Of a stretch of 37,424 nt of DNA, positions 1-37,424 are shown one piece after another. The stretch comes from an uncultured Ilumatobacter sp. (GTDB lineage Bacteria > Actinomycetota > Acidimicrobiia > Acidimicrobiales > Ilumatobacteraceae): positions 1 through 37,424 of the forward strand of contig CALAHA010000220.1 of assembly GCA_937891565.1 (NCBI GenBank). Reading direction: 5' to 3'. The notes beneath the pieces are model-generated. The model worked only from the letters and a program-made list of their open reading frames with translations. It was not told the origin of the DNA and did not search any database. The stretch's first letter is position 1. Each line of letters begins with the position of its first letter. The position numbers and the translations under genes are program-made.

Positions 1-250
1 CCATGGCGGCGTCGGCCATTGCCTGCACATCGGCGAGCTGCGATACATCGGCTTGGACACCAATCGCATCGTGGCCATTTGCTCGCAAGCCAGCCGCTGC
101 CGCTTCGACGCGGTCAGCGTCGATGTCCGACAACACCACCGACATCCCTGCGTCGGTAAATGCCCGGGCCATGCCCAGCCCGATGCCTCCGGCCGCACCG
201 GTGATCACCGCGACCTTGCCGTGCGGTTCGAACACCAAGTTTTCACTCAT
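1..250 (-). CDS. Short-chain dehydrogenase/reductase (SDR), 5' part; runs off the window start
   Basis: Manual translation from ATG at 250: MSENLVFEPHGKVAVITGAAGGIGLGMARAFTDAGMSVVLSDID...GVQADVS. It has the TGxxxGIG Rossmann motif and a GGGAA upstream. Not in the ORF track because it is truncated. Confidence 0.9.
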   Translation of the reverse strand, partial: MSENLVFEPHGKVAVITGAAGGIGLGMARAFTDAGMSVVLSDIDADRVEAAAAGLRANGHDAIGVQADVSQLADVQAMADAAM

Positions 251-320
251 TGCAATTCCCCATTCTGTCTGGCGGGTCCCCGACCCGATGGCGACGCTAG
301 TTGGCCGCGATGATTGAGGA

Positions 321-2102
321 ATGGCCGAAGAGAAGCAAGACAAGTTCGTGATGAACTTCGAGGCGACCGAACGTCCTGGCCGGCCGCCGCAGGAGTACTA
401 CGACGAGATCAAGGCGAAGTTCGCCGAGCAACGCGACGTGCGGCTCGGCTACCGCCCACCCGGCACCGACAACTACCGCGACCTCGACGGAGCAATGGCC
501 TACCTCGCCCGCGACCCATACGCCGACGGCTGGGCTGAGCGCGAACCGATCGACGACGCCGCCAACGGCGACGACGTCGACGTGCTGTTCATCGGGGGTG
601 GCTTCTCCGCGCTCCTCACTTCAGCACGCCTGCGCGAAAAGGGTGTCGAGAGCATCCGCATCGTCGAACGTGGCGCCGACGTCGGCGGCACCTGGTATTG
701 GAATCGGTACCCCGGTGTTGCCTGCGATGTTGTTGCCTACGACTACCTGCCGCTGCTCGACGAGATGAACTACGTCCCCTCGCGGCATTACGCCCAGGGG
801 CCCGAGATCTTCGCTCACTGCCAGGCGATCGCGAAGAAGTACGACCTGTACGACCTCGCCGTGTTCCAAACCACGGTCACCGAGACCCTGTGGGACGGCG
901 AAACCCAACGCTGGAACATTACGACCGACCGGGGCGACACAATGCGCGCCAAGTTTGTTGTCTGCGCCAACGGCACGCTCGCCAAGCCACGCCTCGCCCG
1001 CATCGACGGCATGGCGCGTTTCCAGGGCCACTCGTTCCACACCTCGCGCTGGGACTACGACTTCACCGGGCCCGACCTCGAGCAACTCGCTGACGTACGG
1101 GTTGGCATCATCGGCACCGGTGCGAGCGCCGTACAGATCATCCCGAACCTTGGGAAACACGCCAAGAGCGTCCACGTGTTCCAGCGCACGCCCTCGTCCA
1201 TCGACATCCGCGACGACTGGGAGACGAGCGACGAGTGGGCTGCCAAACAGGGCAACGGCTGGCAAGCGAAGCGTCGCGCCAAGATCGTGTCCAAGCTACG
1301 CGAGCAAGCCGACCGGAAGGGGCAGCTCCGCCACGGCATCACCCGTGAGGAGAAGATCCGCCGGCAAGAGAACAACAACATCGATCAGATGATGCGGATC
1401 CACAAACGCATCGACGACACCGTCGACGATCAAGCAACGGCAGACGCTTTGAAGCCGTGGTACATGCTGATGTGTAAGCGGCCCTGCTTCCACAACGACT
1501 ACCTCCCGACGTTCAACCGGCCGAATGTGCATCTCGTCGACACCCAGGGCCAGGGCATCACCGAAATTGGTGAGCGCGGCCCGATCTTCGACGGCGTCGA
1601 GTACGAGGTCGACCTGCTGATCTATGCAACCGGCTTCGAAGTGCAACAGACCGGCATCTACAACCGGATCGTCGGCGAGGGCGACGTTGACCTCAACGAG
1701 AAATACGACAGCGGCATTCGGACCCTGCTCGGCATTCACTCGGCAGGCTTCCCGAACATGTTCATCATGGGCGGCTACCAGGCATCGTTCCAGTTCAACC
1801 TGACCGACCTGCTGCAGGTGCAAGGCGACCACATCGCCAACTGCATCTCGCACGCCCGCACCGCCGGTGTCGACACGATGGACGTCACCGCCGACTCAGA
1901 AGAGTGGTGGGTGCAAGAGGTGATCGCGCATCGCGGCAAGACCACACGCAACCAGGAATGCACCCCCGGTTATTACAACTTTGAAGGTCAAGAGAACCGG
2001 CGCCAGGACGGCAACTACAACGGCGGGTTTCCGGCGTACATCGACCACATCGCCGACGTCGAAGCCGAGATGGACGCCCACTTCGTGTTCACCACCGGCT
2101 GA
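321..2102 (+). CDS. Baeyer-Villiger-type flavin-containing monooxygenase (NAD(P)/FAD-dependent)
   Basis: GGGFSA FAD motif, GGTWYWNRYPG, type I BVMO fingerprint FQGHSFHTSRWD, second Rossmann GTGASA, and ATGF. Confidence 0.93.
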   Translation: MAEEKQDKFVMNFEATERPGRPPQEYYDEIKAKFAEQRDVRLGYRPPGTDNYRDLDGAMAYLARDPYADGWAEREPIDDAANGDDVDVLFIGGGFSALLTSARLREKGVESIRIVERGADVGGTWYWNRYPGVACDVVAYDYLPLLDEMNYVPSRHYAQGPEIFAHCQAIAKKYDLYDLAVFQTTVTETLWDGETQRWNITTDRGDTMRAKFVVCANGTLAKPRLARIDGMARFQGHSFHTSRWDYDFTGPDLEQLADVRVGIIGTGASAVQIIPNLGKHAKSVHVFQRTPSSIDIRDDWETSDEWAAKQGNGWQAKRRAKIVSKLREQADRKGQLRHGITREEKIRRQENNNIDQMMRIHKRIDDTVDDQATADALKPWYMLMCKRPCFHNDYLPTFNRPNVHLVDTQGQGITEIGERGPIFDGVEYEVDLLIYATGFEVQQTGIYNRIVGEGDVDLNEKYDSGIRTLLGIHSAGFPNMFIMGGYQASFQFNLTDLLQVQGDHIANCISHARTAGVDTMDVTADSEEWWVQEVIAHRGKTTRNQECTPGYYNFEGQENRRQDGNYNGGFPAYIDHIADVEAEMDAHFVFTTG

Positions 2103-2118
2103 ACAACAAGACTCGGGC

Positions 2119-2952
2119 ATGGCCGACACTTGGGAACACGTCCGCATTGAGCACCCAGCCGAGCGTGTGGCACGCATCGTGCTTGCCCGGCCCGAAGCCG
2201 CGAACGCCCAGAACTATCAAATGCTGTCCGAGCTGAACGAAGCATTTGACGTGGCTTGCCGCGACGGCGACGTGCGGGTGATCGTCCTGGCCGCCGACGG
2301 TAAACACTTCTCGGCCGGGCACGATCTGCGCGCCGAACCGGACATGTCCGACATCGACCCCATCGGCACATGGTGCTGTTTCGATGCAGAAGGCGCCGAG
2401 GGGTACATGGCGAAAGAAGCTGAGATGTATCTCGGCCTGTGCTGGCGCTGGAGGAACCTCCCGAAGCCGACGATCGCGCAGGTGCAGGGCAAGGTCATCG
2501 CCGGCGGCCTGATGTTGATGTGGCCGATGGACCTCGTCGTCTGTAGCGAGGAGGCAACCTTCTCCGACCCGGTCGTCGCATTTGGTGTCAACGGCCACGA
2601 GTACTTCACGCATACGTACGAAGCTGGTGCCCGGCTCGCAAAGGAGATGCTGTTCACCGGCCGGGCGATCACTGCCGACGAAGCACTCCGCTGCGGCATG
2701 GTCAACACGGTCGTCCCGCTCGACGAACTGGAATCGACCACGTTGGCCATGGCCGTACGCATTGCTCAGCGGCCAATGATCGGCCTGACCCTCGCCAAAC
2801 AAAGCGTCAACAACAGCCTCGACGCCATGGGGATGTATACATCGATCCAGTCGGCCTTCGGCCTGCACCACGTCGGGCACAACCACAACGCACGCGTGCA
2901 CGGGATGCTCGTCGACCCAGCAGGCGCGAAGGTCATCCGCGACGAAGCCTGA
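2119..2952 (+). CDS. Enoyl-CoA hydratase/isomerase (crotonase) family protein
   Basis: FSAGHDL, KPTIAQVQGKVIAGG and AKEMLFTGRAITADEA motifs. Start moved to ATG 2119 (MADTWEH), 16 nt after the BVMO stop. Confidence 0.9.
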   Translation: MADTWEHVRIEHPAERVARIVLARPEAANAQNYQMLSELNEAFDVACRDGDVRVIVLAADGKHFSAGHDLRAEPDMSDIDPIGTWCCFDAEGAEGYMAKEAEMYLGLCWRWRNLPKPTIAQVQGKVIAGGLMLMWPMDLVVCSEEATFSDPVVAFGVNGHEYFTHTYEAGARLAKEMLFTGRAITADEALRCGMVNTVVPLDELESTTLAMAVRIAQRPMIGLTLAKQSVNNSLDAMGMYTSIQSAFGLHHVGHNHNARVHGMLVDPAGAKVIRDEA

Positions 2953-2976
2953 ACCCGGTCTGTTGGCCAACCGCTC

Positions 2977-3651
2977 TCAGGCCGCAGGCATGCCAGCGTT
3001 CTTGTGGGCGTGATTCCGAGCATCGCGGAGGTAGTTCAGAACGAGCACGCTCAGCGCAATCCATTCCGCAAAGAACAGCCAACGCTCACCAATCCAGCCG
3101 CCGACCGCCCATGCCAACAGCCCCAACGCAACGAAGGGCAGCAGGATCGCGCCAGCGCGACCGGCCTGCTGTTTGACACGCGTCCACCTCGCCAAGAGGA
3201 TCCAGCCGGGCAGAATCGGTGCCATCAGCATCCACTTCCGTGGTGACCAGTTCGGAACATCGTCGTCACGCACGGCTTCAAGAAATGCACCGCCCACGAA
3301 GAATGCGACGGCAAAAACAAAGTGGAGTGGCCGCGTTCTGCCGACGTGGTCAAACACGATCACGCCCAGCAGGTACGCGCCCATCACGACGTGGATGCGA
3401 TGGCCTGCGTAGATCCAGCCGTTGACGACAAACAGCATCACGGCAATCGTCAGCGGAATGAAGAAGGCACCCGCTGTGACTACATCGTGGTAGCTGCTAA
3501 TGCTCTCTCGGGGCGCCACGAGTTCGGCTCGGTCGATCATCTCGGTGATCCACATGATGGCCGGAGCAGACACGCACGCTGCGACCGCCGTGACGTCGAG
3601 AGACTGGTACTCCCAGTCGGGGTCGCTATTCAGAAATGCGCTGGTTTCCAT
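2977..3651 (-). CDS. Multi-pass membrane protein of unknown function (SISxY / HxxxAxxFF / E motif pattern, DUF998-like)
   Basis: About 6 hydrophobic segments. GGAGA RBS precedes ATG 3651 (METSAF). The family assignment is tentative. Confidence 0.65.
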   Translation of the reverse strand: METSAFLNSDPDWEYQSLDVTAVAACVSAPAIMWITEMIDRAELVAPRESISSYHDVVTAGAFFIPLTIAVMLFVVNGWIYAGHRIHVVMGAYLLGVIVFDHVGRTRPLHFVFAVAFFVGGAFLEAVRDDDVPNWSPRKWMLMAPILPGWILLARWTRVKQQAGRAGAILLPFVALGLLAWAVGGWIGERWLFFAEWIALSVLVLNYLRDARNHAHKNAGMPAA

Positions 3652-3671
3652 CGTCTCTCCCAGGTTCGACC

Positions 3672-3702
3672 TCCACGAAGTCTTCCACGAAGTCTTCCAC
3701 GA
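3672..3702. repeat. 12-bp tandem repeat TCCACGAAGTCT x2.6
   Basis: Read directly; lies in the divergent intergenic region between 3651(-) and 3782(+). Confidence 0.9.
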
Positions 3703-3781
3703 TCGATCGAGCCACCGGACCGAACGACGGCGCTGACCCGACGGATCGCTGCCCGCACCGCCATGCGCGTAGGTTCGCGAC

Positions 3782-4693
3782 ATGACCGAACGCATGCCTG
3801 CTCTTGCCCTCGTCGCCGTTCCCGGCCGACGCGCCCAGACCGTCGAGTTGGCCGTCGAAATCGAACAGCGCGGTTTCTCCGGGATCTATGGCCCAAGCTT
3901 TGGCGACGCGATGGGGCTGTGCCTGTCGATCGCGCACGCCACAAACACGATTCAGTTCGGTACATCAATCCAGCCGATCTATCTGCAGCACCCGGTCGCG
4001 CTTGCAACGACGGCGAGCTACCTGCACGAGATCGCAGGTGGTCGGTTCCGGCTCGGCGTCGGTGTCACCCACGGCCCGGTGATCAAGCAGTTGCAGGTCG
4101 AGACCGGCAAGCCACTCAGCGACATGCGCAACTACGTCGCCACGATGCGCGACGCCGCCAAGCGCATGGGCGCGCTGCCCGACATCGTGCTTGCCACGCT
4201 GCGCGACAAGATGGTCGGGCTGTCGGTCGAGGTTGGCGATGGCGCAGTGTGGGCCAACGCCTCGCGCAGCCGGATGGAGCACTCACTGGGGCTCGTTCCC
4301 GACGATCGCCGCGCCGAAGGATTCTGGATTGGCAACATGATTCCGACCGTCATCGATGACGACATCGAGGCGGCGCGGGCTCGCAACCGCAAGACGCTGC
4401 AGGGGTATGTTGCGCTCCCGAACTACCGCAACTATTGGATTGACGCGGGCTACGAAGAAGAGATGTCCGCCGTGTCGGTTGCCATCGAAGCCCACGACAC
4501 AGACGGTGTGGTAGCGGCGATGAGTGATCGATGGCTCGACGACTGCACGCTCTCTGGTTCGGCCAGCCGCGTCCGCGACGGCGTCGAGGCGTGGTTCGAC
4601 GCCGGTGTCACGTCACCAATCCTCGTTCCGTCATCGACGAGCGGCGGCCAGAACAAGGCATTCTCCGAACTCTTCGACACGTTCAGCAGTTGA
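3782..4693 (+). CDS. LLM-class (luciferase-like) flavin/F420-dependent oxidoreductase
   Basis: IAHATNTIQFGTSI...HPVALA...LHEIAGGRFRLGVG pattern. TAGGTT lies 6 nt before the ATG. Confidence 0.88.
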   Translation: MTERMPALALVAVPGRRAQTVELAVEIEQRGFSGIYGPSFGDAMGLCLSIAHATNTIQFGTSIQPIYLQHPVALATTASYLHEIAGGRFRLGVGVTHGPVIKQLQVETGKPLSDMRNYVATMRDAAKRMGALPDIVLATLRDKMVGLSVEVGDGAVWANASRSRMEHSLGLVPDDRRAEGFWIGNMIPTVIDDDIEAARARNRKTLQGYVALPNYRNYWIDAGYEEEMSAVSVAIEAHDTDGVVAAMSDRWLDDCTLSGSASRVRDGVEAWFDAGVTSPILVPSSTSGGQNKAFSELFDTFSS

Positions 4694-4715
4694 CACCAAG
4701 CGATCATCATCAATC

Positions 4716-4742
4716 GGGATGGCATTGGAAGCATCCGGGGTT
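4716..4742 (+). promoter_or_regulatory. Possible SigR/SigH-type ECF promoter for msrB (GGATG-N18-GTT)
   Basis: Imperfect match to GGAAY-N18-GTT, 9 nt upstream of the ATG. msrB is commonly in thiol-stress sigma regulons of actinobacteria. Confidence 0.3.
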
Positions 4743-4751
4743 ATACCTGGC

Positions 4752-5177
4752 ATGAAGTTGCCCTGGAAGTCCGCACCGAAATCTGACAATGCCGAGCTCC
4801 GCGAGCGGCTGAGTACAGAGCAATATCGGGTCACGCAGAAGGGCGGCACCGAGCGGCCCTTCAGCGGCCGCTACCACGACACGAAAGACGACGGTACGTA
4901 TAGGTGCATCGTCTGTTCTGCCGAGTTGTTTGACAGCGACACCAAGTTCGACTCCGGCACCGGCTGGCCGTCGTTCACCGACGCGATCGACGCAAGCAGT
5001 GTGTCACTGCACAAAGACCGCAAATTCGGCATCCTGCGGACTGAGGCGCGCTGCGCCGGCTGCGACGCCCATCTCGGCCACGTGTTTCCCGACGGGCCTG
5101 GCCCGAGCGGCGAACGATTTTGCATGAACTCGGCATCGTTGCAGCTCCACAAGGCGACGCACGACCGACCGACCTGA
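4752..5177 (+). CDS. msrB: Peptide-methionine (R)-S-oxide reductase MsrB
   Basis: GTERPFSG, two CxxC Zn sites (CIVC, CAGC), DSGTGWPSF, HLGHVFPDGP, and RFCMNSASL with the catalytic Cys. Start taken as ATG 4752. Confidence 0.96.
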   Translation: MKLPWKSAPKSDNAELRERLSTEQYRVTQKGGTERPFSGRYHDTKDDGTYRCIVCSAELFDSDTKFDSGTGWPSFTDAIDASSVSLHKDRKFGILRTEARCAGCDAHLGHVFPDGPGPSGERFCMNSASLQLHKATHDRPT

Positions 5178-5259
5178 GCCCGGCCCGTGACAGGCAGTCG
5201 GCATGAAGACGTCACGTTGAGGAAACACGTCCTTCACGCGGCTGCGCGAGCCTTTCGAG

Positions 5260-5730
5260 ATGATCGTGTCCCACTCCTCATGCGTTGTCGTCGCGCTGGG
5301 CCATCCAAGCCTCACCAACTATCTCGCCGAATTCGCCGACCAGCTGCGTGGAGAACGACGGTACTTTGGCCGCTCGGCTGTGCCGAAGCCTTCTCGATCG
5401 ATGATCGAACGCCTGATGACTCTCGGTTCGGTCAACTTCGGCGTCATGTCTGATGACCAACTCATTGCGATCGCGCGTGTCGACGACTCCTCAGAACTCG
5501 ATATCGCCGTCCTCGCTGACTGGCGCGGCAACGGCATCGGGTCATTGCTGTTGCGCCACACGATCGAGCGGGCCGAGTTTGTCGGGCACGAACGCATCGT
5601 TCTGCACTCGAGCCGAAGGAGTCGTCCGGTCGCTGCGATCGGCCAACGCTCTGACGCGACGGCCGTCGACTACGGCGATGGTCGCGTCGACATCATCTTC
5701 GCTCGGCAACACCGACTCGGGCTTGCCTGA
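5260..5730 (+). CDS. GNAT family N-acetyltransferase
   Basis: Acetyl-CoA binding motif A: IAVLADWRGNGIGSLLL. Start is uncertain. Confidence 0.7.
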   Translation: MIVSHSSCVVVALGHPSLTNYLAEFADQLRGERRYFGRSAVPKPSRSMIERLMTLGSVNFGVMSDDQLIAIARVDDSSELDIAVLADWRGNGIGSLLLRHTIERAEFVGHERIVLHSSRRSRPVAAIGQRSDATAVDYGDGRVDIIFARQHRLGLA

Positions 5731-5738
5731 CCAAGGAT

Positions 5739-6992
5739 CTAGCTGTCAGAGCGCGGCGTCGGCGTGAAGCGCACATTGAGGTGCTTCACACCGGTGACCA
5801 GCGGGATGCCTGCAACATCGAGCGGAATTGCGTCGCCGACGACTTCGATGTCGGGCAACCGGGTGAACAGGTCGCGGAAGACCACCGCCAGCTCGCGGCG
5901 AGCGAGGTTCGCACCCAGGCAAAAGTGCGGCCCAGGGCCACCGAAACCGAGGTGCGGGTTCGGGCTGCGCAGCACGTCGAAGCGTTCGGGGTCGGCGAAC
6001 GCCTTCGGGTCACGGTTGCCGGCGCCGTAGAGCATGACGAGCTTGTCGCCCTCGACGAAATCATGGCCAGACATCGTGAGATCGCGCGTGGCCGTACGGC
6101 GCATGAACGTGACCGGTGAGGAGTATCGGACGATCTCTTCGACCGCAGTCGGGGTGACTCCAGCAATGTCGTTCTGCCAGATCGCACGCTGCTCAGGATG
6201 CTGCGCCAAGAGGTTCATTCCGTGGCTAATAGCCGTGCGAGTCGTGTCGTTGCCGGCGACGGCGAGGAGGATGAAGAACGGGGCGACCTCTTCGGCTGCG
6301 AGCATTTCGCCGTCGAGGTCGTTGTGGACGAGCTTCGAGGTGAGGTCGTCGGTGGGGTTTTTGCGCCGCTCTTCTGCCAACCCATTCATCAGTTCGGTGA
6401 GCTGGATTCCGGCACCGAAGATGGCCATCATCGGGTCGCCGTCGCCAATGAACTCGGGGTCGCCACCGCTGAGGATCACGTTCGTCGCGTTGAGCACGGT
6501 GTCGAACTCGCTGCGCGGGATACCCATCATGTCGCAGATAACAAGCAGCGGGAACGGTTGCGAGAGCGCCTGAACGAGGTCGACTTCGCCCTTTTCGCAG
6601 AACCCGTCGATGACCTCGCGCGAAATGTTCTCGACCGAGTCAAGCACGGTCGCGAGATCGGTTGGCGTGAAGGTTTTGGCAACGATTGCCCGCTGACGCT
6701 GGTGACGCGGGTTGTCCATGTTGATGAACGAGCCGAAAAATTCGAGGGCCTCGGGCGGCAAGTCGACGATCGAGATGGCGCCTTGTGCCGAACTGAAATC
6801 CTTCGCGTTCTTGCTGATCTGAACGATCTCGTCGAACCGAGTCACCGCGAAGAACTCCTCTTCCATCCCGGTCATTTCGTTCACGAACTCAACTTTGCTG
6901 AACGGCCCCGATTCGCGGATTGCAATCATCTCGCGCATCCGGTCGTCCAGTGGTTGCGTCCAGAAGGACGGTTCGATCAGGCGCGAAGTCAT
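5739..6992 (-). CDS. Cytochrome P450 (CYP124/125-like lipid/steroid omega-hydroxylase group)
   Basis: I-helix AGNDTT, ExxR (EEIVR), and heme motif HLGFGGPGPHFCLGANLARRE. Confidence 0.95.
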   Translation of the reverse strand: MTSRLIEPSFWTQPLDDRMREMIAIRESGPFSKVEFVNEMTGMEEEFFAVTRFDEIVQISKNAKDFSSAQGAISIVDLPPEALEFFGSFINMDNPRHQRQRAIVAKTFTPTDLATVLDSVENISREVIDGFCEKGEVDLVQALSQPFPLLVICDMMGIPRSEFDTVLNATNVILSGGDPEFIGDGDPMMAIFGAGIQLTELMNGLAEERRKNPTDDLTSKLVHNDLDGEMLAAEEVAPFFILLAVAGNDTTRTAISHGMNLLAQHPEQRAIWQNDIAGVTPTAVEEIVRYSSPVTFMRRTATRDLTMSGHDFVEGDKLVMLYGAGNRDPKAFADPERFDVLRSPNPHLGFGGPGPHFCLGANLARRELAVVFRDLFTRLPDIEVVGDAIPLDVAGIPLVTGVKHLNVRFTPTPRSDS

Positions 6993-7132
6993 CAGCGAAT
7001 CGTAGAACGCCGGCGTCCGCCAGCCGCGTTCGGTGGCGACCTGACGGCAAGCGTCACAACCCGCTCAACCGGACGGACCTGGCGAATGTGCAAGCTGATT
7101 GATTCACCACGAGCAATCCGCAGATCGAATCC

Positions 7133-8203
7133 TCAGAGCGAGTCGGCGAAGCCCTTGATGTCGCGGATCGTGGCGTGCCACACGTCGGGCATGGCATCGA
7201 GGAACAGACAGTCGCCGGCGTGGCAGGTGCCGTTGACTGTGCGGCTGACGGCACTCACTCCCGCGTCAAGCAGCTTGCGGTAGTAGACGAGCCCCTCGTC
7301 GCGCAGCGGGTCGAGCTGGTTGACCGAGATGACGTGCGGTGGAAGCCCTTCGAGGTCTGAGCTCTCGGCGTGCATCGGCCACGCCAGCGGGTTGGTGTCA
7401 TCGGCGCCGTCGGGGCTGTAGGTCTTGGCGAGTGCCCCCATGTTCTCGATATTCAAGAAGTAGTTGTCGTTTTCGAAGAGCGAGGCCAGCTCGGCGATTG
7501 GCTCGGCGTAGGCATTTGAGATGTACGGGCACTGCGCGTAGACGCCAGCGATGTCGCTGATCCAGCCATCCTGCTTCGCCTTCAGTGCGGTGGCAATCGA
7601 CAGGTTGCCACCGCCCGACTCGCCCGACATGACGACCTGTGAAACGCCGAGATCATCACGGTTCGCAATGACCCACTGTGTAGCGCTGGCACAGTCGTTG
7701 AGACCAGCCGGGAACGGGTGCGGCCCGAGCTTTCCGGCAGCGTTGCGGAACTCGACGCCGACGACGACCATTCCGGTGGCAGCGAGGTCGTCGCGCCAAC
7801 GGCCGTAGTTGGGATTGGAGGCTTTCAGGATCGCCATGCCGCCGCCATGCGTGTGGACGATGCACGGCAGCAGCCCGTCGACGCCATCGGGGCGGTGGAT
7901 GTACAGGTTGATCTCGTTGCCATCGACGCCGGTGATTACTTCGGTGCGCGAGCTGATCCCGGTGGTCGGCGGCGTGTTGGAAACAACGAAGTCTCCGAGG
8001 GCGTTAAAGCCGGCCTCGGCCTCCATGCAGTAAGCAAGCAATTCCTCGATGGAATTGGCGGCCGTGACAGGCGACGGCGGCGGAGCCACGTCCATCCCGA
8101 GCATCGCCATCGCGGCGATCATCCGCGGGTCAGCGCGGGGATCATCCTTAATATCGAGGCTCGGATTTCCAAGTCGGCCAGGAAGGTTCGGTGAAATGGA
8201 CAT
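7133..8203 (-). CDS. Alpha/beta hydrolase, hormone-sensitive-lipase-like esterase
   Basis: HGGG oxyanion motif, GESGG nucleophile elbow, DPLRDEG and C-terminal His. Start taken as ATG 8203 (GAGG upstream). Confidence 0.92.
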   Translation of the reverse strand: MSISPNLPGRLGNPSLDIKDDPRADPRMIAAMAMLGMDVAPPPSPVTAANSIEELLAYCMEAEAGFNALGDFVVSNTPPTTGISSRTEVITGVDGNEINLYIHRPDGVDGLLPCIVHTHGGGMAILKASNPNYGRWRDDLAATGMVVVGVEFRNAAGKLGPHPFPAGLNDCASATQWVIANRDDLGVSQVVMSGESGGGNLSIATALKAKQDGWISDIAGVYAQCPYISNAYAEPIAELASLFENDNYFLNIENMGALAKTYSPDGADDTNPLAWPMHAESSDLEGLPPHVISVNQLDPLRDEGLVYYRKLLDAGVSAVSRTVNGTCHAGDCLFLDAMPDVWHATIRDIKGFADSL

Positions 8204-8293
8204 GCGCGCCTCTCGATCGTTGAGAGGCGAGCTTCGCATCCGGCAACCAGGTACGACAACTCGGGTCGCCGACTCAGTGGCTACGGTCGAGAG

Positions 8294-8863
8294 CTACATC
8301 ATTCCAAGTTCAAGGCGGGCAACGGTGGAGAGGCGCGAAGCGTCCCACGGCGGGTCAAAGACCAGCTTGACGTCAACCGTTTTGACATCGTTGATTGCGG
8401 CAACCGCGTCGCGAAGGTCGAGGCGCAAGATGTCGCCCATGCCGCAAAACGGTGCCGTGACCGACATGTCGATGTCGACGTGCCAGCCCCCGTCATCGAG
8501 TTCTTCGGCGTCGACGCGATACACCAGACCAAGCTCGACAATGTCGACCGGGATCTCCGGGTCGAAGACGGTCGCGGCCGCTTCCCATACACGGTCGATA
8601 CTGAACGGCCCGGCGCTTGCAACGGCCTCGACGTCCGGAGCAGCAATGAACCCGAAATCGATCGAATCTTGACGACTCAGACGAGCCATTTCACCGGCGC
8701 TGGTGGTGACCGTGGCGGTCGCCCCGAGTGCCTGCAGCAACGTCACCCGATCACCCGCTGGAAGCGTGATTGCCTGACCGGCCGGCACGATGGTGGCGTC
8801 GACGGCGCGAGGCAGCGTGAAGCCTTTGGTCTTGCCGACGCTGACGGTCTGATCAGCCATCAT
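8294..8863 (-). CDS. sufT: Fe-S cluster assembly protein SufT (DUF59/PaaD-like, long form)
   Basis: VFDPEIPVDIVELGLVY, TAPFCGMG, FDPPW...ARLELG. Overlaps the sufD end. Confidence 0.88.
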   Translation of the reverse strand: MMADQTVSVGKTKGFTLPRAVDATIVPAGQAITLPAGDRVTLLQALGATATVTTSAGEMARLSRQDSIDFGFIAAPDVEAVASAGPFSIDRVWEAAATVFDPEIPVDIVELGLVYRVDAEELDDGGWHVDIDMSVTAPFCGMGDILRLDLRDAVAAINDVKTVDVKLVFDPPWDASRLSTVARLELGMM

Positions 8864-10100
8864 CGTGTCCGAGCTGCTGGTTAATCCACGTGCGCACCGA
8901 TTCGATACTCACTTCGTCAACGACCTGGTCGGCGAAGCCGTTGATCAGCAGCCGGCGAGCCTCGACAGCCGGAATGCCCCGAGAACGCATGTAGTACATC
9001 GCTGATTCGTCGAGCTGGCCAACCGTGGCGCCGTGCTTACAGGCAACTTCATCGGCGAGGATCTCGAGCCGTGGCTGAGTGTTGACCTCGGCACGATCGG
9101 AGAGAATCAGGTTCTTGTTCGACTGTTCTGCGTCGGTGCCGTCGGCGCCCCGAAGCACGTCGATACCGCCGTTGAATATTCCAGTGCTGGCGTCGTCGAG
9201 GACGCCGCGGTAGGTCTGACGACTCGTGCAGTCCTTGGCAGAGTGAACGACGTTGATCTGCTGATCGAGGACTTGGTCACCGAAACCAAAGAACAGGCCC
9301 GACAGGTCAGCGTGAGCGCCGGGCCCGGCGAGATGGACGCGGTACGCAACCCGGCCGTACGACGCCCCGAGGTTGAACGAGCGAGCCAGGAACCTGCTGT
9401 TGGCTCCCTGCGTGACATCGATGTTGCTGAGGTGCACGTGGCTTGCTGGCACGTTCTGCAGGAGCACGTGCTCGAGAGAAGCATCGTCAGCAACGGTGAT
9501 GGTCGTGCGGATGTTTGAGCCGCCGAAGTCGGCACCGACACCAATGCGGGTCTCGACGATCGTGGCAGAACTACCCGCGCCCATCTCGATCACCACACCG
9601 GTACACGATGCGTTGCGAGTTTCGTCAGGCACCTCGACGTCAACGATGTGAATCGGTACGTCGAGCGTCACGCCAGCGTCGAGTCGCACGACAGCACCGT
9701 CGCCGCCGAATGCGAGGTTGAGCGCCATGTAGGCATCGCTGATCTGGCTCTCGACCCGATCGAAATGAACTTCGAGCCGATCAGGTTGTTCCCGACGGGC
9801 GTCGAGCAGGCTCGACAGATGGAGACCCGTCGGGCCGGTCATTGTGGAAAGTTCGGTGTTGACGACGCCATTGACCACGACGATGCGGGGACCGTCGAGG
9901 GCAGGGATCAGCTCGCTGATGTCGGGGACATTCGTCGTCAGCGCGACCGGTGGCCCGAATGACAACTCAGCGAGCTTTTTGTGGGGCGCGTAGCGCCAGG
10001 CCTCGTTACGTCGCGTCGGGTACCCGCTCGACTCCACCCAATCGAGGGCGGCCGCTCGGCCCGTGACTACCGGATCGATCGCCGTTGGCGTCGCTGTCAC
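8853..10100 (-). CDS. sufD: Fe-S cluster assembly protein SufD
   Basis: PTRRNEAWRY, PRLEILADEVACKHGATVGQLD, YYMRSRGI. The GTG start overlaps the sufC stop (GTGA). Confidence 0.95.
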   Translation of the reverse strand: MTATPTAIDPVVTGRAAALDWVESSGYPTRRNEAWRYAPHKKLAELSFGPPVALTTNVPDISELIPALDGPRIVVVNGVVNTELSTMTGPTGLHLSSLLDARREQPDRLEVHFDRVESQISDAYMALNLAFGGDGAVVRLDAGVTLDVPIHIVDVEVPDETRNASCTGVVIEMGAGSSATIVETRIGVGADFGGSNIRTTITVADDASLEHVLLQNVPASHVHLSNIDVTQGANSRFLARSFNLGASYGRVAYRVHLAGPGAHADLSGLFFGFGDQVLDQQINVVHSAKDCTSRQTYRGVLDDASTGIFNGGIDVLRGADGTDAEQSNKNLILSDRAEVNTQPRLEILADEVACKHGATVGQLDESAMYYMRSRGIPAVEARRLLINGFADQVVDEVSIESVRTWINQQLGHDDG

Positions 10101-10879
10101 GACTGTGCTCCGGCAAACGATTGCTCGGCCGCGTCGCCGAGGTCAGTTTCGAAGTCGGCGTAGCCGTTGGCTTCGAGATGCAGGGCCAGCGTGTGGTCAC
10201 CCGACTTGACGATGCGTCCGTCGACGAGCACGTGGACGAAGTCGGGCTTGATGTAATCGAGCAGCCGTTGGTAGTGAGTGATCACGATCATCGAACGTTC
10301 TGGGCTGCGCAGCGCGTTGACACCGCCAGCGATGATTCGCAGCGCATCGATGTCGAGGCCGGAGTCGGTCTCGTCGAGGATTGCGAGGCGCGGTTCCATG
10401 ATGGCCATCTGGAGAATTTCGTTGCGCTTCTTTTCACCACCGCTGAAACCAGCGTTGACCGAGCGATACAAGAAATCTTCCTTCATCTCGACGAGGTCCA
10501 TTGCCTTCTTGGACACGTTGAGGAAGTCACGTGCTCCGACTTCGGTCTCGCCGCGCGCTCGCCGCACCGAGTTCAGCGCTGTTCGCAAGAAGTACATGTT
10601 GTTCACGCCGGGGATCTCGACCGGGTACTGGAACCCCATAAAGACACCTGCAGCGGCGCGCGCTTCGGGTTCCATATCGAGGAGATCTGCTCCGTCGAGG
10701 GTGACTTCGCCAGTGATGTCGTAGCCATCGCGCCCGGCAAGGGTGTGCGCAAACGTGCTCTTGCCCGAGCCGTTCGGGCCCATGATTGCGTGGACTTCGC
10801 CCGCGCCGACATCGAGGTTGAGACCGTTGAGGATCTGTTTGTCACCAATGGCGGCGGTGAGGTTGTTGACGTGCAGCAT
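10097..10879 (-). CDS. sufC: Fe-S cluster assembly ATPase SufC
   Basis: Walker A GPNGSGKST, FQYPVEIPGV, FSGGEKKRNE, LDETDSGLDID, ITHYQRLL. Confidence 0.98.
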   Translation of the reverse strand: MLHVNNLTAAIGDKQILNGLNLDVGAGEVHAIMGPNGSGKSTFAHTLAGRDGYDITGEVTLDGADLLDMEPEARAAAGVFMGFQYPVEIPGVNNMYFLRTALNSVRRARGETEVGARDFLNVSKKAMDLVEMKEDFLYRSVNAGFSGGEKKRNEILQMAIMEPRLAILDETDSGLDIDALRIIAGGVNALRSPERSMIVITHYQRLLDYIKPDFVHVLVDGRIVKSGDHTLALHLEANGYADFETDLGDAAEQSFAGAQS

Positions 10880-12322
<1,443 letters not shown>

Positions 12323-12331
12323 CAGAAATCG

Positions 12332-12598
12332 TCACCCTTCGACATCGATGAAGATGCATTCGCCGGGACATTCTTCAGCGGATTCGATGACGCTCTCGAG
12401 GCCGCCATCCGGGATACGCGCCATGCCCTCGGCTCCTGCCGGGTTGGCGGTGCCGTCGAACAATTTTTCAGCGCCGAAATTTGAAGCGGTCTCTTTGACA
12501 TAGAAAAGACCGTCGTCCATTCCGAAAAAGACGTCGGGTGCGATCTCCTCGCAGAGGCCGTCTCCGGTGCAGAGATCCTGATCGATCCAAACCTTCAT
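12332..12598 (-). CDS. Single-cluster ferredoxin (CxxDxxC...CP)
   Basis: CTGDGLC...EECPGECI. AAGGAG RBS upstream. First gene of the suf operon. Confidence 0.93.
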   Translation of the reverse strand: MKVWIDQDLCTGDGLCEEIAPDVFFGMDDGLFYVKETASNFGAEKLFDGTANPAGAEGMARIPDGGLESVIESAEECPGECIFIDVEG

Positions 12599-12703
12599 GG
12601 GGGGCTCCTTTCGACTGGCCTACCTCAGGGGCTGACCAGACCTTGTGTGAGCGGAGACTGTGTCGCCGCTGATTGAATTTCTATCGACTTTTGGACAATT
12701 TTG

Positions 12704-12729
12704 CAACATACACCTTGCGCAATTGCGCA
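12704..12729. promoter_or_regulatory. Candidate SufR operator: CAAC-N6-CTTG (12704-12717) overlapping the perfect palindrome TGCGCAATTGCGCA (12716-12729)
   Basis: Seen directly in the AT-richer divergent fdx/sufR intergenic region. One mismatch to the cyanobacterial SufR site CAAC-N6-GTTG. Confidence 0.55.
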
Positions 12730-12751
12730 TAGTGCAACTCGTCGCTATGAT
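12723..12751 (+). promoter_or_regulatory. Putative sufR promoter TTGCGC-N17-TATGAT (leaderless)
   Basis: 17-nt spacing; the -10 ends 8 nt before ATG 12760. Confidence 0.55.
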
Positions 12752-12759
12752 TACCCAAC

Positions 12760-13401
12760 ATGAAGCATGCCGTTGATCTGTCGCCGACGCAGCGTCATGT
12801 GCTCGAAATCCTCAAACGTCACGGCGTAGCGACTCCCGACGAACTCGCAATTGCACTTGAGATTTCATCGAGTGCGGTCCGCCAGCACCTTGGCGCCCTC
12901 CGTACTGCTGGGCTGGTCACGTCGCACAAAGATCACGGGCATCCAGGCCGACCGGCAGAGCGGTATCGAGCGACGACGCTCACCGAGCCCCTCTTTGCCA
13001 CGGCTGCCGAAAGCCTACCTATCGAGCTCCTCGGGCACATGGAAGCCGAAGAGCCAGCCCTCATTGGCCGAGTCTTCGATCGTCGGCGGCACCGAATGGT
13101 CGATGTCGCCGAGCGTCGGCTTGCAGGCAAACCCGTCAACGAGCAGGTCGCCATCCTCACCGAACTGCTCGACGAGCAGGGCTACCTCGCCGACTTCGAG
13201 GCAGTCGCCGAAGGGCATTTTCGGATCAACCTCCACAACTGCGCCATCTGGGCCGTTGCGAACCAGTATCCGCAGGCCTGCGCCAGCGAACTCGACTACC
13301 TCCGCGACTTGATTCCTGAAGCAAATGTCCAACGGATCACCCACAAGACCAGCGGTGCGCACACCTGCGCATACGACATTCATCTCACACCTGATTCCTG
13401 A
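12760..13401 (+). CDS. sufR: SufR-like winged-helix Fe-S-sensing transcriptional regulator
   Basis: N-terminal HTH (AVRQHLGAL...GRP) and C-terminal Cys triad HNCAI...QACASE...TCAY. Divergent from sufBCD. Confidence 0.85.
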   Translation: MKHAVDLSPTQRHVLEILKRHGVATPDELAIALEISSSAVRQHLGALRTAGLVTSHKDHGHPGRPAERYRATTLTEPLFATAAESLPIELLGHMEAEEPALIGRVFDRRRHRMVDVAERRLAGKPVNEQVAILTELLDEQGYLADFEAVAEGHFRINLHNCAIWAVANQYPQACASELDYLRDLIPEANVQRITHKTSGAHTCAYDIHLTPDS

Positions 13402-13482
13402 CGCCCGCTTCGCACTCGCGAGGTTCAGCGTCGGACCCGGCAGCGCACGGAGCGCGCCGGCAGTCACGCTCGTCCAGCCATG

Positions 13483-13515
13483 GGATGAACACAAACTGGA
13501 TGAACACAAACGGGA
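13483..13515. repeat. 15-bp tandem repeat GGATGAACACAAAC(T/G) x2.2
   Basis: Read directly; lies between sufR and the tRNA terminator. Confidence 0.85.
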
Positions 13516-13548
13516 GCATCACCGGCAGGAAGGCCGACCCTGAGAACC

Positions 13549-13586
13549 ACAAAAGCCCTGGCAAGTCTTGCGACCTACCAGGGCTT
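13549..13586 (-). terminator. Intrinsic terminator downstream of the tRNA
   Basis: On the minus strand: AAGCCCTGG-TAGGTCGCAAGACTTG-CCAGGGCTT followed by TTGT, immediately after the tRNA CCA end. Confidence 0.8.
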
Positions 13587-13592
13587 CCTAAA

Positions 13593-13669
<77 letters not shown>

Positions 13670-13684
13670 GCGAACAGTGATGTC

Positions 13685-13713
13685 ATGATAGAGCCGTCGT
13701 ATTGCGAACACAA
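13685..13713 (-). promoter_or_regulatory. Putative tRNA promoter TTGTGT-N17-TATCAT
   Basis: Sigma70-like hexamers with 17-nt spacing, 15 nt upstream of the tRNA 5' end. Confidence 0.5.
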
Positions 13714-13830
13714 CCGGCCTCTGCAGAACCATGCCGCGAGCACCGCCCTCAGCCGAGCGGGCCCGTGCAGGGTGCTGTCAACACCGCCCCAACAGGCCCT
13801 CACCGCCGGGGAACCAGATACGTTGCTTGG

Positions 13831-14760
13831 GTGACCGCAACGACCCAAACCAGCGCCGACAGCACCGCTGCCAGCGAAACCCCACGCGGTTTACTCGGCG
13901 CCGGTATTGCCGTCACCGCATGGTCGACCGGAACAATCCTCGCGAAGTACCTCGATATGGATGCCTTGGCGATCGGTACCTACAGGTTCTTCGTCTTCTT
14001 CGTCGGCCTCACCTTCTACATGCGCGCCCGCGGTGTGCCATTCAAGATGCAGATCATCCGTAAGTCGATGTGGGGTGGCATCGCACTCGGCGCCGACATC
14101 GTGTTCTTCTTCTCCGCTATCAAGGAAACGAGCGTCGTCAACGCCACGACCATCGGCTCCCTGCAACCAATCTTGGTGGGCGTTGTCGCAGCTCGCTTCT
14201 TCGGTGAAAAGATCCGACTGCGCGACGCCCTCTGGTCACTTGTTGCCCTGGCTGGAGCGTTCGTGGTCGTCACCAGTTCGACAAGCAACGACGTCACCAG
14301 CTTGCGGGGCGACCTCCTCGCCGTCGCCGCCATGTTCTCGTGGAGCGCTTATTTCATCGCATCGAAGAATTCACGCTCGACAATGACATCGACCGAGTTC
14401 ACCGCCGGCACCTCGATATGGACGGCAGCAATCTGCCTCGTGATCGGGCTCCCGCTCGGCCAAGACCTCTCGTGGCCGAACGCTTCCAATTGGGGCTGGT
14501 TAATCCTCATGATCATCGGCTCGGGCATCGTTGGCCATTCACTGATGAACTGGTCGCTCCAGCGGATTCCGCTCTGGGTCGGTTCGACGTTCACACTCTT
14601 CATCCCCGTTGCCTCGGCCACCCTCGCGTGGATCATTCTCGGCGAGGCCGTCACTGCGTTGCAGGGCATCGCGATGGCCTGCGTAATTGGTGCGCTGGCA
14701 ATGATCGTGCGCGGCCAAACCAAAGCCCGTGTCAAAACTGCAGCAGGCTCAGCTGCATGA
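13831..14760 (+). CDS. DMT/EamA family transporter
   Basis: About 10 TM helices in two EamA repeats (LQPILV...FFGEKI; PVASATLAWIILGE). GTG 13831 is preceded by TACGTT at 6 nt. Confidence 0.9.
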   Translation: MTATTQTSADSTAASETPRGLLGAGIAVTAWSTGTILAKYLDMDALAIGTYRFFVFFVGLTFYMRARGVPFKMQIIRKSMWGGIALGADIVFFFSAIKETSVVNATTIGSLQPILVGVVAARFFGEKIRLRDALWSLVALAGAFVVVTSSTSNDVTSLRGDLLAVAAMFSWSAYFIASKNSRSTMTSTEFTAGTSIWTAAICLVIGLPLGQDLSWPNASNWGWLILMIIGSGIVGHSLMNWSLQRIPLWVGSTFTLFIPVASATLAWIILGEAVTALQGIAMACVIGALAMIVRGQTKARVKTAAGSAA

Positions 14761-15389
14761 TTGCCGTTGCGGGTGCCGAACTCCTCGGCTACGCAGCCTC
14801 AGCAATCGTCGTCACGTCGCTCACGATGAGTTCGGTCGTCCGCTTACGACTGCTCTCGTTCTGCGGCTCGCTCACGTTTTTCACCTACGGCTTCCTGATC
14901 GAGTCGACGCCGATCATGGTGACCAACATCGCCATCGCCGCCATCAACGTCTGGTTCCTGGCCAAAGAGTTCCGCTCCGGCGCCATCGATCTCGGCGTGT
15001 CCGACATCCGGGCCGACTCACCGTTCCTCCTCGACTTCATCCGCTTCCACACGAGCGACATTGGCACCTTCCAACCCGACTTTGCAATGCCCGTCGGCGA
15101 TGACGTCTTGGCCCTTCTCCTTACCCGCGACGGGTTGCCCGCCGGCGTGCTGATCGGGCATCAAAACGGCGACACACTCACCGTCGACCTCGACTATGTG
15201 CTCGCCGCCTACCGCGACTCACGGCTCGGCGACTGGCTCTACGGGCGAGGCTCGAACGTGTTCGGCCAACACGGCATCACGCAGCTTCGCGCCGAGGCAA
15301 CCACCGACATACACGATCGGTACCTGCACCGCATGGGCTTCAAACCAGCGCCAGCCGGCGACCCCGGCGACTTCATTCTCGCTTTGTGA
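14757..15389 (+). CDS. YgjV-like N-terminal membrane domain fused to a GNAT-like C-terminal domain
   Basis: LLGYAASAIVVTSLTMSSVVRLRLL...YGFLI...TN, then LDYVLAAYRDSRLG...YLHRMGF. ATGA overlap with EamA. Confidence 0.75.
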   Translation: MIAVAGAELLGYAASAIVVTSLTMSSVVRLRLLSFCGSLTFFTYGFLIESTPIMVTNIAIAAINVWFLAKEFRSGAIDLGVSDIRADSPFLLDFIRFHTSDIGTFQPDFAMPVGDDVLALLLTRDGLPAGVLIGHQNGDTLTVDLDYVLAAYRDSRLGDWLYGRGSNVFGQHGITQLRAEATTDIHDRYLHRMGFKPAPAGDPGDFILAL

Positions 15390-15414
15390 ACCGATTCGCC
15401 CGACCCGCAGGTAA

Positions 15415-16785
15415 CTATCCAATAACCGGGACCGACTTCATCGCTTCGGCAATGGCCTCGTCAGGCAGTTCGTAATCGACCATGTCGCCCGACAGGTACT
15501 TTTCGTAGCTGGCCAAGTCGAGATGGCCGTGCCCGCAGAGCGCAGTGAGGATGACCTTCTCTTCACCGCTTTCCTTGCACGCCAGCGCCTCGCGCACCGC
15601 AGCAGCGATGGCGTGGGTGGGCTCGGGAGCCGGGATGATGCCCTCGGCCTTTGCGAAGTCGAGGGCCGCAGCGAAGCACTCACGCTGCGGAATCGAGATC
15701 GCCTCAACGAGCCCTTCGTTGTAGACGTGCGAAACGAGCGGCGCCATGCCGTGATAGCGCAGGCCACCCGCATGGATTGGCTCCGGCACGAAGCTGTGGC
15801 CAAGCGTGTGCATTTTCATCAACGGTGTCATGCCAGCGCTGTCGCCGAAGTCGTAGCGGTACTCGCCCTTGGTGAGCGTCGGGCATGCCGCCGGCTCCAC
15901 GCAGCGGATGATCGGGTTCATCCGGCCAGCGAGCTTCTCGCGCAAGAACGGGAACGCCAGACCACCGAAGTTCGAACCGCCACCGGTGCAGCCAACGAGC
16001 ACGTCAGGCACCTCTTCGACCTTGGCGAGTTGCAACAAGGCCTCTTCACCAATGATCGTCTGATGCATCAACACGTGGTTCAGTACCGAGCCGAGCGCAT
16101 AGCGGGCGTTGGGGTCTTCCATACACATCGCCACCGCTTCGGAAATGGCGATACCGAGCGAGCCCGTGTGGTCGGGGTTTTCGGCAAGCAGCGACCGGCC
16201 GAATTCGGTCAGCTCGGACGGAGACGAGTGCAGGGTGGCGCCCCAGATTTCCATCATCGTCTTGCGGTGCGGCTTCTGCTTAAACGACGCAGCCACCTGC
16301 CAGATCTCACACTCCATCCCGTACTGGGCAGTGGCGAAGGCGAGCGCCGAACCCCACTGGCCAGCCCCGGTTTCGGTCGTGAGCTTCGTGATGCCCTCTT
16401 GATGGTTGTAGTACGCCTGCGGCACCGCAGTGTTCGGCTTGTGCGAGCCAGCCGGGCTGACGCCCTCGTACTTGTAGTAGATGCGTGCTGGGGTGTCGAG
16501 CATTGCTTCGAGGCGCTTCGCACGGAACAACGGACTCGGGCGCCACAGCTTGTAGACGTCAAGAACACCACCGGGAATGTCGATATATCGCTCGGTCGAA
16601 ACCTCTTGCTCGATGAGCGCCATCGGAAACAGCGGCGCGAAATCTTCGGGACCAGCCGGCTGATGCGTCCCCGGGTGGAGCGCCGGAGGCGGCGGCGTCG
16701 GTAGGTCAGCAACGATGTTGTACCACTGCGTCGGCATCTCTGATTCTTCGAGAAGGATCTTGTTTGGAGTTTCTTTGCCAGCCAT
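15415..16785 (-). CDS. trpB2: TrpB-like PLP enzyme (tryptophan synthase beta, type 2)
   Basis: GSHKPNTA (PLP Lys), TETGAGQWG, GSLGIAISEA, GGGSNF, HAGGLRYHG, PAPEPTHA. Long N-terminus with P..WYNI..DLP. Confidence 0.93.
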   Translation of the reverse strand: MAGKETPNKILLEESEMPTQWYNIVADLPTPPPPALHPGTHQPAGPEDFAPLFPMALIEQEVSTERYIDIPGGVLDVYKLWRPSPLFRAKRLEAMLDTPARIYYKYEGVSPAGSHKPNTAVPQAYYNHQEGITKLTTETGAGQWGSALAFATAQYGMECEIWQVAASFKQKPHRKTMMEIWGATLHSSPSELTEFGRSLLAENPDHTGSLGIAISEAVAMCMEDPNARYALGSVLNHVLMHQTIIGEEALLQLAKVEEVPDVLVGCTGGGSNFGGLAFPFLREKLAGRMNPIIRCVEPAACPTLTKGEYRYDFGDSAGMTPLMKMHTLGHSFVPEPIHAGGLRYHGMAPLVSHVYNEGLVEAISIPQRECFAAALDFAKAEGIIPAPEPTHAIAAAVREALACKESGEEKVILTALCGHGHLDLASYEKYLSGDMVDYELPDEAIAEAMKSVPVIG

Positions 16786-16821
16786 GACCCAACAGTAGTC
16801 AGCTATGTTTCAGAGTGGACC

Positions 16822-17637
16822 ATGGGACTCTTCCGGAAGAAAACCAACGAACCGAATCAGATCGACGTGCTCCGAGCCGAGATCGTCGACCTCAAACAGC
16901 GACTCGATGCGTCCGATCAGCAGAAGGCCGAGCTGCTCTCGATGGTCGGCACGGTCGATCAGACGAACTCGTTGCTGTACCAGCGGCTCGATTCGCTCGA
17001 TGTCGCCGGTGCACAACTCAACCAGCGAGTCGGCGCCGTCGATGATCGAGTCAGCCAGGTCGGCCAGGAGATCGGCGAAGTCGGTCACCGATTCGGTGCA
17101 GTCACCGAACTCTCCGGTCAGGTTCGTGCGCTCGCCGACCGGCTCGAGGTCGAGTCGAAGAAGGTTCCGGCGCTCCCACGACCAGACCTGCGCATCGACG
17201 CGCTCTTCACCCGCATCGACCAACTCGCTGACTCGATCACCGACCACGACGGACGCATCAATGCCGCACAAGCAGCCTTGAGCAATGCCGACGTTCAGAT
17301 GGTGCAAGATCAGGTCAGCCAAATGGCCGAGAAGATGTCAGCGCTCGACAACCGAATGAACAAGGTGTCTCTCGAATTGGCCAACCAGTTGACCGAGTTG
17401 AGCAACGATCTCGATGTGCTGCTCGATCAGGCCGACGCCGAAAAAACGCCGACAGCCGACGATACGGTCGCCGTGCAAGAACTCGTTGCCGAAGCAATCA
17501 GCTCAGTCCAGCGCAGCACCGAAAAGCTCGCTGCCGAACAGGCCCGATACGAGATTCAGTTCCGTGCCGATCTCGCCGAACTGGCCGAGCGCTTCCGCCG
17601 CCCGCTGAACTCGAACCAACGATCACCGAATCAGTAG
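16822..17637 (+). CDS. Hypothetical coiled-coil protein
   Basis: Heptad-rich acidic helical sequence with an MGLFRKK N-terminus; fills the gap between flanking genes. Confidence 0.8.
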   Translation: MGLFRKKTNEPNQIDVLRAEIVDLKQRLDASDQQKAELLSMVGTVDQTNSLLYQRLDSLDVAGAQLNQRVGAVDDRVSQVGQEIGEVGHRFGAVTELSGQVRALADRLEVESKKVPALPRPDLRIDALFTRIDQLADSITDHDGRINAAQAALSNADVQMVQDQVSQMAEKMSALDNRMNKVSLELANQLTELSNDLDVLLDQADAEKTPTADDTVAVQELVAEAISSVQRSTEKLAAEQARYEIQFRADLAELAERFRRPLNSNQRSPNQ

Positions 17638-17650
17638 GCGTCGAAACTCA

Positions 17651-17679
17651 CCGCCCGCCCGCCCCGGCAGGGCGGGCGG
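17651..17679. terminator. GC-rich hairpin between convergent genes (possibly bidirectional terminator)
   Basis: CCGCCCGCCC-N9-GGGCGGGCGG, a 10-bp perfect stem with no U-tract. Confidence 0.7.
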
Positions 17680-17681
17680 GG

Positions 17682-20594
17682 TCAGCCAGCTTCGAGGATG
17701 GCGAGTGCCTCAGCGAGGCGAGCACGGGCTTCTTCGACCTTGGCCTGGTACTCGCCCAGGTCACCAATGGCGAGGGCGTCGTCGGCTTCGCCGAAGAGCG
17801 AGTCGGCCAGCGTCAACAGCTCTGCAGCATCGACGGGCAACCCAGACACATCAATGCCATCGTCTTCGACCGGGGCGGCCGGAACGACATCGCCGGGTTC
17901 GGTTGGCACGCCGAGAACGTCACCGACATCACCTTCGAAGCCGGGGAAGAGCCGTCGGACACCTTCGGTAATCGTGCTCGCCAGCACCGAGTTGTTGCCG
18001 TTCGAGACGATGACGAAGCGGAATTCACTGACAGAGCGGACCGTGCCAGTTTCCTGCGGAACTGCGACGTAGTACGGACGCACCCAAATCAGGCCGTCGC
18101 CGACGGGAACCAATTGGAGGTCACCGAAGCGCACCTGGGTGCCGCCAGCATCCTGGTTGTCGAGTGTGATGCGGTCGGAGATCTCAGACTGTGATTCGGC
18201 GTTGCCAGCCACACGGAGTGGACCGTCAGGAAGGTTGCCGTTGCGTTCCTGCACGACGTACGTCGTCAGCTGTCCGTAGGTATCAGGGTCACTTGAAGCC
18301 GTCATATACGACTGCAACTGGGTACGGGTGTCGCCTGTCGAGAACGGTACGAACGGGCGCAGGATGACGAACTCTTCCTTGCGTTCCTCACCGGGCTGAC
18401 TGGTGTCGAAGACCGTGTAGTACGGGGTGAATCGTTCGGCGTTCGACTCGGTGGCGAACGTGTTGGCGGCTGCAGAAGGAGCCCCAACGACGGTGTCTGA
18501 GATCGTCCGCGTGTTGCTCGCCGGCGTTGCGCTCGGGGCCTGGGCCACCGACCATGCGTTGCCGTCGCGCTGGAAGAACAACTTCGGGTCGAGCCGGTAC
18601 TTCGAGTACACATCGGTCTGGATGCGGAACAGGTCTTCCGGATAACGGAGGTGTTCCCGGATCACCTGAGGCATTTCGTCACCAGAGGTGAACAGGTCAG
18701 GGAAGGCGCTCTGCCACGCCTTGAGGATCGGGTCAACGTCATCGACGACGTAGAAGGTGACGTCGCCGGTGTACGCATCGACAACAACCTTGACGCTGTT
18801 GCGCACGTAGTTGTCGCTGTTGGACAGCCCGGACTGCGGCGAGCGCTGCACGGCACCAATGGACTGGGCATACGGGTAGCGCGACGAGGTCGTGTAGCCG
18901 TCGACCACCCACACTGCTCTACCGTCAACGGCGACCGGGTAGGGGTCAGCATCGTACGACAAGAAGGGTGCGAGCTTGGTGAGGCGGTCGTTGACGTTAC
19001 GCACCCAGAGCATCTGGGAGTCGGACCGGATTGCACCCGAGCCAACGACGTTGTAGTCGAGGAAGGCGAGGGCAAAGGCCGCTCGACGAGCGAACGAGCT
19101 CATTGCCACACCTTGGGTGCCTTCGTACTGGTGGGGCTCGTCGCATTCGCGTTCGCTCGATGCAGAGTTGGCAATGCCGTAGCCACTCATCGTTGGGCTG
19201 AAGTACAGCTCGGGGCGATCGAGTTCGAGCGTTCGGTAATCGGGCCGCTGGTTCGACTGGACCTTGCTGGTCGGCGCTGCCACAAGGCCACACCCGCGGG
19301 TGTTGATCAGGTGGATGCCCTGCCAACTGCGGTTGGTGACACCACCGAGATCCAGCTCGCGGGCTGCCACGAGGACCTCTTCGACTTCGCCGTCGAATTC
19401 GTAGCGGTCAACGTCGAGGTCTTCAATGCTCAAGCCAGCGACTTGGCCTTCGTCGACGAGGAAACGGGTTTCCATTTCGGCCGGGTTGAGGAGGCGCACG
19501 TTGGTGAGCGGATCGATGTCGGCCTCGACCTCGGCAGCGGTGAGCGTGCCGAACTGCACTTCGCGGATGCCGACGTCGGTCAGGCCCAATGCCTCGCGGG
19601 TCGCATCGACGTTGCGCTCGATGAACGGGGCTTCACGGGTTTCCTGGTTCGGATTGACGACGAGCGACTGGACGATGGCCGGATAGATCACGCCGCCAAC
19701 GATGGAAACGACCAGCCACAGCGCCGAGGCGAGCAGCGGTAGACGCCATGAATTGGTCTTTATGACCGACAGGTAGAGGACAGCGGTCAGGACGGCAATC
19801 AGGATCAGCAGCATGATTGCGGGGATTTGCGCATTGACAACCGAGTAGGTGGCGCCATCGACGATGCCCCGGGTGCTGTTGGTCAGTTCGTAGCGATCCA
19901 GCCAGTAATCGCCGGCCTTGAGCACGGCCAGGATGGCCAGAAGGACCGCTAAGTGAGCCTTCGTTGCGTCGCGAATCACCGGGGCCGGCGAGACAAACAC
20001 GACGCCACCATTAAGGATGTGGGCGGCTGCGGTGAAGAGGAGGACGAGGATGACGGCGACGAACATCCAGTCGAGCAGGAACGTCAAGAACGGCAGCTGG
20101 AAGACGTAGAAACCGACGTCGGCGCCGAACTGCGGGTCGGGCGTGCCAAACGATTGGGAGTTTCGGAAAAGCAGCCAAAGCTGCCACTGGGCCACCGCTG
20201 GTAGCGCAATTAAGACGGCGAGGATGAGGGCCGAAACGTAACGAACGAGGCGGAGTCGTTTGCCGAACACCTCGTGGAATCGTTCGACGTACGGGTGCAC
20301 ATTGGCCGGGAACGACGAGGGCGCAGTCCGATCTGCGATGTAGAGGTTGACGCAGGCCAGCACCGCAAAGAACAGAAAGAAGACCGCAAAGAGCGTGAAC
20401 TTTGCGCCGAGGACACCCCAGAAAACGTCACCTCGATTGAGGGCGCCGTGCCACAGGTAGTCAACGTAGAAGCGAGCGATCGCACGCCCAAAGATCAGGA
20501 CGAACATAAACAGTCCGCCGAGTCCAATCAGGATGCCACGGCCGGTAAACCGGCGTCGTGAGCGATCGACCGGGAGGTCTTGTGAGCGCCGCAT
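17682..20594 (-). CDS. UPF0182 family integral membrane protein
   Basis: DPQFGADVGFYVFQLPF, VNPNQETREAPFIERN, DADPYP, NYVRNSVKVVVDAYTG, HLRYPEDLF. Start ATG 20594 with TAATCT 8 nt upstream. Confidence 0.95.
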   Translation of the reverse strand: MRRSQDLPVDRSRRRFTGRGILIGLGGLFMFVLIFGRAIARFYVDYLWHGALNRGDVFWGVLGAKFTLFAVFFLFFAVLACVNLYIADRTAPSSFPANVHPYVERFHEVFGKRLRLVRYVSALILAVLIALPAVAQWQLWLLFRNSQSFGTPDPQFGADVGFYVFQLPFLTFLLDWMFVAVILVLLFTAAAHILNGGVVFVSPAPVIRDATKAHLAVLLAILAVLKAGDYWLDRYELTNSTRGIVDGATYSVVNAQIPAIMLLILIAVLTAVLYLSVIKTNSWRLPLLASALWLVVSIVGGVIYPAIVQSLVVNPNQETREAPFIERNVDATREALGLTDVGIREVQFGTLTAAEVEADIDPLTNVRLLNPAEMETRFLVDEGQVAGLSIEDLDVDRYEFDGEVEEVLVAARELDLGGVTNRSWQGIHLINTRGCGLVAAPTSKVQSNQRPDYRTLELDRPELYFSPTMSGYGIANSASSERECDEPHQYEGTQGVAMSSFARRAAFALAFLDYNVVGSGAIRSDSQMLWVRNVNDRLTKLAPFLSYDADPYPVAVDGRAVWVVDGYTTSSRYPYAQSIGAVQRSPQSGLSNSDNYVRNSVKVVVDAYTGDVTFYVVDDVDPILKAWQSAFPDLFTSGDEMPQVIREHLRYPEDLFRIQTDVYSKYRLDPKLFFQRDGNAWSVAQAPSATPASNTRTISDTVVGAPSAAANTFATESNAERFTPYYTVFDTSQPGEERKEEFVILRPFVPFSTGDTRTQLQSYMTASSDPDTYGQLTTYVVQERNGNLPDGPLRVAGNAESQSEISDRITLDNQDAGGTQVRFGDLQLVPVGDGLIWVRPYYVAVPQETGTVRSVSEFRFVIVSNGNNSVLASTITEGVRRLFPGFEGDVGDVLGVPTEPGDVVPAAPVEDDGIDVSGLPVDAAELLTLADSLFGEADDALAIGDLGEYQAKVEEARARLAEALAILEAG

Positions 20595-20605
20595 TGGCGC
20601 CAAGA

Positions 20606-22285
20606 TTATCGGCCGGCAGCCGCCAACAGGCAGCGGCACCCTTGATGAGCGGGGGCAAACACGTCACCGGTCGGGAATCCGTCGCCTGCCGTGATGGCCC
20701 CGGCGAGCACATTGTCTTCGCAATCGGGGCACGCCGCGAAGCGCGGATCGGCTTCCCAAACTATGGGCGTGTCAGGCGCAAAACCAGCGAGTACGCCACG
20801 TCCGTGGGCCCGACGCAGCACGTCGTCAAGGCTCTCATCGATGTGTTGGGTCTTCCATTCGCGGTACACGGAACGGACCTTTTTGGTGACGACCGCGTTG
20901 TCGCCGGCGCCTTCTTCGATGCATCGGGCGAGGCGATCGCGCAACGGCACGACCAGCCACTGCTCGACAGCGCCGTTGGCCACGCTGACTGATTCGGTCA
21001 CGAGACCCTTGCGCAGCTGGGTTGCGCCAGTTTTCGATGTGGCGCCACCGAGCCGGACGGCGGCCTCGAGGTCGTCGGCGATGGCAGCGGTGTAGCGAGC
21101 GACGTGTTCGCTCAATGTTGGAATCATCTCGTCGAGTTCGTGCACCGGCTCGCCGCGACGGAGCGCATCAAGGACGTCGTTCTGCTCGTCGGCCAGCGCT
21201 CGCTTCAACTTCTTTGCACTCGACACGATCAGGGGCGTGACAACCTCGTCACGTTCGGCGAAACCAATCGCTGCTGCCTCGATTTCCGACTCGACAGCAA
21301 CTTCAGCAACTTCAGCAACTTCAGCAACTTCAGCAACTTCAGCAACTTCAATTATTTCAATGTTCTCCTCGTCCGCTGCAGAATCGGTTTTTGCCGGCAC
21401 GTCGGCCCGGATGCGAGCGAACAAATCGATAACGACATCACGGTCATCGTCGTCGTCCACTTCGTCATCCGCTTCGTCATCATGTCCGCTGTCAGCTTCG
21501 GGCTCGGGCTCAGCGACCGGCGCCTCGGTAATCCCGATGTCGTCAATAGCAACGACGGGGACAGCAGCTGTCGCTTCGGGGCGAGCCGAGTTCGCGATCA
21601 TCACGGGGAGCGGCCCGGTGGTCGGTGTGAGGTTCACGTATTCCTCAGGCTCACCGAGCGGTTCCATCTCAGCAATGACGTCGACAGCCACAAGGCGAGC
21701 CCGCTCAAAGGTCTGCATCAGACGTTCACGACCATGGATCAGTTGTTCGATCTGTTCACGTGCTAGTTCGCGACGGCGTGCCAGCTCACTCAGCACGCGC
21801 TCGCGGTAGGCGCGGGCTTCGTTGACCATCTCGCGACCCTGGTGCTTGGCCATCGACAGTTCGGCTTCAGCATCGGCCGTCGCGTCGCCACGTCGACGTG
21901 ATGCCTCAATCTCGGCTTCCTCGCGCACGCGATTGGCTTCGTCACCGGCCTCACTCAGCATCTGTGCTGCTGACTGCTCGGCTTTCTGGCGGATCTCGCT
22001 GGCGCTCTCGCGGGCGGTGATGAGGACGCGCATGGCTTCTTCACCGAGCAGCCGGGTCATCGCCTCGTCGTCAACCTGAGCAGCAACACCCGAGTCGAAC
22101 TGAGCCGCCTGGAGTTCATGTTCGAGAAAGCGCTCGCGCTCACGCATTCGGCCCAGCTCGGCTGCGACCATTCTCAGAAAGTCTTTAACCTCAGCCTGAT
22201 CGAACCCGCGGCGGGATATGCCAAACGACGCGTCGGCGATGGACGTCGGCGATGATGGGTCGGGGCGCGAAGTCGACATAGCCAT
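20606..22285 (-). CDS. DivIVA-domain coiled-coil protein with a C-terminal phage MuF/minor-head-like Cys/His domain
   Basis: N-term SIADASFGISRRGFDQAEVKDFL (DivIVA signature), long coiled coil, acidic linker, and C-term W...CPDC...FPTG...PAHQGCRC. Confidence 0.85.
   Translation of the reverse strand: MAMSTSRPDPSSPTSIADASFGISRRGFDQAEVKDFLRMVAAELGRMRERERFLEHELQAAQFDSGVAAQVDDEAMTRLLGEEAMRVLITARESASEIRQKAEQSAAQMLSEAGDEANRVREEAEIEASRRRGDATADAEAELSMAKHQGREMVNEARAYRERVLSELARRRELAREQIEQLIHGRERLMQTFERARLVAVDVIAEMEPLGEPEEYVNLTPTTGPLPVMIANSARPEATAAVPVVAIDDIGITEAPVAEPEPEADSGHDDEADDEVDDDDDRDVVIDLFARIRADVPAKTDSAADEENIEIIEVAEVAEVAEVAEVAEVAVESEIEAAAIGFAERDEVVTPLIVSSAKKLKRALADEQNDVLDALRRGEPVHELDEMIPTLSEHVARYTAAIADDLEAAVRLGGATSKTGATQLRKGLVTESVSVANGAVEQWLVVPLRDRLARCIEEGAGDNAVVTKKVRSVYREWKTQHIDESLDDVLRRAHGRGVLAGFAPDTPIVWEADPRFAACPDCEDNVLAGAITAGDGFPTGDVFAPAHQGCRCLLAAAGR
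21295..21350. repeat. 9-bp coding tandem repeat CAGCAACTT x6, encoding (EVA)6
   Basis: Six perfect units in the linker of the DivIVA fusion protein. Confidence 0.97.
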
Positions 22286-22325
22286 ACGCCGAAGCTACGC
22301 GTCTCAACAACCGTGATGGTGGCAA

Positions 22326-23597
22326 TCAGCTCAGAGTGATGTTGACGGGGACGAGCGGGTCCCCACCCAAGTCTTCCAGCGCCTGAAGCGCCTCGTCGAG
22401 CGTGGCCACCGGAATGATCTCGACATCACCATGGCCTGCGTCGTTGAGCTTCTTACGGAGCTCATCTTCGCCTTCGGCTAATTCACGCTGCGAAGCCGGC
22501 ACCAAGAACACGTCAACATGGTGTTGGTGGACCGCGCTGACCTTCTGCGACAAGCCACCAATTGGCCCGACAGAGCCGTCGAGCGAGATCGTGCCAGTCA
22601 CGGCGATGTTCCGCCCACCGGTCAACTCGCCATCGGTCAGCTCGTCGATCAGAGCGAGCGTGAACGCCAGACCAGCAGACGGGCCACCGATCCGGCCGGT
22701 GTCGATATCGACCTGGAACGGCAACGTGACGACTCGAGTGTCGAACGGACGGAATCCGACGATCGTGCGGGTGGGATCGTCTGGGGACGCAGCCAGTTCG
22801 ACCGTCACGTCGAGGATCCCCACGTCGGGGCGTCGGATCTTGAGGTCGATCGTGTCGCCCGGCAACTTGCCGTCGAGCACGGCGGAGAGGTCTTCAACCG
22901 AGTTCAGCTCCTTGCCTTCAGCTTCGAGAATCGTGTCGGACGGATCAATAGCAAGGTCCGACGGGAAGAACTCGGCGCATAAGCCGTCGTCACCGATCTC
23001 ACGGCAGAGGACTTCTTCAACGACGACTTCGCCGAGGCTGATCTCGGGTTCGTAGCCAGCGGCGGTGAGGGCGACGAACTGGGCCTCCTGGGATGCCGAC
23101 CGCATTTGTTGCAACGCTGCTTCACGCCGCTGCGACGCTGTCCGAACACCGAACTTGTCTTCAGTGGTGAGGAGGTCGATCGCAGGGTCACTCCGGCCAG
23201 CAAACCACGACAGCAGCGACTGTTCGGGGGCGCTGACCGTCACGAAGAAGAAGTCTCCATTGGTCTCGAACCGTTTGACTTCGTCAGGAAGATCACCAAA
23301 CACCACACGCTCGTTCACCGACTCGGCCGAGGCCGGGGTCTGCGCAAACGGCGCCGGCTGCATCTCCATCAGGCGACGGTTCTCTTTCTCAGCGACAAGG
23401 GTTGCTGGGACCAACGACGCAGCAACAATTCCTGCCAGCGCAACCAAGCCGACGCCGCCGAGCAGCCATCCGAGGCGTCCGAGCCACTTTCCGCCCGGCA
23501 ACTCAACATCCAAACCGTTGGCCATCGGCGTGCCCGGTGAGGCCAACGCAGTGTTGAGTACAGTGTTGTTTGTTGTGTCGGTCACAGATCTCACCAC
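22326..23597 (-). CDS. Membrane-anchored PDZ + Lon (S16) protease domain protein (YlbL-like)
   Basis: N-terminal TM, PDZ-like region, catalytic GGPSAGL (Ser) and IGGLSQK (Lys), IAVTGTI. The true start may be 23582 or 23525. Confidence 0.9.
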   Translation of the reverse strand: MVRSVTDTTNNTVLNTALASPGTPMANGLDVELPGGKWLGRLGWLLGGVGLVALAGIVAASLVPATLVAEKENRRLMEMQPAPFAQTPASAESVNERVVFGDLPDEVKRFETNGDFFFVTVSAPEQSLLSWFAGRSDPAIDLLTTEDKFGVRTASQRREAALQQMRSASQEAQFVALTAAGYEPEISLGEVVVEEVLCREIGDDGLCAEFFPSDLAIDPSDTILEAEGKELNSVEDLSAVLDGKLPGDTIDLKIRRPDVGILDVTVELAASPDDPTRTIVGFRPFDTRVVTLPFQVDIDTGRIGGPSAGLAFTLALIDELTDGELTGGRNIAVTGTISLDGSVGPIGGLSQKVSAVHQHHVDVFLVPASQRELAEGEDELRKKLNDAGHGDVEIIPVATLDEALQALEDLGGDPLVPVNITLS

Positions 23598-23898
23598 TCA
23601 GGCCGGTTGGATGGTCGGGCTCGCCATAGTGGCGCTGCTGGGGACCGGCTGGAGAAAGACTGCCAGAGCCACGGCCCGAACACCACGCACGGCGCCAGTT
23701 GTTCGCAGGAAATGGGTGCCGATCGGCATCGCTGAGACCGTCGTTCCCCTTTACAGGCGTCCAAATGTGCTTCGCCGCGTGTGGGCCGTGGTCGCAAGCT
23801 CGGCTCTCGCTGTTGTCATGGGCGCCGTCCTGGCCATCGTCATTGCGTTCGCACTGGCATACGCCGTCATCACCCTGACTGATCTGTTGAAGCAATGA
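23575..23898 (+). CDS. Small membrane protein of unknown function
   Basis: 3' part of ORF 23065..23898, with two hydrophobic segments and a basic middle. ATGA-coupled to the HEAT gene. Start uncertain (GTG 23563/23575 or ATG 23611). Confidence 0.6.
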   Translation: MSVTDLTTQAGWMVGLAIVALLGTGWRKTARATARTPRTAPVVRRKWVPIGIAETVVPLYRRPNVLRRVWAVVASSALAVVMGAVLAIVIAFALAYAVITLTDLLKQ

Positions 23899-24494
23899 CC
23901 GGACCGACCCGCAAAGACGTCGCTGTCGCTGGCCATCAGGGCGACATCGGCACCGCCACGGCCGGGCTCGCCAGTGACGACGGCAACATCCGCGCAACAG
24001 CATTGGGTGCCCTCGAGCGGCTCGGCGAACTGGCCGACGAAAAGTTGACCGAAGCGTTCAGCGACAACGACCCTCGCGTTCGCCGACGAGCCGCCGAGCT
24101 GGCAGCGACGCATCCGTCGGTCGACGTCGTCCCGCTGCTCGCCGATCCCGACGTGAACGTGGTTGAGATGGCGGCGTGGACTACGGGGGAACACGAATCG
24201 AATCGACCTGCAGTACTCGATCGCCTATTGGAACTTGCCCAGAACGCTGAGGAGCCGCTCGTCCGTGAGGCCTCCGTGGCCGCGCTCGGGGCAATCGGTG
24301 ATCCGGCCGCCGTCGACGTCATCATCGCGGCGTGTAGTGACAAGCCCGCAGTGCGCCGCCGCGCCGTCCTCGCCCTGGCCCCCTTCGAGGGCCCAGCAGT
24401 CGAAGCCGCCATCGAGCAGGCATTAGTTGACCGCGACTGGCAAGTCAGACAAGCCGCCGAAGACCTACGAAGAGCCCAAGCTCGACCCAACTAA
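23895..24494 (+). CDS. HEAT repeat (PBS-lyase-like) protein
   Basis: Repeated D.dpxVRxxAxxaLg units (DNDPRVRRRAAELA, EEPLVREASVAALG, DRDWQVRQAA). Confidence 0.9.
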   Translation: MTGPTRKDVAVAGHQGDIGTATAGLASDDGNIRATALGALERLGELADEKLTEAFSDNDPRVRRRAAELAATHPSVDVVPLLADPDVNVVEMAAWTTGEHESNRPAVLDRLLELAQNAEEPLVREASVAALGAIGDPAAVDVIIAACSDKPAVRRRAVLALAPFEGPAVEAAIEQALVDRDWQVRQAAEDLRRAQARPN

Positions 24495-24540
24495 AGCGTG
24501 CGTGAGGGCTGCCGCAGGGATCGGGCGATCTGGACCGACT

Positions 24541-25032
24541 TCAGAATTTGAAGCGGTAGAGGTTTGTGTTGCGGGCTTCGAAGCCGATGCGCTGGTAGAG
24601 ACGGTTGGCGGCTTCGCGTGACGGCCGGCTGGTGAGACTGACGTCTTTCGCTCCGCGCGCTTTTGCCTCGGCGAGTGCTGCTTCGCTCAGCTTGCGGCCG
24701 ACTCCGTGACCGCGTGCAGCGTCGTCGACGACGACATCTTCGATCCACGACTTCAGACCGGTCGGGATGCGGTAAAAGGCAAGCGTCAGGCTGCCAACGA
24801 TCGTTCCGTCGACACGGGCAATGAACAACACCGTGTCGTCGCCGTTCACGACCAGCCCCAATTGATCGGCGTCTGGCGCAGGCGATGACGACGAGAGCTG
24901 CGGAACCAGACGGGCGAATGCTGCAATCAACTGGTCGTCGACAACCGTGGCCGTCTCAATTGTTACCGAAGTATCGGCAGCAGCTGCTGCAGTATCGGCA
25001 TCGTCTGCTGAGGAGTCGTTGAAGTCGCTCAC
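24541..25032 (-). CDS. GNAT family N-acetyltransferase
   Basis: IEDVVVDDAARGHGVG, LTSRPSREAANRLYQRIGF. Start taken as GTG 25032 to avoid overlapping PAC2. Confidence 0.9.
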   Translation of the reverse strand: MSDFNDSSADDADTAAAAADTSVTIETATVVDDQLIAAFARLVPQLSSSSPAPDADQLGLVVNGDDTVLFIARVDGTIVGSLTLAFYRIPTGLKSWIEDVVVDDAARGHGVGRKLSEAALAEAKARGAKDVSLTSRPSREAANRLYQRIGFEARNTNLYRFKF

Positions 25033-25058
25033 GGTGAAGGGACGGTAGCGTGCAATCC

Positions 25059-25910
25059 GTGGGGTCCGAGCACGTTCGCTGGCAGAAACAACCGTCATTG
25101 ACGCGGCCTGTACTGATCGCTGGGTTTACTGGTTGGAATGACGCCGGTGATGCCGCGTCAACCGCCTTACGAACGATGATCGAAGCGTGGGGCGCCGATG
25201 CAATCGCCGAGATCGACCCTGAGCCGTTCACCGACTTCGCCACGGTGCGCCCGCAGATCAAACTCGACAACGACAACCATCGCAGCATCGTGTGGCCGAC
25301 TGTCGGCGTCTGGTCGGTCTCGTTACCAGGCACCGACGTGATCTTGGTGCTCGGCCCCGAACCCGCCCTGCGGTGGCGCACGTTCTCGGAACAGATTCTC
25401 AGCCTCTGCGAAACTTTCGGCGTCACTATGGCGATCTCGTTGGGCGCTTTGCTGGCCGACGTCCCGCACTCGCGGCCGGTACCCCTCATCGGAACCGCCA
25501 CCGACGAAAGTCTCATCGAACGATTCGAGCTCCAACGATCCGAGTACGAAGGGCCGACCGGAATTGTCGGTGTTCTCCACGATCAGTTGCACCGTGCCGG
25601 CCTCGCCACTGCATCACTCTGGGCAGCAATTCCCGGTTACGCATCCCAGGTGCCGTCGCCAAAGGCTGCGTCGGCGTTGGTCGAGCGCGCCTGCACCATG
25701 ATTGGCACTCCCGCACCGCTGCAGTTGCTCGCGGCTAGCGCCGCTGAATACAACGCCCGCGTTGCTGCCTTGATAGGCGATGACGACGACATGGTCGAGT
25801 ACCTATCGCGCCTCGAAGAGATCGCCGACGACGAACTTGCCACGACCGAACCGGTCGATCCTGAAGGTTTGGTCGACGAAGTCGAACAGTTCCTTCGCGA
25901 TCAAGACTGA
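25059..25910 (+). CDS. PAC2 family (proteasome assembly chaperone-like) protein
   Basis: GWNDAGDAAS, EPALRW, LGALLADVPHSRP, YEGPTGIVGVL, EVEQFLR. GTG 25059 is preceded by TAGCGT at 7 nt. Confidence 0.92.
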   Translation: MGSEHVRWQKQPSLTRPVLIAGFTGWNDAGDAASTALRTMIEAWGADAIAEIDPEPFTDFATVRPQIKLDNDNHRSIVWPTVGVWSVSLPGTDVILVLGPEPALRWRTFSEQILSLCETFGVTMAISLGALLADVPHSRPVPLIGTATDESLIERFELQRSEYEGPTGIVGVLHDQLHRAGLATASLWAAIPGYASQVPSPKAASALVERACTMIGTPAPLQLLAASAAEYNARVAALIGDDDDMVEYLSRLEEIADDELATTEPVDPEGLVDEVEQFLRDQD

Positions 25911-25911
25911 G

Positions 25912-26622
25912 TCAGGTGCGCCAGATGGGGTCGCGAACGTCGTCGAACGTTGCCGGGGCTTGTACCCCGTTGATGGCGTCGAACGCCATATCGCCCCACC
26001 AGCCAACGCCAGCCGTGGCCTCTGGGAACTGCCCTTGGGCGAACCAGCCGACGTCGCCGGTCTCGAGCGGGTGCGGATTGAGCGACCCTCCCGTGGCACG
26101 GCAGTGGAACAACAGCATGTACATGCCGAATCGGCTGAAACCCATGCGTTGGCCGTCGACCACGCCGAGCAGGCGGGTGGGCTCGCACTCGATGCCGGTC
26201 TCTTCGTGGACTTCTTTGACGGCGACCTCAGCGGGCGAGTAGCCAACATCGGCCCAACCCGTGGGATATAGCCAGACGCCAGAGTCTTTGCGCTGAACCA
26301 GCAGCATCTCGCCGTTGTCGTTGCCGACGATGACACCGACTGCGACCTTCGGGGTGACGTAACCGGGCACGCCTTCGCCGATCGACTCGACCCATTCGCC
26401 CACGAACTCGTCGCGGGCGGTGTCTGACCTGGAAACGCCTGCAGCCGCAGCCTTGATGTCGCCAGCAACGTGCAACACCTCTTCAAAGCGTTCACGTTCG
26501 TACAGGCTTTCGGTGAAGCCCATCCCGGTCCGGGCAATGCCAGCGAGCGTTTCGCTCCAGCGCGCCAGGTCTACTGCCATGTCAGGGCTCACCGCGTCAC
26601 CTTCGGACTTGTCGCTGCTCAC
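25912..26622 (-). CDS. NUDIX hydrolase with N-terminal Nudix_N domain
   Basis: LAGIARTG...YERERF, GYVTPKV, Nudix box GWADVGYSPAEVAVKEVHEETG. Start GTG 26622 (TAGCGT 7 nt upstream) or 26631. Confidence 0.9.
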   Translation of the reverse strand: MSSDKSEGDAVSPDMAVDLARWSETLAGIARTGMGFTESLYERERFEEVLHVAGDIKAAAAGVSRSDTARDEFVGEWVESIGEGVPGYVTPKVAVGVIVGNDNGEMLLVQRKDSGVWLYPTGWADVGYSPAEVAVKEVHEETGIECEPTRLLGVVDGQRMGFSRFGMYMLLFHCRATGGSLNPHPLETGDVGWFAQGQFPEATAGVGWWGDMAFDAINGVQAPATFDDVRDPIWRT

Positions 26623-26681
26623 CTGGTGCACGCTACGTCATCGGAACGGGTACAGCAGGTTCGTGCCATCCAGGTCGAAAC

Positions 26682-29015
26682 TCAGGTGGCTGCGTGCAGG
26701 ATTGCGCGCTGGATTTCTTTGCGATGGAATTTGTCGGTAACGAGCTCCCCCGCCGACGTGCGGACATAGAACGTGTCAACGACCTCAATGCCAATGGTGT
26801 CCACCGTGGCATGACGGATGTCGAGGCCAAGCTCGCCGATCGCTTTCGTGATCTGATGAAGAATCCCGATCTTCGTGGCCGCACGAACTTCGATCACCGT
26901 GGCGTTGCTCGATGCGTCGTCATGAAACACCACCTTCGGCGGCTCCGGCTGCTGCGCCTGGGTGCGGCGGCGACGCCGATAGGTCTTGGCCCGTTCGACG
27001 AGCCGCGACTCGATCGCCAACTGATGAGCGAGTGCACGACCGAGGTCGGTCTTGAGCGTGCGCCAGGCAATCCCATCTTCAGGCAGGATGATGCGGAACT
27101 CAGATGCCGCCATGCCCTGCTCGTCGGAGTGCGCCCGAGCTGTGAGTACGTCGAGCCCGTGCAGCGAGAGTACGCCGGCAACCTGGCTGAACGTACCGGC
27201 CGAGTCGGGGCTGACAACGGTGATCACGTCGTCCTTGCGATGCATGGCAATCTCGCCGGCCGCCATCAGCATCAGTGTGCTGGCGTCGGGGAACAGGCTC
27301 CAGGTGACCTCAGCGACGTTGCCGCCACCGAGCACGTGGCGCACACGAGCCGCCAGTTCGTTGACGAGGTCTTCTTTCCACGAGCCCCATGCCGACGGGC
27401 CGGTGGCGAGTGAGTCGGCTTCGGTGAGTGCATGCAATAGATCGAGTCGTTCGACCGAGCCGAGGGATTCCGCCACCTGGTTGATCGTGGCTTCGTCAGT
27501 GAGGTCACGGCGAACAGCGACGTCGGGGAGCAGCAGGTGATGCTCGACCATGGCAACAAGCGTGTCGACGTCGGCTGTCGGGAGTCCGAGTTTCGGGCCG
27601 ACCTGTCGCACGAGCTCCATGCCGACGATCGTGTGATCACCCGGGTAACCCTTGCCGAGATCGTGGAACAGTCCGCCGAGCACGAGGAGGTCGGGTCGGG
27701 CAACGCGATCAACGAGTTGCGATGCGTTCGCTGCGGCTTCCCACAGGTGCCGATCAACGGTGAAGCGGTGGTAGGCGTTGCGCTGCGGTTTGGACCGGTT
27801 CGGTTCCCACTCGGGAAGCAGCCGGGCGAACAACTCTCGTTGATCGAGCGCTTCGAGTACACGAATCGAACGGTGACCTTCGAGGAGTAGTGCCACAAGT
27901 TGGGCAGTGGCGCCCACCGGCCAAATGCCCTTCCACGGTTCGACCTCATCGTGCAGCCTGTCGAGCGTGCTCCGACCAATCCGGCAGTCGTTGCGCGCAG
28001 CAGCGACTGCTGCTTGAAGAACGAGCGTGGGGTCCGCAACCGGGTCGGCGCAATCGGCCAATTCGATTTCGCCATTTCGCAGCACGATGCCTGACGAGAT
28101 GGCACGATCCGGCAGGCGGTCGGCGGTCGCGACCGATCGGCCCCAGTTCTCGTCGACGAGCCACGCAATCGTGCGGCCAGCTGCGGCGATGTCGGTCATC
28201 AAGTCGTCAGCATCATTCCAGCCGCCGACTTCAGCCGTCGAGTCTTGATCTTCGAGGCGCAGGACGTCGCCTGGCCGTCCGGTGGAGCAATGGAGCGCGA
28301 CTCGCGCCCCGAGCAGTACGTCGTAGCAGCGCTCAAGCTCGATGAGATCTTCGGGAAGGATCGACAGCCCACTCTCGTTTGCCCACTTGAGCGAGTGGAC
28401 GTCGCGCAGGCCGCCGTGACCCAGTTTGAGATCAGGTTCGAGGCGATACGCCACGTCGCCGGCATTGTCTTGGCGTTCGCGCACCCGGGCACGTAGCGCG
28501 GCGAGGAATGTGCCGCTTTGCCTGTCCCAGCTGGCGCGGCCCTTGGTCGTCACTTCGTCGGCGAGATCGCGATCGCCGGCGAGGAATCGAGCCGTGAGCA
28601 ACGCTGTTGCGGAGTCGAGATCTGCAGTGATAATTGTCAACTGTTCCTTGACGGTGCGCACTGCGTGACCGAGCTTGACGCCTGCATCCCACAGCGGATA
28701 CCAGAGCGCACTCGCCACTGCCTCGACCGTGGGTGCGGTCTTCTTGCCTTTGAGGTCGTGGACGAGGAGCAGATCGAGGTCGCTCCAGGGAGCAAGTTCG
28801 CTGCGTCCAAACCCCCCGACGGCGAGCAGCGCGAACCGACCCTTGGCTGGAGCGTGCTCGGCGACTGCTGCGTCGAACAGCGAACGAACCCACTCGTCGG
28901 TGATGGCAGCAAGTGACTCGCAGTACGCGGTCCCGCCATTGCGGAGGTCGCCGGGGTGCGCAGCAGCAGCTGCATCGAGGTGGCCCTGCCGGCTACCCGG
29001 CAAGAGCGCGCTCAT
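26682..29015 (-). CDS. glnD: [Protein-PII] uridylyl/adenylyltransferase GlnD
   Basis: Nucleotidyltransferase AVGGFGR.ELAPWSDLDL, LEPDLKLGHGGLRD, HD domain HRFTVDRH...HDLGKG, and two ACT domains (VVDTFYV). Confidence 0.95.
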   Translation of the reverse strand: MSALLPGSRQGHLDAAAAAHPGDLRNGGTAYCESLAAITDEWVRSLFDAAVAEHAPAKGRFALLAVGGFGRSELAPWSDLDLLLVHDLKGKKTAPTVEAVASALWYPLWDAGVKLGHAVRTVKEQLTIITADLDSATALLTARFLAGDRDLADEVTTKGRASWDRQSGTFLAALRARVRERQDNAGDVAYRLEPDLKLGHGGLRDVHSLKWANESGLSILPEDLIELERCYDVLLGARVALHCSTGRPGDVLRLEDQDSTAEVGGWNDADDLMTDIAAAGRTIAWLVDENWGRSVATADRLPDRAISSGIVLRNGEIELADCADPVADPTLVLQAAVAAARNDCRIGRSTLDRLHDEVEPWKGIWPVGATAQLVALLLEGHRSIRVLEALDQRELFARLLPEWEPNRSKPQRNAYHRFTVDRHLWEAAANASQLVDRVARPDLLVLGGLFHDLGKGYPGDHTIVGMELVRQVGPKLGLPTADVDTLVAMVEHHLLLPDVAVRRDLTDEATINQVAESLGSVERLDLLHALTEADSLATGPSAWGSWKEDLVNELAARVRHVLGGGNVAEVTWSLFPDASTLMLMAAGEIAMHRKDDVITVVSPDSAGTFSQVAGVLSLHGLDVLTARAHSDEQGMAASEFRIILPEDGIAWRTLKTDLGRALAHQLAIESRLVERAKTYRRRRRTQAQQPEPPKVVFHDDASSNATVIEVRAATKIGILHQITKAIGELGLDIRHATVDTIGIEVVDTFYVRTSAGELVTDKFHRKEIQRAILHAAT

Positions 29016-29254
29016 CTGACCTCGCTCGAGCGGTGACTTGCGCAGTTACTGGCGCGACTACCACCCTTGTCGGAGGTGGCTTCGATGGGGAGGTTGCCTT
29101 CTAGAGCGTCGATCGTCAGATCATACGCAACTGGTGACAGGCATGCCTGGACGTTCACTGCCGGCCGCCACGGCGCCTTCTTGACATTTTCCAGAAGAAA
29201 CGTTGCAGGCTTGGTGCCCGACCTGACGGCCTCCACTCTTCTACTGTGCAACCC

Positions 29255-30511
29255 ATGAGCCGTCCAGCGTTGCGCATCGTTGGTGTCGCTTGCGCCATGG
29301 CCACCCTTGCTGCTGCGTGCACTGGCGGCGGCGACAGCGAGCCTGCATCCACCGTTCCTGCTCCAACCTCGACGATCACTCCCCAACGTTCGGGGGACGA
29401 TCAGCTCACGATCGGCCTGCTGCTGCCCTCCTCGGACCCAATCATGGGACAGGGCCTCATCGAGGCGTCGAACATTGCTGTCGAACGAATCAACGCAGCC
29501 GGCGGAGTGCTCGGCCGTCCTGTTCGAATCGTCGAACAGAACGAAGGGCTCGGCGACGGCGGCGCGGCTGGTGTTGCAGCGCTCCTGGCAAGTGACCTGC
29601 AAATCGACGCCGTAGTTGGCCCGGCATCGTCACTGACGGCCCTGAACGAACTCGACACGCTTGTGTCGGCAGGGGTGATGTCGTGCTCCCCAACGGCAAC
29701 GGCTTTGGCGCTCGACGACTTCCCCGACAACGAACTCTTTTTCCGCACCGCACCGAGTGACTCCTTGCAAGCACAGGCGATTGCCGACCTGGCGCAACGG
29801 ACGGGCGTCTCGAGCATCGCCATTGCCCACGTCGACGACATCTACGGCCGACCATTCGCCGGCGCTGTCAGCGACGCTCTGTCCGAAGGCACCCGGACCG
29901 TCACCACCTACCCATTCGTGCGCGGCGACGGAATGCTCGAAGACATAGCCCAAGACGTCGTCGAATCAGGGGCACAAGTCGTGGTCGTACTCGCTGGCAG
30001 CGATGACGGCACCGCCTTCCTCGAGGCGTTGAGTAAAACCAACTTCGGGTCACTGATCGACGTCATCGTCAACGATCAGTTCCGCGATCCAGCCGGAGCG
30101 CAGCGTATTGAAGCACTCGATCCCAGCTTGCGCGATCGTGTCCGTGGAGTGGCTCCCCAAGCTCAGTCGACTGACGAAGACCGGCCGTTCGATCCGCCGG
30201 GTCTCTTCGCCGCGAACGCCTTCGACTGCGTCAACTTGATTGCGCTCGCCGTCGACCTGGTCGGAACGGACGATCCGTCGGTGTTTGCCACACAAATTCC
30301 GGCGTTGACGACCCGTGGCCGAGTATGCCGATCGTTCGAGGAGTGTCAGAGGCTCCTCGACGAGAGCCTGAACATCAACTACAACGGGCCCGACGGAATC
30401 ACCGAGTTGCTCGTCGTTGGCCACCCTGCACGGGCCCGCTTCGACGTGTTCGCATTCGATGAGACCGGCCGCGGTGTGTTCGAGCAGTCGATCGTTGCCT
30501 CGCGCCTCTAA
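29255..30511 (+). CDS. ABC transporter substrate-binding lipoprotein (branched-chain amino acid/LivJ-like fold)
   Basis: Lipobox LAAAC, AVERINAAGGVLGRPV, VVGPASS, FFRTAPSD. TACTGT lies 7 nt before the ATG. Confidence 0.9.
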   Translation: MSRPALRIVGVACAMATLAAACTGGGDSEPASTVPAPTSTITPQRSGDDQLTIGLLLPSSDPIMGQGLIEASNIAVERINAAGGVLGRPVRIVEQNEGLGDGGAAGVAALLASDLQIDAVVGPASSLTALNELDTLVSAGVMSCSPTATALALDDFPDNELFFRTAPSDSLQAQAIADLAQRTGVSSIAIAHVDDIYGRPFAGAVSDALSEGTRTVTTYPFVRGDGMLEDIAQDVVESGAQVVVVLAGSDDGTAFLEALSKTNFGSLIDVIVNDQFRDPAGAQRIEALDPSLRDRVRGVAPQAQSTDEDRPFDPPGLFAANAFDCVNLIALAVDLVGTDDPSVFATQIPALTTRGRVCRSFEECQRLLDESLNINYNGPDGITELLVVGHPARARFDVFAFDETGRGVFEQSIVASRL

Positions 30512-30563
30512 ATCTCCGCCCGCAATTTCACCCTGCAATGGCAGGGGTGCTGAGGGCGTCAGT

Positions 30564-31217
30564 TCAGAAAATGTTCTCGATGTATTCGAGGTATCCGACG
30601 TAGAAGGCACCGAACTCGCCGTAGAGGGCTGAACCCTCATCGAAACGCATCGTGTACACGACTTCTTTGACGACGTCGGGGCTCTTGGCAAACAGCGTGA
30701 CGCCCCACTCGAAGTCGTCGAGGCCGGTTGAGCCGGAGATGACCTGGGCGACCTTGCCGGCGAACTGACGGCCGCTCTTGCCGTGCTCCATCATCATCTC
30801 GTAACGACGCTCGAACGGCGTCGCAAACCAGTTGGCGCCCTGCTCACGCTTCTTGCTCATCGGGTAAAAGCAGAATGCGTTGAGGCCCTCGGGCGGGATA
30901 GTCGGGGTGAGCCGACCGCGCAACATCTCTTCGGGCATGCCCTTCGTGTACTCGGAGATCTCGGTGATCGAAACGTAGCTGTCGACGATGTCGAAGCCCG
31001 CCTGCTGGAGCCCAGTTTGTAGCCGCCGCAGCGTGCGCCAATCAGCGCAGAGCGCCATGAACGCCACGTCGGACTTGTGTCCAATCATCGCAGCAGTGAT
31101 CACTTGGCAATCCGCTTCTTCTGCTTCCTTGACCGCAGCGATGATCGCTTCTCGATCGAGGTTCGGGGTCGACTTCCCAAAGAGGTGAACGACGCTGAGA
31201 CCTTGCTCCATCAACAT
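30564..31217 (-). CDS. hemQ: Coproheme decarboxylase / chlorite dismutase family (ChdC/HemQ)
   Basis: FYPMSKKR, W...MMMEHG (proximal His), GSTGLDDFEWGVTLF, MRFDE.SALYGEFG.FYVG. ATG 31217 has TAGCGT 7 nt upstream. Confidence 0.85.
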   Translation of the reverse strand: MLMEQGLSVVHLFGKSTPNLDREAIIAAVKEAEEADCQVITAAMIGHKSDVAFMALCADWRTLRRLQTGLQQAGFDIVDSYVSITEISEYTKGMPEEMLRGRLTPTIPPEGLNAFCFYPMSKKREQGANWFATPFERRYEMMMEHGKSGRQFAGKVAQVISGSTGLDDFEWGVTLFAKSPDVVKEVVYTMRFDEGSALYGEFGAFYVGYLEYIENIF

Positions 31218-31304
31218 ACAGGCCACGCTACTGGCGAATCGGCGGGCCAGGCTTCGGCCGGACGAACCCGCCGTTCAGTGCAGCTCAGACGAAACCAGAC
31301 GAGA

Positions 31305-32129
31305 TCAAAGCCGTTCGGGTGCGTAGACGTTGAACGTTGTGCCACGAACGAAGCCCGCAAGCATCAGGTTCGCCCGACGTGCGGCGTCGACAGCCAACGC
31401 TGTCGGTGCACTCACCGCGACGACTGCACTGAAACCTCCGGCCCATGCCTTCTGGACCATTTCGATGCTGGCTCGGCCGCTCACGAAAAGCCCGAACTGT
31501 TCGTCGCTCTCTGCCGGCAAGGTTTGGGCAGGGTCGAGCAACATCGAACCAATGACCTTGTCGACGGCATTGTGACGGCCGACGTCTTCGCGCATCAGCA
31601 CAACGTCGCCGGAACGGGTGAACGCTGCAGCGGCGTGGACCGAGCCGGTCCGGGCAAACAGCCCTTGGTCACCGAGCACCCGGTCGGGCATACCTGCAAT
31701 GACGTCAAGATCGAAAGCTTCGCTGGACGGAATCGGCGCAAGCCGGGCGCAGAGGTCGTCGATCTGTTCGCTTCCGCACCATCCGCAACTGGACGACACG
31801 TTGCCGAGGCGTGGCGTCGGTTGAGGGGCACGGCCACCGGTCTCGACTGTGACGATGTTGAGCTCGCTGCCGACTGCGCTCCCGTCGACGCAGTAACGAA
31901 CGCCGACGATCGAAGCGCCTCCAAGCAACCCTTCCGTATGGCAGAACCCGGCCGCCAACTCGAAGTCGTTACCAGGTGTGCGCATCGTGGTGGCGGTCAG
32001 CGTTCCGTCGAGCTGGATCGACATGGGCTCCTCGACGATCAGTTCGTCGGGGGTGCGCTTCGTCTGGCGAGCTTCGCCGAGGCCAGTCACCTTCGTGATG
32101 AGCATCCGCTCGGATCGACGACGTGCCAT
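31305..32129 (-). CDS. fdhD: Formate dehydrogenase accessory sulfurtransferase FdhD
   Basis: VEEP, TMRTPGND.ELA.GF, SSCGWCG, TGSVHAAA, EDVGRHNAVDK, SGRASIEMVQKA, VSAPT.LA. Confidence 0.96.
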   Translation of the reverse strand: MARRRSERMLITKVTGLGEARQTKRTPDELIVEEPMSIQLDGTLTATTMRTPGNDFELAAGFCHTEGLLGGASIVGVRYCVDGSAVGSELNIVTVETGGRAPQPTPRLGNVSSSCGWCGSEQIDDLCARLAPIPSSEAFDLDVIAGMPDRVLGDQGLFARTGSVHAAAAFTRSGDVVLMREDVGRHNAVDKVIGSMLLDPAQTLPAESDEQFGLFVSGRASIEMVQKAWAGGFSAVVAVSAPTALAVDAARRANLMLAGFVRGTTFNVYAPERL

Positions 32130-32152
32130 GCGTGCAGGTTACGCGCACGGCA

Positions 32153-32191
32153 CGACCGACAGCGCGACCGACAGCGCGACCGACAGCGCGA
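32153..32191. repeat. 12-bp tandem repeat CGACCGACAGCG x3.25
   Basis: Read directly; lies 24 nt upstream of the fdhD start. Confidence 0.93.
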
Positions 32192-32308
32192 GATAGTGGC
32201 GACGGACTCGCTGATGCGCGCTGGGCCGGGCTTCATCTCGACGGCATCGTCGACTGATCCAACATTGCGGCTCCGCCAAAACAGGCCGGCTGGAATAGCG
32301 TCAGCGAC

Positions 32309-33490
32309 ATGAGCAGCCCCACGTCCCGATCGGCACGGCTGCCGCTGTACTTTGGCGGGTTGATGGGTCCGTTCGGCACCGTCGTGATCGTCCCGATGTT
32401 CCCTGAGCTCCGGGAGACCTTTGGCGCTTCGTCCGCAGCCGTCAGCTGGGGTTTCACGATCTACATGCTCCCCTTTGCTGCAGCGCTCCTCGTCTCGGGC
32501 ACGCTCGGCGAACGCTGGGGTCGGCGCCGAACGGTCCGATCGACGTACATACTTTTCTTCGCCGCATCCCTCGCATGTGCCCTGGCACCGAACCTCACAG
32601 TCTTCCTCGTCGGGCGCGCGTGTCAAGGCGTCGCCAATGCGTTCATCACGCCCTTGTTGGTCGCCGGGCTCGCCGAGATTGTCGAGCCAGCTGCATTCGG
32701 CCGAGCTGTCGGCGTCTACTCGAGCTTCCAAGCTGCCGGGGGTGGTCTCGCACCCGTCATCGGCGGGCTCGCTGCTGACGTCAATTGGCGGTGGGCATTC
32801 GTCGGCGTGGCGATCCTGGCAGCCGTCCTGGCAGCCGCTCCCCCGCCCGGGGAACCGCGCGTCGACGCAGCACCGCCAGAATTCCGACCACTCTTGACCA
32901 AACGCATGTTGATCTTTGGTGGCGGGGTGTTTTTCGCAGCGGCTGGTCCAATCGGCATCGCCGTCCTGGTTGGCGTCGCAGCGCGCGACGAGTTGGGCCT
33001 GTCGGGCGGCGGAGCAGGCCTGTTGCTGATCTGCGGACCGCTTGCCGCGATGATCACTGGTCCGTTCTGGGGCCGGCTACTCGACCACTGGGGCCATCGG
33101 CGGAGCAGCCTGGTTGCCACGGCCGCTGCAACAACGGTCGGCGGGCTCCTCGCCCTGGGCACCACACCCGTCTTGCTCGCCATGATCAGCGCGGTCAGCG
33201 GTGCACTGATCGGTTTCGTCGTCGTTGTCGTGCAGTCGATGGCGAGCACCATTGTCGACGGCAACCGAGGCGGCGCTCTGTCGTTCGTGCTGGCCTTCCG
33301 ATTTCTCGGGCACGGCATTGGCCCAGTCGTCTGGATTCCTGTACTTGTGATCAGCGCTCCGTGGGGCCTGATCGGTGCTTCCGCGCTCGGAATCATTACG
33401 TTCGCCGCATTCTGGATAGTGACCCAACCAACGAGCACAGCAGCGCATTCCCCGTCCCGACGTGACGCTTCCCCAGCTATACCCGACTAG
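32309..33490 (+). CDS. MFS transporter (DHA1/multidrug-like)
   Basis: Motif A GTLGERWGRRR, GRACQG, WRWAF, and about 12 TM segments. Confidence 0.92.
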   Translation: MSSPTSRSARLPLYFGGLMGPFGTVVIVPMFPELRETFGASSAAVSWGFTIYMLPFAAALLVSGTLGERWGRRRTVRSTYILFFAASLACALAPNLTVFLVGRACQGVANAFITPLLVAGLAEIVEPAAFGRAVGVYSSFQAAGGGLAPVIGGLAADVNWRWAFVGVAILAAVLAAAPPPGEPRVDAAPPEFRPLLTKRMLIFGGGVFFAAAGPIGIAVLVGVAARDELGLSGGGAGLLLICGPLAAMITGPFWGRLLDHWGHRRSSLVATAAATTVGGLLALGTTPVLLAMISAVSGALIGFVVVVVQSMASTIVDGNRGGALSFVLAFRFLGHGIGPVVWIPVLVISAPWGLIGASALGIITFAAFWIVTQPTSTAAHSPSRRDASPAIPD

Positions 33491-33520
33491 TTCAGTAGGG
33501 ATTACCGGTATCGTGTCCTG

Positions 33521-33796
33521 ATGGCAGTGAACGTCCGAATCCCCACCACGATGCGCCCAATCACGGGAGGCGAAAAGCAGGTCGCCCTCGAGCCCGGCTC
33601 GCTCTCCGAGGTCATTGCTGCCCTCGAAGCCAAACACCCCGGCATGGGCGAACGCCTCCTCGACGAAGACGGAGCGTTGCGTAAGTTCGTCAACGTATTC
33701 GTTGACGACGATGACGTCCGCTACCTCAACGGCCTCGACACCGCAGTCCACGACAACTGGACCGTCAGCATCATTCCTGCTGTCGCCGGCGGCTGA
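33521..33796 (+). CDS. MoaD/ThiS family ubiquitin-like sulfur carrier (CysO/SAMP-like)
   Basis: VRIPT...FVNVFVDDDDVR.LNGLDT...IIPAVAGG with a C-terminal diglycine. Confidence 0.93.
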   Translation: MAVNVRIPTTMRPITGGEKQVALEPGSLSEVIAALEAKHPGMGERLLDEDGALRKFVNVFVDDDDVRYLNGLDTAVHDNWTVSIIPAVAGG

Positions 33797-33847
33797 TCCA
33801 GGTTTCGACTCCACTCCGGTCCGGCGGCAACCGGCGTAAGGTGAGCT

Positions 33848-34855
33848 ATGCGCGTGTTGGCGGCACCTGACAAGTTCAAGGGCACGGCAACCGCTCACGA
33901 GGTGGCCCAAGCGATTGGCCATGCGTGCTGGGAACTCGACATCGAATGCGTCGAACTCCCAATGGCCGACGGTGGCGATGGGATTCTCGACGTGCTCGGC
34001 GGCGCCAACCGCACTTCGACGGTTACCGGGCCGCTCGGCAATCAGATCGAAGCTGCGTGGCGGTTCCACAAAGAGACTGCTGTCATCGAGATGGCCCGGG
34101 CAAGCGGCTTGGTGCTCGCCGGTGGCAAAACCGGCAACGATGCACTCGACGCCACCAGCACAGGCACCGGTGAGCTCATCGACAAGGCGCTCGAACTCGG
34201 TGCTAAGCGCATCGTGGTCGGCCTCGGAGGCTCAGCCTCAACCGATGGCGGGTTCGGTGCAATCCGTGCGATCAGTGCGATCTCACGGCTCAAACAAGTT
34301 GACCTGCTCATTGCCTGCGACGTACAGACCACATTCACCGACGCGGCGGTTGTCTTTGGACCCCAGAAGGGTGCGTCGCCTGCACAGGTCAAAATGCTCA
34401 CTCGGCGGCTCGAGCGGCTCGCCCAGATGTTTGTCGAAGACTTCGCTTTTGACGTCACCGCCATCGAAGGCGGCGGCGCCGCTGGCGGCCTCGGCGGCGC
34501 ACTTGCTGCGATCGGCGGCCGGCTCGTTCCCGGCTTCGAGCTCGTTGCCGACGAACTCAATCTCTACGACGTGCTCCCCACGGTCGATTTGATCATCACC
34601 GGCGAGGGACAACTCGACGAGACGAGCTTCGCCGGCAAAGTCGTCGGCGGCATCACCCAACTGGCCAGCGAGTACGCCATACCGGTGGCTGCAATCGTTG
34701 GCGTTGCTGATCCTGCTGTTGTCCTCGAGTGGGGCGACCGCATCACGATCGAGTCACTCGTCGATCGATTCGGCGAGGACGTCGCCCTCAATCAGACAAA
34801 AGAGAGCATCCAACGCGCAGCAACCCTACTGCTCCGCTCACGCCTCGATCAGTGA
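33848..34855 (+). CDS. Glycerate kinase (GlxK/GarK family)
   Basis: APDKFKGT, PMADGGDG, GLGGSASTDGG, FGPQKGA, GAAGGLG, ITGEG.LD..S..GK. Confidence 0.93.
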   Translation: MRVLAAPDKFKGTATAHEVAQAIGHACWELDIECVELPMADGGDGILDVLGGANRTSTVTGPLGNQIEAAWRFHKETAVIEMARASGLVLAGGKTGNDALDATSTGTGELIDKALELGAKRIVVGLGGSASTDGGFGAIRAISAISRLKQVDLLIACDVQTTFTDAAVVFGPQKGASPAQVKMLTRRLERLAQMFVEDFAFDVTAIEGGGAAGGLGGALAAIGGRLVPGFELVADELNLYDVLPTVDLIITGEGQLDETSFAGKVVGGITQLASEYAIPVAAIVGVADPAVVLEWGDRITIESLVDRFGEDVALNQTKESIQRAATLLLRSRLDQ

Positions 34856-34883
34856 ATACGAGCAGGCGGGCCCCGATTGCCGA

Positions 34884-35603
34884 CTATTCGCCGGTCTCTT
34901 CGGTGGGCGGGTTCGTTGGTGCGATGACGTCGCTGCCGGCCACAGCCGGAGCCGAACCAAGTTCGGCGGATGACCCACCCGCTTCAGCGAGCTGGAGGAG
35001 CGTCTTGTCAACCTGATTGCTCCCGAGTACGACGAGCACTCCAGCTTCACCGAGCGAGCCGTTCTCCGTCGGCGCAGGAGTCGAAACAGTGAGCACCGAC
35101 ACGTTGCCAAGTGTCCGACCGACTGATTCGGCGACGGCTTGAGCGGAGGGGTTCGTCGGGTCGAAGTAGACAATGCTGTCGTCGATCGTCTGCCCGGCGT
35201 TCACGGGCGTACCCATGTTGTAGCCAGCGATGCCCAGCGTTTCGCTCATGCGGCCAGCAGAACCGCCGACGGTGTTTCCGTTCGCCACCACGACGATGGC
35301 GCCATCGGTCACGAGCGCGAGCGGAGCGGTGGTCGCCGGCGCTTCGCTGCTGGTGGTGACGCCGACATCGATGGTGGTCGTCGTGCCGTCAGCCCCGGCG
35401 ACTTGGCCGGATGGATCGCCTGAACCAGCAACCGAGCTGTCTTCCTGAGTCAAGTTGCGCAGGATCAAAAACCCTGCGATGACTGCAACGACGGCCAGCA
35501 CGATGCTGAGCGTCGAGCCGACGGGCGAACCGCCGACACCCTGGCGAGGATTCCGGCGAGCCGCTCCTGCGCCTCCACCGACTGCGACATCTTCATTGCT
35601 CAT
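34884..35603 (-). CDS. Membrane-anchored LytR C-terminal domain protein
   Basis: Single TM, Thr-rich linker, VVVANG...G.A......L...GY, and VLVVLG. Confidence 0.82.
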   Translation of the reverse strand: MSNEDVAVGGGAGAARRNPRQGVGGSPVGSTLSIVLAVVAVIAGFLILRNLTQEDSSVAGSGDPSGQVAGADGTTTTIDVGVTTSSEAPATTAPLALVTDGAIVVVANGNTVGGSAGRMSETLGIAGYNMGTPVNAGQTIDDSIVYFDPTNPSAQAVAESVGRTLGNVSVLTVSTPAPTENGSLGEAGVLVVLGSNQVDKTLLQLAEAGGSSAELGSAPAVAGSDVIAPTNPPTEETGE

Positions 35604-35866
35604 GCGTGGGCACCCTTTCCAGAAGCGGATGCGGCGACGCCGTCAATCCGGGCTTTTCGTGCCCGTAAACGAAGCCGCTTGAGTCGACGAACCACGAGCG
35701 GATCGTGCTCGACAGCGTCAGGGTTTTCGAGGACGATGATTATCTCAGCATCGTATTCCTCCTGCGAACACTGGAAACGAGCGCGAACGATCTGGTCGCG
35801 CGGCTCGTCGTTACTCCACCATGAGCGTTCAAAATCGAGCATGGCGGCATGTCGTTCGCTGAGCAT
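35600..35866 (-). CDS. DUF3263 family protein
   Basis: LSER..AMLDFER.WW...R..F...Y...DPLVVRRL.RLR. ATGA-coupled to the LytR_C gene. Confidence 0.85.
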   Translation of the reverse strand: MLSERHAAMLDFERSWWSNDEPRDQIVRARFQCSQEEYDAEIIIVLENPDAVEHDPLVVRRLKRLRLRARKARIDGVAASASGKGAHA

Positions 35867-35931
35867 CAACGCACAGACTGCCCGCTCCGCAGCACGAATT
35901 ACAAGCACCCTGCAAGATATGTTGCTTCGCC

Positions 35932-36564
35932 ATGGCCGAGCATGCGACCAACCGCCCGTTCATGATCGGTGTCGCGGGGGGCAGCAGTTCAGGTAAAACC
36001 ACGATTTCCGAGCGACTCGTTGAGATGACAGGCGAGGAACATCTCTCTCGAATCGAGCTCGATTCGTACTACCTCGACCGCACAGATCAGCCCTGGGAAG
36101 AGCGTGCAAAGGCCAACTATGACCACCCCGACGCCTTCGACTGGCCCCTCCTGAACGACCACCTGGCCGCACTTTCCAACGGCGCATCCGTCGAAGTTCC
36201 CATCTACGACTACGCCGACCACAACCGCAGCGGGGAGACCCGCACAGTTCAGCCGAAGAAAATCGTCGTGGTCGACGGCATCCTCGTCCTCTGGGACCGG
36301 GCGCTCCGCCAGCGTTTCGACCTCAAGATCTTCGTCGACACCGCACCGGACATTCGCTTCATCCGCCGTCTCACCCGCGACGTCGCCGACCGCGGGCGTA
36401 CCGTGGAGAGCGTCATCGACCAGTACCTCGAAACTGTACGTCCCGCCCACGAGCGCTTTATCGAGCCAAGCAAGCGCCACGCCGACGTGATCATCCCCGA
36501 AGGCGGTCTCAACCGTCCGGCCCTCGAAGTCCTCCTGGCCCGCGTCCGCGAGCTCACCGTCTGA
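35932..36564 (+). CDS. udk: Uridine kinase
   Basis: GVAGGSSSGKTT, DSYY, NYDHPDAFD, RRLTRDV..RGR, FIEPSKRHADVIIPEGG. Confidence 0.96.
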   Translation: MAEHATNRPFMIGVAGGSSSGKTTISERLVEMTGEEHLSRIELDSYYLDRTDQPWEERAKANYDHPDAFDWPLLNDHLAALSNGASVEVPIYDYADHNRSGETRTVQPKKIVVVDGILVLWDRALRQRFDLKIFVDTAPDIRFIRRLTRDVADRGRTVESVIDQYLETVRPAHERFIEPSKRHADVIIPEGGLNRPALEVLLARVRELTV

Positions 36565-36611
36565 TCCGGTCACACTGATCCGGTCACACTGATCCGGTCA
36601 CACTGATCCGG
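36561..36611. repeat. 14-bp tandem repeat CTGATCCGGTCACA x3.6
   Basis: Read directly; the first unit contains the udk TGA stop codon. Confidence 0.96.
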
Positions 36612-36660
36612 ATGTTCCTGCGAGTTGAGTGTTCTGGCGCATTTGGGTGAGACTCAGGGA

Positions 36661-37424
36661 ATGTCGACGATCTATGACGAGACGCACGAACTGTTCCGGG
36701 AAAGCTTCGCGGCCTTCGTCGATGCCGAGATGGTCCCGAAGTACCACGACTGGGAAGCCGCTGGAATCATGGACCGGGAGCTGTACACCGCTGCCGGCAA
36801 GCACGGATTTGTCGGCCTGGCTGTTCCCGAGCAGCACGGTGGTGGCGGGACCGACGACTTTCGGTTCAACGCAATTATTGCCGAAGAACTCGCCAAGCGC
36901 GGGATCAACGGCGCCGGCCTCGGCCTGACACTCCACAACGACATCGTCACCCCGTATTTCATCGAATACTGCAACGACGAGCAAGCCGATCGCTGGCTGC
37001 CAGGGATCGCATCGGGCGAGCTGGTCACAGCAATCGCGATGACCGAGCCCGGCACCGGCTCCGACCTTGCTGGCATCAAGACCACTGCCGTGCGCGACGG
37101 CGATGAGTTCGTGCTGAACGGGGCCAAAACATTCATCACCAACGGCATCAACTCCGACCTCGTCGTCGTCGTGTGTATCACCGACCCCGAGGCAGGCCGC
37201 GGTGGAATGTCGCTGCTGGTCGTCGAGCGCGGCATGGACGGTTTCGAGCGCGGCCGCAACCTCGACAAGATTGGGCAGAAGTCCGCCGACACCGCCGAAC
37301 TGTTCTTTTCAGATGTTCGCGTTCCGGCAGCCAATGTCCTCGGAGAGGAGGGCAAGGCAATGGAGTACCTCGCCTTCAACCTCGCTCAAGAGCGGCTGTC
37401 GATCGGTATTTTCGGTGTCGCTGC
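36661..37424 (+). CDS. Acyl-CoA dehydrogenase (long-chain-like), 5' part; runs off the window end
   Basis: Manual translation: MSTIYDETHELFRES...AIAMTEPGTGSDLAGIKT...LNGAKTFITNG...GRNLDKIG...DTAELFF...LAQERL. Confidence 0.95.
   Translation, partial: MSTIYDETHELFRESFAAFVDAEMVPKYHDWEAAGIMDRELYTAAGKHGFVGLAVPEQHGGGGTDDFRFNAIIAEELAKRGINGAGLGLTLHNDIVTPYFIEYCNDEQADRWLPGIASGELVTAIAMTEPGTGSDLAGIKTTAVRDGDEFVLNGAKTFITNGINSDLVVVVCITDPEAGRGGMSLLVVERGMDGFERGRNLDKIGQKSADTAELFFSDVRVPAANVLGEEGKAMEYLAFNLAQERLSIGIFGVA

Follow-up and report, generated by a model that had tools for sequence, protein, structure and literature searches.

A DivIVA paralogue of Acidimicrobiia with a likely phage-derived MuF-like domain, a probable docking site for the cell's membrane machinery

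Why does a bacterial chromosome encode a DivIVA-type protein that ends like a phage head-morphogenesis protein, and what could such an ending do for the cell? The gene that raises this question lies in a 37,424-nucleotide stretch of DNA from an uncultured Ilumatobacter sp. (the whole stretch is referred to below as the window), and its product carries the database label 'DivIVA domain-containing protein'. A preliminary description had recognised a DivIVA signature with a coiled coil and, at the other end, a Cys/His domain resembling phage MuF proteins. It proposed that a domesticated phage module is tethered to cell poles or septa, where it could act as a DNA or chromosome anchor, as a redox or metal switch, or as a decoy for infecting phages. 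The parts of the gene and its two neighbours are listed in Table 1.

Table 1 Features of the fusion gene and its neighbours in the window
Feature	Position	Strand	Basis or remark
DivIVA / linker / MuF-like fusion gene	20606..22285	-	559 aa, uninterrupted frame
DivIVA head (RRGFD loop) and first coiled coil, aa 12-129	21899..22252	-	PF05103, TIGR03544
Continued coiled coil, about aa 130-207	21665..21898	-	Wag31 model; end point from sequence
Acidic length-variable linker, about aa 208-334	21284..21664	-	Charge, near-relative alignment
Conserved amphipathic helix motif V-x-x-L-F-x-x-L/I-R, aa 285-293	21407..21433	-	Pattern count and model
9-bp tandem repeat, EVA repeats in linker	21295..21350	.	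Repeat scan
MuF-like helical bundle, aa 335-501	20783..21283	-	AlphaFold2, invariant residues, Foldseek
Cys/His knuckle, aa 507-559, predicted structural zinc site	20609..20767	-	Phage MuF column match
UPF0182 membrane protein gene	17682..20594	-	PF03699, E = 3.7e-209
PDZ / Lon-C membrane protease gene	22326..23597	-	PF05362 above cut-off, PF13180 E = 3.4e-5

The N-terminal part proved to be a DivIVA head with a coiled coil, as first described. PF05103 matched aa 12-129 (E = 1.8e-9; 38.1 bits against a cut-off of 28), TIGR03544 matched aa 12-44 above its cut-off, and the RG(Y/F)DxxEV motif of the DivIVA-like superfamily is present as RRGFDQAEV (aa 25-33; RRGFD at aa 25-29), followed by the coiled coil. 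The Wag31 equivalog model NF050102 covered aa 22-178 with 41.8 bits against a cut-off of 260, which places the protein outside that equivalog. A canonical divIVA elsewhere in the genome, a point that the preliminary description had raised, was found on contig C45 of the same assembly (G000, 81% complete), where a DivIVA of 299 aa is encoded beside ileS. Therefore, the fusion gene is a paralogue. Each of four further Acidimicrobiia genomes (4/4) likewise encodes two PF05103 genes. DivIVA heads are described as dimerising, membrane-binding interaction hubs at poles and septa, and the DivIVA domain of GpsB as a protein-interaction hub (PMC13463852, in its available text). By analogy with this family, the fusion protein would be expected to bind the membrane and to localise to the pole or septum.

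In the AlphaFold2 model of the C-terminal domain (aa 335-559; pLDDT 96, pTM 0.91), a bundle of helices is followed by a small beta/Cys-His knuckle at the terminus. The bundle of the window protein carries the motifs KRxLxDEQNxxL (aa 358-372) and YREWK (aa 474-478), and K361, R362, L372 and R475 are invariant across 78 aligned family members. The domain is acidic, with a mean net charge of -7.9; 77 of the 78 members are not net positive and one is positive. All the C-terminal motifs quoted earlier are present, namely IVWEAD (aa 508-513), CPDC (aa 519-522), FPTGD (aa 537-541) and HQGCRC (aa 547-552). To judge from its residues (W510, C519, C522, H547, C550 and C552), the knuckle may bind metal.

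The linker has a net charge of -33 across aa 211-334, and its modelled portion (aa 273 onward) shows low pLDDT except at the LFxxLR motif. This pattern occurs in 145 of 171 homologue linkers and in 3.4% of 2000 control stretches. When the motif was included in the AlphaFold2 model (pTM 0.77), it formed a helix with a pLDDT of about 81, for which docked and free states were indistinguishable; the helix may bind the membrane or a helical partner. The window allele has 87 linker codons fewer than five near relatives. Since contigs from three independent runs bridge the junction without a gap, this deletion is taken to be natural. The 9-bp repeat has 6.2 copies in the window assembly, where no listed contig spans it, and locus L033 has one copy more than the window allele. 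The named closest relatives of the window's domain are Ilumatobacter records with 89-92% identity in this domain. RNA run X18 contained only short pieces, 3-8% divergent from the window, and a scan for promoters and terminators gave signals not in excess of shuffles.

Phage MuF proteins, including SPP1 gp7, are represented by PF04233, TIGR01641, PHROG 2662 (portal and portal-MuF fusions) and PHROGs 2468, 4728 and 115. The window protein alone gave no significant MuF, PF04233 or head-protein PHROG match in Pfam, NCBIfam and PHROGs; its single response among the MuF models was to TIGR01641 (E = 0.11-0.24; 11.8-12.9 bits against a cut-off of 39.65). Four relatives, with 19-20 bits, stayed below a curated cut-off of 29.6 for PF04233 / TIGR01641 members, and a tblastn search of annotated phages with one family member returned no significant MuF match. 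Across the 78 aligned family members, PHROG 2662 was matched in 64 (best E = 5e-15), TIGR01641 in 35 and PF04233 in 19. An hhalign comparison of the 78 cellular with 12 viral MuF domains gave a probability of 99% (E = 2.6e-18, 113 columns), a result that is partly circular because the viral set was seeded from cellular motifs, although those viral proteins independently qualify as MuF. The scan of viral contigs yielded 37 loci; four of six proteins tested exceed the PF04233 cut-off, and the two loci checked both lie within portal-MuF-protease head modules.

Structural comparison agrees with the profile searches. Foldseek against viral models returned 59 structures at E ≤ 0.001 in which the whole domain was aligned (TM up to 0.74), and the named ones were mostly minor-capsid, head-morphogenesis or portal proteins. 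In a comparison of Atlas features with PF04233 clusters, an Egibacteraceae member scored 0.95 and the window's domain 0.88. Conservation with phage MuF ends extends column by column over W, CxxC-xx-N, FP(T/S)G and P-A-H-x-x-C-x-C, and the window protein itself contains the W..CxxC..P-x-H-x-x-C-x-C ending of the MuF superfamily. The phage branch nearest to the cellular domain ends in FP(T/S)GD-xx-PPAHPNCxC. Among solved structures, Foldseek found none at E ≤ 0.001, which is no proof of a new fold, and VIA-align found no clear match, its best Z of 6.8 being to generic bundles. The best sequence-profile match to a solved structure, ZorA (E = 0.005), concerned a helical stretch and was taken as chance. 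A search of 1.8 billion proteins yielded 4130 at E ≤ 0.001, the best 150 of these 4130 being strong full-domain matches throughout, and PF28068 is precomputed on three relatives. The C-terminal domain is very probably homologous to phage MuF, as the preliminary description held. Among rows with the terminal Cys motif, the AxTE hallmark of the phage proteins (RAxxIAxTE helix) is present in 45 of 48 viral rows and in one of 72 cellular rows, and a YRxWK-type motif is present in 64 of 72 cellular and two of 48 viral rows. The cellular domain is thus MuF-derived and is not a member of the MuF minor-capsid family.

The gene is widespread in its class. A 41-row family profile matched 259 of 301 Acidimicrobiia genomes, 249 of them once, in a tally that includes the unpublished genomes G187, G218 and G235. 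The main gap is family f25 (0/26 genomes), whose listed members are about 1 Mb in size. In other classes, 20 of 368 genomes matched, including the unpublished G437, and in 348 the gene was not found. Fifteen of the outside-class copies were examined; all of them precede UPF0182 and 13 have a DivIVA head, and one of the families concerned is Egibacteraceae, according to the name of an identical protein. Two other outside-class matches are a prophage MuF behind a portal gene (G497) and a stand-alone relative in a non-phage context (G324). In the Acidimicrobiia and the 368 genomes of other classes, the DivIVA-MuF fusion was seen in Actinomycetota only.

Within the window's genome, six-frame searches with the family profile and with a viral MuF profile each matched this gene alone. 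None of the 35 window ORFs scanned with Pfam belongs to a phage family, in line with the absence of phage genes noted earlier. The dN/dS of the MuF-like domain is 0-0.19 in 12 pairs, and the domain is under purifying selection. These three observations rule out a prophage relic. The 176 distinct cellular homologue ends follow DivIVA in the same frame in 146 cases, which rules out an assembly chimera and upholds the fusion as originally read; the others are split (17), run off the contig (9) or headless (4). Seven of the 17 split cases were inspected together with locus L352; they look as if a frameshift or an N gap had interrupted the frame, and we attribute them to assembly errors. The fusion gene is almost certainly a real, vertically inherited cellular gene.

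The strongest contextual clue, which the preliminary description left unused, is the fixed position of the gene before UPF0182. In the window, taking the ATG at 20594 as its start, the UPF0182 gene lies 11 nt downstream; the PDZ-Lon gene lies 40 nt upstream, and the three genes are likely in one operon. UPF0182 is directly downstream in 171 of 174 loci with flank. PDZ-Lon, which is less constant, precedes the gene in 115 of the 130 loci where the flank is long enough. Both sets draw heavily on Ilumatobacteraceae, and their loci are non-independent. An automatic adjacency test for UPF0182 was passed by 166 of the 176 ends. The ten failures comprise five that do have UPF0182 directly downstream, two without flank, the first copy of a tandem pair that precedes UPF0182, and two from family f24, whose genomes have a degenerate copy and no UPF0182 within 1.5 kb downstream. 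PDZ-Lon abuts UPF0182 without the fusion gene in f25 (3/3 checked) and in two f59 genomes.

Distances in the domain and in UPF0182 correlate (rho 0.54 over 70 loci; permutation maximum 0.24), which shows common descent only. When the two alignments were paired, their mutual information reached a top z of 7.5, compared with 5.5-6.2 in five shuffles; one column dominates this signal, and descent confounds it. A complex prediction with UPF0182 aa 1-320, aa 273-559 of the fusion protein and zinc scored 0.00 (mark 0.32), a result that speaks neither for nor against the pairing. UPF0182 has been tied phenotypically to FtsH/YccA membrane-protein quality control in three actinobacteria and is called universal in Actinobacteria (bioRxiv 10.1101/2025.11.14.688347, in its available text).

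Natural variants separate the parts of the protein. The knuckle residues, whose conservation the preliminary description had proposed to check, are retained in most of the 176 ends: CxC in 168, the His in 160 and the first Cys pair in 131, with the second Cys substituted in 37 of 168. In seven genomes the protein stops before the knuckle, and the bundle survives with the KR/QN and R-x-W-R motifs in place. Of 11 f27 genomes examined, nine are without the DivIVA head at the same site, and at loci L348 and L349 the frame begins right after the PDZ-Lon stop and encodes only the LFxxLR helix, linker and MuF-like domain. Genome G267 retains DivIVA and the LFxxLR motif and has no MuF domain. In f25, UPF0182 is retained (3/3) and PF05103 has no match (0/8 checked). 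The gene is apparently an undescribed DivIVA paralogue, whose modules these deletion variants set apart; a literature search, with subscription papers and supplements mostly outside its range, found no description of a DivIVA-MuF fusion or of DivIVA in Acidimicrobiia.

Our proposal is that the MuF-like part, likely of phage descent, is probably where the cell's membrane machinery docks. For the domain itself, a role in docking a protein is the reading we moderately favour. SPP1 gp7 is directed to procapsids via strong portal binding, according to the available text of PMC6316719, and by analogy docking would be an activity inherited from portal-binding MuF/gp7 and turned to a new partner. The DivIVA head would dimerise and bind the membrane at poles or septa as in other family members, and a dimer would thus carry a pair of MuF-like domains, each at the end of a long acidic linker. 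The KRxLxDEQN and YRxWK helices, aided by the LFxxLR helix, may form the binding surface, since these elements persist in variants that have lost the DivIVA head or the Cys/His tail; the knuckle is predicted to be a structural zinc site. Because the gene order is fixed, UPF0182 or its FtsH/YccA-linked complex is the candidate partner. Our tentative model, then, is an adaptor of DivIVA type with a MuF-like bundle to which a protein partner docks, most plausibly the UPF0182/FtsH machine, and the placing of that partner within the UPF0182 machine is at best equally tentative.

Several observations speak against such an adaptor. The partner is assigned by neighbourhood, and since PDZ-Lon and UPF0182 adjoin each other without the gene in f25 and f59, the gene may be no more than a passenger in an old operon. 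UPF0182 is reported to be universal in Actinobacteria, whereas 348 of 368 genomes of other classes gave no match for the gene, and the two f24 genomes have a degenerate copy with no UPF0182 in the next 1.5 kb. UPF0182 is mostly extracytoplasmic and would offer only short loops for binding. The missing head in nine of 11 f27 genomes implies that head-driven polar targeting is not universal, and G267 keeps DivIVA and the helix motif without a MuF domain. It is conceivable, if rather doubtful, that an early actinobacterium took a MuF module for portal docking from a tailed phage and fixed it on a DivIVA paralogue, and that the resulting polar or septal tether places the UPF0182-FtsH quality-control machine at the site of wall growth.

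The main rival to the docking adaptor is a lattice partner of canonical DivIVA, in the manner of FilP or Scy, in which the bundle and the LFxxLR helix would cross-link the protein to itself or to Wag31 in a polar lattice and the position before UPF0182 would be incidental. We regard this as a somewhat unlikely but serious alternative. The streamlined f25 genomes lack both the gene (0/26) and any PF05103 match (0/8) while retaining UPF0182 (3/3), although f25 is one genus and so counts as one loss event. We take gp44 of phage 80alpha to be kin of MuF. Its helical N-domain forms dimers and gives no DNA shift, DNA binding residing in a separate C-terminal domain (PMC7290940, in its available text), and FilP and Scy are reported as DivIVA-like paralogues that interact with DivIVA (PMC9858780; PMC4255298). 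A lattice leaves unexplained the fixed place before UPF0182 across several classes and the f27 versions that persist at this site without most of the coiled coil.

The origin of the domain was addressed with a tree of 120 rows and 130 columns, which is unrooted and whose viral rows were collected with motifs seeded from the cellular family. It places 47 of 48 viral rows on one side (88/98), with one long viral branch among the cellular rows, and several genome families group together. Constraining the 72 cellular rows together raised the log-likelihood by 23 (p-AU 0.72). Phages of Firmicutes, Proteobacteria, Actinobacteria and archaea all include carriers of relatives, and MuF is reported in 35% of 1753 tailed phages, with 96% of bacterial copies prophage-linked (PMC5576092, in its available text). 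Because MuF is spread far wider in phages, the domain likely passed from phage to cell. The opposite course, in which an old cellular domain was taken up by phages or both sides share an ancestor without domestication, is unlikely. It would suit the unrooted tree with its essentially two sides, the age of the gene within Actinomycetota and the stand-alone relative in G324; against it are the wide phage distribution and the restriction of the fusion, in the genomes surveyed, to Actinomycetota. Of the domesticated phage-derived module first proposed, the long-term cellular gene is well supported, and the direction is what the unrooted tree leaves to inference.

The three roles offered in the preliminary description fit less well than docking. 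DNA binding by the MuF-like domain, with the protein as a polar or septal anchor for the chromosome, is improbable. The invariant K361, R362 and R475 could form a basic patch, and SPP1 gp7 is termed a DNA-binding protein in a title cited by PMC6316719. The acidic charge of the domain lends this role no support, a weak argument as viral homologues are acidic too; DNA binding in gp44 resides in a C-terminal domain, whereas the cellular proteins stop at the knuckle; and what is conserved around the gene is a set of membrane genes, with no segregation genes among them. Still less probable is a knuckle that senses redox state or metal and switches the scaffold or the neighbouring proteases. The high retention of its CxC, His and first Cys pair would suit such a sensor, but identical residues are conserved in the phage proteins, as for an inherited structural site, the second Cys is often replaced, and at least seven genomes keep the bundle without the knuckle. 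A decoy role, in which the protein would capture the portals of incoming phages and disrupt the assembly of their heads, is very improbable in spite of the homology to a portal-binding protein, given that defence genes are typically patchy in distribution and this gene is near-universal, mostly single-copy, vertically inherited and set among housekeeping genes, with the phage AxTE motif all but lost.

In Acidimicrobiia, a MuF homologue is a near-universal gene passed on vertically, and several further lineages of Actinomycetota have copies of it. Should the adaptor reading be true, it would tie membrane-protein quality control to the DivIVA scaffold of polar growth and provide a clear case of a phage head module in cellular use. 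If the wall-growth tether is true as well, a virion assembly part would have become a core cell-organisation adaptor across a bacterial class, and MuF domains could be approached, in function and structure, through a tractable system outside viruses. Even with the wrong partner, the soluble, confidently modelled domain allows one to ask what MuF binds, and a cultured carrier is available in Ilumatobacter coccineus (WP_015440071.1).

Compared with known systems, the protein resembles DivIVA, Wag31 and GpsB in its RGFD head, above Pfam and TIGRFAM cut-offs, and the long coiled coil that follows. It differs in its 225-aa folded C-terminal domain, and its gene lies away from the usual divIVA locus near ileS and dcw genes; the ileS site is taken by the other DivIVA. 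FilP, Scy and PolyDIV are similarly second DivIVA-like actinobacterial genes with an RG(Y/F)D motif and a long rod, but they neighbour methylmalonyl-CoA epimerase or UMP kinase instead of UPF0182; the sole extra folded domain named in the available text of the survey is a Ser/Thr kinase on PolyDIV, and its supplement might list fusion sequences (PMC9858780). According to the available text of PMC5576092, MuF domains belong almost exclusively to phages or prophages, and their function is for the most part unknown. MuF polymorphic toxins share with our protein the use of MuF as one module of a fusion protein. In these toxins, however, MuF is N-terminal, phage-borne and toxin-bearing (PMC5576092), whereas the cellular domain is C-terminal and chromosomal; no toxin domain was detected in the fusion protein, and where a toxin would have a small immunity ORF downstream, the fusion gene has a large membrane gene. 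Phage MuF proteins are closest, with a predicted fold that is alike across the whole cellular domain. They stand alone, behind a portal or ahead of a toxin, whereas the cellular domain has no portal or terminase neighbour, follows DivIVA, and carries its own KRxLxDEQN and YRxWK motifs in place of AxTE.

The linker of the fusion protein carried a conserved amphipathic helix (V-x-x-L-F-x-x-L-R), which occurred in 145 of 171 homologues and persisted even in proteins that have lost either their DivIVA head or their MuF domain (the phage head-morphogenesis domain). The linker itself varied in length: compared with five near relatives, the window allele was missing 87 codons near position 21463 on the reverse strand. 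Because the junction was bridged by contigs from three runs belonging to three studies, this gap is a natural in-frame deletion.

Features in the window and at homologue loci
Feature	Location	Strand	Remark
Amphipathic linker helix	Window 21407-21433	-	Conserved among homologues
Coiled-coil gene, 271 aa	Window 16822-17637	+	Convergent on UPF0182 (membrane protein gene)
HEAT-repeat gene	Window 23895-24494	+	Divergent from PDZ-Lon (protease gene)
Two tandem paralogues, coiled-coil + MuF-like	L233 (G303:C4) 5035-7744	-	Directly before UPF0182
Stand-alone MuF-like gene, 207 aa	L246 (G324:C130) 1253-1999	-	PF25310 (VG15) above cut-off

The HEAT-repeat gene kept its site across most of the Acidimicrobiia loci read, and the 271-aa coiled-coil gene, for which no Pfam family scored above the cut-off, lay at the same site in most Ilumatobacteraceae loci. 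Two contigs carrying the fusion gene (L033 and L035) were deposited under records titled Gammaproteobacteria; with 91-100% identity in this gene and the gene order of Ilumatobacter, they are probably misbinned. Genome G098 held the complete PDZ-Lon, fusion and UPF0182 block twice, on separate contigs (L252 and L253), representing either a duplication or mixed strains. The Pfam family PF28068, precomputed on three relatives (P0295, P0302 and P0303), may be a newer model covering part of the fusion protein.

The stand-alone MuF-like protein formed a long branch placed among cellular rows, and a search for relatives of similar length found none. Its gene is followed by a Cache/HAMP gene, and none of the three neighbour genes scanned matched a phage family.

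The tandem paralogues, in a 1.7-Mb genome of family f55 from a class other than Acidimicrobiia, had no clear DivIVA head. In family f27 (L344-L353, L134 and L144), the head and coiled coil were lost stepwise in several genera, with the gene remaining between PDZ-Lon and UPF0182. No DivIVA-domain gene was detected in eight streamlined, 1-Mb Acidimicrobiia genomes of family f25 that were 90-94% complete (G005, G011, G017, G022, G027, G032, G036 and G056), a condition that is atypical of Actinomycetota.
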